A DNA stretch of 64,000 nt from an uncultured Methanosarcinaceae archaeon (GCA_963847185.1 CAWJYV010000001.1:128001-192000); one strand, 5' to 3'. Shown: positions 1 through 64,000, numbered from the stretch's first letter. A program made the numbers and translations. The notes: generated from the letters alone by a model not told the origin.

Positions 1-101
1 AGAAGCTATGCTTGTTCAACCTCAATCTCATATTTCGGTCAGTTTTAACAGTACGTGGCTTCTGTGACATATTAAGTTTGGTGAACAAGTTCTAGCATTG
101 T

Positions 102-1838
102 TCAATTGATTGCAGGATTTGATGCTTGATTATCTTTTTCTGTTACTGTGAATTTTATAGTAAATTCCGTCCCCTTGTTTATTTTCAGTTCAAGTTCACC
201 ATCTAACTGGTCTACAAGGGAAGTTACTAGTTGAAGCCCAAGACTACCAATCTCTTCAATATCAAGGTTTTTAGGAATGCCTACACCATTGTCTGAAACG
301 GTCAGAGTAAAACTGGTACTTTTAGGGCCTTCCTTTTCGTATTCTTCGTTTTCGTCTCTCTGGAGTTCAATTCGAATTTCACCTTCATTTTTGCCGGGAA
401 ATGCATACTTGAGGGAATTTGAAACTAGCTCATTAATAATAATGCCTAATGGAACTGCATAATCCATATCAAAGAAAATATTTTCTTCCAGATCCAGATT
501 TAAGCTGATGTTTGAATTTCTGAGCCTATATGTCTGGAAGAGATTTTCAGCTAGTTCCTCAATATACAGAGAAAAGTTAAGTGTGTCGAGACCTTCACTT
601 TTGTGTAGTTCCTCATGGATAAGAGCCATGGATATTACTCTGTCCTGGCTTTCCCTAAAAGCTTCCATAACTTCTGAATTCATTATGAATTCTCTGTTAC
701 CGAATTTTTCCGCCCGAAGATCAAGAAGTGACGAGATAACCTGAAGGTTATTTTTAATGCGATGGTGAATTTCCCTTTTGCGGGCAGCTACGATATTTAA
801 AAATGCTTTCTCAGCTTCTTTTTTTTCTGTAATATCCTGAACTATCCCCTTTATTTGGACAGGGATACTATTTTTGTCAAAGATAATCTGGGATTTCATA
901 TGGACAGTACGTTCTTCCCCATTGGCCCGACTTATTCTATAATCAATGCTATAGGGCTTTCCATTCATAGCTCTATTAGCAGCATTATTGACATAATCCC
1001 TATCGTCTGGGTGTATATAACTTAAAAACTCTTGATAAGTTGGGTACGGTTCGTGAGGACCACGTCCGAAAATACGATATAGTTCATCAGACCAGTATGA
1101 TTTATCAGTTGCAATAGTCCACTCCCAGTGGCCAATGTGAGCCATTTCTTGAGCTTCAGCAAGACGTTTTTCACTTTCTTTCAATGAGTGATAAGCCTTC
1201 TCAAGCTCTGCTGTACGCTCTTTTACTTTCTCTTCTAGATTTTGATGTGCTTTTTTAAGGGCTTCCTCGGCTTTTTTTTGCTTGGTAATATCATGGTAAG
1301 TGCAGATTATCCTGTATATGTGGCCTTCTTCATTCAGGATCGGTTCGGCGCTTATCAGCATCCAAGTAAGTTCTTTCTTCCTAGGATTTCGCACAGCGAC
1401 GAGCTGGTCTTTCACAGGCTTACCAGTCATTACGGCTTTCCTAACTGGATGATTGTCGATACGAAGCAGTTTACCATCCTCTCCATAGACTTCCCATTGG
1501 CTCCAGTCCTGACTATTAACATTTAGAATATCGAGTTCGTTATCTAGGCCGAACATCTGCATTAATGTTGGGTTGACCACTGCGAACATGCCGATCTCAT
1601 CGATAAGTGCAACTCCGGATTTCACGTTCTGGAGTAGCACCCGGAACTGGTCTTCGCTATAGCGAAGGGTTTCTAGATCTTTCTTACGCTCTTCCTCAGC
1701 CCTTTTGCATTCAGTGATATCCCTGTTTAGTGCTACTATCTGGACACACAAATCTCCATTAGCCTTTTCCAATTCACCTATCCTTTTTCGCAATTGGATC
1801 TCTATTTCATCCTTATCCGAAGAGTTAAAAAAAGTCAT
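102..1838 (-). CDS. PAS/PAC sensor histidine kinase (HisKA_2 type)
   Basis: Two PAS/PAC-like segments, H-box REIHHRIKNNLQVISSLLDL, HATPase motifs NELVSNSLKYAF, DNGVG and GSLGLQLV. Confidence 0.92.
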   Translation of the reverse strand: MTFFNSSDKDEIEIQLRKRIGELEKANGDLCVQIVALNRDITECKRAEEERKKDLETLRYSEDQFRVLLQNVKSGVALIDEIGMFAVVNPTLMQMFGLDNELDILNVNSQDWSQWEVYGEDGKLLRIDNHPVRKAVMTGKPVKDQLVAVRNPRKKELTWMLISAEPILNEEGHIYRIICTYHDITKQKKAEEALKKAHQNLEEKVKERTAELEKAYHSLKESEKRLAEAQEMAHIGHWEWTIATDKSYWSDELYRIFGRGPHEPYPTYQEFLSYIHPDDRDYVNNAANRAMNGKPYSIDYRISRANGEERTVHMKSQIIFDKNSIPVQIKGIVQDITEKKEAEKAFLNIVAARKREIHHRIKNNLQVISSLLDLRAEKFGNREFIMNSEVMEAFRESQDRVISMALIHEELHKSEGLDTLNFSLYIEELAENLFQTYRLRNSNISLNLDLEENIFFDMDYAVPLGIIINELVSNSLKYAFPGKNEGEIRIELQRDENEEYEKEGPKSTSFTLTVSDNGVGIPKNLDIEEIGSLGLQLVTSLVDQLDGELELKINKGTEFTIKFTVTEKDNQASNPAIN

Positions 1839-2313
1839 AATTCCCCAACCCTGCTTTAAAACAGGGCATAATACTTTTGTTAGATCCTCATTCGTCTGAT
1901 ACTATTGTCTAATAGATTTGACCTTAATATGATACTAAACAGATCCCAATAATGCCTAATTACAAATTAATTCTTCATTCGTTATTTATACAATTGTTCT
2001 ATAATAGAATATCACATACTAAAAAGCTATCTGGATACCATTTTCAAATCTCACAGAGCCTCTACACACAATTAAAAATAGCCACCTTACATCTTTTATT
2101 TTGAATAGAGCAGTCCTATTGGACAGCGTCAGCCTTGCGGGCATCTTTACAGTCAACCCCAGCTCAAACATTGCCAATTCAAGCCAACAGCTTCCTCAAC
2201 TTTCTTATTTCTAATTATATTTTCTAAACATGGTTAAAAAATCAGCTACTTTTTAAGTTTATTAATGGAAATAATACGGAAAATTATAAACCTTATCGAA
2301 AAGAAGATTAATC

Positions 2314-2877
2314 ATGAAACAATCAATCGGCGCAAAGACACTTGCTTTTCCGACACCTACATGGGTTGTCGGGACTTATGACATGAATGGAAAACCCAAT
2401 GCAATGACTGTAGCCTGGGCAGGAATCTGCTGTTCAAATCCTCCCTGTATCACTGTGTCCTTAAGAAAAGCGACTTACAGCTATGCAGGCATCATGGAAA
2501 ACAAGGCGTTTACTGTAAGTATCCCCTCAGAGGATTATGTGAAACAAGCCGATTACTTCGGTATCGCAAGTGGAAGGGATGAGGACAAGTTCGAAGCAGC
2601 CTGTCTTACCCCGGCGAGAAGTGAGCTTGTACCTGCCCCTTATGTAGGGGAGTTCCCTGTTATCCTTGAATGCAAGCTTCTCCACAGCATTGAAGTAGGG
2701 CTTCACACCATGTTTATAGGAGAGATAGTTGATATCAAGGCCGAAGAATCCGTACTCGATGAGAACGGAAACCCTGATATAGAGAAGATCAGACCTGTTA
2801 TTTACGGGACAGGAAATAGAAGTTACTACAGCATCGGATGTAATCTTGGGAAAGCTTTCTCAATAGGGAAAGAGTGA
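2314..2877 (+). CDS. Flavoredoxin / flavin reductase-like FMN-binding protein
   Basis: [10 protein letters not shown]...NAMTVAW, ECKL...[10 protein letters not shown] motifs. Confidence 0.88.
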
Positions 2878-3089
2878 TAAACTCTAATAAATTGTAATAT
2901 ATATTATACCAAGGACTTATAAAAATTCCAATGAGGTCTGAAATTAGAAAGATTCATCAGGTTATCGGAGAGGCTCATAAGGTTATTACTAATTCATCTC
3001 TTTCAGGCCTTTAACCCTATTCTTCGACCCTTAATCCTATTATTTTCTACTTACTTATATTCCTGACTTTAATCTATAATTCCTGCCCT

Positions 3090-4292
3090 TTACCCTTTTC
3101 CAAAAGCCTTTTTCGCCATTAATCTCCATCCCTTGAAATCTTTTCCCTCAAATTCTTTTGTGATAGCTTCAAGCAGGACTTGTATATCCAGATGTTGAGG
3201 GCATTTTTCAAGGCACTGTTCACACTTCACACACTGGGAAGCATAACCTGGGATGTCACCTCTAATTATTCCACCGGGCTTTGCTGCATACATGAGTTTT
3301 GCTTCTCTTTCATTCCCTGAAAGGTAGAAGTTATCGTAGATCTCAAAACAACTTGGAATGTCTACTCCTGAAGGACAGGGCATACAGTATCTGCAGCCTG
3401 TGCAACCTGTTTTCATGAGTCCCCTGTATTTCTGTTCAACTTTCTTAACAAGCCCCAATTCAGTATTTGTCAGAGAATTCGGATAAGCTTCATTTGCTAT
3501 TTTCAGGTTTTCTTCGATCTGGGATTCTTCGTTCATCCCTGAAAGCACAACAGTCACTTCCGGGTGATTCCAGATCCAGCGAAGGGCCCATTCTACAGGC
3601 GTCCGTTCCACTGCTGCCACATTCCAGATCTCCTGTACTGCAGGAGGAATGGGACTTGTCAGCTTACCTCCTCGAAGAGGCTCCATGATAATAACTCCCA
3701 GGCCTTTTGAAGCAGCATATTCCAGTCCTTCTGTTCCGGCCTGGTTTTTTTCATCCAGGAAGTTGTACTGGATCTGACAGAAAATCCAGGGGTACGCATC
3801 CACTATTCGCTTAAAATCGTCAACTGAGCCGTGGAAAGAAAAACCTGCATTTAATATGCGTCCGTCCTCTCTGGCTCTTTCAAGAAAATCGAGAACATTG
3901 AGTTTTTCCATTTTGTCCCACAGAGCTCCCACAAGCCCATGGACCAGATAATAATCTATATGGTCTGTCCTGAGCCTCTCAAGCTGGGCATTCAGGATCC
4001 TATCCATATCTTCCTGACTTTTAACAGTCCAGGAGGGAAGCTTTGTGGCAACCTTAACTTTTTCTCTATAACCGTCAGCAAGAGTTCGACCCAGGAAAGG
4101 TTCACTTTCTCCCATGTGGTATGGCCATGCTGTGTCAATGTAATTTACTCCGTGGTCGATTGCATAACGTACCTGTTTTGTGGCTCTTTCTTCATCTATC
4201 TTTCCTTCTTTGAGGGGAAGGCGCATGCACCCGAACCCAAGTATTGAAAGCTCGTCTCCATTTTTAGGTATTTTTCTATACAGCATTTCCAT
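3090..4292 (-). CDS. Aldo/keto reductase with C-terminal 4Fe-4S dicluster domain
   Basis: LGFGCMRLP, DTAWPYH, TKLP, QIQYN, MEPLRGG, CTGCRYCMPCP and CVKCEQCLEKCP. Start moved to MEMLYRK (ATG at 4292) because the track's longer N-terminus overlaps the upstream paralog. Confidence 0.9.
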   Translation of the reverse strand: MEMLYRKIPKNGDELSILGFGCMRLPLKEGKIDEERATKQVRYAIDHGVNYIDTAWPYHMGESEPFLGRTLADGYREKVKVATKLPSWTVKSQEDMDRILNAQLERLRTDHIDYYLVHGLVGALWDKMEKLNVLDFLERAREDGRILNAGFSFHGSVDDFKRIVDAYPWIFCQIQYNFLDEKNQAGTEGLEYAASKGLGVIIMEPLRGGKLTSPIPPAVQEIWNVAAVERTPVEWALRWIWNHPEVTVVLSGMNEESQIEENLKIANEAYPNSLTNTELGLVKKVEQKYRGLMKTGCTGCRYCMPCPSGVDIPSCFEIYDNFYLSGNEREAKLMYAAKPGGIIRGDIPGYASQCVKCEQCLEKCPQHLDIQVLLEAITKEFEGKDFKGWRLMAKKAFGKG

Positions 4293-4342
4293 TACCCGTT
4301 TTAACTTATTTCTCTGCTTTCTCTTTAAATGTCCTATATACT

Positions 4343-5596
4343 TTAAACACTTTTTATATCTAAAATAGTTTTTAACTTTCGATTCTTTCCGAATCTTTCT
4401 CTTGCAGCTTCTTTCCAAATCTGGATATCAGGCCCTTCGAACCTTTCTGAAATTGTTTTAAGCAGAGAAGGTATATCCAGGTGTTGAGGACATTTTTCAA
4501 GACATTGACCGCACTGCACACACTGAGATGCATAGCTTGGGACGTCGCCTCTTATTATTCCCCCAGGCTCTGCTGCGTACATGATTTTTGCTTCTTTTTC
4601 ATCTCCTGAAAGGTAGAAGTTGTCGTAGATCTCAAAACAGCTTGGAATGTCTACTCCTGATGGACAGGGCATACAGTATCTGCATCCCGTACATCCTGTG
4701 TTCATAAGTTCTCTGTACTTCTTTTCTACTTTATCTACAATATGAAGTTCAGCTTCAGTCAGAGAATTCGGATAAGCTTCATTTGCTATTTTCAGGTTTT
4801 CCTCTAGATGGGATTCCTCGTTCATACCTGAGAGCACAACTGTAACTTCTGGATGGTTCCAGACCCAGCGGAAAGCCCATTCTGCAGGTGTCCGTTCTAC
4901 AGGTGTTTCTTCCCAGATCTTTTTAACCCCAGAAGGTATTAAATTTATAAGCCTGCCTCCTCGCAGGGGTTCCATTACAATAATACCCAGACCTCTTGAA
5001 GCAGCATACTTGAGCCCTTCAATTCCAGCCTGATTCATTCTATCCATGAAACTGTACTGAATCTGACAAAAAGTCCAGGGATATGCATCAATAATTCGTT
5101 TAAAATCCTCAATTGACCCATGAAATGAAAAGCCAGCGTTTGTAATCCGTCCGTCAGCTTTTGCCCTGTCAAGAAAGTTTAAAACATCAAGCTTCTCAAG
5201 CTTATCCCAAAGAGCTCCAACAAGTGCGTGTACAAGATAGTAATCTATATGATCCGTCCTGAGCCTTTTAAGCTGAGAATTGAGAATTCTGTCCATATCT
5301 TCCCTGCTTTTTATTGCCCATGAAGGAAGTTTTGTGGCGAGCTTAACCTTTTCCCGGTAGCCATCGGCAAGAATCCGACCAAGAAAAGGTTCGTTCTCTC
5401 CTAAATGGTACGTCCAAGCTGTATCAATGTAATTGATTCCGTGGTCGATTGAATAAAGAATTTGTCTCTTTGCTCTTTCCTCATCAATCTTGCCATCTTT
5501 GACAGAAAGCCTCATGCACCCAAAACCCAGTATGGAAAGTTCGTCCCCATTGCCTGGAATCCTTCTGTAAAGTATCCACTTCCCCCCATCTCCCAT
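4343..5596 (-). CDS. Aldo/keto reductase with 4Fe-4S domain (tandem paralog)
   Basis: Same motifs as 3090..4292 and highly similar sequence; tandem duplication. Confidence 0.9.
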   Translation of the reverse strand: MGDGGKWILYRRIPGNGDELSILGFGCMRLSVKDGKIDEERAKRQILYSIDHGINYIDTAWTYHLGENEPFLGRILADGYREKVKLATKLPSWAIKSREDMDRILNSQLKRLRTDHIDYYLVHALVGALWDKLEKLDVLNFLDRAKADGRITNAGFSFHGSIEDFKRIIDAYPWTFCQIQYSFMDRMNQAGIEGLKYAASRGLGIIVMEPLRGGRLINLIPSGVKKIWEETPVERTPAEWAFRWVWNHPEVTVVLSGMNEESHLEENLKIANEAYPNSLTEAELHIVDKVEKKYRELMNTGCTGCRYCMPCPSGVDIPSCFEIYDNFYLSGDEKEAKIMYAAEPGGIIRGDVPSYASQCVQCGQCLEKCPQHLDIPSLLKTISERFEGPDIQIWKEAARERFGKNRKLKTILDIKSV

Positions 5597-6043
5597 TTTC
5601 CCATTTTTCCATTAATTAAAATGAGGTCATTAATGTAATTATAGGTTCTCATTGGGGATAGGAAAGAATTAAAACACCTAAATTCCGGTAAAAATTGAAA
5701 ATTTAATTCAGAAATTTATTAGAGAGCTTATCTATACAAATCAAATCAACCAAATTAAGATTGCATGCTCAAGTACAAGATCAAAAGAACTTACGGTTCA
5801 GATACTGCACTGAATGTTACTGACTCAAATGCTGTGTTTGGATCATTACTTTCGGAGTCTGTTGGCTTTGTAATTTCATTGTTGCCGAAGTATAGTTCAT
5901 GCATTAAAAATTGGCACTTTATAAACTATGATTTTGTAGTTTTATAGTAACTCTTTCATCGGTCTTAAATGAAAAGGTGAACCGCAGAATACACGGAAAA
6001 CGCAGACTAGAGGAGTTTTGAGCACAGTTGTTTCTGCGCTTTC

Positions 6044-6140
6044 CACCCCGAATTTCGCTTCGGGATCACAGGAAATCGGAGATTTTCTAGGAGTTGCAAT
6101 GTAATCGCAACAGCACGATATCCTTTTCGTTGCGCTCAAG
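6044..6140 (+). repeat. Dispersed REP-like intergenic repeat, copy 1
   Basis: CACCCCGAATTTCGCTTCGGGA...GGAGATTTTCT.GGAGTTGCAATG.AATCGCAACAGCA...GCTCAAG; similar sequence at 10457-10554 and 24570-24625. Confidence 0.7.
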
Positions 6141-6332
6141 GGAGCGCCGTTAACTATACCCTAATAGTTACAAAAATATTAAAAATTTGATTTTTAGTCT
6201 ACAGTAAATTAACGACATTGATATGGAAAATCAAAAATGAATAATAACAATCCATGTAGTAAGAGCCTTTCGGAAATCTTTTGAAGTGATCCATAGGGCC
6301 TGGTCCATTTTATGTGATTTAGCACTGTACTA

Positions 6333-6494
6333 TCAAGTTACCTTAGTCAAGTTACCTTAGTAAGTTACCTTAGTCAAGTTACCTTAGTCAAGTTACCTTA
6401 GTCAAGTTACCTTAGTCAAGTTACCTTAGTCAAGTTACCTTAGTCAAGTTACCTTAGTCAAGTTACCTTAGTCAAGTTACCTTAGTCAAGTTAC
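6333..6494 (+). repeat. 14-bp tandem repeat (TCAAGTTACCTTAG) x ~11.6
   Basis: Read directly: 11 units (the third lacks a C) plus a partial unit; no spacers. Confidence 0.97.
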
Positions 6495-6827
6495 ATTTCT
6501 TCTTTGTACGTCTTCTTCATACATCAGGGACTAACCCTATGGACCAGTTATAATTATGTAAATAAAAGTATAAATATTAATTGTACAAATATAGTTTTTG
6601 ACAGTACTGTTATTTAATATCAGTGGCGACACGCAATATTAACAGTCGGCGCCCGAAAATAATGCTCAAAATGTGTATCTGAAATTAAAATGATCCCATG
6701 AAAACAATTACACGAGGCTCCTACCAGAGAAAAGTCAAAGATAAATATTCCCTGTGACAGGATCTGGAGCGATAACTGCCCAATCTTTTGATTTATTTAA
6801 GTCCAACAGCTTAAGCAGCATGTAAAA

Positions 6828-7081
6828 ACCGACCTTCCGTAGATGTCTTCAAAAAAATAACATTTTTCTTGTTATCGTTTTTGTAGAATTATTCGAAATT
6901 CTTCAGTTAGTATATCAACTGAAGCCTTGGAAAATGGGGGCTTGAAGTTTTCAATGAAAGCAAAAGGTCGAAAATTGCAGGATGTTTTAAAAAAATATGT
7001 TTAAGTGATCAAGAAGGTTTTAAGAAAAAACGATAGCAAGAAAAATTGAGAAAATTGTAAGGACATCTGCGGAAAGTGGGT
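6828..7081. mobile_element. MITE-like element, family A, copy 1
   Basis: Imperfect 20-bp TIRs ACCGACCTTCCGTAGATGTC / GACATCTGCGGAAAGTGGGT, sub-terminal inverted repeats; colinear copy at 18614-18865. Confidence 0.75.
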
Positions 7082-7141
7082 AAAAAGCATATAAACAAGA
7101 TAATTTTATAGTATGTAAAATGAGCAAACATTTCTTGAAAA

Positions 7142-7246
7142 TCAGCTCAGAAGTAGATGGTAGGGTTTTGAGTCCCTATTCTCAAGCCCTACCTGCGATC
7201 CAACCCAAAGATTAAGAGGAAACCCTATTACTCTTAATCTGTACAT
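7142..7246 (-). ncRNA. Candidate two-hairpin sRNA (also a 34-codon leaderless ORF), copy 1
   Basis: Stems AGATTAAGAG/CTCTTAATCT and GGTAGGGCTTGAG/CTCAAAACCCTACC, both loops contain AATAGGG; TATA-like element at ~7263-7272; near-identical copy at 54285-54389. Confidence 0.6.
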
Positions 7247-7432
7247 GTACTATAGCACGGTCGTATATATCATAATCGTTATGAAAGATTGTTTCTGATT
7301 TAGAGTTTCAATATATTTGAATAATTATATTATCTTGAAAATTTTAATGTAATTAAAATTTTAAATTACATAAGGACATTTTTAGAAACTTAGTCTCATT
7401 ATACACCTCGACTTTTGAAGATAAAATCAAAT

Positions 7433-8209
7433 TTAAAATTCAAGTTCAAGTCCAACAGGGCAGTGGTCCGATCCCGTAATCTCACTGTAAATCGGAGCAG
7501 ATTTTACATTATCTCGAAGATTTTCGCTGATGAAGAAGTAGTCCAGGCGCCAGCCAACATTTCTTTTGCGTGCACCTGTTCTTACTGACCACCAGGAGTA
7601 ATTTCCTCCTTCGCTGTTGAACATGCGGAAAGTATCAATATATCCGGCAGCAAGAAACCTGTCCATCCAGGCTCTTTCTTCAGGGAGAAAACCGGAAATA
7701 GTCTCATTTTCTCTGGGACGGGCCAGGTCGATTTCTTTATGGGCTGTGTTTACGTCTCCACAAACCACAATTTTTTTTCCTTCGTCTTTGAGGGCATTTG
7801 AATAATCAAAAAAAGCATCGTAAAAGTCCATTTTATAGTCAAGGCGCTCCTGAGAAGCTTTGCCGTTTGGGAAGTATATATTCATTAAAATGAAGTCTTC
7901 GTAATCGATCCTTAAAAAACGGCCCTCTCTGTCGAACTTCTCGATTCCCATACCATATTTTACATCAAGGGGTTTTCTTCTCGAAAAAACTCCTACTCCA
8001 CTGTAGCCGTTCTTTTCTGCTGAAACGAAAAAGTTGTAATAGCCTGGAATGTTTTTGACTTCTCTTGGGAGTTTGTCAGGAGAAGCTTTAGTTTCCTGGA
8101 TGCCGACAGTATCAAACTTCTGATCCAGCAAAAGGTCAAAAAAGCCTTTTTTTAGTACAGCCCGAAGGCCGTTTACGTTCCAGGAGACAAGGTTGTAGTG
8201 GCCAGACAT
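7433..8209 (-). CDS. xth: Exodeoxyribonuclease III (AP endonuclease)
   Basis: SWNVNGLRA, QETK, GYSGV, YFPNG, GDVNTAH, GWRLDY, GSDHCP. Confidence 0.96.
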   Translation of the reverse strand: MSGHYNLVSWNVNGLRAVLKKGFFDLLLDQKFDTVGIQETKASPDKLPREVKNIPGYYNFFVSAEKNGYSGVGVFSRRKPLDVKYGMGIEKFDREGRFLRIDYEDFILMNIYFPNGKASQERLDYKMDFYDAFFDYSNALKDEGKKIVVCGDVNTAHKEIDLARPRENETISGFLPEERAWMDRFLAAGYIDTFRMFNSEGGNYSWWSVRTGARKRNVGWRLDYFFISENLRDNVKSAPIYSEITGSDHCPVGLELEF

Positions 8210-8402
8210 TTCTATCCCACGTATGAAATTATTTGCTTATTATTCATAGAGTATTACCCAAAACATTTGGATGTTTATTCAGGGTATTATTCAGAATATT
8301 TAAGGATATCATAAAAATATTTTTAATCAAATCTGACACATTATGGAAATATCCCATATTTCAGATTTGATTATGAATTCCCTTTCTGGTTATTTGATTA
8401 TT

Positions 8403-10049
8403 TTATTTCCTTTTATGTAAAGCTACAACAAGCAGACCAGCTAGTCCGTAAATCATTTCAAAGCCAGGAGCACTGGTAGTTTTTTCGGAAGTGCTTGAAT
8501 TGTCCTTATTTTCAGACTGCGGTTCAACATCTGATGCTGTACTTCCAGTATCCTCTTTATTATCTTTAATCTCAGGCTTTACATCAGTTTGCTTTGCTAC
8601 AGACTTACCTGTTATTGCAAATGGAGAGAATCCAGGCGTTTCGGCTGCGAAATAAAGATATTCGTTATCTTCGCTGAGCAGGGTAGTTGGGAGTTCGTTC
8701 CATTTTGTATCATTGTACCTGTCAAGGATAATTGAAGATTGGTCAATACCTTTATCCTGTATCCAGGAATTTTCGACCTTGAAATATACTACCGCATTTT
8801 CGATGTTAGTTGGAGTTGCGTAACCGCTGCTTCCAACCCAGATGTTTATGAACTTATAGACTTCATCAGAAGGTGGCTCTGAAACCAGAGTAGACTGATT
8901 CTTTAACATCTCGGCTATAGTGGTTGTCTTGCCAACAGTCTTTTTTGAATCAAAGCTTATGTTCATAACAGGAGTGGCATTTTGTGGGAAATCAAACTCT
9001 GCAAGGTTCCCGTTTGAAATAAAAGTTTGGGAAATTTCTTTAGCCTCAACATTGCTTTGAGGTTCAGGAGAGGCACCAACTCCTCCACTACTGTGGCTAC
9101 TTCCTCCGCTGCTGTGGCTGCTTCCTCCATCATCACTGTCGTCGCTGTCATCGCTGTCATCACCTGAACTGCTCGCTTCTTCCACAATTATTGTTTTAGT
9201 TGCTGAGTTTATCCCGTACTCGTTGCTTACTGTGAGGGTAACCGGATATTCTCCTGCTGATAGATATGTGTGCACTGGGCTATACTCACTTGAATTAGTT
9301 CCGTCTCCAAAGTCCCAATAAAATGCATTTACATTTTGTGACAGATCAGTAAACTGTACAGTAAGCCCATTGGAAGTATCCGCTTCAAAGTCTGGTTCAG
9401 GAAGAACATTTCCCTGCTGTTCTCCTTGAACAACTATTTCTTGAGCTATTGCATCCCAGCCATTTATATTGTTCACTACCTCAACAACACGGTATTTTCC
9501 TGGTACATTGAAAGTGTATGTTGGGCTCTGCTCTGTAGAAGTAGCTTTGTTCCCAAAATACCATATATGTGAAGTTGCACCTGTGCTGTTATCAGTAAAT
9601 GATACCGTCAGGGGCGCATTTCCAGAAAGTGTAGATGCAGTAAACGCAGAAACCGGAAGACCGGTTGTGTTTTTGTTGGCAACTACATAAGCTATTTTTT
9701 TGAGTGTAGCGTTCCCTGTTGGCCCTGAGACAACCAGTGTCACATTGAAAACTCCATAAACACCAGTGCGTCCAAATGTGTGTTTAGTAGTTCCCGGTGA
9801 GCTGCTATATGAAGACTTGTTGAATTGGGTATTATGAAACGCCCAAAGCCAATTAGTTACTTCACCAGTGACGTTAGCAGTTATCCTGGCATCTAAAGGA
9901 ATAGTCCCTTTTGTAACATTACAAGTAAAGTCATTGATCACTGTCACATTATCTACTGCCGAAGCTATTTGAATTGATGATATAACCGCTAAAGTTGCTG
10001 GCATTAATAATATAATTAATAAAACTATAGACGAAATATGTTTTTTCAT
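8403..10049 (-). CDS. Cell-surface protein with PKD domains, PGF-pre-PGF domain and PGF-CTERM sorting signal
   Basis: Signal peptide, WDFGDG PKD motif, Asp/Ser/Gly linker, ETPGFSPFAITG, C-terminal APGF + TM + HKRK. Confidence 0.92.
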   Translation of the reverse strand: MKKHISSIVLLIILLMPATLAVISSIQIASAVDNVTVINDFTCNVTKGTIPLDARITANVTGEVTNWLWAFHNTQFNKSSYSSSPGTTKHTFGRTGVYGVFNVTLVVSGPTGNATLKKIAYVVANKNTTGLPVSAFTASTLSGNAPLTVSFTDNSTGATSHIWYFGNKATSTEQSPTYTFNVPGKYRVVEVVNNINGWDAIAQEIVVQGEQQGNVLPEPDFEADTSNGLTVQFTDLSQNVNAFYWDFGDGTNSSEYSPVHTYLSAGEYPVTLTVSNEYGINSATKTIIVEEASSSGDDSDDSDDSDDGGSSHSSGGSSHSSGGVGASPEPQSNVEAKEISQTFISNGNLAEFDFPQNATPVMNISFDSKKTVGKTTTIAEMLKNQSTLVSEPPSDEVYKFINIWVGSSGYATPTNIENAVVYFKVENSWIQDKGIDQSSIILDRYNDTKWNELPTTLLSEDNEYLYFAAETPGFSPFAITGKSVAKQTDVKPEIKDNKEDTGSTASDVEPQSENKDNSSTSEKTTSAPGFEMIYGLAGLLVVALHKRK

Positions 10050-10456
10050 ATCAATTTCTCCTTAGAACTGAATTAACTGAGGTTTAAAAGAATGGAAGTA
10101 TAATATACATTATGATCCCGGCAACTTGAAGTTTTGTACAATCGATTTTCAGCTATACAACCGACTTTCAGCTGAGTTGCCTGAGTTCTGCTTATATGAG
10201 TGTCTTTCAGCTGTCTGTTGGCTGATAGTCTCAAATCAACTAATTTACATATAAACTTATTTTTTTAATTCGAAAGCCAATCATCTATTTTAATTATTTG
10301 GGTTATTATTTGCTTATTCTTAGAACTTTAGAATAATCTTTGAAGCTCAGTGTCATGTCAATACTCCATGATTCAATAATTGTGAATTACGATCAATTTT
10401 ATGCAATATTTTGCTATTACGAAACGCTAGTGCATCGATTCCAAAGTCTGTTTTCT

Positions 10457-10554
10457 CACCCCGAATTGCACCTCGGGATGATTGGAGATTTTCTGGGAGT
10501 TGCAATGCAATCGCAACAGCATGGGGTCTGTTTCGCTTCACTCAAGAGGACTAA
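10457..10554 (+). repeat. Dispersed REP-like intergenic repeat, copy 2
   Basis: Similar to 6044-6140; ends TTCGCTTCACTCAAGAGGACTAA, as at 24570-24625. Confidence 0.7.
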
Positions 10555-11108
10555 CTCTAACTTATGAATACATTTCTTCCGCATTTTCGGGGGTTATAGA
10601 GTTTAGAGCAATTATCCATGCGATCCTCTTCTTCTCTGCCTATCCTTTCATAAAGATGTAATCTTTTTCTTTTATCCTGAAGACCAATTTCCTTCGAATT
10701 TTGCTGGCAGAAATGACCATAAATATATATGTGGGTTGTTCAAAATAGCTACAAATAGCAGGGCAGAAATAATCCAAATTCTTATTTTAATGGATCCTGC
10801 TCACAAATAAGAAAGACATTTAAGATTATTCGTAACATGTATTACAAATTTCATATTGACCTTTATTTACTGGGTAAGAAACTCTCAGATAAGCTATGAA
10901 ATTCTTCGAAAAAATAAAAATAACATCGTAAAAAATAATCTATAATTCTATAGCTTTATTGGAAGCTCCTTCGGTTCCCGTTCCTACATTTTTGGTTTGA
11001 GGGATTTAAATCTCTCAGCTTTGTTATTGACAAATAAGATGAAAAAGGCTGGTATTCGAAGTGGCCTTATGGTAACACTTTGCCAGGTGGCAGAGGAGGT
11101 TTGTTAAA

Positions 11109-12173
11109 ATGGAAAAAACAAAAATAATGGAAAACGTTTTCAAAGTCTTTCTTATATTTGTACCGCTGAGTCTGTTTGCAGAATATATGCACTTTTCGCC
11201 CATAGTAATTTTTATTTTAGCTTCGCTTGCGATTATACCACTTGCGAAATTTATCGGTGAATCAACTGAGGAGATTTCGGTACATACCGGTCCAGCACTA
11301 GGTGGATTATTAAACGCTACCTTTGGGAATGCAACAGAACTAATTATAAGCATTTTTGCCCTGCAAGCAGGACTTACTGAAATGGTAAAGGCGTCTATTA
11401 CAGGCTCTATCATTGGAAACTTGCTTTTGATTTTGGGTATGGCGCTTTTTTTCGGAGGTCTTGGAAAAGATGAACAGGTGTTCAATACGACAGCAGCAAA
11501 GACAAGCGCCTCCACTCTTTTTCTTGCAACTGCCGCTATTGTCATGCCAGCTGTTTTCGTTCTGACTTCAGAAGATCCTTCAGCCGCGACGATCGAGACT
11601 CTGAGCATTGCAGTTTCGGTCATCATGGCAGTGTCTTATCTTGCAAGCCTGCTTTTCTCACTTCACACCCACAAGCATTTATATACTGCTGACACGGCAG
11701 AATGCGTTGCCAAGTGGAGCGTCAAGAAATCTGTTTCGGTTCTTCTCTCATCAACTGTTGCGGTTGCTGTTATGAGTGAAATTCTGGTCGGCTCCATAGA
11801 ACCACTGGCTGAAAGCCTTGGCTGGACGGAACTGTTCATAGGTATGATTTTCGTAGCAATTATCGGAAACGCCGCGGAACATTTCTCAGCTATCACAATT
11901 GCCATCAAGAACCGGATGGATCTGTCACTCCAGATAGCAATCGGCTCGACAACTCAAATAGCTATGTTTGTCGTGCCGGTTCTGGTGTTTACGAGTTATT
12001 TCTTCGAAACTCCTATGAATCTTATTTTCACCACGTTTGAACTTGCTTGCATAGTCTCTGCCGTCTTAATGGTTAAATCCATCATCGAAGACGGAAAAAG
12101 CAACTGGTTTGAAGGATTACAGCTTCTGGGGACGTACGGAATAATGATTGTGGTCTCTTTCCTTCATCCATAA
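11109..12173 (+). CDS. cax: Calcium/proton exchanger (CaCA, CAX/ChaA type)
   Basis: Alpha repeats GNATE and GNAAEH, GSIIGNLL, DGKSNWFEG, about 10 TM helices. Confidence 0.92.
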   Translation: MEKTKIMENVFKVFLIFVPLSLFAEYMHFSPIVIFILASLAIIPLAKFIGESTEEISVHTGPALGGLLNATFGNATELIISIFALQAGLTEMVKASITGSIIGNLLLILGMALFFGGLGKDEQVFNTTAAKTSASTLFLATAAIVMPAVFVLTSEDPSAATIETLSIAVSVIMAVSYLASLLFSLHTHKHLYTADTAECVAKWSVKKSVSVLLSSTVAVAVMSEILVGSIEPLAESLGWTELFIGMIFVAIIGNAAEHFSAITIAIKNRMDLSLQIAIGSTTQIAMFVVPVLVFTSYFFETPMNLIFTTFELACIVSAVLMVKSIIEDGKSNWFEGLQLLGTYGIMIVVSFLHP

Positions 12174-12614
12174 GCGACAAAAATAAAAGTAGAACACAAG
12201 CTAGGAAAGAATGGAAGCTTGCTCAAGATGTGGAGTCTATATGCCCTGCAAGCGACTGATATTGCTCCTGCAATTGGATGTTTGACTATGGAATCAATTA
12301 TCAACATCCTAAATCTTATACATTATATTTTCTTTCTTCTCTACGAAATTATTTGTAATCAACACTCCAGAATTTACAACATTATTCTTGATGCTCTAAT
12401 CAAAGCATGACTAAATTGAAGAAAGTAGCTTATGAAAAAACTCTTCTATCCTTGTTTCAACTTTTTAGACCAATTTACAAGATTTAGCAGAATCCGCATC
12501 TCTAGAAAACTATTGAAATAATGTTAGTTCAATGAGATAAATATTTATAGAAAGTATAACTAGTATATACTGTAGTAAAATTAAAAGAAGTTACAAGAGG
12601 TAAAAGAAAATAAT

Positions 12615-13022
12615 ATGAAAATTCGAGTAGTCAGTTCCAGAGAAGAAATCTTTACATTAAATCCTAATGAGCGTATTATTCACATGGCCTTCAGACCTTC
12701 AAACAAGGACATTTTCGGACTTGTCGAAACCTGCCCGAAGGTCGAGGTAATTCAGTTACCTAAATCTTATATGGCTACAGTTTCGAAATCCATAGAAATG
12801 TTCCTTGAAATGCAGAGGATCAAACTTCTCGAAGGGGATGTTTGGGGTCACAGAAAAGATATAAACGAATATTACACCATTCCTTCCTCAGTAATTGAAA
12901 AAGTAAAAGAAATGAAGATCGAGGGAAAATCCGCTGAGGAAATCGAGACAAAGGTTTCAAGGGAAAGCAAACTTAACTCTGGAATGGTCGCTTATATCAT
13001 GAACAAAGAAAGTTCTGCCTGA
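12615..13022 (+). CDS. DUF1699 family protein
   Basis: MKIRVVSSREEI...HMAFRPSNKD...GDVWGHRKDINEYY, the methanogen-specific family pattern. Confidence 0.85.
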   Translation: MKIRVVSSREEIFTLNPNERIIHMAFRPSNKDIFGLVETCPKVEVIQLPKSYMATVSKSIEMFLEMQRIKLLEGDVWGHRKDINEYYTIPSSVIEKVKEMKIEGKSAEEIETKVSRESKLNSGMVAYIMNKESSA

Positions 13023-13338
13023 AGCTAATCAGGATAAAACACATCAGTAAGCGTTTTACTGGGGATTAGAGCATGAAGGAAGGTATAACTTCTTTCATGA
13101 TCTGATCTCCAATTTTTTTGCTTGAAAAAAAATGTTGTTTTGAGTTAATTAACTGTATTTGTGCAAAATCCAGAGAAAAGCCTACACTTATCTTAGTTGC
13201 ACTTAGATTATCCATTCCTAGAAACAGCTTTTTATTTTTTCGCTTTTTCGAGTAATTAATATTTTTGTGGTTGGAAGTTCATTCCATTTCCTATCATCAA
13301 AATATGTATAATTAATTTAGGCAGCTATAATGAGGTAT

Positions 13339-14544
13339 TTAGAGAATAAAGCTAACTGTTTTTATCGCATCCTCGATAATTAGAAGGCCTTTCTCTAATT
13401 CATCCTTCCTTATGTTTAGAGCAGGAAATATCCTAATCCCATTACTCTGAGTTTGAGTGACAAATAAACCTCTTGCCAAACATTCATTTTTGACATTTGT
13501 AGCAATGTCTTCGTTCTGGAACTCGACCATAATAAGAAGCCCTTTTCCCCTTATGTCGGCAATCACATTTCCATAAATTTTCTGCCATACACTCATCCGG
13601 TTCAGAGCGAGACAACCCATTTCTTCAACATTCTTGGAAATATTGTTATCTATCAGGTGTTTTATCACTGCATAGGAAACTGCACATCCAAGAGGATTAC
13701 CACAGTATGTACCTCCATGATCGCCTATTTCAAGCTTCTTTGCAACCTCCTCAGATAAGGCAAAAGCACCAAACGGAAAACCACCTGCGATTCCCTTTGC
13801 CATGGTCAGGAAGTCTACGCTCACTCTAGAGGAACTTGTAACGAAAGCCGGTCCTGTTCTAAAAAAGCCGGTTTGGATCTCATCCATGATCAGCAGGCTG
13901 CCATTTTTCTTACACAGGGTACTTACCTCTTTCAGGTATCCATCGGATGGTACACGAACTCCACCTTCTCCCTGAATAGGTTCAATAATCACTGCTGCAA
14001 CGTTCTCGTCCAGAGAAAGCTTCAAAGCCTCTAGATCATCATAGGGAACGAATCTATAATTGGGCATCAAAGGGTTATACCTGTCCCTATGCTTGGGCTG
14101 GCCTGTTGCCGATGTTGTACTTATCGTACGTCCGTGAAAACTTTGATCTGTAGAAATAATATATGATCTGCCTGTTACCTTTCGAGCCAATTTAATGGCA
14201 GCGTCGTTTGATTCAGCTCCACTATTTGTAAAGAATACTCTTGTAAGATTGGGAGGCAAAATTCCTGCCAGTAATGATAGTAGACGTGCGCGTGCCGGAG
14301 AATATGTAAGTCCTGAATTGGGATTTTGAATTATTTTTCTTCCTTGATCATTTAGGGCATTGGTAATGACGGGATTTGCATGACCAATACACGTTACACC
14401 CCAACCTGATGTGAAATCAATATACATCTTCCCTTCTTCATCCCATACATAAATTCCCTCTCCCTTCTCAATAGAGATCTTCTGTTTCACGAAGAAAGGT
14501 GGAAGACACTTGTCTTCGATTTTGAATGTTGTCTCGCTTGACAT
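13339..14544 (-). CDS. Class III PLP aminotransferase (acetylornithine aminotransferase-like)
   Basis: SGAESN, SFHGRT, EPIQGEGG, DEIQTGFFRTG, AKGIAGG, HGGTYCGNP. Confidence 0.9.
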   Translation of the reverse strand: MSSETTFKIEDKCLPPFFVKQKISIEKGEGIYVWDEEGKMYIDFTSGWGVTCIGHANPVITNALNDQGRKIIQNPNSGLTYSPARARLLSLLAGILPPNLTRVFFTNSGAESNDAAIKLARKVTGRSYIISTDQSFHGRTISTTSATGQPKHRDRYNPLMPNYRFVPYDDLEALKLSLDENVAAVIIEPIQGEGGVRVPSDGYLKEVSTLCKKNGSLLIMDEIQTGFFRTGPAFVTSSSRVSVDFLTMAKGIAGGFPFGAFALSEEVAKKLEIGDHGGTYCGNPLGCAVSYAVIKHLIDNNISKNVEEMGCLALNRMSVWQKIYGNVIADIRGKGLLIMVEFQNEDIATNVKNECLARGLFVTQTQSNGIRIFPALNIRKDELEKGLLIIEDAIKTVSFIL

Positions 14545-15211
14545 TATGAATCATTTCCTCTACAGCTAGCCGAAAGGAATTAAAAGGTAGCACCTAACTG
14601 CTACTTGTTTAAACTCATTTTTCGGTATCGCTGCATTTAATTGAAGTTATTCCACTTTATCAATCTGTTGATCCTCAAAAATCTAACCTACAATAGTGTT
14701 CAACTCCTGAAGACATTGAAGAATCTGATCTTACTCTGAAAATTGTTTAGTTTTCCAGACTGAATTTTACTCTAATAATGCAGTAAAGTCATAGCACAAA
14801 GGCAAAACCTTGTGGTTTTTATAACACACGCAGAATCTCTACACTTGGCCAAAATAGTTACCTTACTTTCATTTATTCAGAGAATAGTGCAAGCTTTGAA
14901 GCGTACATTAGTAAGCCAGTACAGTTCTAATTATACGGCCTGGATATGACATAACAGAGGAGAAGGTACAAAAACAGTTTATTCTTATTTTCCGGTATCT
15001 ATAAAGGTGAGCCCAAATCCAAACATCGTTTTTTAAGATTAACGGTTAATTTTCCGATCTTGTTTTTATTGATCTAGTTTTTTCTTTTATCCCGAAAAAA
15101 TGCCAAAAGTCTAACTTAATTGAAGGAACAAATCTTTGAATAACGAAGTGTATATCAAAGAATTACAGACAAACACAAAATATATAAACAGCAATTAAGT
15201 ATATCAAAAAT

Positions 15212-15457
15212 GTGTCGAGATCGCAAAAAACAACAAACTCAATAATAGACAAAGCAATAATTTTAGCACCAACAGTACTTATTTACTTCATTAGCTACTT
15301 TTTTATATTTGTCAAAGAAAACAGAATGAAAACAATATCATTAGACTATACAACTGCCTTTCTAAGCTTAATACCTCCAATAATATTTTTAGCAGTAATA
15401 TTTATTTTTCACAAATTCTCAAGTAGGCAGGTAAAGGACACTAAAAAACTACCTTAA
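15212..15457 (+). CDS. Small two-TM hypothetical membrane protein
   Basis: Two hydrophobic segments, upstream TATA-like TATATAAA, downstream T-tract. Confidence 0.4.
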   Translation: MSRSQKTTNSIIDKAIILAPTVLIYFISYFFIFVKENRMKTISLDYTTAFLSLIPPIIFLAVIFIFHKFSSRQVKDTKKLP

Positions 15458-15941
15458 TAATTTTTTTATTTTGTGATACTTTCCTATTTTTTACTTATTA
15501 AACGGAACTTCTGAGAAATAAATAAAATTTGGCAGAATATACTAATAGGGGCATGATAATAGCCCATTTTTATAGATAACCTCTATATTCTGCCCTATTC
15601 TTTAAAACCAATTATTTAGCGTGTGACTATCCTCTAAGATCTGAAACATATACCCCTTTAACCATATCGGCTTTCAGGCTTGAAAAATCCGAAATTCCGA
15701 AGATATTCAAAAGAAACAATACTTTTCATGCTATCGATTTTGGAAAAATTACTCTAAAATATCCGGTTATTATTTCAACTAAAGATTTGGGAAATGGGGT
15801 TAAAAGTATTCACGGAATATTAATCTTGGGATAAATTCATATATTAACTACAATATTTTTATATAATCTGTAAAAAATATTCAACCGTGTAAGTCCTAAT
15901 AATATTGCTTTCAAGCTCTCTAGTCTTTAAGTCTTCTAGGG

Positions 15942-18107
15942 GTGTTCACAATAGATATTAGTAAAAAGGTTCTGATAATAACTTTGTTGATTTTTGCCGT
16001 TCTTACCACTGCATTTACTTTCACCTATAATATGCAACTTTCTAATTTTTTAGAGCTTGAACAGGCGGACACAATGGAGAATGTAGAAAGGGTACAAAAT
16101 GCAATTTCGACTGAACAGGGATATCTTGATTACCTGGTTGCGGATTGGGCCTGCTGGAATGAGACTTACAGGTTTGTCGAAAATAGGAATCAACTGTTTG
16201 TAGATGAAACTATTGATAATGAAACTCTTGTAGGGCTCAAACTTGACGTGATAATTTTTGTGAATAATTCTGGATCTGTAGTCTACGCAAAATCGGTAGA
16301 CTCCGATACCGGAGAAGAAAAATCGGTTCCCAAGAGCCTTTTTAAACTCATAGAAAACAAAACTATTCTTGTAGAATCCGAAAATAAACCCATTAGAGGT
16401 TTTGTTTTACTCGATGAAGATCCAATGTATATTTCCTGCTATCCTATCCTGACGACAAATATGCAGGGACCTATGAAGGGCACTCTGATTTTTGGGAGAT
16501 ACTTTGACAGCTCTCTTATTGATTCTTTAAAAAAAGTTACACGATCTTCTCTTTTGATGTACAGGGTAGATGAAAATATGCCTCTCGATTTTAAGACAAA
16601 GTTTCACAATTTATCCACGCTTCCTGGTAGGACTATTGTCGAGCCCCTTAGTGAAGAGAGAATAGCAGGTTATTTTGAGTTCAAGGACATTTCAGGCAAG
16701 CCTGCCATTATAATGAGAGCTGATTTCCCAAGAGATCTCTATCAGCATGGAGAAAAAACTCTGAATTACATGTATTTTTTTCTTTTGTTAACCGGGATTA
16801 TGACGGGTGTCGGAGTTAAATTTTCACTTGACAGGTTATTCATTTCAAGATTAGTTGAAATTGATAATTTTGTTACAAAGGTAAGATCGGAAAAGGATCT
16901 TTCCAAAAGATTATTTCTTAAAGATAATGATGAACTCTATCGTTTGTCAAGAGAAATAAATGGAATGCTAAACGAAATTCATTTGATAGAGCAAGAATTA
17001 AAATCACAGGAAAGGGAAAAGAAAGTCCTGCTAGATTCTCTTGAGGAACTAGTTATCTTCATAAATCCTGATCTTAATATAATATGGGCAAACAAGGCTG
17101 CCCTCGGACATATTAAAATGAGCCTCCAAGATGCAGTGGGCAAATGCATAAAATCCATTCCTGACATGAGCGGTGCTTTATCTGAAGACAAGCAAATTGA
17201 ACAAATTTTTTTAATAGGCAACAAAAAATCATGGGAATTTACTTCAAAGGACGACAGGATCTGGTTTGTACAGGCAATCCCGGTTACTGGAGAGGATGGA
17301 AAGATTATAGGTATTATGGTAACCTGTAGAGAGATTACGGAAAGGAAGGTAGCAGAAAAACTTCGACAGGAAAAACAAATTGCAGAAATTGCAAACAGGA
17401 CGAAAAGCGAGTTCCTGGCAAATATGAGCCACGAACTGAGAACCCCACTTAACTCAATAATAGGATTTTCTGACATGCTGTATGAGCAGGCGTATGGAAA
17501 ACTTAGTGAAAAACAATTAAGAGCAGTAGGAAATATATCTAGGAGTGGAAAACATCTACTGGGTCTTATCAATGATATTCTGGATCTTTCAAAAGTGGAA
17601 GCCGGAAAACTTGAACTTGACTATAAAGACTTTGAACTTGCTCCCAAGCTTAGTATGATACAAAATTTGCTGTCTCCAATTGCAGATCGAAAAAATATTA
17701 AAATCGAAATTGATATTGATAGTGAGCTTAAAAGTATCCGTGCGGACGAATCCAGGTTTGCTCAGATCATGTATAACCTTGTGGATAATGCTATTAAGTT
17801 CTCCTATGAAAACAGTCTCATAAAGATTAAGGCAAGAAAAAAGGGAGACCTGGTGGAGATAACAGTTAAAGATACCGGAATGGGTATTAAACTTAAGGAT
17901 CAGAATAAACTTTTTAAACCCTTTAGTCAGATAGATTATTTTTCCTCCAAAAAATTCCAGGGAACGGGGCTCGGTCTTTCATTAGTTAAGCAGATTGTCC
18001 AGTTGCATGGTGGATATGTCTGGTTCAAGAGCAATCTGGAGGAAGGAAGTACTTTTGCATTTACAATTCCAATAAATGGAGATAGAGGCAAAGGAGGAGA
18101 CTTATAA
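15942..18107 (+). CDS. Membrane sensor histidine kinase (CHASE4-HAMP-PAS-HisKA-HATPase)
   Basis: TM, DWACWNETY (CHASE4-like), DELYRLSREINGML (HAMP), KSEFLANMSHELRTPL, GTGLGL. Confidence 0.92.
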   Translation: MFTIDISKKVLIITLLIFAVLTTAFTFTYNMQLSNFLELEQADTMENVERVQNAISTEQGYLDYLVADWACWNETYRFVENRNQLFVDETIDNETLVGLKLDVIIFVNNSGSVVYAKSVDSDTGEEKSVPKSLFKLIENKTILVESENKPIRGFVLLDEDPMYISCYPILTTNMQGPMKGTLIFGRYFDSSLIDSLKKVTRSSLLMYRVDENMPLDFKTKFHNLSTLPGRTIVEPLSEERIAGYFEFKDISGKPAIIMRADFPRDLYQHGEKTLNYMYFFLLLTGIMTGVGVKFSLDRLFISRLVEIDNFVTKVRSEKDLSKRLFLKDNDELYRLSREINGMLNEIHLIEQELKSQEREKKVLLDSLEELVIFINPDLNIIWANKAALGHIKMSLQDAVGKCIKSIPDMSGALSEDKQIEQIFLIGNKKSWEFTSKDDRIWFVQAIPVTGEDGKIIGIMVTCREITERKVAEKLRQEKQIAEIANRTKSEFLANMSHELRTPLNSIIGFSDMLYEQAYGKLSEKQLRAVGNISRSGKHLLGLINDILDLSKVEAGKLELDYKDFELAPKLSMIQNLLSPIADRKNIKIEIDIDSELKSIRADESRFAQIMYNLVDNAIKFSYENSLIKIKARKKGDLVEITVKDTGMGIKLKDQNKLFKPFSQIDYFSSKKFQGTGLGLSLVKQIVQLHGGYVWFKSNLEEGSTFAFTIPINGDRGKGGDL

Positions 18108-18399
18108 ATTTGGACAATATCCTTGCAAATTTATTACGTGCATTACACAGCCAAGAATGTTACATGTAACCAAACTTAGAATTTTATAAAAGGAACTAAA
18201 GTAAAAGAAGAGGGCTACAGAAGCTCTTAGAAGGATCTCGCATATATAGAAGGTAGGGATAGAAATGCAAAAATAGCTATCCCATATTTCCATCCAGATC
18301 ACAATAATTCGAAAAAGAATCTACTGAATGCAGGCAAACTAAAGTTTAAACATTGTTCAGAATATAAGTTGACAGCCTCCTCCATTTTTTAATTTCTAG

Positions 18400-18595
18400 C
18401 CCAAATTTGACAGAAGCACATATTGTATAATGTCTAAATGGGCTTCATGCTTTTGTTTTCTGTATACAATTCAAAGTTTTGTTTCGCATCTTATGATTTT
18501 TTAACATTTTTCATTTTACGGAAATGTAATGTGTCGATGAACTTGTTTTGTGTAAGAAAATAATGTATTGATTAACAGAATCTGTCAAATTAGGG
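18400..18595. mobile_element. MITE-like element, family B
   Basis: TIRs CCCAAATTTGACAGA / TCTGTCAAATTAGGG (14/15 match); TCTA on both flanks is a possible TSD. Confidence 0.55.
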
Positions 18596-18613
18596 TTCTA
18601 ACCATATCTTCTA

Positions 18614-18865
18614 ACCGACATTCTGCAGATGTTCTCAAAAAAACAACATTATTCCTGCTATTGATTTTGGAGAATTATTCAAAAATTCTCCAGTTATTAT
18701 CTCAACTGAAGCCTTGAGAATTGGGGTTAAAAGCTTTTATTAAAGGCAAAAAGGGCGAAAATTGGAGGACATTTAAAAAATATTTTTTTGAGTTACCGGG
18801 GTAGTTTCCAAAAAACGCTAGCAGGAAAAATCGTGAAAATTGTCAGACATCTGCGGAAAATCAGT
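18614..18865. mobile_element. MITE-like element, family A, copy 2
   Basis: TIRs ACCGACATTCTGCAGATGTT / GACATCTGCGGAAAATCAGT; interior colinear with 6828-7081 (e.g. TCAACTGAAGCCTTG). Confidence 0.75.
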
Positions 18866-18983
18866 TGAATTCAGCAAATTGTCACATTTCTGTTCAGACA
18901 GATGTCAGTATTTAAATAACAATTTTTGTACCTTTTTTTAGCTATTAATAAGATTTAAGGTACTTTTTGCCCCAAAAGCGAAA

Positions 18984-19033
18984 TTTAAATATTAACAATG
19001 AATAGGATGTTTTGCCAATTCACAATTGTGAAT
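18984..19033 (+). promoter_or_regulatory. TATA box plus palindrome ATTCACAATTGTGAAT upstream of tRNA-Cys 1
   Basis: TTTAAATA at 18984; palindrome core at 19019-19032. Confidence 0.75.
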
Positions 19034-19042
19034 ATACAAAGT

Positions 19043-19114
19043 GCCAAGATGGCAGAAAGGCTATGCAATGGGCAGCAGATCCATTTAATTTCGGTTCGAA
19101 TCCGAATCTTGGCT
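19043..19114 (+). tRNA. tRNA-Cys(GCA) with non-canonical A33
   Basis: Acceptor GCCAAGA/TCTTGGC, D stem GCA/TGC, anticodon stem ATGGG/TCCAT with loop CA-GCA-GA, T arm TTCGG-TTCGAAT-CCGAA, U73. Confidence 0.85.
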
Positions 19115-19313
19115 TGGGAATTTCTATGTACAGGAGGGAAAGAAAATACTTTGAGTTATCATTCCTGGAACATCTGGAAATTCTCAGAAAAGCACTAAAA
19201 ATGCTGGAAAAACATTAGGAAGGTAGAAAATGAAGAAATATGGGAAAAAATATTGGAACAGATAATATGTGAAGTTAAAGAAGGCAAAAATATGAATTCA
19301 ACAAGGTTAAAGT

Positions 19314-19790
19314 ATGAAAGGAGAGATCGTTAACGGAATACAGAATTCTGTCTTCGATCTGGATGAACATGTCGTTGAAAAGGCCTCGGAGGCTCTTGAC
19401 GATGGATTTACAGTTGAAATAATCTGGGAGGCTCTTGAGCTAATTGAGCTGTATTTTATTTTGCGTATAATGGGGCATTTGCTTCTTGAAGCGGAATATA
19501 TACTTCTCAAAGTTAGAACTAATCCTCTCCATCTGATTGAACAGAAATTTGTTCAAGCTGTAAAAATAATAGGTGGTATCCTTGAAAAAGGGAAATTCCA
19601 ACTATGGCAGATATTTAATATGTATCACATTTCAAAAGGAACAGTGATAAAAGTGCGCAGACAGTTAACAATGGAATCTAAAAAAGATACAGGGTTATAT
19701 GGGAACTTTATCATGGAGTCTGATCGCACATCAACTCGCCCTCTGGTTTCACATGTAACCGAGACTTTAACTTCATCATACTGTTGTTGA
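19314..19790 (+). pseudogene. Degenerate ORF; N-terminus resembles the cap domain of a corrinoid (B12-binding) protein
   Basis: EIVNGIQNSVFDLDEHVVEKASEALDDGF resembles the MtaC/MtbC-type N-terminal helical cap; no DxHxxG motif seen. Confidence 0.35.
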
Positions 19791-19994
19791 TTGAGACTAT
19801 TATAAACTCCCTAACCTCCTTTTATTTTTTTCTAAGATATCTACTGCACAAAATAATTTTTACCAGAAAACTCTCTTTTTAAGCTGGAATGTTCCATAAA
19901 GTTGTGGTCTCTGCAGTTGTATATTCGTTTTCGATTTCGTTTCTGGCATCAAACATTAGAAATATTTGGATTACTTTTTGCCTTGAAAAGTAGT

Positions 19995-20043
19995 TTTAAA
20001 TATTAATAATGTGTATGAGTATTATCCATTCACAATTGTGAAT
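19995..20043 (+). promoter_or_regulatory. TATA box plus palindrome ATTCACAATTGTGAAT upstream of tRNA-Cys 2
   Basis: TTTAAATA at 19995; palindrome at 20028-20043. Confidence 0.75.
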
Positions 20044-20049
20044 TGATGT

Positions 20050-20121
20050 GCCAGGGTGGCGGAAAGGCTACGCAATGGACTGCAGATCCATTTCATCCCG
20101 ATTCGATTCCGGGCTCTGGCT
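20050..20121 (+). tRNA. tRNA-Cys(GCA) with an A53:C61 T-stem mismatch
   Basis: Identical to 20278-20349 except CCCGATTCG versus CCCGGTTCG; loop CT-GCA-GA. Confidence 0.85.
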
Positions 20122-20221
20122 TGAAAGTTTCGTTGCAGGTACTACAAGAAAACTTTTGAAAATTTACAGTTTTCTTCGCCCTTAAATGCCGTAAAAGGCA
20201 TATTTTGCCTTGAAAAAAAGG

Positions 20222-20270
20222 TTTAAATATTAAAAATGAGTATGACGTGTTGCCAGTTCACAATTGTGAA
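20222..20270 (+). promoter_or_regulatory. TATA box plus palindrome TTCACAATTGTGAA upstream of tRNA-Cys 3
   Basis: TTTAAATA at 20222; palindrome at 20257-20270. Confidence 0.75.
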
Positions 20271-20277
20271 TTGATGT

Positions 20278-20349
20278 GCCAGGGTGGCGGAAAGGCTACG
20301 CAATGGACTGCAGATCCATTTCATCCCGGTTCGATTCCGGGCTCTGGCT
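20278..20349 (+). tRNA. tRNA-Cys(GCA), canonical
   Basis: Full cloverleaf GCCAGGG/CTCTGGC, ATGGA-CTGCAGA-TCCAT, CCCGG-TTCGATT-CCGGG, G37, U73. Confidence 0.95.
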
Positions 20350-20467
20350 TAAAAGTTTTCTCATAAAGGTTAGCAGAAAACTTTTAGCAAGAAAATTCCA
20401 GGGCTCTTTTTGCTCAGAAGGAGGCTCAAGAAGAATAAACAAATAAGAAATAAACAGCAAATAAAAC

Positions 20468-20483
20468 CTTCACAATTGTGAAG
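20468..20483. promoter_or_regulatory. Fourth, orphan copy of the palindrome (CTTCACAATTGTGAAG)
   Basis: Perfect 16-bp palindrome, with no tRNA directly after it and no TTTAAATA 35 bp upstream. Confidence 0.6.
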
Positions 20484-20592
20484 CATAATGGCGCCAGTCA
20501 ACAAATGACTCAACTAAAAAGGTATGAAACACTCCCATTCGTAGATGAACAGACAAAACACGACTCATAAAACCCACAACCAAATTTGTGCA

Positions 20593-20721
20593 ACTCACTT
20601 TCCGCAGAAATCCACAAAATAATACCCTTCCACTCAATATGGGTATAGCCCTAAATTTTATTAGTAATATAACTATTGGGCAAATCACTCCTCAATTGTG
20701 TACATCTGCGGAACAGTGTGT
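20593..20721. mobile_element. Short derivative of MITE family A abutting the tRNA-Cys 4 promoter region
   Basis: ACTCACTTTCCGCAGA at the left end and ACATCTGCGGAACAGTG at the right end match family A TIRs. Confidence 0.5.
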
Positions 20722-20745
20722 ATAATATAAAAAACCAGAAAAGAT

Positions 20746-20817
20746 GCTGTGATGGCGGAAAGGCTACGCGGTGGACTGCAAATCCATTACATCCCGGTTC
20801 GATTCCGGGTCTCAGCT
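20746..20817 (+). tRNA. Divergent tRNA-Cys(GCA) with A37 and a U5:U68 acceptor mismatch
   Basis: GCTGTGA/TCTCAGC, GTGGA-CTGCAAA-TCCAT, CCCGG-TTCGATT-CCGGG, U73; ends 12 bp before the pscS ATG. Confidence 0.88.
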
Positions 20818-20829
20818 TAGGGGTAATAT

Positions 20830-22218
20830 ATGGATATAAGAACACAAAAAACATTTGAGGCACTTTTTGCCCTTGAAGATATTAGGGAGACTCTTAGACA
20901 AACACTTCCAAATATCACAAGTCCAGAAGAAGAGCATGCCATTAAAGAAGGCGTGAGCAAAGTCAGAAAAATTCTGGATGATATCGAGAACGATACCGGA
21001 ACCCCGGACATAAGAAAAATAGCTGATAATATTGATATTCGGTCCAGAGAAGAAACATACATCAATATACAGCCGATCCAGGCAGCTGGAAGGCTTACAC
21101 CAGAAGCAAGAAAAGCTCTAATAGCATATGGCGATGGCTACTCCACCTGTGATGCCTGCCGAAAACCTTTCAGGCTAGACAAAATAAGCAGTCCGCCTAT
21201 CGCTCCATTTCATGAACAACTCGCTAGCTTCGTTAATATGGATGTTGCTCGAGTAGTACCAGGCGCTAGAAGAGGATTCCAGGCAGTGGCATCCACTCTG
21301 GTCAATAAAGGAGATTTAGTAATAGTTTCATCCCTTGCTCATTATACAGAATTCCTTGCAGTAGAAGAAGCAGGAGGAATAGTTAGAGAAGTGCCCTTAA
21401 ACGAGCACAATCTTGTAACTGCAGATGCAACTGCTGAGAAAATTGAAGCAGTTAAGCAGGAAACAGGTAAACTGCCTGTACTGGTAATGATCGACCATTT
21501 TGATTACCAGTATGCCAATGAGCACGATGTAAAAAGCATTGCAAAAGTTGCGCACCAGTATGATATTCCTCTCCTGTATAACGGAGCATATACTGTTGGA
21601 GTAAGGCCAGTTGATGGAAAAGATATCGGTGCGGACTTCATCGTGGGTTCAGGCCACAAAAGCATGGCATCACCTGCACCGTCTGGAGTACTGGCAACAA
21701 CCGAGGAATGGGCTCCGAAAGTATTCCGCACAACTCAGATGACAGGTGATCTCACAAAACGCAAGTTTGGTGTAAAAGAAGTCGAGATGCTTGGCTGCAC
21801 ACTAATGGGCTCAACATTGCTGGGTATGATGGCTTCGTTCCCTACAGTTAAGGAGAGAGTAAAGAACTGGGAAGACGAGTTAAAAAAATCGAATTATCTG
21901 ATCGATGGGTTGCTTGCTATAGAAGGCAGTAAAGTAGTCTCAGAGTACCCACGAAAACATACCCTCTCCAAAGTTGACACAAGCAAGAGCTTTGATCTTA
22001 TAGCCCAGGAGCATAAACGAAGAGGTTTCTTCCTTTCAGACGAACTTTCAAGCAAGGGCATTGTCGGAGAATTTGCAGGAGCCACACGCGTTTGGAAACT
22101 TAACACATACGGGCTTTCATGGGAGAAAGTTCGCTATGTAGTAGATACATTCCAGGAAATTGCTGAAAAATACAAACTTCAGGTAAACAAGGAGAAGAAT
22201 TCCAATGGTAACAAATAA
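20830..22218 (+). CDS. pscS: O-phosphoseryl-tRNA:Cys-tRNA synthase (SepCysS), long form with ~65-aa N-terminal extension
   Basis: [45 protein letters not shown] Lys in [20 protein letters not shown]. Confidence 0.93.
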
Positions 22219-23500
22219 CTATAAACTGGGAACACTTGCCCTTCACGCTGGACAGGTTCCGGACCCCACAACAGGATCACGTACAGTACCGATATATCAG
22301 ACAACATCGTATGTTTTCAGGGATACTGACCATGCAGCCAACCTTTTTGGCCTTAAAGAGCTTGGCAACATCTACACCCGTATAATGAATCCTACTACTG
22401 ACGTTTTTGAACAGCGCATAGCTGCTATTGAGGGTGGAACCGGCGCTCTTGGAGTCGCTTCCGGCTCGGCAGCAATAACTTATGCCCTGTTAGCGATTAC
22501 GCGGATAGGGGACGAAATAATATCCGGAAACAACCTCTACGGGGGAACCTATGAACTTTTCAATTACACTTTCCCCAAGCTGGGAAGAAAAGTAACATTT
22601 GTAGATTCGACTGATATAGAAGCCTACCAAAAGGCAGTCAATGAAAAGACCAGGGCTATTTATATTGAGTCTGTTGGAAACCCTAAACTTGATATTCCGG
22701 ATTTTGAGGCAATTGCAGATATTGCTCACAGAGCCGGAGTTCCGCTTGTTGTAGACAATACAAGTGCTGTAGGACTTGTCCGGCCCATTGATCATGGAGC
22801 AGATATTGTTGTACATTCTGCAACCAAATTCATTGGCGGGCATGGAAACTCAATTGGAGGTTCAATTGTCGATTCCGGAAAGTTCTCCTGGAACAACGGC
22901 AAGTTCCCGGAATTAACAGATCCTGATCCAAGCTACCATGGTTTAAAATACTGGGATACCTTTTCAGATTTTCCTGGGCTTGGGAATGTGGCATTTGTCT
23001 TTAAAGTAAGGTTGCAGCTTCTTCGAGACACAGGTGCTGCGATTTCACCTTTTAATTCGTTCCTGCTGCTTCAGGGACTTGAAACCCTGCATCTAAGGAT
23101 ACAGAGACACTCAGAAAACGCCCTCAAGGTAGCACAATATCTTTCAAAACATCCTAAGGTCTCATGGGTCAATTATCCCGGTTTACCGGATCATCCAAGC
23201 CATAAACTTGCATCCAGATATCTCAAAGGCGGATATGGTGCGTTGCTGGGTTTCGGCGTGAAAGGCGGTGCTGAAGCAGGTAAAAAGTTTATTAACAATC
23301 TGGAACTGTTTTCACACGTCGCAAATATCGGAGATTCAAAGAGCCTCGTTATTCATCCTGCAACTACCACACATCAGCAGCTTACGCCGGCTGAGCAGGA
23401 AGCTACAGGTGTTAAACCGGATTATATACGCCTTTCCATAGGTATTGAGGATATAGAAGATATAATCTCAGATCTAAAACAAGCTCTGGAGAAAGTGTAA
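22205..23500 (+). CDS. metY: O-acetylhomoserine aminocarboxypropyltransferase / cysteine synthase family sulfhydrylase
   Basis: [51 protein letters not shown]; overlaps pscS by 14 nt. Confidence 0.92.
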
Positions 23501-23669
23501 CTGGCCTTATGCCAGTGGGCACTAATGCCGATTTATATAGAAACATTACAAAAAGAAATGGTATTTTGATGAGTTACATCTCATCAATACAACCTTGCTA
23601 CTACTTTCATTACTCTTATTTTACAATTCTTTTTTAAATATTATTTAGATAAACAAACGGATGACATTC

Positions 23670-24567
23670 ATGGACTTCGAAAAATTACGACACGGGACCG
23701 AACTTATCAAGCGGGGCTTTGCACGGATGCAGAAAGGGGGTGTGATCATGGACGTTACAACTCCCGAACAGGCCCGGATCGCAGAAGAAGCCGGAGCAGT
23801 TGCCGTTATGGCTCTTCAGGCTGTCCCCGCAGATATCAGGAAAGCCGGGGGAGTTGCCCGGATGGCAGACCCTGAAATCGTTCAAAAAATCATTGATACG
23901 GTCACAATTCCTGTAATGGCAAAAGCCAGGATCGGGCACTTCGTAGAGGCTGAAATATCTAGAAGCCCTTGGCGTTGACATGGTGGACGAATCAGAAGTC
24001 CTGACCCCTGCTGACCCTTACTACCACATAGACAAGACACAGTTTACCGTTCCTTTTGTCTGCGGAGCCAGAAACCTTGGAGAAGCTCTTCGCAGAATTA
24101 ATGAAGGGGCAGCCATGATCCGGACAAAAGGAGAAGCCGGAACTGGAGATGTCAGCCAGGCAGTAAAGCACATGAAGCAGATTCAGGGAGAAATCCGTGC
24201 CCTTGCCGGAAAAACCAAAGAAGAACTCATTCTGGTTGCAAGGGAAATAGAAGCTCCTATAGAACTTGTTGTCGAAACCGCAAAAATGCAGCGCCTTCCG
24301 GTAGTAAACTTTGCAGCAGGCGGAGTTGCAACTCCTGCAGATGCAGCACTTATGATGCGCCTTGGAGCAGACGGAGTTTTTGTGGGCTCAGGAATTTTCA
24401 AAGCCGAAAACCCTGAAAAGATGGCAAAGGCAATTGTTGAAGCAGTCAACAACTTTGACAACCCTGCAAAACTAGCAGAAATCTCAAAAGGCGTGGGTGC
24501 AGGCATGAAAGGCATCAGCGCAGATATGATCCCTGCTGCAGAAGCTCTCCAGGAACGCGGGTGGTAA
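23670..24567 (+). pseudogene. pdxS: Pyridoxal 5'-phosphate synthase lyase subunit PdxS, frameshifted
   Basis: [38 protein letters not shown]. Removing one base at ~23958 restores [11 protein letters not shown]; real mutation or sequencing error. Confidence 0.9.
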
Positions 24568-24569
24568 TC

Positions 24570-24625
24570 CACCCGAGTTTCGCTTCGGGAGCACGAAGTC
24601 TTTTCGCTTCGCTCAAGAGGACTAA
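24570..24625 (+). repeat. Dispersed REP-like intergenic repeat, short copy 3
   Basis: CACCCGAGTTTCGCTTCGGGA...TTCGCTTCGCTCAAGAGGACTAA immediately after the pdxS stop. Confidence 0.65.
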
Positions 24626-24963
24626 TTTATGGCTTAGAATCTTATTTAGCTTCCTTAATTGGGTGGATCTTGAGAAAATTCGATTTGTTTCACTGCGCTT
24701 AAAAGTACTAACTTCTGGTAATTATACAGCCATTTGATAGCACTTTCCCAATAAACGATTAATCTTTAATTATATATATCATGAAGAACTCTAATGTGCT
24801 GGGCATCTGGGTAGGTCATTAAAGACCCTTTATAAACTCTTTTTAATAACCCCCCAACACCCCCAACTCCCCAATACCCGGGTGCTCATTCCCATTTTCT
24901 ACTCCTTAGATCATAGAATTCGTTTTCTTGTTCGGATTTGTCTGGAGAGGACTCAATTCAGCT

Positions 24964-25019
24964 TTTTCAGGCAATATAACTCAACTGGTAATTTTCAGGC
25001 AATATAACTCAACTGGTAA
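24964..25019 (+). repeat. 28-bp perfect tandem duplication
   Basis: TTTTCAGGCAATATAACTCAACTGGTAA x2. Confidence 0.9.
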
Positions 25020-25712
25020 CAGAACAATAATTCCTATGAGCCCTTTTCCTCCTCCAATCAGATGGTTATAATCAGGATAAACGAATCCATATCCTATGAC
25101 CTGTGCATTGAAAACTCCGTACACGTATGAAGCCAGAAGTATTCTTTTATTTTCAGGGTCAAAACCCCGATATAAATTCCAAGCAGAGTGATCAGGACAG
25201 TAAGTATTAGGCCTCCGGCTATTTTATCAGGATAATCTCTGGAGTTAAGAAGAAGTACAAAAGGCAGATGTCAGAGTCCCCAGTTAAACCTGAGATTATG
25301 AGTGCTTTTTCTCTTCAAAAGGCAGTAATTTAGGGAGCTTGTCCAGTGCTTCAGCGCGGCTTAAACCGTTTCCTCTCAAAAAAGGTATTTAAAAATAGGG
25401 ATTTTAGGGATTTTTAATAACAAAGATTAATGATCAAATTGCGGAAAATAATAACCAAAAATTTATCCTAAGTAAATTTCATTAGTTTTAATTTCAATTT
25501 AATATAAATAAGCATTATTCCGTAAGCTTATTCAGAAATATTGGTTCTTTCTATTAAGAAAAATTCAAAAAAGTTAACAAATTTTAATATTTACTTATAT
25601 TTCACTACTAATTCCTCTAAATTTCAAAAGTAGAAAATAATTAGAAAAACTAACCGAAAAACTTTTAACCTTTCTCGAAGGAATATGTAATTCATTAAGA
25701 AATTATGTATGA

Positions 25713-26312
25713 TTGGGAGTGGTTTATACGGAAAACTTCAAGATTACCCGTGGGAAGGGTAATTGTTTTGAATTTATGTATAATTCAAATACAGTAAAAG
25801 AATTAAAATCAAGTGAAATATGGAAAAGATGTGCAGCTCATATTTTTGATATTTTTATGGTAAATCTGTTTGCTCTTCTTATTCTTATATCAGTCACGTT
25901 AATTGTTGTTCAACCTTTGAAAATATATGGCATGTTGCTTGCAAACCTGGCTATCCTCGCTTATTTCATTTATTTTGAAGACTCTTCGAGAGCAGCAAGA
26001 TCCGGAAAAAAATGGATAAATCGAATTTATAGCTGTTTTGAATGCAAAAAAATCTCTGTTGAGAGGGCATTTTTCAGTTATTGTACAGGAGGAATGGCAG
26101 GTTTTTTTCTGGTAGTTATAGATGTGGCTGCTAACGGGGTGGCGATGGCCAGCGAACATCTGGGATTTTACTTCATTATACCTCTCGTAACATATGCTCC
26201 TGTACTATTTATGAGCCTTAGAGAGAATGTTCATGATTTATTTACAGGTACAGTATTCCTGAAAAATCCGGAAGTAAATTCGGCTGTAAGTCCTGGAGGA
26301 AATGAGGAATAA
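25713..26312 (+). CDS. RDD family membrane protein (start uncertain, possibly degenerate)
   Basis: WKRCAAHIFD, several TMs, SGKKW, VHDLFTGTV. Confidence 0.7.
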   Translation: MGVVYTENFKITRGKGNCFEFMYNSNTVKELKSSEIWKRCAAHIFDIFMVNLFALLILISVTLIVVQPLKIYGMLLANLAILAYFIYFEDSSRAARSGKKWINRIYSCFECKKISVERAFFSYCTGGMAGFFLVVIDVAANGVAMASEHLGFYFIIPLVTYAPVLFMSLRENVHDLFTGTVFLKNPEVNSAVSPGGNEE

Positions 26313-26415
26313 AACTTTTTTGTTTGTATAAATTTTTCCTATTATACAATTTTGTCCTGCTTTACAATACCTTTAATTGTTCGATTTTTTCGATTTTTTC
26401 CGGCTCTCCTCTAAT

Positions 26416-27882
26416 TCAGCTCCGCCAGCTCCTCTCCATTTTCTCATACAGGCCGATTAAATTATTTCTTGTAATTTTGAAATAAGGATGGTCGGGTCCA
26501 TACTCTTTTTCAATTATATCGAGGGCTTTTTCGTAAAGGTCTATCGAAGTTTCATATTCACCCATGCTTTCATGGAGACCTGCGAGGTTGTTGAGTGTAG
26601 TGCCTACATCAGGATGAGTTGGGCCCAGGGTTTTTTCATAGATTTCAAGGGCACGGGTGTAGAGGGGGAGGGCTTTTTTATGCTGACCAATTATTCTGTA
26701 AAGCTCGCCCAGGTTATTGAGAGTCTTGGCAACTTCAGGACTGTCAGGACCAAGGACACGTTCCCGGATTTCAAGGGCTCTAGTGTATGCTTCCAGAGCT
26801 TTTTCATTGCGACCTTTCTGCACATATACGCCTGCCAGATTGTTCAGGGTTGTGGCAAAGCCTGTGTGTTCGGTTTTTCCGAACTTTTCCATGATATCAA
26901 GGGATCTTGTGTAGAGGATGAGCGCTTTTTCATATCTCGTTGTCTGGAAATAAAGAAGAGCAAGATTATTCAGCGTTTGGGCTACCTGTGGGTGTTCAGG
27001 GCCGTATACCTTTTCCTGAAGCTTTAAAGCCTGCCTGTATCTATCTTCAGAGTCCTCAGTTTTTCCCATCTCTGAGAGCAAAACACCCAGGTTATTCAGG
27101 GTTCCGGCTTTATACGTCATAGTCCCGCGCTTACCAGGATCTCTTACCTCGAGCTTCTCAAGGAGTTCGAGAGCTCTGGTAAAGAGTTCTTCAGCTCTTT
27201 CGGGTTTTTCCATTCCCTTATAAAAAAATGCCATCCTGTTCAGAGTTCTAATAGCACCGAGATTTTCCGGGCTCAGAAATTTTTCCTGGATTCCTAAAGC
27301 CCGCATGTAATATGAAAGGGCTTCATCTGGCTTTTCCATTAAATAGTAGAGAGTACCAAGCTCACTGAGAGTGTCTCCAGTTTCAGGCTTCTCAGTTCCA
27401 GAAAATTTTTCACGAATCCTGAGCGCTCTGGTAAAAAGCCTGAGCGACTCTTCATAATTTTCCATGTAACGGTAAATTCCTGCTATTCCATTTAGTATAG
27501 ATGCGGTTTCAGAGCTTTCAGGCTCAAGGCAGTTTTCAGAAATACCAAGCAGCTCCTCGTAAAGAGGTAACAACATTTTCCAGGACCCAGACCTGTAGAA
27601 AGGTTCAGCTCTAATAATAAACCATCCTACCAGCTCCTCAGGTCTGAAAAATTCTTTTGCATATAAAAAAGCTTCCTTAAAGGCTATCTCGTCTTCAGGG
27701 GTGATAAGTTCAGGGTCCAAGTCTTTCAGCCTTTGTTCATACCTCTCAAGAATAGCTTTTTTGCTTCCCTCCTTTTTGTCCTCTATCTTACCAGAGCTGT
27801 TTTTGGCAGAAATTTTTTCTTTTCCTGAGCTTTCTCCTCTTTCTGAACTTTCTTCTTTTACTGAATCTTTGGAATTGATCAT
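26416..27882 (-). CDS. Tetratricopeptide repeat protein (kinesin light chain-like 42-aa TPRs)
   Basis: Repeated GPEHP.VA.TLNNLA..Y...G.Y.KAL.LY.RALEI units. Confidence 0.93.
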   Translation of the reverse strand: MINSKDSVKEESSERGESSGKEKISAKNSSGKIEDKKEGSKKAILERYEQRLKDLDPELITPEDEIAFKEAFLYAKEFFRPEELVGWFIIRAEPFYRSGSWKMLLPLYEELLGISENCLEPESSETASILNGIAGIYRYMENYEESLRLFTRALRIREKFSGTEKPETGDTLSELGTLYYLMEKPDEALSYYMRALGIQEKFLSPENLGAIRTLNRMAFFYKGMEKPERAEELFTRALELLEKLEVRDPGKRGTMTYKAGTLNNLGVLLSEMGKTEDSEDRYRQALKLQEKVYGPEHPQVAQTLNNLALLYFQTTRYEKALILYTRSLDIMEKFGKTEHTGFATTLNNLAGVYVQKGRNEKALEAYTRALEIRERVLGPDSPEVAKTLNNLGELYRIIGQHKKALPLYTRALEIYEKTLGPTHPDVGTTLNNLAGLHESMGEYETSIDLYEKALDIIEKEYGPDHPYFKITRNNLIGLYEKMERSWRS

Positions 27883-28812
27883 TGTTAACCCCTCATGAAC
27901 GAAAAAAAGGCTAATGAAATCTTTATCCGAATATTAATTGGAATATTAAAAGATGCTTCTATATTAAATCTAACATGCCTGCGTAAAAAGGGGTATAGAA
28001 ATGAGATTTTTCCGATATATTATTTTCTTATTTTTGCACTAATACAACTTCTGAATTCTAGAATGCCCTATTTAGTTTTCGACGTAAATTTTACACTTTA
28101 ATCCTTTTTTGAGGAAAAATCTGCTTCGTCAGAAATATTTAAATTTCTACGCTGTCAAATACATACAAAAATACCCACTCGGCGGTTTATTGCTTTTTTG
28201 GATTAGTGAAAGAAGTTAAGAGATTTACTATATCTTAATTTTTCTTTTCGATTTAGTATACTTATAAATAACTTTATTCATATCTTTAAATAATATTATA
28301 CTCAATCACTCGGTGTTTTTATCTCGTTTTATCATAAATTTTATATGTATTGAGTACAAATAATTATTGACTTTAAAAAAGTTAATGAACTATATGGTCT
28401 TGGGGAAGGATTAGGCTACTTTGTAGAGTTATCCTGCTGAAATAGTGAGTAACTTTTGTTTTAATCTCTGGAGTTTTGGGAAGCAAAAATCGATTGGATC
28501 GTTTTGAAAGACTTCCAGTACGAAAAAATATTGATTTCCAGAATTCGGCTAATTTCGATGTGTTCAACTGCATACCTTGAAGACTTGAAGCCTTCAAAGC
28601 ATCAAAAAGATTCACGAAATCTAAAATATCTGTAATTGCCCTACTACTATTATTGCTACTACTATTTCGTGTAGATGAAAAAAGATTCCTTGGCCATATG
28701 AATAGAATAAGTTTTCAGGCCGATATGATGTCTGTCAAATGATTTTTAGGTCTGTACGGCTGATGTTAAACGTTTACAAGTAAAGTGAACTTATTTGGAT
28801 TGGGGAGCGAAT

Positions 28813-29844
28813 ATGGAGAATATTTCAAGACTGAAGTTTACAAAAACGTCTAATGAGCTTCTGGCTATCCTTATATTAGGGTTCATTTTTACAGCGATAG
28901 CCTCCAACTATAACCTTATTGAATTTATTGTTACGTTTGTCAGAGGATACGACAGAGGGGAGATAAGAGAACTGCTGATTATTCTGGCATTCATTGGTTT
29001 TGGGGCAGGAATCTTTTCCTTTGGCCGCTGGATAGAATTTGAAAGGACTCTGAAACGTTGCAGAGTCACGGAAAATGATCTGAATGAAAGGAATAAAATC
29101 TACAGATCCTTATTTGAGCAGGCCAGTGAAGCAGTCATCGTTGCAGACGGAAAGAAAATTCTTAATATCAATAAGAAAGGCTGTGAAATTTTCGGTTTAA
29201 AGCAAGAATCTCTCTGTGATCTCTCCTTGGTATCTCTTATTCCAGCAAAATACCTTTCTGAATTTCAACAGACTTTGAACGAGACATTAAGGGAGAATTT
29301 CTCCTCTTTTGAGCTGAAATATACAAAACCTGACGGAAATATAATAGACATGGAAATTAGCTTATCTCTTGTAGATAGAGAAGATAAGATTGTTCAGGTT
29401 ATTGCTCGTGATATTACTGACCGAAAGAAGACAAGAAGAAGGGAACAAGAAGGCAGGGAAAGGCTAAAAACTATCTTTGACAACACTTTTTGCGGCATTT
29501 TTCTGATTGAAGCTTCCACCAGAAAAATTGTGGGTGCAAACTCGGTTGCACTTAAGGCTACGGGTTATTCTGAGAAAGAACTTATGGGTAAAGCCTTGCA
29601 AGAATTAATCTGCCAGATCGGGGATGAAAGATTTGCTTCTTCTTTGAATCCGGCTGGAGATCTTTCAGAAGGTATACTCTTCAGGCAAAGAGGCGATTCC
29701 ATACCGATTCTAAGAAGTATTGTGCCTGTATCAATAGGAGAAAAAGCATACTTTGTTGAAAGTTTTGTTGACCTGCCTGAATTTAAGAAAACAGAAGAAT
29801 TTTTCCAGACAAAAACAGAACTTGAAGGAGCAAACTATATGTGA
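28813..29844 (+). CDS. Membrane PAS-domain protein; probably a truncated sensor kinase
   Basis: Two TMs, YRSLFEQASEA...IARDITDRK PAS, a second PAS; ends at LEGAN where a HisKA domain normally begins. Confidence 0.75.
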   Translation: MENISRLKFTKTSNELLAILILGFIFTAIASNYNLIEFIVTFVRGYDRGEIRELLIILAFIGFGAGIFSFGRWIEFERTLKRCRVTENDLNERNKIYRSLFEQASEAVIVADGKKILNINKKGCEIFGLKQESLCDLSLVSLIPAKYLSEFQQTLNETLRENFSSFELKYTKPDGNIIDMEISLSLVDREDKIVQVIARDITDRKKTRRREQEGRERLKTIFDNTFCGIFLIEASTRKIVGANSVALKATGYSEKELMGKALQELICQIGDERFASSLNPAGDLSEGILFRQRGDSIPILRSIVPVSIGEKAYFVESFVDLPEFKKTEEFFQTKTELEGANYM

Positions 29845-30004
29845 AGGCATTCTTTAGCTTGAGCTAGCTATATGAAAACAGTCATTAGCTTTAGCTATTA
29901 CTTCCCACTTAACTGCAGCCTTCAAATTTCCAAAACCGGGATTAAAAATAAAGGCTTTCAGAAAAGAAAAATTGTAAATTTTTGTTTTTTCTCAGGTTTT
30001 CGTT

Positions 30005-31112
30005 TTACCAGACACGGCTGTTTTTCAGGGTAGCCAGGATATTTGTGAACTCGTTACTGAACCTGCAATTTCTGAAATCAGCCGAGCCAAGAATGTTTTT
30101 CTTTATCTCCTGTAACCCGATAAACAGGCTGATATCGTCACTGTATTCAAATTCCTCTCCGGATGGAGTGATGTTTTCTGCAAGAATTTCTAGGAGCTTC
30201 GGATCAAGGTCATTTGTTAAATATGTGTCCAGAATCAGAATATCTGAAATTCTTTTATAAAAATCAATCAGATGCTGGTAACCGGGTATAGGAGTAAACT
30301 TTTGCCAGATCCTTTTGCCTGTTAAGATAAATCAGGTAGCGAGAGATTGTGCTTACTAGGGTCTCAGTGATTTGCTTTTTAGGAAATTCGATTGGGAACC
30401 TTTTCAGCATTTCCGAGTTCAGCTTACCGTTGTTCTGTGCCTTTTCGCGGTTTAGGATCTCAGGAAAAGCTCTTGATATCGAGGAATTAAGTACAGCTGT
30501 TGTATAGTGGTATAGCGTGGGATCCCCGAGAACTATCCCTACTCCATCTGCAAATACATGGCGCCCGATCTGATCATATGAAGCCTGCAAATGCACATTA
30601 TTAGTAACAATGATTTTTGGTGTTTTTACGTAATGCAGGAAATTTTCTTTTTCCAGGCGATAGATATCAGCAGAATCCAGTTCCTGTCCATCGGTTTCTG
30701 ATGTATGTTTGATTTCTACCAGCTGCTTGTAAGCTACAGGATACTTCGTTTTTATCTCCTCTGGCTGATATAATCTATACTCCTTCTTGATACCATAGCC
30801 GAGGATTTCATATGGCAGCATAAACTGGTACTGGGTTGAATGAATAGTAAACTCATTCGTGAGGGAGCCATCCATATAAGGATACATAAGTTCCTTTTCT
30901 ATACTTACCTGCTCTACGCTTACATTACTTTGGGGGGTTCCACAACCATTGGATGCGTCTGTACAATATTCTCTGGAAAGGCCAGTTTTATATAAAAAAT
31001 CATTTTTTGTAGGTACGCCTTCAAAGACTTCTATTGAGATGTCTTCCAGCGTTCTGGATATTTTACTGAGCCTTTCTACAATGTCGTCCTTACTCCAGAA
31101 CATATATTTCAC
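30005..31112 (-). pseudogene. Stand-alone TaqI-C/Eco57I-like target-recognition domain protein, frameshifted
   Basis: KYPVAYKQL, TPKIIV, YTTAVLNSSI, MLKRFPI resemble restriction-modification TRD; the +1 frame continues (PGYQHLIDFYKRISD...SRVW*) to a stop at 30005. Confidence 0.55.
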
Positions 31113-31422
31113 TTCTCTTAAATATATATAGGGAATTCCGGATAATAGCCTTAGTCATCAGTCGCAATGTCAAAAAATACAGCTGGGTCGCATTGTCAAA
31201 AATTACAACTGGGGGATTTTAAGACATGTAACTTTTGACTTTTCAGAATCTCCGTATCAACTTTGAATATGACTCTTAATATAATAATCTATCTATATTA
31301 AAAGTTGACAATTACAATTTACTTTTTCAGGTTAACTGAAAAGCAAGAGCATATGGCCTCAAATTAGATATTTGATACCTTAAGAAGTAAGCTTTTTGAG
31401 AAATGAGAAAAAACCTCGCGGT

Positions 31423-32121
31423 TCACATATTAGATAAGACTTTAAAAGCCATTCTTGCATTTTCCAGCATACTGTGATTATTATTGAAATAGATGTAAAC
31501 TTTCCCAGGCCCAAAATCATTTATCTTCCGGGCAGTTTCTTCGATCTCTTTTTGTAAATAATTATAGCTATACCAGCTTTCTCTTCCATGCATTCTCAAA
31601 TAAATGATTTTTCCGGGAAAGATTCGGTCTCTATAATCAGGCGAATCTACAGATACCAGTGTCACCTTTTTCATAAGCTCTTCACACAATTTATCGTCTC
31701 CAAGTAATTCTTTATTCCTGAGCTCAAAAGCGAACCTCTCGCCAAGTCCTGTATCTTCCGCAAATCTGAGAGCCCTCGCGATATCATTAAACTTTGGAGG
31801 TGTCTGGAAAAGATAAAAATCAATTAAATGGTCCATGGGTTCAAAAAGCTCCCGAAAATTGTCCCAGATTTCAAGAGCACTTTCACTAAACTGGCGCCAG
31901 TGAGTTATGGACCTGTGAACTTTTACGCTCCATCTGAGCCCTGATCCTTTCACTTTCCAGCTTTCGACTTGCCGTGGAGATGGAAATCTGTAAAAGCTGA
32001 AATTAAGTTCGACAGTATTCAGGCCTGAATTCTGGACAAACCAATCAAGATTTTTTTTCTTATTCCACTCATAGTACCAGCCGCTGGTACCAACAAATAC
32101 ATTCATACAATCCCCTTCCAT
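31423..32121 (-). CDS. DUF72 family protein
   Basis: VGTSGWYY, TVELNFSFYRFP, FQTPP, AFELRN, YLRMHGR, YIYFNN. Confidence 0.9.
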   Translation of the reverse strand: MEGDCMNVFVGTSGWYYEWNKKKNLDWFVQNSGLNTVELNFSFYRFPSPRQVESWKVKGSGLRWSVKVHRSITHWRQFSESALEIWDNFRELFEPMDHLIDFYLFQTPPKFNDIARALRFAEDTGLGERFAFELRNKELLGDDKLCEELMKKVTLVSVDSPDYRDRIFPGKIIYLRMHGRESWYSYNYLQKEIEETARKINDFGPGKVYIYFNNNHSMLENARMAFKVLSNM

Positions 32122-32543
32122 TCGTCATTGGTTAAGCATTAAACTTCGTCTATTGCACATATTTTTGTAATTATGCCAAATCTCTCTGTATCTATGTCTC
32201 CTCGTCCCCTCATATGCCCGAAAACTCTCTTTGGGAAACATTTCCCGAAGAGGTGGTTCCTGTTGCATATATGTCATTTAAGTTTTATGGCCATATGATT
32301 TTGAATAATTTGCACATTGGCCTATGCTATAAAAGAAACAACAAGTAGCAATAATCTACCCATAATTGTTCGAGAATTTGCGCATAAAACTTATAAGGAG
32401 TTAACAAACAGAAGTATAATGGGATTCATATAAATTTTTCAGTATCGTCTGAACTACACAGTATGAACCCAGAGGACTCTTCTACTGTTGTTCACATTAC
32501 TAAATGTAAACTCTATAGCAGGTCACAATTCCGGATAGGTTCA

Positions 32544-34416
32544 TTATTTTGCTTTTTTAACTTTTGCATCTTCTTCGCTAAGCCCTGTCCAGATAACCTT
32601 ATACCCCAGCTTTTCGAGTGCAGGATAATAAAGACTTTTGTCAAGCCCAAAACTTTCAAAGACTTTCACTGCATCTGAGTATATCTTCACTGCCTCGGAT
32701 TTTTCAAGCTCTAAGTCTATTCTTTCAAGTAACTGCTTATGAATGACATAGTTTTCAAGAAGGAAATAATTCCCGGATTCCTCAGATTTTGAAAGCCTTT
32801 CTGCAACCTCTTCTTTTAAAGCATCAAGGAGGACTCCTTTCTCAGAGGCGATTTCTTCAAGGCTTACTAATTCCCCGGAAAATGAAAGTTCCGTTTCCTG
32901 AAGTGTTGATCTGTCCTCAGTATGCTTTTTTTCCTCATATTTTCGAAGTAACCTCATAATCTCATTTGCAGGGATCTTTTTGTCAAAGAAAATTACTTCC
33001 TGGGCAGGGAAATCATTTTCGGAGCATTTCAATTTTCTGTCAATCAGGAGAATAAGGGGTTCTTTTACTTCCCTAAGTTTTTTAACTTTCTTTTCAAGAT
33101 ACTCCGGAGTCCAGAAGCCCACAATTTCCAGATATACCTTCAAATTATCCCTTTGAAGAGAAAAATCCGGGACAAAAGCGAATTTTCCGGCTTTAAGAAT
33201 TGTCGGCTCTCTTTTTACTTTCCAGCTCCCTAAACTGAGCCTACCGAATGTCTGTTCAAGCGTACTGTCATAGATTTCTTCTTCTGCATCCGTTTCCTGA
33301 TTTTCGGCTTCTCCTTCTGCAAATCCTATTCGGAATCCTTCCACAATTCCCGTTTTGGCTTCTTTTCCGATTTCTTCCTTTCTGATTTTTTTGCTCTCAC
33401 CGACTTCATAACTTTCCCTTGCTTCTTCAAGCTGAAGGCCTGAAAAGAGGGATTCTGAGTATCTGATCGCTTCTGGCGAGGGTTTGAAAGCTTCTTCCGA
33501 GCTGTCAAGGGTAAATTCGAGAATACGTTTTCCCTGAAATCCTTTATGGAGGATGCCTGCCTTTAATTTCCAACCTTTTGACCTAAGCAGGGTTGGGAAA
33601 AGTTTTGCAAAGGAATTCCCATATCTTTCCGACATCCGGAAAAGAGAAGCTGGCCCGTCAAGATGGAGGTGGGCGCCTCTTAGTTCTTCGGCTTCTCCTT
33701 TTGCCTTTTTTCTCTTCAACTCCTCTTTTCCGGTTTCTTTTTTACGACCTGCTTCTTTTCCACCTGTTATTTCTTCATCTGCTCCTTTTTTGTCTGCAGG
33801 CTCTTTGCCTGCTGGTGGCTCAGTGTCTTCCAGGGAGTACATAAGTCCTGAACGAAGGATTTTCCAGAGTATTTTCTGAAAATCACCTTTTATCCATATA
33901 TCAAGGTCAACTGCCCTGAAGAGCAGGGTCTGGGTAAGGGAAATATTGTACATTTTGAGAAGCTCTGCGGGTGAAAGAGAAAGAAAACTTTTCACGACCT
34001 GATTTTCCTCAAGGTCAGCCCAGAGTGTTTTCTCAAGCTCCTGCACGGAAATTGAAAGCTTCTTTGCCGCTTTCTGCATTGCTTCCTTTTTTTTCGACAG
34101 GAGAAAGAGCCATTCCTTTGCAGGCTTCAAAGATTTCTTCCCTTGCCACTGAAGGGTCAACAGCAGCATCCGTTTCGATGACAGCCCTCCTTCCAAGGAG
34201 TTGGGAAAGGCCCCGAATGAAGCGATAATTCATCTCTTCATATCCCTCAAGTTCAGCCAGAAGAGATCCATAGGTTTTTCCTACATGCTGCTCGAAGGTT
34301 TCTATCAGGAGCCTTGCAAGTTCCAGGTTTTCAGAATCAAAGGGTGCATATTCAGGCTGTATTTTTCCTCTGGAAATGCGAGTTACGAGCAGGTCAGATG
34401 TTAGCAGCAGAGCCAC
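32544..34416 (-). pseudogene. DUF790 / Bax1-like endonuclease, frameshifted
   Basis: LTSDLL, ADLEENQ, YNISLTQTLLF, DGPASLF...YG, REP...PDF...EIVGFWTPEYL..K. One extra base in the T8 run at 34087-34094. Confidence 0.85.
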
Positions 34417-35899
34417 CTCCTGGACTTCCAGGTCTTTCTGGAGTTTCAGGATTCTCTGGACCTTTTCTTCCTTTCATTTGATTTTCATTTTCAGCTTTCC
34501 TGTCAGTTGTTCCGTCAGTTATTTCTGGTTTTTTTCGGGTTGAAACAGCCTCTTTTCTCCTTCTTGCAGTTCCGGTTTCAGTAGTTTCCTCGGATATGAT
34601 TTCATAAAGTAGAGCTTCTTTTCCTTCTTTTTTCCTGAGGATTCTGCCGAGGCGCTGGACATATTCCCTTTTACTGCCGGTACCGCTTGCTATAATCCCT
34701 ACATTTGCTTCAGGGACGTCAATGCCTTCATCGAGTACCTTTGAAGTAACCACAGCTCTGTAAGTTCCTGCCCTGAATTTTTCGAGAATGGAATTCCTTT
34801 CTTTTGCAGGCGTCCTGTAGGTAATTGCAGGGATTAGAAATTCCCTGGAGATTCGGTGGACAAGACTGTTGTGTTCCGTAAAAATAAAAGTCCTGTCTTC
34901 TTTATGGGTTTCCAGAATCTCTTTTAGCTTTTCAAGTTTTGAATCACTGTTAAAAGCAAGGTCTCTTGAAGCATTTCTTGCAAGGAGGGCTTTTCTGGCT
35001 TGAGGATCCCTTCCACTTTTCATAACCAGTTTCCGGAAGTCCTGTGGGCTTTTCATTATCATTCCGGTTTTCCTGAGATAATCAAGAAACACTGAATATT
35101 GCTTTTCATACTCTATCCGTTCCTCGTCCGTGAGTGCAGTAGCTATCCTTTTAATTCTGTAAGGGGCAAGATATCCACCTGCAAGTTCAGAAACCTGCTT
35201 TTCGTAAACCTTTCCTCCTACAAGTCTGTTAAGCTCAGAGTGAAGTTCGTCTTCCCGTTCGTAGGTGGCTGTTAGCCCAAGCCTGTAAGAGGCTGCGGAA
35301 AATTCGGCAATGCTTCTGTACCCGGCTGCAGGCAGGTGGTGAACTTCATCAAAAATAAGGAGGCCGAATCTATTCCCGAGAGTTTCGGCATGAATATAAG
35401 CAGAGTCATATGTAGAAACCGTTACCGGAAGAATTTTCTTTTCTCCTCCCCCAAGCTTTCCGATTTCCATAGAAAAGGCTTCTTCAAGCTGCTTTTTCCA
35501 CTGTTCGAGCAGGTCAAGGGTCGGGACAACCACAAGAGCAGGGGTATTGCAGCCTGCAATTGCCCTTATCCCAACAAGGGTCTTTCCACTTCCTGTCGGC
35601 AGGACGAGAACTCCCCGTTTCTCATTCTCCCCCCAGGCAATGAGAGCCTCTGCCTGGTAATCCCTGAGCTTGAGTTTCTGTCCTGAAGCTTCATATGCTG
35701 CTGCAAGATCCGGACAGGGGATGAGGTCAAGCACTTCGTCTTCAAACTGGATTTTAGAATTTTTTAAGTAGTTAACCGTATCTCTGTAATACATGGCTAG
35801 AGTTCTGAAGCTTCCACTTCTCTCGTCCCAGACTGCATTGGGAACTCTTACATTGCCCTGTATAAGCAAAGTCCCCCGCTTGAAGCTGATTTTGATCAT
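34394..35899 (-). CDS. XPB/Rad25-like SF2 DNA helicase
   Basis: LRDYQ, PTGSGKT, DEVHH, GLTAT, RED motif, LDEGIDVP, QRLGRILR; overlaps the DUF790 gene, the known archaeal XPB-Bax1 arrangement. Confidence 0.92.
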   Translation of the reverse strand: MIKISFKRGTLLIQGNVRVPNAVWDERSGSFRTLAMYYRDTVNYLKNSKIQFEDEVLDLIPCPDLAAAYEASGQKLKLRDYQAEALIAWGENEKRGVLVLPTGSGKTLVGIRAIAGCNTPALVVVPTLDLLEQWKKQLEEAFSMEIGKLGGGEKKILPVTVSTYDSAYIHAETLGNRFGLLIFDEVHHLPAAGYRSIAEFSAASYRLGLTATYEREDELHSELNRLVGGKVYEKQVSELAGGYLAPYRIKRIATALTDEERIEYEKQYSVFLDYLRKTGMIMKSPQDFRKLVMKSGRDPQARKALLARNASRDLAFNSDSKLEKLKEILETHKEDRTFIFTEHNSLVHRISREFLIPAITYRTPAKERNSILEKFRAGTYRAVVTSKVLDEGIDVPEANVGIIASGTGSKREYVQRLGRILRKKEGKEALLYEIISEETTETGTARRRKEAVSTRKKPEITDGTTDRKAENENQMKGRKGPENPETPERPGSPGGGSAANI

Positions 35900-36437
35900 T
35901 GTTTACTAAAAGTCTAGATATTATATATAATCGTTCTAGGGATCTAAAAAAATCTCATTGAGATTAGCATGTTATGTTTTATTTTTCCAAGAGCTAATTG
36001 CAATTTAACAAACTTTTCGATATGCTAAAATATTCTCTGAATATTTTTGATTAAAAAAGAAATACAAAAGAAGAAAATAAACTTTATAAAAAACTAGTTG
36101 CAAAATTTGAATCCTCGATCGAAAATTGAGGAGGACTATAGATCTATTAGAGATCTAATAGAGGAAGTGTTAATTAGCCAAAAAAGAGTGCAATATGGAG
36201 AATTACATAGGTATGCAATACATTCTGTAAAAAAGTACTGCTTATTAGTGGTATTTTTGCAGGAGAGCTATAACTTTCCTTAGTAGTGATAAAAAAGATT
36301 AAAAAGTTTGGCTGAAAGTTAAGGAAAAAAGCACCACAATAAATTAGCTTAAAAATTAAAAAATCAAAAGTTACCTGCAAAGCAGGCAACCTGTAAGTCC
36401 TATACATATTATCGTTCGCCTCTCTAGAGGCTTGCCG

Positions 36438-36593
36438 TCATAAGAAAAGCGAGATAATTGCAAGTATAACAAATATTATTATTAACCACTTTGCAATCTC
36501 CATGGAAAAGCCGGCAATCCCCCGTGCACCCAGTATATAAGCAACCAATGCTAATACCAGAAAAACTACAGCAAGTCCTACCAAATCAGGTAT
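36438..36593 (-). CDS. UPF0391 / DUF1328 small membrane protein (not in the ORF track)
   Basis: [51 protein letters not shown]; RBS GGGGGGAG 6 nt before an ATA codon, TTG three codons later. Confidence 0.8.
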
Positions 36594-37013
36594 TTTTTAC
36601 TCCCCCCGGTTATTATTTAATCAATATAATTATTATATTATATGTATATATAATTTGACTATCAAAGTAAGTAACTTTCTCTCAATGATTTTATTTTTTC
36701 AATTGAAATCTTCTTTTATAATAGTATTGACCGATTCAATAAAATTTTTTAATCTGTATTATTTATAGGAAAGTAGTTCTATGTTTTTTATCTATTCGAA
36801 ATATATAAGAAAAATGCAACTTAATAAAAAAAAGAATATATTAAATAAGTCTTCTTTCTCATTCGAAAAGGGGAGTACCATATCTTAAACCAGAACTAGA
36901 GTAGAAAAAGACTTGATAGAAAAAGACTAATTGAGTGTAATTCAATAACTTAAATAAAATGAAAAAAGGGTCAGATTGGTTCAGCCCTTTTCTCTCCTTT
37001 TCATTTATAAGTC

Positions 37014-37697
37014 TTACTTCAATTTTGTTCCGCATTCTCCGCAGAATCTGGTATTCAAGCTTACATTGTTCCCACAACTCGGGCATTTTGCCAGAGCTAT
37101 GGATGCCCCACAGTTGTTACAGAACTTTCCTTCTCCAGAGGGCTTACCGCATTCAGGACATACTGTTTGCCTTCTTTCGATTTCACCCTTGAAGACATTT
37201 GCGTTATCTGCCTTTTCCCTCATCTCTGCTACCATGCGTTCTGCCCTTATTGCAGTCAACTCGACATTTTCTCTTGGTGCGCACTCTACGCAGAGATTAT
37301 CCTGTTCGTTCCAGTCAGATTCACAGACATATTTTTTACATCTGGAGCACCTGTAGAAGTGCTCTTTTGCTTCATTCTGGGCAAGTTCAAAGGCCTCTTC
37401 CCATTCCTTTCGCCACTCTGGAGACATGCCCTGTTTCCGGTCGTTAAGAATATCCACACCTCTTTCGATTGCATTTCCAAGGCGGTACTGACCTAAAAGA
37501 TCAGAACCTGCAGAGAGTGTTCTTCCAACCATTCCGAAAAAGCCTGTTTTTCTGTACGTTCTTGATTCAATGAACCTTGTCTTGTATCCATCCTGGCAGA
37601 TATCACAGTAGAAAGTAAACTGAAAACCGGCTTCGGAACTGTTATCTTCGTAGTTTCTCGTAAAAGGCTGAAGTGAATGATTATTCTGGAATCCCAT
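37014..37697 (-). CDS. Zinc-ribbon domain protein (double zinc ribbon at the C-terminus)
   Basis: GFQFTFYCDIC, CSRCKKYVC...CVEC, CPECG...FCNNCG...CPSCG...FCGECG. Confidence 0.85.
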   Translation of the reverse strand: MGFQNNHSLQPFTRNYEDNSSEAGFQFTFYCDICQDGYKTRFIESRTYRKTGFFGMVGRTLSAGSDLLGQYRLGNAIERGVDILNDRKQGMSPEWRKEWEEAFELAQNEAKEHFYRCSRCKKYVCESDWNEQDNLCVECAPRENVELTAIRAERMVAEMREKADNANVFKGEIERRQTVCPECGKPSGEGKFCNNCGASIALAKCPSCGNNVSLNTRFCGECGTKLK

Positions 37698-37701
37698 TTT
37701 A

Positions 37702-38031
37702 TCACCTTAACGGCTTACCACATTTGAGACACTTCTTGTTTGTAATGGACTGTTCGGTCCTGCATTTAAGATCTGGACAGATAATGATCATTGGAATGCC
37801 ACAGCTATTGCATTTTTCTCCAATAAAAGTTTCTTTTCCACAACTAATGCATATACTCCACAGAGAAAGTCCACAATGTCCGCAAACTTTTGCCCCATCT
37901 TCAAGAGGATACCTGCATATAAGGCATCTCATAGGCCCAAGAGGATTTTCCTGTGTGCAAAAAGGACAGAAGTTGGAATCTCGCGAAATCAATTTGCCGC
38001 AGTATTTACACGGGTGTTTGTAACTGGCTAT
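37702..38031 (-). CDS. Multi zinc-ribbon protein
   Basis: Eight CxxC-type knuckles, including CKYC upstream of the track's TTG; frame extends to an ATA at 38031 behind RBS AGGGGA. Confidence 0.8.
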   Translation of the reverse strand: MASYKHPCKYCGKLISRDSNFCPFCTQENPLGPMRCLICRYPLEDGAKVCGHCGLSLWSICISCGKETFIGEKCNSCGIPMIIICPDLKCRTEQSITNKKCLKCGKPLR

Positions 38032-38428
38032 ATCTATTCCCCTTCTCTAGTTTATATTTGTCCGAAGATATCTGGACAAATATTTTACCAGTAAATATTC
38101 TATTATTGTTTTTTAATTTTCCGGTGCTAATGTATAAAGTCCAAAAATTTAAAAAAGTTTATTCTTTGAATAAATTAAAAAATATCCGGCTTTAAAAAAT
38201 ATTACTTGTCTCAAAATCAAAACTGCCTCAAAATTCTTATTCGTCTCTCTTTAATCTCAATATAAGGTTTCATTCATTTCTGTAAATTGTACTTTATATT
38301 CTATGATCTTCTTGAAATACTATTCATATATGTTAAAGATTTAAAAAAGCATAAATTATTAAGAAGTTGCAGAATTTCAGACCAAAAAAAGTGTTATAAT
38401 TTTATAAACATCATAATTTTATAAACAA

Positions 38429-39626
38429 TCATTCAATGATCTTTCTAGCCTCAATATAGTATCTTTTCTCGTTTTCCTTTCCCAGAGAAAATGACTTTCT
38501 TGGAAGGACACCCTTCTTTTTTATAAGAGAAAAAAATTCACTTTTTTTAAGGGAAGGAAGGAAGAAACCAATGTTCCCTTTCTCTTTTCCTAGTTTTTCC
38601 ACAATCCCAGGATCATGTTCATACTCAACTGAATAGTCATCAATAATCTCATCAAGAGTCTCTACTTCAAGGTCGTGTTTTGGATTCTCAAAGATCAGTA
38701 CACCGCACCTGTCTTCCGTGATAAATCCGATTGAATGACCGGTTGAAGAGCCGATATTTGATAGGTCTTCTGTTAAATTACAGGCTGGAAGTTCTATGAT
38801 CCTTGCATTGAATTTACTAAGAAGTTTCTCAGGTTCTACTTCCTTTACAACCCTGTGAATAGGCTCAAAAGTAAGGCCTGGATCATGAATGTTTACAAGT
38901 TCAACCATAGCGTACCTTGCAGGATGATTCCCAGGCACAGTTTTTTTAATCTTTTCCCAAAAACTTTTTGCTGCAGCAAGGCTATGATTTCCGTCACCAA
39001 CAAGAAGGAGCCCGAGGGCTTGAATCTTTTCCGAAATTTCTTTAATTATTTTCTCGTCACTGAGCTTATAGCCAGTGATATGGCCTCCTTCTTCCATCAG
39101 TTCAAAGTCGTAAACCTTATTGTCTACATATACAAAATCATGTATAGTTCCTGGGAATTACCTCGAATTCAGGGTCATTATATAATACCAGAATATGGGA
39201 AAGTTCTAGATCTGCGTTTTCTCTGATTCTTACTCTTGCAGGAAGCCTTTCTTTGATCGTTCCTTCAGTGGGCCGAATAAAAGAATCAGATCCGTTAAAT
39301 TCATATTCTTCGAGATCAATTGCAGCTACAAGGCCTGTTCTCTCATTGCCTGAGACAGAACGCTTTATAAGAATAAAGCTGGGGCCGTGGTCAGTAAGAA
39401 TTTTTTTGTAATTACTTATATTTTCATGGATCTTTTCTACTCTTTTTTCGTCTAAAGGAAGATAAATTTCCGGATAAATTAGGTTTAAAGCAGAAGGAGT
39501 ATTTCCAACAAATTCTTCAACCCTTTGCCAGTATTCTATATCCTGAGTGTGCTGATCGCAGGCAATTACTGCCCATTTTTCCCAATTATCCTTTGGAAGA
39601 AGAATGTGAGGGACGTGCAATATCAT
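38429..39626 (-). pseudogene. DUF1015 family protein, frameshifted
   Basis: WAVIACDQ, RPTEGTIKERLPAR, VGDGNHSLAAAK, FEPIHRV, GVLPRKSFS. One extra base at 39153-39155. Confidence 0.85.
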
Positions 39627-40205
39627 GATTTATTAAAAAAAGAAAGAGGATATAAAGATTTCTGAAAATATCTTTTTAATATCAATTCCGGAAAATTCTC
39701 TCACTCAATTATGTATGAATAAAACTTACCGAAGTGAGATGCTTGCGAGATACTTGCTGCTTCATTTGAGTAGATTATTCTGCAGCAAACGAGGAGTGGC
39801 CAGTGCAGCCTGGGTGTGTCGGATACTTGGAGACACTAAGATTATACTATTTTTGTGACTGTGAAGTCTATGTTGAAAAAACGTAGTATAAATAGCCTAG
39901 AGGCGCTGCATCCATTAACTGCATTCCCCAATACAGTTTCTTCGAAATATTATGTTCTCCAAATGTACTGTTTCGAAGATGGATCAGCGCCTTCCAGAGA
40001 TTTTTGTCAGGTGGCAGAACTCTCCATTTCACTTTCCAACTCTATATATAACATTATATCATTGATATTTTAAATTAATTCTAGCAAAAATTTTTCTCAA
40101 ATAAAAAATATTTCGGCATAAAAAATTTCAAAGCAAGAGTACGGGCCTGCATTTTATATGGAAGTACTTTTAAAAATTACTTCCTTTGCATAGCTACGGA
40201 GAGTG

Positions 40206-40310
40206 TTCACTTCGCCACATCACATCCAGCGTTCTTCCGCGCATCCCTTGTTTCCAGGAACATTGTATACTTTATCGTATCCTTTCTTTTTCAAGATTGA
40301 GCTGTATACT
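40206..40310 (-). pseudogene. Rhodanese-domain C-terminal fragment
   Basis: SSILKKKGYDKVYNVPG followed by a frameshifted ...KNAGCDVAK*; no upstream body. Confidence 0.5.
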
Positions 40311-40735
40311 GAAACGTCTGGAATTGTCATAATAAACAACTACTTGAGACGAGAAAGATCAAAATATATCTGACAGTCTCTTTATATCTGACCAAACCCC
40401 GCAAACACAGTAAAAATTATTAAAATTCCCCCTAAATAATAACAGCGTACTTCATATGTTTTGAAAAATATCATCTTTACTGGAAAAGAAGTTAAAGTTG
40501 ATAATGATACTTATTAATGTGAATATAAATATAAGTAATAAAAATATAAATACAAGGTAGATATTATACAAGATAGTATACGCGTAAAAATTCAAAAAAT
40601 CTGGTACATTTAATCCGTTTCTTGGTTCACTATCTTTCGCAATCTTGATATATTGATAGGCGCATCCATCGTGAGGCTGAACTACTAAATTTAAAAAATC
40701 ATATTAATTATTTCTTCAAAAGATTAGAGTTTTCC

Positions 40736-42997
40736 ATGAAGCATAAAAAAGAAAAACCCCAGGCTTCGGGTCAACAGAAACAAAAAAGAAACCGACAGGA
40801 GCTGAAAGGTTCTCAAAATTCGAGTAAGAAGAATCCAAAGTTCAGTGAAAAACACACAGAAGACAAATCTCGAAGCTTTAATAAAAGTTCTTTCAATAAG
40901 AGCCTTGGCGCTGAAAAAAGCTCGAATTCGGCCAGAAATACTTCCCATCGCTTCGAATATGAAGATGACCATATTTTCTGGTGCCGGAAATGCAACCTTC
41001 CCTTGATAGGAGAAGAATGCGGAAGATGCGGCAGTAAAGGAGAAATTATCCAGCTTTCCCAGCCTTCTGACGTCAGATTATGTTCCCCTTACGAGAGGGA
41101 AGTGCTTGTAAGGCAACTTTATTCAGCTTTCGGCTTCAGTCCTCTTGGAGAAAGGCTCATTCTTCTCAATAAAATTCCTGGTGAGGATAAAACTGATGAA
41201 GTAATCGTAGATGGTTTCATTTTCGGAATTCTCCGTTTTGAGCTCTCTAAAATGGATTACAACTTTGAACCTTCCCTTCATGGAGCAAAAATTCTCCTGG
41301 AATATACTGCAGGCAAGAAAGTCGGACTTAAGAAAGCAAACAGACATCTTAACGGAAAGAATATCCCTGCAGAGATTGTCGGGTCTTTTGATACCAATAT
41401 AAAGGCAGGAGATTTCGTCCTTGTGACTGCAGGCAGCCTTACGGGATATGGAGTATCCTATATTGATGGTGTGGATTTTTCAGACCTGAAAAATCTGTCT
41501 GAAAACAAAGGCCTGCCTGAAAACAAAGTTTCGACTGAAACTGAAGTCCTAATTGAAAAGGAAACCAAAAAGAAATCTGAATCTTCACTTGATGCCGGGA
41601 GAAAAGTTATCCGAATCAGAAAGGTTGACAGCAATGAGGCATCCCTTAATCCTGAAATCCCGGACATCAGGGCATGCATAGAAGCTAACAAAAAACACCT
41701 GCAGATTCTTGGCAAAAACGCAATCAACACTATTCGCGGAATTGTTTCCAGAACCGAACATAAAAACCTGCCAGTCTACGTTTCTTTTAGCGGGGGAAAA
41801 GACAGCCTTGTGGTGCTGGACCTGGCGCGGGCCTCCCTAAAACAGAGAGAACTCAAAGCTTTCTTCCTCAATACGGGAATAGAATTTCCAGAGACTGTCG
41901 AGTTTGTAAGACGTTTTTGCCGGGAGATGGAAATTTCTCTTGAAGAGGTGGATGCTGGTTCTGCTTTCTGGGAGCAAGTAGAAAAATTCGGGCCTCCTGC
42001 AAAGGATTTTCGCTGGTGCTGCAAGGTATGTAAACTGGCTTCTGCGGGAGACCTGGAAGCAGGGAAAGGAAGCTGTTCTCTCTCAAGTAAGGATACAGGT
42101 AGCATAGCTTATCTGACAATTGATGGCAAGCGAAAACATGAATCATTTTCAAGGGCAAGGATTGCTGCAAGTGAAACAAATCCCTTTGTTCCCGCCCAGC
42201 TTAATCTCTTCCCTATCAGAGACTGGAAGGCACTTGAAGTCTGGCTTTATATCTACTGGAGAGGACTTTCATATAATCCGCTCTATGATCTCGGCTTCGA
42301 AAGGGTGGGTTGCTGGCTTTGCCCGTCAGCTCTAGCTGCCGAATATGCAAGGGTAAAAGAGCTACACCCTGAGATGTATGAGAAGTGGAATACTTTCCTG
42401 TACGAATGGGCAAAATCCAGAGGCCTTCCGGAAAAATTCGTAGAACACGGGTTCTGGCGCTGGAAGGAACTGCCTCCTAAAATGCTCAGGCTGGCAGAGG
42501 AACTCGGGATTACCGTTCTTGCAAGAGAAAATACCGAAGTTTTTGAAATTACAGTGGTAAGTGGAATTTCCCCATGCAGGGCTGGAGGCTTTTCAATTGA
42601 AGCAGGAGTTCGGGGTATCAGGGAAAAAGAAGCTGCAGATTTCGTAAACGTGCTGGGAAGTACGGTTTACGCGGAAGAACTGGGCATGTTGCTGGTCAAA
42701 ACCGGAGAAGGAACTGTAAAGTTTTTTTCAAATGGCAACCTGCTTGTAAGTTCGGAAACAAAGGAAAAAGCTGTAAGCCTTTTTAAGGAAACTGCCAAGC
42801 AATTCATAAGGCTTTCCCGCTGTACAGGCTGCGGTATCTGTGTAAAGGCCTGTCCTGCAGGAGCAGCTTCTCTTAATGAAAAAAAGCCATGTGTAAGCGA
42901 AGCTTGTATCAGATGTGGGAAATGTACTGAATCCTGCGTAGTGACCAGGTATTTTAACAAACTTGTACCCGATCTGGATCAAAAATTAAAAGTTTAA
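40736..42997 (+). CDS. PAPS reductase family protein with Zn knuckle, PUA-like region and C-terminal 4Fe-4S domain
   Basis: WCRKCNLP..CGRCG, SFSGGKDS, NTGIEFPET, RWCCKVCK, RVGCWLCP, CTGCGICVKACP, CIRCGKC. Confidence 0.9.
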   Translation: MKHKKEKPQASGQQKQKRNRQELKGSQNSSKKNPKFSEKHTEDKSRSFNKSSFNKSLGAEKSSNSARNTSHRFEYEDDHIFWCRKCNLPLIGEECGRCGSKGEIIQLSQPSDVRLCSPYEREVLVRQLYSAFGFSPLGERLILLNKIPGEDKTDEVIVDGFIFGILRFELSKMDYNFEPSLHGAKILLEYTAGKKVGLKKANRHLNGKNIPAEIVGSFDTNIKAGDFVLVTAGSLTGYGVSYIDGVDFSDLKNLSENKGLPENKVSTETEVLIEKETKKKSESSLDAGRKVIRIRKVDSNEASLNPEIPDIRACIEANKKHLQILGKNAINTIRGIVSRTEHKNLPVYVSFSGGKDSLVVLDLARASLKQRELKAFFLNTGIEFPETVEFVRRFCREMEISLEEVDAGSAFWEQVEKFGPPAKDFRWCCKVCKLASAGDLEAGKGSCSLSSKDTGSIAYLTIDGKRKHESFSRARIAASETNPFVPAQLNLFPIRDWKALEVWLYIYWRGLSYNPLYDLGFERVGCWLCPSALAAEYARVKELHPEMYEKWNTFLYEWAKSRGLPEKFVEHGFWRWKELPPKMLRLAEELGITVLARENTEVFEITVVSGISPCRAGGFSIEAGVRGIREKEAADFVNVLGSTVYAEELGMLLVKTGEGTVKFFSNGNLLVSSETKEKAVSLFKETAKQFIRLSRCTGCGICVKACPAGAASLNEKKPCVSEACIRCGKCTESCVVTRYFNKLVPDLDQKLKV

Positions 42998-43024
42998 ATT
43001 TAGATTTGTGTATCTCTTTGACGA

Positions 43025-43933
43025 CTACATAATTATAGTAGATTGAATCTTTTTTTGCAAATCTTTTATTTCCTGAAACTTCTCTACTTTTTCTTCCAAA
43101 ATTGTAAACCCTACATCTTTTATAAACCCTACATCTTTTAAGTTATCAAGGGCCATTTCCGCTACAACGGAAGAATTGGCTAGAAGTTGTTCTTCGGCCT
43201 GGATTCTTAATGTTTCAAGTACCCACTGGCTCTGCAGAGCAGCTTCATTAAGTCCCCTCTTTAAGGAAAGTTTCCCTATTTCTTCTATGGAAAGCGCTGT
43301 TGAACTGAGAGCTTCATCAAGGTATTTTTCCGCAGCTAGTTTACCTATTTCCTCAAGCAAGAGAAGCGTACTGACGGTCTCAAGTTCGATTTTCTCTGCT
43401 GCTGCCTTTTTTCCAATCTCTCCCAGACCTGTTGCTACGTTAAGCACAATTTCTTCCATACCCTGCTTTGCAGCAGAAGTCCCTATTTCTTTTAAAAGTA
43501 AGGAAAAAGTAATTGTCTTTTCCTGACTCTGTCGCTGTTGGGAAAATTTCCATATTTCCATCAGGGTTGTAGCAGCAACCTTTGAGCCAGCCTCAAGCGA
43601 GTGCCTGGCTGCAACTATTCCCAGTCTTCCCATTGCAATAAAAGCTTTATTAAGAGAAGATTCATATCCCTTTTCTGCTGCTTTCTTTGCCAGTTTCCCA
43701 AGGGCTAGAGCGGAATTGATGGTAACAAGTTCCATTTCATTTTCTGTAGCTGCCTGTGCTAAATCCTCAATTGAAATAATAATTCTCTGGACATCTGCTT
43801 CTTCATTTTCAGATATGAAATCTGCTGCAATCGCTGTAAGGGAGTCCAGGGCCTGGAAAACTTTATTCTCATCTCTACTCTCAATTGCAAAATCGCCTGT
43901 TTTAACCGCTTCTGCCTCATTTAATGTAATCAT
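43025..43933 (-). CDS. Alpha-helical 23-aa-repeat hypothetical protein, paralog 1
   Basis: Recurrent L(G/E/K)EIGK.AA units spaced ~23 aa apart. Confidence 0.75.
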   Translation of the reverse strand: MITLNEAEAVKTGDFAIESRDENKVFQALDSLTAIAADFISENEEADVQRIIISIEDLAQAATENEMELVTINSALALGKLAKKAAEKGYESSLNKAFIAMGRLGIVAARHSLEAGSKVAATTLMEIWKFSQQRQSQEKTITFSLLLKEIGTSAAKQGMEEIVLNVATGLGEIGKKAAAEKIELETVSTLLLLEEIGKLAAEKYLDEALSSTALSIEEIGKLSLKRGLNEAALQSQWVLETLRIQAEEQLLANSSVVAEMALDNLKDVGFIKDVGFTILEEKVEKFQEIKDLQKKIQSTIIM

Positions 43934-44190
43934 TCTTTTTGCCCCTCTTTCATTAGTCTTAGTAACAAATTGAGTTCAAGTCCCTTTTCGTCGCATTTTG
44001 AAAGTATGTCTATACTTATTATTCACACACTGTCAATTTCAAATTATTATTATGCTGTATGTTATTTGGATATCTATGAGGTTAAGACATTATTAGTGTT
44101 ACTGTTTATCTTATCCGATATTATATATTTAAGAGAAGTTGGTGCCATTAAACGATTTGTTATTATTGACAGAAAAAAAATGGTAAAATC

Positions 44191-44320
44191 GGCTCTGTAG
44201 GAATCCTCTGAGATGAGAAGTATCCAAGTCTCCATTAATTTGAACTGAATAGAATGATCTCTTTTTGCTGATTAGTTTTCAGCTCATTGCAACTGATTTG
44301 GATAGTTTTTCTACAGAGCC
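44191..44320. mobile_element. 130-bp MITE-like element with GGCTCTGT termini
   Basis: TIRs GGCTCTGTAGGAA / TTTCTACAGAGCC (12/13 match). Confidence 0.65.
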
Positions 44321-44481
44321 ATAATAAGGGAATTTTTAACATGTTTTTATGGTTGTGGAATATATACCATGTCTCAAAAAGTAGTAGGAAGAAGCTCCTT
44401 GTGTGTGTGGAGCAGGAACTGTACGCTCAGGGGAAAGATGGTACAGTTATATGATTGATGATACATGCGAGAATTAAAATT

Positions 44482-46737
44482 TCATTTTTTTTCTGCTGTG
44501 CTGAATTTTATAATAAATTTCGTTCCTTTACCTATTTTTAATTCGATTGTGCCATTCAGCTGATCCACAAGGATGTTTACAAGCTGCAAACCAAGGGTGT
44601 CGGAATTTTTAAAATCAGTTTTTTCGGGGATGCCAACTCCGTTATCTGAGACTATAAGAGTGTGTTGAGTACTTTTTCCGGAAAATTTGTCTTCATTGTC
44701 ACTCAGCTTATCTTCAGCTTTTTCACTGAAAAGTTTAATTTGAACTTCTCCTGTTTTCCTGTCTGGAAATGCATATTTTAAGGAATTAGAAACAAGTTCA
44801 TTAATGATCATACCTAATGGGACTGCAATATCCATATCAAAGAAAACATTTTCTTTAAGTTCCATATTTAAGCTAACATCAGTATTTCCAAGACTGTATG
44901 TCTGAAGAAAGTTCTCAACGAGTTTTTCAAGGTATCGTGAGAAATTCAGTGTATCTGTTCCTTCACCTTCGTGCAACTCTTCATGGATAAGAGCAACTGA
45001 AGTTACTCTTTCCTGGCTTTCTCTGAAGGCTTCAAGAACTTCTGAATCATTAATATCCTTTCTGCCTTTGAACTTTTCAGCCTGAAGGTCAAGAAGTGAG
45101 GAGATTACCTGAAGATTATTCTTGATTCTATGATGGATTTCCTTTTTACGGGCGATCTCAATGTTCGCAAGGGCGTATTCAGCTTCTCTTCGCTTGGTTA
45201 TGTCAGTGAGCATGCTCAGAGAGCCCATAAACTTGCCATCCTTATCAAAAAGAGATTTAGCGTTTAGATGTGCCCATATGGGGGAGCCATCCTTTCGCAT
45301 TAATTTCAATTCATAGCTCCCATTGATACCCTTCTGCCTCCTTTCCAGATTCAGTTTGGCGACAGCCTTACTTTCTTCACTGATAAAGTCCCATATAGGT
45401 CTGCCAATACCTTCTTCTAGACTGTATCCAAACATATCCGTTATTTTTTTATTAGCGTAAGTGATTATTGCTTTGTCATTGATTGTGAGTATACCTTCGT
45501 TTGCTGTCTCTACGATGTTGCGGTACTTTTCCTCGCTCTCTCGTAGAGATTCCTCTACTTTTTTGCTCTCAGTAATATCCTGAGTTGTCCCTCTAATTCT
45601 AACAGGATTGTTGTTGTCATCGAAAACAACTTCGCCTTTCGTATGTGCTGTGCGCTCCTCTCCATCGGCTAGAATTATTCTGAAATCAGCTTTTATTGGT
45701 TTTCCGTTTAATGCCCCGTTAACGGCATTATCTATGTAATCTCGATCATCTGGATGCACGTAATTCAAAAACATGCTATAATTTACTTCAAATTCTTGGG
45801 GCTTTAGTCCAAAAATTCGATACATTTCATCTGACCATTTTAATTCATTAATTGCAAAGTTTAGTTCCCAACTTCCAATGTGCGCCACTTCTTGGGCTTC
45901 AGCAAGACTTCTTTCGCTTTCTTTCAATGAGGCGTAAGCCTTCTCAAGTTCAATTGTACGTTCCCTTACTTTTACTTCTAAACTATCGTGTGCTTTTTTA
46001 AGGGCTTCTTCCATTCGTTTTCGCTCTGTGACATCCATGTGGGAGGAGATGAGACGATCGCCACAAACAACATACGATGTGAGGAATTCCCTGTCCACGT
46101 AAGGGCTGCGGTACTGGAATGTGACAGCCTTGCTTGACTGCCGGGCCTTCTCGATCATGGGAAGATAGAATGAAGCTACCTTGCAACCAAGCACTTTTGA
46201 TCCCTTTTTTCCTTTTGCCTCATCAATATCTTTCAGACCGAGGAGTTTTAATCCGGCAGGGTTGAGGTCCTCAAAAATCCAGTCGACGACATTACCCTGT
46301 TCATCGTAGATGAGCCGATCTATGTAGAATACCTCCTGCACCGTTTCGAACAGATCACGATACTTGGCCTCACTCTCCCGCAACTGTTCCTCAAGCTCCT
46401 TCTGATCACTTATATCGAATCCATAAATGTTTACGCACTTTTCTTCGGGAAAGGGGTGAAACGAGATCAAGTATACTCTTTTTCCCATTTTAGCTTCCAT
46501 TTTTTCGGGGTTATTCTGTGAGATCGCCCTTTGAATAAAATCTCCGATACAGGAAGGTAATTTTTCTCCTACTCTCACACCCCATTCATGCAATAAGGGC
46601 TCACCTGCCTTATTTGAGTAAAGAACCATCCCATCCTTTCCAATACTAAGCAAAGGATTCGGGTTATTTGCCAGAAATTGCTCCATTCTTTTCATTTTCC
46701 CTCTTGCTGAGATTTCTTTATACGAGTTGCCACACAT
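44482..46737 (-). CDS. Multi-PAS sensor histidine kinase (HisKA_2 type)
   Basis: Several PAS/PAC domains, KEIHHRIKNNLQVISSLLDL, NELVSNSLKYAF, DNGVG; paralog of 102..1838. Confidence 0.92.
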   Translation of the reverse strand: MCGNSYKEISARGKMKRMEQFLANNPNPLLSIGKDGMVLYSNKAGEPLLHEWGVRVGEKLPSCIGDFIQRAISQNNPEKMEAKMGKRVYLISFHPFPEEKCVNIYGFDISDQKELEEQLRESEAKYRDLFETVQEVFYIDRLIYDEQGNVVDWIFEDLNPAGLKLLGLKDIDEAKGKKGSKVLGCKVASFYLPMIEKARQSSKAVTFQYRSPYVDREFLTSYVVCGDRLISSHMDVTERKRMEEALKKAHDSLEVKVRERTIELEKAYASLKESERSLAEAQEVAHIGSWELNFAINELKWSDEMYRIFGLKPQEFEVNYSMFLNYVHPDDRDYIDNAVNGALNGKPIKADFRIILADGEERTAHTKGEVVFDDNNNPVRIRGTTQDITESKKVEESLRESEEKYRNIVETANEGILTINDKAIITYANKKITDMFGYSLEEGIGRPIWDFISEESKAVAKLNLERRQKGINGSYELKLMRKDGSPIWAHLNAKSLFDKDGKFMGSLSMLTDITKRREAEYALANIEIARKKEIHHRIKNNLQVISSLLDLQAEKFKGRKDINDSEVLEAFRESQERVTSVALIHEELHEGEGTDTLNFSRYLEKLVENFLQTYSLGNTDVSLNMELKENVFFDMDIAVPLGMIINELVSNSLKYAFPDRKTGEVQIKLFSEKAEDKLSDNEDKFSGKSTQHTLIVSDNGVGIPEKTDFKNSDTLGLQLVNILVDQLNGTIELKIGKGTKFIIKFSTAEKK

Positions 46738-47169
46738 CTCAATGATCAGAAAAGATTAATATCTTAATTCATATTATTTTTTTGTTTTTATTAGGTTATT
46801 AGGTTATAATTCATAAAATGGATCTGTTAAATACATCTTTTGCGACAATGACCACTGTGAAAGGGAGTGTTAGAGTCAGTAACTCTCGCGAGAGTGTTAG
46901 GAGAATCACTAATGAACCCTAATATTGCTGGCACTGTTCATCGTATGAATGGTTTGAGCTTTATGACAGGTTCTATTACAGGTTCTAATAGAAATTGTCT
47001 GTATTCAATTAGACACTGGTTTGAACAAATGGGTTCAAATATTTCTTACTGCGGATTCTTGCAGATAACTCTAATGAGCTACTGTACTAATTAGCCCTGC
47101 AAGTTTTGCAAAGAGTTTTACATTCTTATATTTCTTCGAAACTTTATAGTTACTTTTTAAAATAGATAA

Positions 47170-47859
47170 ATGAGAAATGGTATATATAGAAAAAAATGTC
47201 TATTTATGTTGAGGTGGGGTGGAATAAAAAAGAAATATCTTTTACTATTTTGTATTGTAATGCTATACAATTACACAGAAACTCAAACTAATATGATCAA
47301 TTCTGTGTCATCTGTGTATCTCACGTCTGCAAAAAATACGATCGAAGATCCATCAGTTCAAGTTATTGCCGAGAAAGTTAATGAAAATGATATATCAATA
47401 GTTCATCCGCATCAATCAAACTGTTATGAATCCACTGCTAGTGGCTCGTGGGTTACACTTGCTAATGTGAAGTATGCAACCGATCCTACATATGAAGACC
47501 TTATTGAATTTATTAAATCAGACAGAACAGACGAAATAGAATATGATTACTATAATTTTGTTTGTGCTGACTTTGCTCAAGCCGTGCACAATAACGCAGA
47601 AAAAGCTGGAATAAAAACTGCATGGGTGAGTATAGAGTTTGAAGATCGAGATTATGGGCATGCCTGTAATGCATTTAACACAACTGACAGAGGAATGATT
47701 TTTATTGATTGTACGGGACCGGATCCCTACCAGCCAGGAAATTGGGACTCTATTGTAAAAATAGAAGTTGGAGAAGTATACAGGCCCGAAGAACTATACA
47801 AAAAAGGTTCAGCTTATGAGCCAATGGGAGTAGTCAAAAACTATAAAGTTTACTGGTGA
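47170..47859 (+). CDS. Membrane-anchored hypothetical protein with a putative Cys-His-Asp triad
   Basis: N-terminal hydrophobic segment; FVCADFA...GHACNAF...IFIDCT. Confidence 0.65.
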   Translation: MRNGIYRKKCLFMLRWGGIKKKYLLLFCIVMLYNYTETQTNMINSVSSVYLTSAKNTIEDPSVQVIAEKVNENDISIVHPHQSNCYESTASGSWVTLANVKYATDPTYEDLIEFIKSDRTDEIEYDYYNFVCADFAQAVHNNAEKAGIKTAWVSIEFEDRDYGHACNAFNTTDRGMIFIDCTGPDPYQPGNWDSIVKIEVGEVYRPEELYKKGSAYEPMGVVKNYKVYW

Positions 47860-48060
47860 TTTAATTTCTCACTCTGGCTTAACTTTTTACTGGGACCTTA
47901 ATCACTTTTATATCTTTTTCTACTTACTAAATATTTTATCAATAAGATCATAAATTTTTATCCCTATTTTTTTTTAGATAGATCTTACTCTTTATCATCT
48001 CTAAGAAAAAGGTTTAAAAACAAGATCTTCTATGTACATTATAATTAAATTAAACATGTT

Positions 48061-48597
48061 GTGTTGGTATCTATGGTAACCAGCAGAGAAAGACAGAAAG
48101 CAAATCTGGCCAGAATGAAAGAAATTATGGAAGAAATTGAGAATACAACAAATGACTGCGATCTAATCGCTGAGTTACATAGACTTCTAAAAAGGCAATA
48201 CCCCCTGTCCTTAAAATGGCATTTAATTGTATTCAAAAGTGAAGTTGAACATAGTTTATGGCATCTGGAAGGCATAAGAAAGGAAGAAATTGAAATAGCA
48301 AAAAGAAAGAAAAAGATGAAAACAAAGCTAGAAGAAAGCCTGAAACAAGTTTACTACAAATATTCAGATATTCCAAGCGCATTTAAGCTTGATTATTATA
48401 TGGTATACGATATTGAAAGAAATCAATACAAATGGATAAAATTGAACGCTTCCGGAAACCCAAGGGTAAACATTTTTGCAATTCCAAAATCCATGATCGG
48501 AGAAGGTAAACTCCAATGGAGCGAGGAGGTAAAACAAAAATGGGGAGAAGACAGTATAGGACAAAGCGAACTAATGGAAAGAAGTATTCTTAATTGA
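48061..48597 (+). CDS. Hypothetical protein
   Basis: 178-codon ORF, TATA-like TTTAAAAA upstream, no recognised motif. Confidence 0.55.
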   Translation: MLVSMVTSRERQKANLARMKEIMEEIENTTNDCDLIAELHRLLKRQYPLSLKWHLIVFKSEVEHSLWHLEGIRKEEIEIAKRKKKMKTKLEESLKQVYYKYSDIPSAFKLDYYMVYDIERNQYKWIKLNASGNPRVNIFAIPKSMIGEGKLQWSEEVKQKWGEDSIGQSELMERSILN

Positions 48598-48609
48598 ATA
48601 CTTTTGATC

Positions 48610-48670
48610 TTATCCGGGAGTAGAAATCCTCTTATCTAAATTATCCGGGAGTAGAAATCCTCTTACTAAA
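48610..48670 (+). repeat. ~31-bp tandem duplication
   Basis: TTATCCGGGAGTAGAAATCCTCTTA(T)CTAAA x2. Confidence 0.85.
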
Positions 48671-48778
48671 ATAAATTCATTAGTTTAAACTAAGATTAGT
48701 AAAGTAATGTATAGAATTTCTTCATCCACAAAAAGTCTAATAGCTAAGTAAGAATATTGTTTCGTCCACTTCTTTGTT

Positions 48779-49615
48779 TCAGTCAAGAGATTCGGCTTCA
48801 TGTATAAGTTCAGAATCGTTAAAGGCCTCAAGGGCAAGCTTTGTCATAAGCATATGACTAACCAGAAATTTGTCTTTAGTTTCAAGGATAATTGTTTCAA
48901 GGGAATTGGAAGCCTTTATGATCATATTCTCAAAGTTATTGAAGTCTTCATAAGAGAATTCATCTTTTGGAAGGACAGACGTATGCTTTAAAAAATCAGT
49001 TCCTTTCCCCTCCTGCGCAAGCAAGCTTAAAATTTTTGGAAAATCTTTAGGGAAAATAGTTGCATCTTTGCCCTGAGAGGAAGATAAAATTATTCCTGAT
49101 ATGGAAGCGAGAATTCCTCCATTATCCGGAAATCCGATACTCTCTTGCCTGAATTTCTCTTTTCCTATAGATCCTATTGCCAGAGCAGCAACCAGAGTTT
49201 CCCTTTCCATCTTCTGAAAAGAGGCGGAATTCATTATTTCTCCCAGGTATGCAATTGCAATCCTGACCGCTGCTTCCATCCCCTGTCCGGCAGCTGCCTT
49301 CCCGATTGAGCAGAGAGAGTACAGAATACTAAAACCAGTATCAGACATCTTCTGCTCTCTTGCAGCATCAGCCATTTTTCCCAGAGACAGAAGAGACAGA
49401 AAAACTCCGATTTCCATTTTTTGAAGGACAGCAGCATTACCTATTTCTCTTATGCTGATTACAGCTTTTTTTGCATCTGGTTCGAGCCCCTTGTTTATGT
49501 ATTCAGTTCCTCTCTCCGTAAGGAAATCTATTGATCTGAGCACACCAAGCTCATCATTATCTTTAACAGAACTTATACCAAGATCTGTTGCTCTACTTTC
49601 GTTTAAAACAGACAT
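48779..49615 (-). CDS. Alpha-helical 23-aa-repeat hypothetical protein, paralog 2
   Basis: IREIGNAA, LGKMADAA, LCSIGKAA, LGEIMNSA, IGSIGK at 23-aa spacing. Confidence 0.75.
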   Translation of the reverse strand: MSVLNESRATDLGISSVKDNDELGVLRSIDFLTERGTEYINKGLEPDAKKAVISIREIGNAAVLQKMEIGVFLSLLSLGKMADAAREQKMSDTGFSILYSLCSIGKAAAGQGMEAAVRIAIAYLGEIMNSASFQKMERETLVAALAIGSIGKEKFRQESIGFPDNGGILASISGIILSSSQGKDATIFPKDFPKILSLLAQEGKGTDFLKHTSVLPKDEFSYEDFNNFENMIIKASNSLETIILETKDKFLVSHMLMTKLALEAFNDSELIHEAESLD

Positions 49616-49803
49616 TCAAAACACCCCAAAAAATTTTACATCCGGAAAGATATCTCAAATTGAGATTATCAGGTTGCCAGCTAATCCTTCTCTTTAAAGG
49701 AGAGCAGGTCCCCAGGCACAAATTGATCCATAACATTAAATGGTTTACTTGTCAGAACTGCTTACAATATGAGTGATAAAAGCTCATAATTACTGGAAAA
49801 TTT

Positions 49804-50631
49804 CTATTTTACTCTGAAACTTTTATTTTGTCTCTCTTCCGGTTTCTCAAGTTCCGGTGTTTCAAAGTTAAGGAGTGCGACTTCGGCTACAATTGAAGCA
49901 CTCATCAGGCACCTGTCTTCTGCGTTAAATTTAATTGTCTCAAGTGAATAGGCTGCCTGAAGCAGAGCTCTGGGGAGTCCCATTCTATCTGCAGTTTTTC
50001 CAATATCCTCAAGAAAACGGACACTTGTACTGGCAGTTTCTTTTAGATCTTTTTCAATTGCTCCAGTTCCGATTTCCTGCAGCAGTAATTCAACGTTTAA
50101 TGCGGCATCTTCGAATTTCTGGTTTGCTGCAATTTTTCCGGTTTCCCCAAGAAGGGCAACTGTACTGTTTGCAAGATCCCCCAAGCTTTGCCATGTAACG
50201 CTTTTTCCAATCTCTCCAAGAGCAAAAATAACTGCAATTGTTTCCTTTTTGGTTCTTGTAATAGCCGCTGTATTTCCCATCTCCCCCAGGCAGGAAGCTG
50301 CAATTTTCACTGCAGACTCCATTTTTTGTTCTGCCGCAGCCTTTCCGATCTCTCCAATAGCAAGTGCTACACTAGCAAGGACATTTTCCATTCGCTGACG
50401 GTATGCTTCTATGGAAACAGGAGACAAATACATAATAGCATTGACAAGAACTCTTTCAAGCCTGGCTGTACCCGCTGCTTTTCCAATTTCCTTGATATAT
50501 TCGATCAGCCTTTTAATGTCGCTTTCCTGTCCTTCTTTTGCGTAGTTCACTGCAAGCTCGGACAGAAATTTAAGTATCTTATTAACTTCAGTTTCGTCCT
50601 TATCTCCGACCAAAGCCAGCCCTATCTCCAA
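49804..50631 (-). CDS. Alpha-helical 23-aa-repeat hypothetical protein, paralog 3
   Basis: IGEIGK, LGEMGN, LGEIGK, LGETGK, LQEIGT, LEDIGK exactly 23 aa apart. Confidence 0.78.
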   Translation of the reverse strand: MEIGLALVGDKDETEVNKILKFLSELAVNYAKEGQESDIKRLIEYIKEIGKAAGTARLERVLVNAIMYLSPVSIEAYRQRMENVLASVALAIGEIGKAAAEQKMESAVKIAASCLGEMGNTAAITRTKKETIAVIFALGEIGKSVTWQSLGDLANSTVALLGETGKIAANQKFEDAALNVELLLQEIGTGAIEKDLKETASTSVRFLEDIGKTADRMGLPRALLQAAYSLETIKFNAEDRCLMSASIVAEVALLNFETPELEKPEERQNKSFRVK

Positions 50632-50962
50632 GGCCTCGTTTTCATCCAGTGGTAGAATCCTTTATGCCCCCAGATTCTATAAAGTAAGTATGGATATGTG
50701 AGAATAAGAGCTTTATCCCTATTATTATAGCAAAAAAGCGAAAAGAACACTTAAATTAGAATCTTTTTTTATTATAATGCCTGGCTGCAAAAATTAAAAA
50801 AAAGATAAAGATTTGTTTCATTTTGATGATTACTTAAATAACCTAGTCGTTTTGCTTTAATAGTTTGTCATTTCCTTTTCAATAGTTTAATCATTTCCTT
50901 CCCAAAAACCAGGTAGTAATATCCATTATCCAATATTATATATATTATGCGTTGTATATTAT

Positions 50963-51865
50963 TTGTTGGAAAAGATTGCGATTGATATGCATAATATAGC
51001 TAACTTTTGTATTGAGAATAATATTTCCGAACATAACCAGAGCATTGTTCTTGAGTATCTAAAGGACCTGAATCGTAGTGGCTTGAAGGAAGCTACCGTT
51101 AGCAACAATGAGCATTTTTTGCGGTTCCTGTTGACACATACTAAGACCGACCTGGACAAGTTGACCAGGAAGGATGTTAATGATATCCAAGACGCGATAA
51201 ATGATTGGACGAAGAAAAATGGGAAGCCTGCCAGTCCTACAAGTAAGATGCAGTATAAAATTACGTTTCAAAGGTTCTTGAAAGGATATGGTGCAAGCAC
51301 TGATAATAAAGAGTTAATTAAGCTTGCAAAGTTCGGATTTGCTAGAGTTGAAGGGAAAAAATTAGAGTCCGAAGATATCCTGAGTGAGGAAGAAGTTGAG
51401 AGAATAATTGCGTGTTGTATTGGTATCCGGGATAAAGCATTGGTAGCCATAATTTATGAGTTGGGAGCAAGAGTGGGGGAAATTCAAAATTGTAAAATAG
51501 GTGATTTTAAAGACCATCCCTATGGATTTCATATAACGCTTAATGGGAAGACTGGGAAGCGGCAGGTATTATTGCATAAGTATCAGGTGTACCTTAAGCA
51601 GTGGCTTGTTGATCATCCAAATGCAACTGATCCAAAAGCTCCCCTTTTCACTACAGCTAGGGAGTATACTGATAGTAGTTATAGTAAGAATAAACAGAAA
51701 CGGGGTAAGGATGAAATGCGTGTACACACGCCATTAAGAACAATATCCATGAATCTATTATTGAAGAAGGCGGCCAAAAAAGCTGGAATTAAGAAGAACG
51801 TATATTGTCATTTACTCCGTCACAGTCAAGCAAAATTCTCAGGTCGATTCTCAGAACAGTATTAA
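50963..51865 (+). pseudogene. Tyrosine recombinase/integrase, C-terminally truncated
   Basis: RDKAL...GARVGE, GKTGKR, HLLRHS. The sequence switches to IS5-derived DNA at ~51833, before the catalytic Tyr. Confidence 0.85.
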
Positions 51866-52171
51866 TATATTCCCAAAATCCATTAATACGCCAAAGATGG
51901 AAGTAGTGGTAGACAGTTTTCCACGACAGAAAGTCCTGGGGTAACAGTCGCCATGCACAGCCAGAACGTAGCAAATAAAAGACGGCATTTAATATCTCTC
52001 GATGAGGATGAACACGCTTTCTACCTCGATTAGTTCTGGGATTAGGAAAATAAGGCTTAATTAGTTCCCATTCTTTATCGGATAAATCGCTAGGATAAGG
52101 ACGTCTTATAGATAGGTTTGACATTAACGAACAATCAGGGAATAAGGGTTATTTAATTTTAAGACAGCCTC
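51833..52171 (-). mobile_element. IS5-family fragment (left end plus transposase N-terminus)
   Basis: YPSDLSDKEW, REILNAVFYLLRSGCAWRLLP, WKTVYHYF; GAGGCTGTCTT end at 52161-52171; DDE core absent. Confidence 0.85.
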
Positions 52172-52295
52172 TTAGTCTCCTGCTCTAATGCTGAAAAGTT
52201 TTGTCTTCTCCTACATAAAACGAGTAGAGAATACGAATAAGAAACAATACAATAAAAAAATCTAAAATAGTATACTAAACATGGGGGTAAAATAA

Positions 52296-52370
52296 ATGTT
52301 CGGATTTGGCTTTGGTAGAGGCTGTGGATTTGGTGGCTTTGGCGGCTTTGGCGGCTGTGGAGGATGCTAA
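52296..52370 (+). CDS. 24-aa Gly/Phe/Cys-rich micropeptide (not in the ORF track)
   Basis: MFGFGFGRGCGFGGFGGFGGCGGC*; RBS GGGGGT 7 nt upstream; varied Gly codons. Confidence 0.55.
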   Translation: MFGFGFGRGCGFGGFGGFGGCGGC

Positions 52371-52490
52371 ACCAATCACTGCCCGTTGAATAATTGCTTC
52401 ATGGATCAAAAGCTGTTTAGCTATTATTGGCTTGCTAAATAGTGAAGGAGTATAATATAAATTGTCTTAGACACTCAAAAAATCAAATTG

Positions 52491-53190
52491 CGGACGGCCA
52501 CCCTACCTTAAAAGGTAGGGTATGCTTCGGGCCGTCCGCCGATTTCTGGGGAAGTTAGAAATCACTTAGTTTCAATTGTCCAGATTTCTTTATTCTATTT
52601 GATCTAATCTCTTTTTTTGGTTTTCCTTGGGATTCGTTAATATAATGCCTGATTGTGTCAGCAGTTACATTCCCAATTGATCTATAGAACTTATCACTTG
52701 ACCATAAACTTCCACCCCAGTATTTTTCCCTTAGTTCAGGATGAAGCTTAAATAATCTGTAAGAACTTCCTCCTTTTAGGTATTGAATTACTTTGGATAG
52801 TGAGGTGCTTGGATGGAATTCCAGAAACAAGTGCACATGATCTTCTACTATTTCCATGGCATGTATTCTATAGCCTTTCTCAGTACAAATGTTTTTGAAG
52901 ATTGATTCGCAATTCTTTTTAACTCTCTTGTTGTAGAATATTTTGAATCTGTACTTAGGCGCCAATACGATGTGGTAGGTGATCTGACCATTGCCATGGC
53001 TAAAACTACGCAATTCCAATGCTTATCACATCCTAGCCATAGGTGGCTGCAACCGCCTGTGGTTATGGTGTCAAAAAACATTATATTGAAAAAAGTGACG
53101 ATTTTAGATTATTAAGGTGAATGTCGAAAAACCTGCGAGGGTTCACTTCATCCCAGACTTAAAAGTCTGGGCATTCGTGACCCTCCGCGC
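52491..53190 (-). mobile_element. IS200/IS605-family element (tnpA only)
   Basis: Subterminal hairpins CCCTACCTT-AA-AAGGTAGGG (52501-52520) and CCCAGACTT-AA-AAGTCTGGG (53152-53171), each nested in an outer inverted repeat. Confidence 0.85.
52555..53019 (-). CDS. tnpA: IS200/IS605 Y1 transposase
   Basis: YHIVLAPKYR, HUH motif DHVHLF, LKGGSS, LWS, catalytic HYINESQ. Confidence 0.93.
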   Translation of the reverse strand: MELRSFSHGNGQITYHIVLAPKYRFKIFYNKRVKKNCESIFKNICTEKGYRIHAMEIVEDHVHLFLEFHPSTSLSKVIQYLKGGSSYRLFKLHPELREKYWGGSLWSSDKFYRSIGNVTADTIRHYINESQGKPKKEIRSNRIKKSGQLKLSDF

Positions 53191-53356
53191 TCCCATAGCA
53201 GTAAAATCCATAAAGACACATTCGTACAGCCTTTCAGAGGACTAAAGAAACAGGAGAACTTAAGCATATTAAAGTCTAATCTGTTTTTTGAATTCTCCGA
53301 AATGATAGGGATTAGCCAAAAAAGGCTGACGAATGAGTCTAACCTACTTTTACTAG

Positions 53357-53471
53357 AGGACTTATGCGGTTGGAATGAAAAATCAATAGCATTAAACCGT
53401 CAACTGTCCAAAGTGCGTATTAATCACGATGTCTGATGCGCTTGATTTTGTACTTCAAGTGCGTAAGTCCT
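53357..53471. mobile_element. ~115-bp MITE-like element with AGGACTTACGCA-type termini
   Basis: AGGACTTATGCG / TGCGTAAGTCCT; similar solo ends near 15886, 55761 and 59492. Confidence 0.55.
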
Positions 53472-53581
53472 AAAGAGAATGCAAATTTAGATATTTTTAC
53501 CCAAATGTATAATTCAGGTAGTTTTGAGACAGCCTAAATATTAAAGTTTCAATTCTGAGCTGGCGGAAAATAATTCTCTAT

Positions 53582-53815
53582 TTACCACAATCCAATCCAT
53601 TTGAGAGAATACAAGCACACAATCCCTAGCAGAATATTTATTGCTACAAGTTGACCTCTTCTTTTCTTCCATCTTTTTGCTATTACATGATTTGTCCAGT
53701 ATGCCATTGAAGTCGCCAGCATTCCGTTCACAAAAGCCACAACAACATCAGGAAACCCAAAAATCGTACTGAGAACAAATCCAATTCCTCCAACCACACA
53801 TACAGGACAGACCAT
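53582..53815 (-). CDS. Small three-TM membrane protein with N-terminal CPVC
   Basis: MVCPVCVVGGIG... behind RBS AGGGGT; three hydrophobic segments. Confidence 0.6.
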   Translation of the reverse strand: MVCPVCVVGGIGFVLSTIFGFPDVVVAFVNGMLATSMAYWTNHVIAKRWKKRRGQLVAINILLGIVCLYSLKWIGLW

Positions 53816-54165
53816 ATTACCCCTTTTATCTTCTGCTTTCATATTATCTTATTAAGCTTTGTTTATATCATATCTCAAAATATAAATAGACCTATATAAG
53901 AAAAAGCAGGAACAATAATATGTGCATTATAGAATTATAAAGCATACTTGTGCTTTGATATTGATATTGGCGAAAAATACATGAAAGCTAACACTTCATT
54001 TAGAGGACTTCTTTTAGAGAAGCTATACAATTACTACCCGATAGGATAGAAGAAATAAGCCCCTTCTTTTTAAAAAACATGAATCAAAATTACGCTGGCG
54101 CACCTCGCTTCAAGCAAGGGATTGTTTGTGCCACCTCTTTCGCTTCTATCCTTTCATACACTTAA

Positions 54166-54253
54166 CCACGCACACATACCTAGAAGCCACGTACATGGCC
54201 AGGGCTATCGCTCATAGCCAGATGGACTAATATATCCCGGACAGCTCCACAAT
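54166..54253 (+). repeat. ~90-bp dispersed repeat, copy 1 of 4
   Basis: CCACGCACACATACCTAGAAGCCACGTACA..GCCAGGGCTA...ATGGACTAA(A)TATATCCCGGA..GCTCCACAAT; other copies at 55477-55547, 60931-60986 and 61119-61202. Confidence 0.8.
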
Positions 54254-54284
54254 AAATTGAAAAGAGTTTAATGAATAATTTAAA

Positions 54285-54389
54285 TCAGCTTAGAAGTAGA
54301 TGGTAGAGTTTTGAGTCCCTATTCTCAAACCCTACCTGCGATCCAACCCAAAGATTAAGAGGAAACCCTATTTCTCTTAATCTGGACAT
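54285..54389 (-). ncRNA. Candidate two-hairpin sRNA (also a 34-codon leaderless ORF), copy 2
   Basis: Five substitutions versus 7142-7246; upstream TATA-like element and AAAGATTGTTTCTGATTT motif conserved. Confidence 0.6.
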
Positions 54390-55015
54390 TTATAAGGTCT
54401 CGGGGATATATATCATAACCGATACAAAAGATTGTTTCTGATTTGAACTTTAAATATAATTGAAAAATTATAGTATATTGATAATTTTAATATCCTTAAA
54501 ACAAAATGAATTAGACATTTTTTCGATTAAATACAATTTTTGATATGATTTATTATAAGTAATTTATCCAATTAGTACATGCTGGAGTTGGGAAATAACT
54601 GGGGAATCATCTACCATAATGAAAGAATCGCCTGGGATTGCTGATCCTTCTTCGAACCAATATGCTTGGGGGAGCTTAATGGTCGAAGAGACTGTATTGG
54701 GGGATACAGTGAAAGGATGCAGTGACCCTGGGCTTATTCTTATGTAGCTCTTTTTGCTGCCCTTTTACCATATTTTTTTTCTTAATGTCTTAGTTTTAAC
54801 TTGAATGAGTTGGCTCTGTTTTATCAAGGTTTTTTGACAAAGACTCTCATGAGTACAGGAAATTCAATGTCTAAAACTCTACTAAATATAAACCTGCTCC
54901 TGATTTTGCAGATTAGAAACTTTGTTTCCAAAGAAATATTAGCCGATGAAAAAGATTCTAAAATGGGGTTATTTTACAAAATCCCGTAGAATATCTTGTC
55001 TCTGGGGAAGCATAG

Positions 55016-55426
55016 ATGTCGGGTATAGACACTGATGAATTTATGTCGATTTCTTTTGATTTACAAAAAATAGCCTTGCTCCTTGTCATAATCGGGTTTA
55101 TCATAATAAGGATAGGTAAATTAAGTAAAGAAAAATTGAAAAAACATGATATGATATTCACATCAGGATATTTGCTAGTAGTCTTATCCGTTCCATATAT
55201 GATTAATTTTGTATACGACGCCTTAGTTTCTCAATCAATTTCTCCTTTGATTTTCATCCATTCCTTGATAGGAGTTGTGGTTTTATTTCTGGGATTTATA
55301 GTTGTAATTAACAGACGCAAATGGAAGATAAAGAGAAGATGGAAAACTAAAGCAAACATGCAAATTCTTTTAGTTTTATGGCTGGTAAATTTTATATTAG
55401 GGACTTATATGGTCTTATTTACTTAA
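55016..55426 (+). CDS. Four-TM membrane protein with two His (KKHD, FIHS), possibly DUF420/cytochrome b-like
   Basis: Hydropathy pattern; RBS GGGGAAG. Confidence 0.55.
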   Translation: MSGIDTDEFMSISFDLQKIALLLVIIGFIIIRIGKLSKEKLKKHDMIFTSGYLLVVLSVPYMINFVYDALVSQSISPLIFIHSLIGVVVLFLGFIVVINRRKWKIKRRWKTKANMQILLVLWLVNFILGTYMVLFT

Positions 55427-55810
55427 TGGAAAACAAAAATATAACAAATCTTAACTTTTACAACTTTATTGGCTGACTAGAAGCAACGTACAAAGGCCAG
55501 ATATATTGCTCGGGTAAAATGGACCAAATATATGCCGCAAGTCTCCATGATGCAATTTAAGGTTAAGAACTCCTAATTCTTTACTTTTTAGACAATTAAC
55601 TGATGCAAAAGGCTTTGTATTCTATGACATTTATTCTTTTAAATCCAAATGAAAAATAGATTAGGGCTTAAGAAGTGAACTGGGAAAAGCCAGCATGAAA
55701 TCTTATAATTTTTAAATTATTGTATTTGTTACATATCTGTTCATATTTTTTGCTTCTAAAATACGCAAGTCCTAAAGACATGAGATTATTAAATTCATTA
55801 AAGGGGATTG

Positions 55811-57008
55811 GGTCGTGTCCCCAAATCATTGACTTAATTTTATATAATTTTGAATCTATTATTATTTGGGGGTATTGAAATCACTTCTGAAATCGATTTT
55901 TCACAATTTTTTTGCTGGAACAAAGATTGCCCTGATTATGGAATTAAAAATCAGGGGAATATAACCTTTAAAGAGAGATATGGTAAAAATAATCATGTTC
56001 TTCTTAAATGTAAAACCTGTAATCGTTGCTTTAGTGAAACAAAAGGTACAGTATTTTTTGGACTTGATACTCCTGAGGAAGAAGTTCTTAGGACACTGGC
56101 TATGCTTCCTGAAAAAGGAAGTATTCGTGGAGTTGCAAGAGCTACTGGGCATGATAAAGACACAATTTGTAGATGGCTCGAAATTGCAGGAACTCATTCA
56201 AAAGAAGTTACAGATTATTTCCTCATAAATCTTAATCTTAAGAGAGTAGAGGTTGATGAGATCTGGTCATATATAAAAAAAGCAAAAAAATGTGACTGAA
56301 GAGGATTCTGAAGAGTATGGTGATGTATACTCACTTACAGCAATCAAAAGTGACTCAAGATTGCTCCTTTTCCATCATGAAGGAAAACGTAGTACAGAGG
56401 ATGCTATAGAGTTATTTAACGGAGTTGAGAAGATGCGTTCCGCATCTTCTCCCATTCCTGTATTTACCTCGGATGATTGGGATGCCTTTGAAGAAGGGCT
56501 TATAAATGTTTATGGTAAAATCGAGTTACCACAATACAAAGGTATTGGGAGAAGACCACTACCGAGACTGGTTCCGCTTGACGATTTAAAATATGTCAAG
56601 GTACTAAAGAAAAAGGTAAAGAACTACGTAGTTGAAACAATTCAATGTATCATTTTTGGAGATCCTAAAGAAATATTCGAAATGCTTGGAGCTAATTCGG
56701 AGAGTTATATTGGCACTTCATATGCAGAAAGGATAAATCTTACGATCAGGACATCTCTTGCAAGATTTATAAGAAAAGGGATGAATTTCAGTAAAACAAT
56801 GAAGATGCATCAGAAAGCTTTTGATTTATTTCAGGCGTGGTATAACCTTATAAAACCTCATAAGTCCCTAAAATTAGAAATAAACTCTGGAAATAGAAAA
56901 TGGTTCCAAAGGACTCCAGCAATGGCAGAAGGAATAACTGATCACATATGGAGTTTAAAGGAATTACTGACGTTTAGAGTGCCTGTTCAATAACTTGGGG
57001 ACACGACC
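55811..57008 (+). mobile_element. Complete IS1-family element
   Basis: Perfect 14-bp TIRs GGTCGTGTCCCCAA / TTGGGGACACGACC; 8-bp TSD GGGGATTG at 55803-55810 and 57009-57016. Confidence 0.93.
55850..56993 (+). CDS. IS1-family transposase split into two frames (InsA-like / InsB-like)
   Basis: Zn finger CWNKDC...CKTC, HTH SIRGVARATG, VDEIWSY, TSDDW, ERINLTIR, RTPAMAEG; junction at A7-GC-A7 (56275-56290). Confidence 0.85.
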
Positions 57009-57153
57009 GGGGATTGTTATGCAGTTAAACTCTGAACTTGATATTGTGGACCTTTAGCTGCTTACAGAGCAAATTAACCATCACAACCACTGTGCCTGAT
57101 TTTGGACAAAAGTGCTAATTCTAAAATATAGAAATTAAAAGGACAGGATAACA

Positions 57154-58161
57154 ATGGATAAGGCAAAAATTGCAGTAAATGGTTACGGAACTATAGGGAA
57201 AAGGGTTGCAGATGCCGTTAGGGCTCAGGACGATATGGAAGTTATTGGAATTTCCAAGACAAAGCCAAATTATGACGCCGCAGTGGCCCATCAGCGAGGG
57301 TATGATATATACGCTCCTGCAGAGAATATCGAAGCTTTTAAGAAAGCAGGAATGCCTACAGCAGGATCCATTGAAGAAATGTTGGAAAAGTCTGACCTGG
57401 TTGTGGACTGTACTCCAGGAGGAGTTGGGGAAAAAAATAAGCCTATGTATGAGAAAATCGGAATAAAGGCAATCTGGCAAGGAGGGGAGAGTCACACAAT
57501 TTCAGGTTTCTCATTCAATGCAGCGAGCAATTACGAACAGGCTCTGGGTCGTGATCTGACAAGAGTTGTCTCCTGTAATACCACAGGGCTTTGTAGAGCT
57601 ATTACCCCAATAGACAATAAACTTGGGGTAAATAAAGTAAGGGCAGCTATTACAAGAAGAGCAGTCGACCCCAATGATATAAAGAAGGGACCAGTTAACG
57701 CAATCGTACTTCATCCTGTGAAAATTCCGTCTCATCATGGACCGGATGTACAAAGTGTGCTTTCACATATCAATATCACTACTACAGCTGTGGTAGTCCC
57801 AACGACTCTTATGCACGTTCACACCGTAAACATTGAAGTTAACACTGATTGTACTGCAGAAGACATCAAGAAAATTTTTTCTTCCCAGTCAAGAATACGT
57901 TTCATAGAAAATGGGATTACTTCAACAGCGGAAATTATTGAAGTTGCACGGGATATCGGACGCCCAAGAAACGATATGTGGGAGAATTGCATTTGGCCTG
58001 AATCCATAACAGTAACTGAGAAAGAACTCTACTTCTTCCAGGCTATTCATCAGGAATCTATTACAATTCCTGAAAATGTGGACGCAATCAGGGCAATGAT
58101 GGAACTGGAGAGTGACGGCATGAAGTCGATTGAGAAAACGAATAAGGCCCTTGGAATGTAA
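57154..58161 (+). CDS. gap: Archaeal type II glyceraldehyde-3-phosphate dehydrogenase
   Basis: NGYGTIGKRVADA, DCTP, QGGE, VVSCNTTGL, PSHHGPDV, QAIHQES, PENVDAIRA. Confidence 0.96.
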   Translation: MDKAKIAVNGYGTIGKRVADAVRAQDDMEVIGISKTKPNYDAAVAHQRGYDIYAPAENIEAFKKAGMPTAGSIEEMLEKSDLVVDCTPGGVGEKNKPMYEKIGIKAIWQGGESHTISGFSFNAASNYEQALGRDLTRVVSCNTTGLCRAITPIDNKLGVNKVRAAITRRAVDPNDIKKGPVNAIVLHPVKIPSHHGPDVQSVLSHINITTTAVVVPTTLMHVHTVNIEVNTDCTAEDIKKIFSSQSRIRFIENGITSTAEIIEVARDIGRPRNDMWENCIWPESITVTEKELYFFQAIHQESITIPENVDAIRAMMELESDGMKSIEKTNKALGM

Positions 58162-58461
58162 GTCTATATGAGACTTTGACTCTTGAATACTTTGATGTTC
58201 AGTTTAAATATGAGAATCATATTAGTGAAATACATTTTTTTCTTTTTTGAAAGCAGTTTCGTGGATATTTAATACCGATTAACTCATACCTATTGGATCA
58301 GAAGTAAGTGGGCATAGGACAATCAAATGGAGAATTTCTTGGTAGCTGATTTCTTAGAATAAATGTGTTTGGAGGGACATAGTTTTGCGATATTAATCAA
58401 GTTACAGCAAATGAAATTCAATCAGAGACTTTTGATTATACATTTTAAGATGGAGTAGACC

Positions 58462-59046
58462 ATGAGAAAAGAAGTAGTAAGAAATTCTGGGATTGATATT
58501 ATTGGGGATGTAAACTGGGGAACGCACTTCTGCCAGCTCTACCATAGAGAAGAAGATTTAATGGATATTCTTGCTCCCTACATTAAAACAGGGCTAGAAA
58601 ATAACGAATTATGTGTATGGATCACACTAAATTATCTGGAAGCAAAAAAGGCACTTGAAAAGTCTATTTCTGATCTCGATACTTATCTGGAGAATAAACA
58701 AATTGAGATTATTCCTTACAATGATTGGTATTTAAAAACAGGTTTCTTCGATCCACAAGAAGTCTTAAATGAATTGATTATAAAACTTAGAAAAGCTCTG
58801 ACCAGTAATTATGATGGTTTGAGATTAACTGAAGACATTTTTTACCTAGAAAAAGAATATAGGGATGATTTTGCCGAATATGAAACGAAAATAAATCGAG
58901 TAATCGGTAACTATCAAATATTGGCTCTTTGTACCTACGCCCTCAACGAGTATAGTGCGGCTGAAATTATTAATATTGTTACAAGCCATCAATTCGCTTT
59001 GGTCAAAAAGGAAGGTAGATGGGTACAAATAAAAAACTTCAGATAA
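58462..59046 (+). CDS. Stand-alone MEDS domain protein
   Basis: SGIDIIGDVNWGTHFCQLY, GLENNELCVW, YDGLRL, ALCTY, HQFAL. Confidence 0.88.
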   Translation: MRKEVVRNSGIDIIGDVNWGTHFCQLYHREEDLMDILAPYIKTGLENNELCVWITLNYLEAKKALEKSISDLDTYLENKQIEIIPYNDWYLKTGFFDPQEVLNELIIKLRKALTSNYDGLRLTEDIFYLEKEYRDDFAEYETKINRVIGNYQILALCTYALNEYSAAEIINIVTSHQFALVKKEGRWVQIKNFR

Positions 59047-59315
59047 ATATGCTCTAAGATAAAGGCATTTTATTTTTCCAGCCTTCAATCTAGTGCTTCG
59101 ATTCCAAAGTATGCTCACATAAACTGACTTTTGACCTACCCCTCGGTAATGAATTTCCCAATAAATAAGGAATTTATTTTGGAATCGAAGCACTAGTTCT
59201 TAATTCAGTTTTTAACATCACTCTGATCTTACACCTCGATTCCTCAGCGGACTATTTGTTCGACGGTCGTAGTCCTGATACGATGGTTCCTCATACCTTT
59301 TAATTATTTTGTTAA

Positions 59316-59474
59316 TTACTTTAATTTCATTGGTTCCCCACAACACTTTATGTCTCCTGTACAGCAGGCATCTGTAGAGCATTTGTCATCTTTACATTCG
59401 TTTGCTACCTTAAGTTCGAATCCGCATCCTCCGCAGACGAGAACCTGACCTTCTTTCAATTCACCGCAATTCAT
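59316..59474 (-). CDS. 52-aa Cys-rich desulforedoxin/metallothionein-like protein (not in the ORF track)
   Basis: MNCGELKEGQVLVCGGCGFELKVANECKDDKCSTDACCTGDIKCCGEPMKLK*; RBS GAGGTGA. Confidence 0.82.
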   Translation of the reverse strand: MNCGELKEGQVLVCGGCGFELKVANECKDDKCSTDACCTGDIKCCGEPMKLK

Positions 59475-59522
59475 TTCATGTCACCTCAATATGCGCAAGT
59501 TCTAATTCTTGTTCTGTCGAAC

Positions 59523-59756
59523 TTATTTTCCTTGTTTGATCATTTCCTGAACCTTTCGAATGTCATCTATAGCCTTTTTCTTTAGCTCAATCATCTTTTG
59601 CATTTCATTTATTTTCATTTCCATCCACTGTATTTTCATATCCATCTTCATTACTGCAACTTTCTTTTTCTGTTCTTCAGTCAGAAGTTCCCAAATTTCG
59701 GACATCGGTTCAGCGTGCATCATTGGATGTGTTCCTGTTGAATGTTCTGCGCCCAT
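59523..59756 (-). CDS. Small Met/His-rich coiled-coil protein
   Basis: MGAEHSTGTHPMMH...WELLTEEQKKKVAVMKMDMKI...; RBS GGGGT. Confidence 0.7.
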   Translation of the reverse strand: MGAEHSTGTHPMMHAEPMSEIWELLTEEQKKKVAVMKMDMKIQWMEMKINEMQKMIELKKKAIDDIRKVQEMIKQGK

Positions 59757-60185
59757 GTTAACTACCCCATTCTCTGATCTCAATTCCACTTACAATTGAC
59801 GTCATCAAAAACTCAGAAACTAATAAAAAAGTCTCTAAGTATTAAAAGAGATTATTACTATAGATATATAATAACTATAGTATTATAATTTAGAAACCAA
59901 TAATAATTAAAAGCAGATCTTGGAAAGGAAAATCGGTCCTACTCGAAGCTAGATCTAGTTTTTATATCGCTTGGGTAAAGATAGATATTAGAGACGCCAG
60001 CGTGTGTGAAAACATTATTCGTAATAACGACTTGATATTATTTAATAGTCAAATTTCTTTTTATTTTGTTAAAATATCTATAAAAAAGTTAACTAATTGG
60101 ATTAATGTTCTTGATATAAACTTATATATACATTTACGATATTTTACTTAAATGGTTATTAAAATATTAAAAGAGATGTTTAATT

Positions 60186-60302
60186 ATGCCAAAAGCAATG
60201 AGTGATCTACACAATACAGGAGCTGCTTGTGGAAAAGCAAAGGCTCCAGCAGCAGAGAAGTCTATGAAGAAAGAATCCAAGACAGCAAAGAAGGGGAAGT
60301 AA
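60186..60302 (+). CDS. 38-aa Lys/Ala-rich small protein (not in the ORF track)
   Basis: MPKAMSDLHNTGAACGKAKAPAAEKSMKKESKTAKKGK*; TATA TTATATA at ~60122; downstream hairpin. Confidence 0.6.
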   Translation: MPKAMSDLHNTGAACGKAKAPAAEKSMKKESKTAKKGK

Positions 60303-60320
60303 TAAAATATATAACCTCTC

Positions 60321-60367
60321 AACAGTAGCTTATCATTGAGATGATAAGTAGATAAGCTACTGTTTTT
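60321..60367 (+). terminator. Hairpin plus T-tract between convergent genes
   Basis: AACAGTAGCTTATC...GATAAGCTACTGTT followed by TTT. Confidence 0.55.
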
Positions 60368-60429
60368 AAACAACCTCCAAGCTCTTGTCAATAGTTTGGA
60401 AACAAATCAAAAAAAGTAAGTTGGAAAAT

Positions 60430-60732
60430 TCAATTTCCACTGCTTCTTATTATCTGGTTGATTTTGTTATAAAAGTCTATTATTACATTTGTTGCCTCAT
60501 TTTCCATATTTAGCTGGAAAGTTCGGATCTGCTTTCCTAGTAATTTTTCTCGGACAATGCCTGCTGCTGTCAAAGGAGTGATAACTCTTGACACACTGGC
60601 GTGAGACAATCCAGTTTCTTCAGCTATTCCTGATAAGTAAGTAGGTTCATTCTTTTTTTCGATTAAATTTTTAAGGACCGTCATCTGTGCAGTTTTTCCG
60701 AAGATTTGTTCCATTGAATCCATTTGTATCAT
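60430..60732 (-). CDS. Winged-helix transcriptional regulator
   Basis: TYLSGIAEETGLSHASVSRVITPL...GIVRE HTH plus wing. Confidence 0.8.
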   Translation of the reverse strand: MIQMDSMEQIFGKTAQMTVLKNLIEKKNEPTYLSGIAEETGLSHASVSRVITPLTAAGIVREKLLGKQIRTFQLNMENEATNVIIDFYNKINQIIRSSGN

Positions 60733-61731
60733 TAATAGGCGGCTATTAGCTATAAGTGATTTCAGCCCCAATAATTGCCTATGGTTAATAAGCTTATCCT
60801 GTTTATTAAACAGCAGGGCTTTCATAAGGTACACCCTTAGAAACCATTTTATAAACCAGAAAAAAGAAAGTACTTAGTGGATGAACGCAAGCCAGCTGTA
60901 GTTTCTTTTTGAAATTTTTCATTATAATTTCCAGGGCTACCGATAATAGCCAAATGGACTAAATATATCCCTGATGGCTCCACAATGCAATTAAACGAGT
61001 AAAATGACTACTCTATTTCATCACTTTTCTATAGCCTTCCGACTACGTTTCCTCGATGACTCAGATCTGAGTTATCGGAGAGATTTCTGGGATCTGTGGA
61101 AGATAATGCAACATCTATCCACGCACACATACCTAGAAGCCACGTACAAAAGCCAGGGCTACCGCTTGTAGCTAAATGGACTAAATATATCCCGGATGGC
61201 TCTCGATTGTTTGACTGAAAAAAGATGGATTAAATTTGACTACTATTTTTAATAGTTGATTAAGTCGTTGATTAGCTTTAAAACGACTTTTAGATGTGAG
61301 AGTAAAGTGTAAGAGTGACCGTGCTTTTAAAGAAGCAAAAATTGTCTTTACTGCTTACTCATCTTTAGCTGGTTATAAATTTTCCATAAGATAGGCATCT
61401 ACCGCATCAATAAAATACCATTTTGGATTGAAGCACCTAGTTATCTTTTATCTAGATTTATATGCCGATAATTATATACTCATTTTCTAGCATGTATGAA
61501 GTTATTATTAGATTGAAGGAACTGTCATCACTACTTAAAGGTAATCTGTAGGAACCCTCATTAATCAAATATTATATATTTAACTAACCTAAAATAACTG
61601 AGAAGGAAAATATATCAAAATTCAGCCAGTGACCGATGATTATTCTTTAGATACCTTCAATATAATAAATTCCGTATAGAGTTCCAGTTGAATATTTATA
61701 TTATCTTTATATCCTCTTTTAATTCTCGCAG

Positions 61732-63075
61732 GTGAATATGACTGAATCTCCACAACCCACATCGCCACAAATAGAACAATACGAGAGAAAAAAGGTTGTA
61801 CAACCCCCGAATGCTCTGAAATGGCTACTTGGAAAGGCAGGCCCTGGATTTATTACAGGCGCGGCAGATGATGATCCTTCTGGCATCGCAACTTATGCGC
61901 AAACGGGCGCAGTCTTTGGGTATAGTCAACTTTGGCTCGTTTGGGCTACATGTCCGTCCATGATTGTTATCCAGCAGATGTGCGGCAGGATAGGAATGGT
62001 AACTGGAAAAGGGCTGGCTGGTGTTATTCTCGAGCACTACTCAAAGAAAGTACTGTATGTATCTGTTCTGCTTCTTGTAATCGCCAATACAATTAACATT
62101 GGAGCAGACTTAGGAGCTATGGCCTCCTCGGCGCAAATGCTGATAGGACTCCCATTCTACCTGTGGCTGATCCTTATTACAGGGTCCATAATCGTTCTCG
62201 AGATCTTTGTTCCATACAAAACCTATTCGAGAATCCTTAAGTACCTAACATTAACCCTTTTTTCGTATTTTCTGGCTGCGTTTGTTGTCAAAATCGACTG
62301 GAATGTGGTCTTTCATTCCTTACTAACTCCACACATCGAGTTTTCGGCGAACTATCTGCTCAATATTGTTGCGGTCTTAGGTACTACAATCTCACCTTAC
62401 CTATTCTTCTGGCAAGCTTCCGAAGAGGTTGAAGAAGAGGTTATGAACGGCCAGATTTCCGATATTGGTGCCGAAAAACCCTTGGTGACTCAGAAAGGTA
62501 TGACTGAGAGTATTTGGGACACAAGAATTGGGATGTTTATCTCGCAGATAATTATGGTCTTCATTATTGTCATCACCGCGGCCACTCTTCACGCAAGTGG
62601 AGCCACTACAATCCAGACTGCATCACAAGCAGCAGAAGCTCTCCGACCACTTGCTGGTAACCTTGCCTATCTACTTTTTGCTATAGGTATAATTGGAACC
62701 GGGCTTCTTGCAGTTCCAGTATTAGCAGGCGCGTCGGCATACGCTGTGGCCGAGACGGTTGGAATAAAAGAGGGACTAGGGAAGAAACTAGGCAGTGCCC
62801 CAGGATTCTACACGATAATTGCAATATCTACGTTGATTGGCATGTCTCTTGACTGGCTCGGTATTAACCCTATGAAGGCTCTATACTACACAGCTGTGTT
62901 GAACGGCCTGGCTGCACCGCCTTTGATGGCACTGGTCATTATAATCTCAAACAGAGAAGATATCATGGGACAGTTCGTCAACTCAAAGACCAGCAACATC
63001 ATAGGATGGACGATCACGCTTATAATGGCCTTGGCAGGGATAGCACTAGTCGTTAATTTAGTGGTGGGGCAGTGA
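61732..63075 (+). CDS. NRAMP-family divalent metal cation transporter
   Basis: GPGFITGAADDDPSGIATY, GTTISPYLFFWQ, about 11 TMs. Confidence 0.92.
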   Translation: MNMTESPQPTSPQIEQYERKKVVQPPNALKWLLGKAGPGFITGAADDDPSGIATYAQTGAVFGYSQLWLVWATCPSMIVIQQMCGRIGMVTGKGLAGVILEHYSKKVLYVSVLLLVIANTINIGADLGAMASSAQMLIGLPFYLWLILITGSIIVLEIFVPYKTYSRILKYLTLTLFSYFLAAFVVKIDWNVVFHSLLTPHIEFSANYLLNIVAVLGTTISPYLFFWQASEEVEEEVMNGQISDIGAEKPLVTQKGMTESIWDTRIGMFISQIIMVFIIVITAATLHASGATTIQTASQAAEALRPLAGNLAYLLFAIGIIGTGLLAVPVLAGASAYAVAETVGIKEGLGKKLGSAPGFYTIIAISTLIGMSLDWLGINPMKALYYTAVLNGLAAPPLMALVIIISNREDIMGQFVNSKTSNIIGWTITLIMALAGIALVVNLVVGQ

Positions 63076-63195
63076 CTTACAACGGAACTAAAACCTATAT
63101 GGAAAAGACATTGCCACTCTCAGGATAATAAGGGTAAGATGCTGTTTTTAAATGATGTAGAGGCTCTGGGTGAATTATTGGAGATAAGATAAAAA

Positions 63196-63244
63196 GACTT
63201 AAGAAGGCATTGAAAGATTTCGTGGGCTCAAATCCACCCTTGCA
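63196..63244 (+). pseudogene. Degenerate tRNA-Leu(TAA)-like 3' fragment
   Basis: GACTTAAGA (anticodon-loop-like), long variable region, TTCGTGGGCTCAAATCCACCCTTGCA (T arm plus acceptor 3' strand); no 5' half. Confidence 0.4.
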
Positions 63245-63359
63245 CTATAACTTTAAAAGCCACAAAAAGATGACATGTTGATTCTTTATATCATATACGT
63301 CACATAAAGGATAAACACAAGGTATTAAAGCGCTAGTTTTCCTAGAGGATTTTTAAGAG

Positions 63360-64000
63360 ATGCACACGGGATTTCTTACTATCTACTGGCGGGATATGTT
63401 GAAGTTTTTCCGGTCCCGACCCCTTCTGTTCGCCTCACTTATTCAGCCAGTCCTCTGGCTAGCCTTTTTTGGAATCGCCATGTCGAGTAACTTTGATAGA
63501 CTGACAACAACCCTGCCAGTGACTCCAGGTATTAGGGATGTTGGCTACCTGACTTTTATAGGCGCAGGGGTCATTGCCATGACCACACTTTTTACAAGCC
63601 TTTTTGGGGGAACAGTACTACTTTTTGATAAAAATTGGGGGCTTATGCGAGAAAACCTTTCAAGCCCTTTGCCAAGAATCCACATAATTATAGGACTTGG
63701 ACTTTCATGCATGACCAAGTCTTTTATCCAGGTAGCTGTTATCATGGTTTTCGGGCTTCTATTGGGAGTTCAGTTTTTTGAAGGCTATACTCTGACTCAA
63801 GTTCTTGTCTCATTGATAGGAATTATGCTTTTTATAGGGATGTTTTCTCTTGGATTTCTTTTCCTCTCAGCTGCAATTGCAATAACCATGGAAATCCCGG
63901 AAGGAATGCATGCAGTAATAAACATGATTACAATGCCCTTTTTTTTCGTGAGCAATGCACTTTACCCTGCAACCTCTTTTCCTCCTGAACTTAGAGCTCT
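63360..64000 (+). CDS. ABC-2 type transporter permease (runs off the window end)
   Basis: Manual translation MHTGFLTIYWRDMLKFFRSRPLLFASLIQPVLWLAFFG...YLTFIGAGVIAMTTLF...DKNWGLMRE..SPL...MPFFFVSNALYP. Confidence 0.88.
   Translation, partial: MHTGFLTIYWRDMLKFFRSRPLLFASLIQPVLWLAFFGIAMSSNFDRLTTTLPVTPGIRDVGYLTFIGAGVIAMTTLFTSLFGGTVLLFDKNWGLMRENLSSPLPRIHIIIGLGLSCMTKSFIQVAVIMVFGLLLGVQFFEGYTLTQVLVSLIGIMLFIGMFSLGFLFLSAAIAITMEIPEGMHAVINMITMPFFFVSNALYPATSFPPELRA

What the first reader, a model, noticed from the sequence alone, without database searches (positions are those of the whole stretch)
19043..24567. Cysteine/sulfur module: four tRNA-Cys genes leading into long-form SepCysS, a sulfhydrylase and pdxS
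Seen: four GCA tRNAs within 1.8 kb. The last ends 12 bp before pscS, pscS overlaps metY by 14 nt, and pdxS follows on the same strand. Established: SepCysS converts Sep-tRNA(Cys) to Cys-tRNA(Cys); both it and O-acetylhomoserine sulfhydrylase are PLP enzymes; PdxS makes PLP; Methanosarcina species carry several tRNA-Cys isoacceptors. Inference: an accessory tRNA-pscS-metY cassette was added at the native tRNA-Cys locus, giving a co-regulated sulfide-assimilation unit with its own tRNA substrate and cofactor supply. Long SepCysS linked to tRNA-Cys has precedent in other lineages, so the novelty is this specific assembly.
Basis: partly seen in the sequence, partly recalled or inferred. Interest (0 to 1): 0.75.

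Follow-up and report, generated by a model that had tools for sequence, protein, structure and literature searches.

The report
Accessory tRNA-Cys/SepCysS sulfur cassette
This methanogen genome carries an extra, already described kind of gene cassette (four cysteine tRNAs, a second long SepCysS and a homocysteine synthase), and a repeated 14-base palindrome appears to tie it into a wider, so far undescribed, control circuit for sulfur amino acids.

Summary
There are four tRNA-Cys(GCA) genes, a 462-aa SepCysS starting 12 nt after the last tRNA, and a metY overlapping it by 14 nt. The pdxS behind them is split by a 1-nt insertion, and it is a duplicate of an intact pdxS-pdxT locus elsewhere in the genome.

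The cassette is accessory. A short SepCysS lies elsewhere in the genome, and the long form occurs in 30 of 59 genomes of the genus. It does not sit at the native tRNA-Cys locus, which is a conserved tandem elsewhere.

The assembly is not new. Mukai et al. 2017 list a "Methanosarcina mazei 2nd (SepCysSN)" enzyme and describe clade VII loci with tRNA-Cys and sulfur genes. In 80 loci from many genera, metY follows the long SepCysS in 58 of 75 that could be scored.

What I did not find in print:
- The palindrome TTCACAATTGTGAA sits just upstream of these tRNA genes, and genus-wide in front of tRNA-Cys-metY-metX, iscSU and cysK-cysE.
- A small Cys-rich HTH gene (MA2719 type) has the palindrome in its own upstream region and co-occurs with the palindrome and with metX/metY.

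In this genome the cassette metY is the only metY. I found no cysK, cysE or HTH ortholog in the assembly.

The parts
18984..18993 (+). TATA-like box (tttaaatatt) of the tRNA1 promoter module
   Evidence: Read from the sequence. It belongs to the ~80-nt upstream module shared by tRNA1-3.
19019..19032 (.). Palindrome TTCACAATTGTGAA, 10 nt before tRNA1
   Evidence: It is one of 7 exact 14-mers in the 4.04-Mb genome.
19043..19114 (+). tRNA-Cys(GCA) no. 1. Its acceptor stem matches the housekeeping type, and it has A at position 33 and G37.
   Evidence: (48.1 bits). The A33 variant is shared with G009 and G017.
19314..19790 (+). 158-aa ORF of unknown family, ending in ...SYCC in 9 of 10 aligned copies (Y and the first Cys invariant)
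   Evidence: Nine further copies from genus relatives were aligned; they are 47-94% identical and lie in the same place in the cassette. No Pfam, NCBIfam or Atlas hit. The AlphaFold2 model is poor (pLDDT 52).
20029..20042 (.). Palindrome TTCACAATTGTGAA, 7 nt before tRNA2
20050..20121 (+). tRNA-Cys(GCA) no. 2 (array class P, G37, A53:C61 mismatch)
   Evidence: (49 bits)
20257..20270 (.). Palindrome TTCACAATTGTGAA, 7 nt before tRNA3
20278..20349 (+). tRNA-Cys(GCA) no. 3 (array class P, G37, clean cloverleaf)
   Evidence: (55 bits)
20469..20482 (.). Fourth palindrome, with no tRNA directly behind it. It heads the 263-nt leader (20483-20745) before tRNA4.
   Evidence: This arrangement is conserved in 10 genus loci.
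20599..20713 (+). Conserved long-range inverted repeat in the leader (tttccgcagaaatccacaa ... ttgtgtacatctgcggaa)
   Evidence: RNAalifold on 10 sequences gives 16 pairs in this stem, 3 of them with changes on both sides. G003 keeps the stem but lacks the ~120 nt between its halves. No Rfam family matches.
20746..20817 (+). tRNA-Cys(GCA) no. 4 (class S: acceptor GCUGxGA, A37, U5:U68 mismatch)
   Evidence: (54.5 bits). In 10 of 10 genus loci first fetched, a tRNA-Cys lies directly before the long pscS.
20830..22218 (+). Long (SepCysSN-type, clade VII) SepCysS, 462 aa. Residues 1-~70 form the N-terminal two-helix extension.
22205..23500 (+). metY, O-acetylhomoserine sulfhydrylase of the cassette type. 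It is the only metY in this genome.
23661..24567 (+). pdxS duplicate, frameshifted by one extra base at 23957. It is probably not part of the operon.
   Evidence: A TATA-like tttaaatatt lies at about 23636-23645.

Best explanation
This is an accessory copy of a known module, the clade VII 'second' SepCysS of Methanosarcina with its fused N-terminal SepCysSN extension. A dedicated A37 tRNA-Cys lies 12 nt in front of it, an O-acetylhomoserine sulfhydrylase follows it, and three further stand-alone tRNA-Cys genes lie upstream.

Shown:
- The composition of the cassette, its patchy distribution in the genus, and the existence of a separate short SepCysS, one SepRS and one CysRS.
- The housekeeping tRNA-Cys locus lies elsewhere.
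- pdxS is a frameshifted duplicate.
- The cassette metY is the only metY in this genome. The native metY locus has decayed to palindrome - broken tRNA - metX.
- A 14-bp palindrome stands between a TATA-like box and each of tRNA1-3, and at the head of the leader of tRNA4-pscS-metY. In relatives the same palindrome stands before tRNA-Cys-metY-metX, iscS-iscU-nadA, cysK-cysE and a small Cys-rich HTH gene.

Inferred:
- The palindrome is the operator of a repressor, most likely the MA2719-type HTH protein with four conserved cysteines, which reports sulfur, cysteine or Fe-S status.
- On derepression the cell makes extra tRNA-Cys, a second SepCysS and homocysteine synthase together.
- tRNA4, pscS and metY are made as one precursor. 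RNase P and RNase Z cut out the tRNA and leave pscS with an 11-nt leader that carries its ribosome-binding site.
- pdxS is transcribed on its own and does not belong to the unit.
- In this genome no cysK or cysE was found, so the SepRS/SepCysS route would be the only way to make cysteine. No ortholog of the regulator was found either, so the module may be permanently switched on here.
For: Identity of the genes. The alignment to 3wkr shows the 8-residue insertion that Mukai et al. assign to clades II-VII.

N-terminal extension:
- 587 proteins match residues 1-100 at E<=1e-3, with source names from Methanosarcina, Methanolobus, Methanomethylovorans, Methanoculleus and Methanoregula.
- Residues K7, E10, F13, L15, E16, R19, R23 and P27 are invariant in 30 sequences.
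- The AlphaFold2 model has two helices, 3-24 and 32-53, with pLDDT 78-93.

Published precedent: Mukai 2017 Fig. S1 lists 'Methanosarcina mazei 2nd (SepCysSN)'. [quoted passage not shown]

Accessory status.

tRNA classes and the housekeeping locus.

Palindrome:
- G000 has 10 sites of TCACAATTGTGA against 0 for the reversed control, and 55 of 59 genus genomes have the motif. The 4 genomes without it also lack metX and metY.
- 7 of 7 native loci examined read palindrome - tRNA-Cys - metY - metX.
- In 80 loci from many genera the core CACAATTGTG occurs 83 times in 640,093 nt, against 0 for the reversed control. It lies within 80 nt upstream of 41 of 87 tRNA-Cys genes.
- In the complete genome G041 all 3 sites lie in one 4.3-kb stretch, before tRNA-metY-metX, between iscS and the HTH gene, and before cysK-cysE.

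Regulator candidate:
- It lies beside the long pscS in 14 of 80 loci.
- A palindrome lies 42-53 nt before its start in 4 of the 7 loci inspected, about 200 nt before it in 1, and nearby in none of the other 2.
- G012, G054, G008, G010 and G019 lack metX, metY and the ortholog, and have 0-1 palindrome sites.

Co-transcription:
- The 12-nt gap leaves no room for a promoter, and the spacing is conserved at 10-13 nt.
- One contig from an RNA library bridges 20399-21023, and another bridges 22117-22267.

Only metY, and the decayed native locus. No cysK or cysE.
Against: - No transcript start, no protein-DNA binding and no response to sulfur has been measured.
- The contigs from RNA libraries come from relatives (94% alike in one case), can contain DNA, and do not prove a single transcript. 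One of them starts 70 nt upstream of the presumed start site.
- The window's own genome has 10 palindromes but no ortholog of the proposed regulator, only a 36-40% paralog that every genome of the genus has. Either the assembly (10 contigs) misses it, or it was lost, or another protein binds the site.
- Three of the four tRNAs carry defects (A33, A53:C61, U5:U68) that could mean decay.
- The HTH protein reaches no Pfam or NCBIfam cut-off.
- The N-terminal extension shows no sequence match to SepCysE in the PDB.
- The palindrome could travel as part of a repeated promoter-tRNA unit rather than being kept by selection at each site.
Confidence: 0.65

Rival explanations
1. The cassette was inserted into the native tRNA-Cys locus and forms one co-regulated unit from tRNA1 to pdxS, with pdxS supplying PLP for the two PLP enzymes.
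For: All the genes lie on one strand within 5.5 kb. pdxS follows metY in several relatives: G005, G009, G017, G022, G046 and G074. SepCysS and MetY are both PLP enzymes (established knowledge).
Against: The genus-wide tRNA-Cys locus is elsewhere. pdxS is frameshifted here. It duplicates the pdxS-pdxT locus, starting exactly at its coding region, and it has its own TATA-like box. pdxS is absent after metY in G004 and was seen in only 1 of 80 loci from many genera. tRNA1-3 each have their own promoter module.
Confidence: 0.1
2. The extra tRNA-Cys genes are decaying duplicates with no function of their own. The palindrome is merely part of a repeated promoter-tRNA unit that spreads by recombination. 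Only pscS and metY matter.
For: There are defects in tRNA1, tRNA2 and tRNA4. The copy number per locus varies from 1 to 4. One array copy in G022 has its anticodon changed to GUA. Broken copies lie at C10:~183745-183809 and C1:218650. tRNA2 and tRNA3 belong to a 185-nt repeat that is 88% identical between its copies.
Against: The classes are conserved across species, each with its own acceptor stem and position 37. All four score well above the Rfam threshold. The palindrome also stands before genes that have no tRNA in front (metX, iscS, cysK, the HTH gene, a conserved 95-aa ORF), in different sequence contexts and in other orders of methanogens.
Confidence: 0.15
3. The cassette is ancestral and vertically inherited in the genus, and was lost many times. 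It was not 'added'.
For: Between G000 and G004 or G005 the long pscS (92-93% identity) is about as conserved as the short one (89-90%). Remnants of a deleted pscS survive between tRNA and metY in G013, and G006 keeps palindrome-tRNA-metY. The tRNA-pscS-metY-metX order is widespread in two orders of methanogens.
Against: G061 is close to G000 in its short pscS (93%) and metX (92%), yet carries only a 71-72% version, inside the native operon. Several genomes carry two copies (G018, G046, G067, G068). The flanking genes differ between species, and multi-copy repeats border the locus. No tree was built, so the matter is open.
Confidence: 0.3

Closest known systems
Clade VII SepCysS loci of Mukai et al. 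2017 (mBio, PMC5424206), including 'Methanosarcina mazei 2nd (SepCysSN)'
   Same: A long SepCysS with a fused N-terminal extension. A tRNA-Cys gene lies directly upstream, with an A37 type shown in their Fig. S2 key. metY and metX appear among the neighbours. A free-standing tRNA-Thr-ED gene is linked; here it is on the same contig, 80 kb away, at C1:233663-234091, about 1 kb from a palindrome.
   Different: Here there are four tRNA-Cys genes of three sequence classes. metX is not in the cassette. A 158-aa SYCC protein and a broken pdxS copy are present. In the parts of that paper I read (passages and supplementary files 3 and 4) there is no mention of a shared palindrome or a regulator.
Methanosarcina acetivorans cluster MA2714-MA2719: metX, metY, nadA, iscU2, iscS2, HTH XRE-family-like protein (legend of Fig. 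S1 in PMC7585200)
   Same: The same gene order is seen in the complete genus genome G041. That paper ties IscSU2 to cysteine-specific sulfur metabolism (abstract and passages).
   Different: In the passages and the supplement I read, the paper names no tRNA-Cys gene, palindrome or regulatory role for MA2719. In the window's genome this cluster is reduced to palindromes - broken tRNA - metX. The iscSU2 type, the HTH gene, cysK and cysE were not found.
SepRS-SepCysE-SepCysS transsulfursome of class I methanogens (PDB 3wkr, 5x6b)
   Same: The catalytic domain aligns over residues 71-448 at E 5e-93. The extension is predicted as two helices, which is how SepCysE's SepCysS-binding N-terminal domain is described (helix-turn-helix; Mukai 2017).
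   Different: No separate SepCysE was seen. The extension has no detectable sequence match to any PDB chain, SepCysE included. Whether it recruits SepRS is unknown.
Archaeal repressors whose operators lie between the TATA box and the transcription start, such as NrpR (recalled from memory, not tested here)
   Same: A palindromic site lies directly downstream of a TATA-like box. Some promoters carry two copies 17-30 nt apart. A site also lies in front of the presumed regulator gene.
   Different: The controlled genes include tRNA genes. The candidate protein is a ~100-aa HTH with four conserved cysteines and belongs to no curated family.

Membership tests
SepCysS (TIGR02539 / NF006810) | Whole-protein score above the curated cut-off | tested here: met
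   NF006810: 636.3 bits against 301. TIGR02539: 413 against 365.25.
SepCysS (TIGR02539 / NF006810) | PLP-binding lysine and three conserved cysteines | tested here: met
   K277 (in GSGHKSMA), C107, C110 and C323 are invariant in 30 long-form sequences. That these correspond to the catalytic residues of the A. fulgidus enzyme is recalled, not tested.
Clade VII / SepCysSN-fused SepCysS (Mukai 2017) | 8-residue insertion near the active site relative to clade I enzymes | tested here: met
   The alignment to M. jannaschii SepCysS (3wkr_A) shows an 8-residue gap in the PDB chain opposite query residues ~303-310. The criterion comes from the paper's text.
Clade VII / SepCysSN-fused SepCysS (Mukai 2017) | N-terminal domain homologous to the helix-turn-helix N-domain of SepCysE | tested here: inconclusive
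   The extension is conserved and predicted as two helices with pLDDT 78-93. Neither phmmer nor a 9-sequence profile finds SepCysE in the PDB at E<=10. The label rests on Mukai's Fig. S1 entry for M. mazei.
O-acetylhomoserine sulfhydrylase (TIGR01326) | Score above the cut-off, full-length Cys_Met_Meta_PP domain | tested here: met
   674.3 bits against 495.1. PF01053 matches profile positions 2-381 of 381. NF006096 'homocysteine synthase' scores 702.9, just under its cut-off of 726.
PdxS (NF003215) | One intact reading frame of about 300 aa scoring above 395 bits | tested here: not met
   There are two ORFs, scoring 157.9 and 326.4 bits, in different frames, caused by a 1-nt insertion at 23957. 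The public contigs laid on the place belong to the paralog, so they neither confirm nor refute the extra base.
tRNA-Cys | Cloverleaf, GCA anticodon, U73 discriminator | tested here: met
   The deviations are A33 (tRNA1), A53:C61 (tRNA2), and U5:U68 with A37 (tRNA4). Charging by SepRS or CysRS cannot be tested here.
Operon (co-transcription of tRNA4-pscS-metY) | A single primary transcript | not testable with these tools
   There are only indirect signs: the 12-nt gap, the 14-nt overlap, and two bridging contigs from RNA libraries.

The most novel reading that the evidence does not exclude
A small HTH protein with four conserved cysteines (the MA2719 family) senses sulfide, cysteine or Fe-S status. 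Through the palindrome TTCACAATTGTGAA it represses a regulon conserved across Methanosarcinales and Methanomicrobiales. The regulon comprises cysK-cysE, iscSU, metY-metX and the second SepCysS and, unusually, dedicated tRNA-Cys isoacceptor genes, which serve as the first cistron of these operons or stand alone behind the same operator. tRNA supply for cysteine would then be regulated together with sulfur assimilation. In the window's genome the regulator and the cysK/cysE route are missing and the native metY has been replaced, so the strain would depend on a permanently derepressed tRNA-dependent module.
Probability: 0.3. Interest if true: 0.7.

Novelty: new variant of a known kind. Interest (0 to 1): 0.5.

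Why it matters
Methanogens need large amounts of cysteine for Fe-S enzymes, yet how they regulate sulfur assimilation is largely unknown. The cassette itself is known. The new lead is a directly testable regulator-operator pair that joins both cysteine routes, homocysteine synthesis, Fe-S assembly and the supply of particular tRNA-Cys isoacceptors. Regulated, pathway-specific tRNA genes would be unusual in archaea. The genome is also a natural case in which the accessory metY and the tRNA-dependent route appear to have become the only ones.

Tried and rejected
- **158-aa ORF.** No Pfam or NCBIfam family and no Atlas hit. The AlphaFold2 model is too poor to search with (pLDDT 52). Its function stays open.
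- **SepCysE homology of the N-terminal extension.** A sequence search and a profile search of the PDB returned only chance-level helical proteins.
- **Rfam on 17500-25500 at E<=1.** Only the four tRNAs and two chance matches were returned, so the leader belongs to no known family.
- **The bacterial-type promoter and terminator scan** was not above the shuffled controls and does not apply to archaeal promoters.
- **Checking the pdxS frameshift with public runs.** The DNA contig and the RNA contig that lack the extra base also diverge from the window exactly upstream of 23659. The DNA contig's loose end equals the upstream sequence of the C2 paralog, and I take the RNA contig to be the same paralog. 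No verdict on the frameshift. Depth figures were not used to rank genes.
- **Parts of the locus without cover in the RNA runs** are not evidence of silence.
- **Literature.** Hauenstein & Perona 2008 (PMC2494925) is not held, so its data on M. mazei tRNA-Cys isoacceptors could not be read. What I say about m1G37 comes from the 2022 review (PMC8762117, passages). Searches for the palindrome or for a regulator found nothing relevant. The library lacks most subscription journals, so this is not proof that nothing is in print.
- **No phylogenetic tree was built.** Statements about gain versus loss rest on identities and synteny only.

Full report
**What is there**

ARAGORN finds exactly four tRNA genes in the 64-kb window, all tRNA-Cys(GCA), at 19043-19114, 20050-20121, 20278-20349 and 20746-20817. 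All four exceed the Rfam tRNA threshold, at 48-55 bits against 29.

Twelve nucleotides after the last tRNA a 462-aa ORF begins (20830-22218). It is SepCysS: NF006810 636 bits against a cut-off of 301, and TIGR02539 413 against 365.

A 431-aa O-acetylhomoserine sulfhydrylase follows (22205-23500; TIGR01326 674 bits against 495) and overlaps it by 14 nt.

The 'pdxS' behind it is two ORFs in different frames, 23661-23978 and 23980-24567. An alignment with three intact copies shows one extra base at 23957.

Source names on the closest proteins place the organism in Methanosarcina. The genome also carries tRNA-Pyl.

**The tRNAs**

The genome has 64 tRNA genes, and 10 of them are tRNA-Cys. They fall into classes that recur across species.

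- Class H is the tandem at G000:C8:1424-2517, with G37 and clean stems. Copies at least 96% identical occur in 51 of 59 genomes of the genus, including genomes without the cassette. In the complete genomes it sits near 50 kb. The other 8 genomes are drafts of 140-590 contigs. This is the native locus, not the one in the window.
- Class P (window tRNA2 and tRNA3, G37) carries a shared ~80-nt upstream module: a TATA-like box and the palindrome TTCACAATTGTGAA, which ends 7 nt before the tRNA.
- tRNA1 has the class H acceptor stem, the same upstream module, and A instead of U at position 33. G009 and G017 share this variant.
- Class S (window tRNA4) always lies 10-13 nt before the long pscS. It has its own acceptor stem and A37 in 14 of 17 genus copies listed. 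The window's copy has a U5:U68 mismatch that G009 shares.
- Class M (A37) precedes the native metY-metX operon in other species. G000 has an intact copy, detached from that operon, at C2:49490.

**The enzyme**

Residues 71-448 align to the solved SepCysS structures at E 5e-93. The alignment shows the 8-residue insertion that Mukai et al. give as a mark of clades II-VII.

The first ~70 residues are a real domain:
- 587 database proteins match residues 1-100.
- Eight positions in the first 27 residues are invariant in 30 sequences from several genera.
- AlphaFold2 predicts two helices, 3-24 and 32-53, with pLDDT 78-93.

Mukai et al. [quoted passage not shown] Their Fig. S1 lists 'Methanosarcina mazei 2nd (SepCysSN)' next to 'Methanosaeta thermophila 2nd (SepCysSN)'. 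I could not reproduce the SepCysE homology by sequence.

**Accessory or not**

- A short pscS (42% identical, in a 388-aa open frame) lies at C8:87915-89006. The genome has one SepRS and one CysRS.
- In 59 genomes of the genus (G000 included), 26 have a long pscS at 85% identity or more, some in two copies. Four have a 70-71% version, and 29 have none.
- The 70-71% version sits inside the native operon, as palindrome - tRNA-Cys - pscS - metY - metX.
- The short pscS of G000 is 98, 93, 90 and 89% identical to those of G009, G061, G004 and G005. The long one is 98, 71-72, 93 and 92% identical. G061 therefore does not fit simple vertical descent.
- The flanking genes of the window's cassette are shared only with G009, and multi-copy repeats border it.
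- I built no tree, so gain versus repeated loss remains open.

**metY and the native locus**

The genus has two metY lineages. The cassette type (85% identity or more to the window's) occurs in 26 of 59 genomes. The native type (63-69%) lies directly upstream of metX.

G000 has only the cassette type. Its native locus on C10 reads: two palindromes, then a broken class M tRNA that ARAGORN no longer calls, then no metY, then metX. The accessory copy has evidently taken over.

**pdxS**

- An intact pdxS lies next to pdxT and a PNPOx-like gene on C2.
- The window copy is 98.1% identical in DNA to that paralog and 97.0% to the syntenic, intact copy in G009.
- The similarity to the paralog starts at 23659, two bases before the ATG.
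- A TATA-like box lies about 15 nt before the ATG.
- The public contigs that lack the extra base belong to the paralog, so they neither confirm nor refute the frameshift.
- pdxS follows the cassette in some relatives (G005, G009, G017, G022, G046, G074) but not in G004. It was seen in only 1 of 80 loci from many genera.

It is therefore a neighbour, not a component.

**How common is the assembly**

I fetched 80 loci encoding the long SepCysS, from Methanosarcinales, Methanomicrobiales and Methanocella, and scored them.
- A tRNA-Cys lies within 400 nt upstream on the same strand in 44 of the 71 loci that have at least 500 nt of upstream sequence.
- metY follows directly in 58 of the 75 loci that have at least 1400 nt of downstream sequence.
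- metX is present in 45 of 80.

Particular to Methanosarcina are the multi-tRNA array, the 158-aa ORF (seen in 4 of the 80 loci, all Methanosarcina or Methanosarcinales/Methanosarcinaceae records) and the absence of metX from the cassette.

**The palindrome**

TTCACAATTGTGAA occurs 7 times in the 4.04-Mb genome, and 4 of these are in this locus. The 12-mer core occurs 10 times, against 0 for the reversed control.

It is present in 55 of 59 genus genomes. The four genomes without it (G012, G054, G008, G010) also lack metX and metY.

The other sites in G000 are:
- a pair about 400 nt before metX;
- one site between a CooS-like/ABC-transporter operon and a methyltransferase-tRNA-Thr-ED pair;
- a pair before a 95-aa ORF;
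- one site of unknown context on C8.

The 95-aa ORF is 86-87% conserved. It lies directly behind a palindrome pair in all 4 of the 5 genomes tested where it was found; it was not found in G041.

In the complete genome G041 all three sites lie within 4.3 kb: before tRNA-metY-metX, between iscS-iscU-nadA and an HTH gene, and before cysK-cysE. This gene order matches the one published for M. acetivorans MA2714-MA2719 (supplement legend of PMC7585200).

Across the 80 loci the 10-mer core occurs 83 times in 640 kb, against 0 for the control. It lies within 80 nt upstream of 41 of 87 tRNA-Cys genes. In the 66 loci whose titles do not name Methanosarcina the figure is 26 of 63.

At tRNA1-3 the palindrome lies between the TATA-like box and the tRNA. 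This is where archaeal repressors typically act (recalled knowledge).

**Candidate regulator**

Clustering the ORFs of the 80 loci brought out a ~100-aa protein with a weak HTH signal.
- Cysteines stand at four conserved positions in all 7 sequences printed: PC near the N-terminus, then C-x2-C, then a C-terminal C.
- It lies next to the long pscS in 14 of 80 loci. A palindrome lies 42-53 nt before its start in L083, L099, L115 and L124, and about 200 nt before it in L113. L114 and L129 have no palindrome near it.
- In the genus, an ortholog at 85% identity or more is found in most genomes.
- Only a 36-40% paralog is found in G012, G054, G008, G010 and G019, which are the five genomes without metX and metY and with 0-1 palindromes.
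- The same is true of G015 (75% complete), G022 (which also has a fragment at a contig end) and G000.

The co-occurrence of protein, site and targets is the main argument for the link. G000 is the awkward exception.

**This genome**

G000 also lacks cysK (best 40.6 bits against 351), cysE (65 against 211) and the iscSU2-type pair. In G041 these are the genes around the regulator.

The assembly is rated 99.83% complete but is in 10 contigs, so a gap cannot be excluded. Taken at face value, this strain makes cysteine only on tRNA, has only the cassette metY, and has lost the presumed repressor.

**Co-transcription**

- The 12-nt spacer (uagggguaauau) leaves no room for a promoter and contains a purine-rich stretch that would serve as a ribosome-binding site. 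The match to the 16S rRNA 3' end is recalled, not tested.
- In G046 (second copy), G006, G013 and G024 the palindrome lies 17-24 nt before the class S tRNA.
- In G000 and nine other loci a 207-405-nt stretch (palindrome plus leader) lies between the palindrome start and the tRNA. It contains a conserved long-range stem of 16 pairs, 3 of them with changes on both sides. G003 keeps this stem even though the ~120 nt between its halves are missing. What the stem does is unexplained.
- One contig from an RNA library (94% alike) bridges 20399-21023, and another bridges 22117-22267. These are weak hints only.

**Verdict**

- The 'accessory cassette' reading is right.
- The 'native locus', 'cofactor supply' and 'novel assembly' readings are not.
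- The cassette is a new variant of a published kind.
- The part worth following up is the conserved palindrome and its candidate Cys-rich HTH regulator. I did not find either in the literature held here.

Noticed in passing
window 23661-24567 and G000:C2:35866-36786: pdxS exists twice. The window copy carries a 1-nt insertion at 23957. It is closer in DNA to its paralog (98.1%) than to the syntenic copy in G009 (97.0%), which suggests a recent duplication or gene conversion.
   Followed up: yes
window 38429-39626 (- strand): A DUF1015 gene is split into two ORFs covering profile positions 13-154 and 175-323. This is a second possible frameshift in the window, so the assembly may contain indel errors.
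   Followed up: no
window 24569-24643: A ~70-nt hairpin-forming repeat directly after pdxS has dozens of copies on most contigs of the genome. Public contigs show variable tandem arrangements of it.
   Followed up: partly
window 18386-18600 and 18613-18859: Two multi-copy repeats (74-90% identical copies on several contigs) fill the gap between the histidine kinase gene and tRNA1. They may mark a boundary of the cassette.
   Followed up: no
L038:9327-9397 (G022): In G022 an array-class tRNA-Cys gene, with its palindrome, has the anticodon GUA, so ARAGORN calls it tRNA-Tyr. It is either a decaying copy or a potential missense tRNA.
   Followed up: partly
window 19314-19790: A 158-aa protein lies between tRNA1 and tRNA2, conserved in the cassette of many species. 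Nine of 10 aligned copies end in ...SYCC (Y and the first Cys are invariant, the second Cys is missing in one). It has no known family. A C-terminal Cys-Cys in a sulfur locus invites a sulfur-carrier idea.
   Followed up: partly
G000:C9:34178-34542 (L045:4178-4542): A 95-aa ORF of unknown family lies directly behind two palindromes. In all four other genomes where it was found it is 86-87% conserved and again sits behind a palindrome pair.
   Followed up: partly
G000:C10:183677-184095 (L046:3677-4095): The native met locus has decayed to two palindromes, a broken class M tRNA-Cys that ARAGORN does not call, no metY, and then metX.
   Followed up: yes
G000:C1:218032-218720 (outside the window): A weak copy of the promoter module is followed about 540 nt later by an aberrant class S-like tRNA-Cys, next to a polysaccharide-biosynthesis gene. 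This is probably the remnant of another cassette.
   Followed up: no
whole genome G000: No cysK, cysE, iscSU2-type pair or MA2719-type regulator was found in the assembly, although the closest relative G009 has the regulator.
   Followed up: partly
G018 (genus relative): G018 has two long pscS copies but no short pscS was found. The genome is rated 92% complete.
   Followed up: no
window 40736-42997: A 753-aa protein with a PAPS-reductase domain lies 16 kb downstream. It is the only other sulfur-related gene among the 22 neighbouring ORFs scanned, from 102 to 46737.
   Followed up: no
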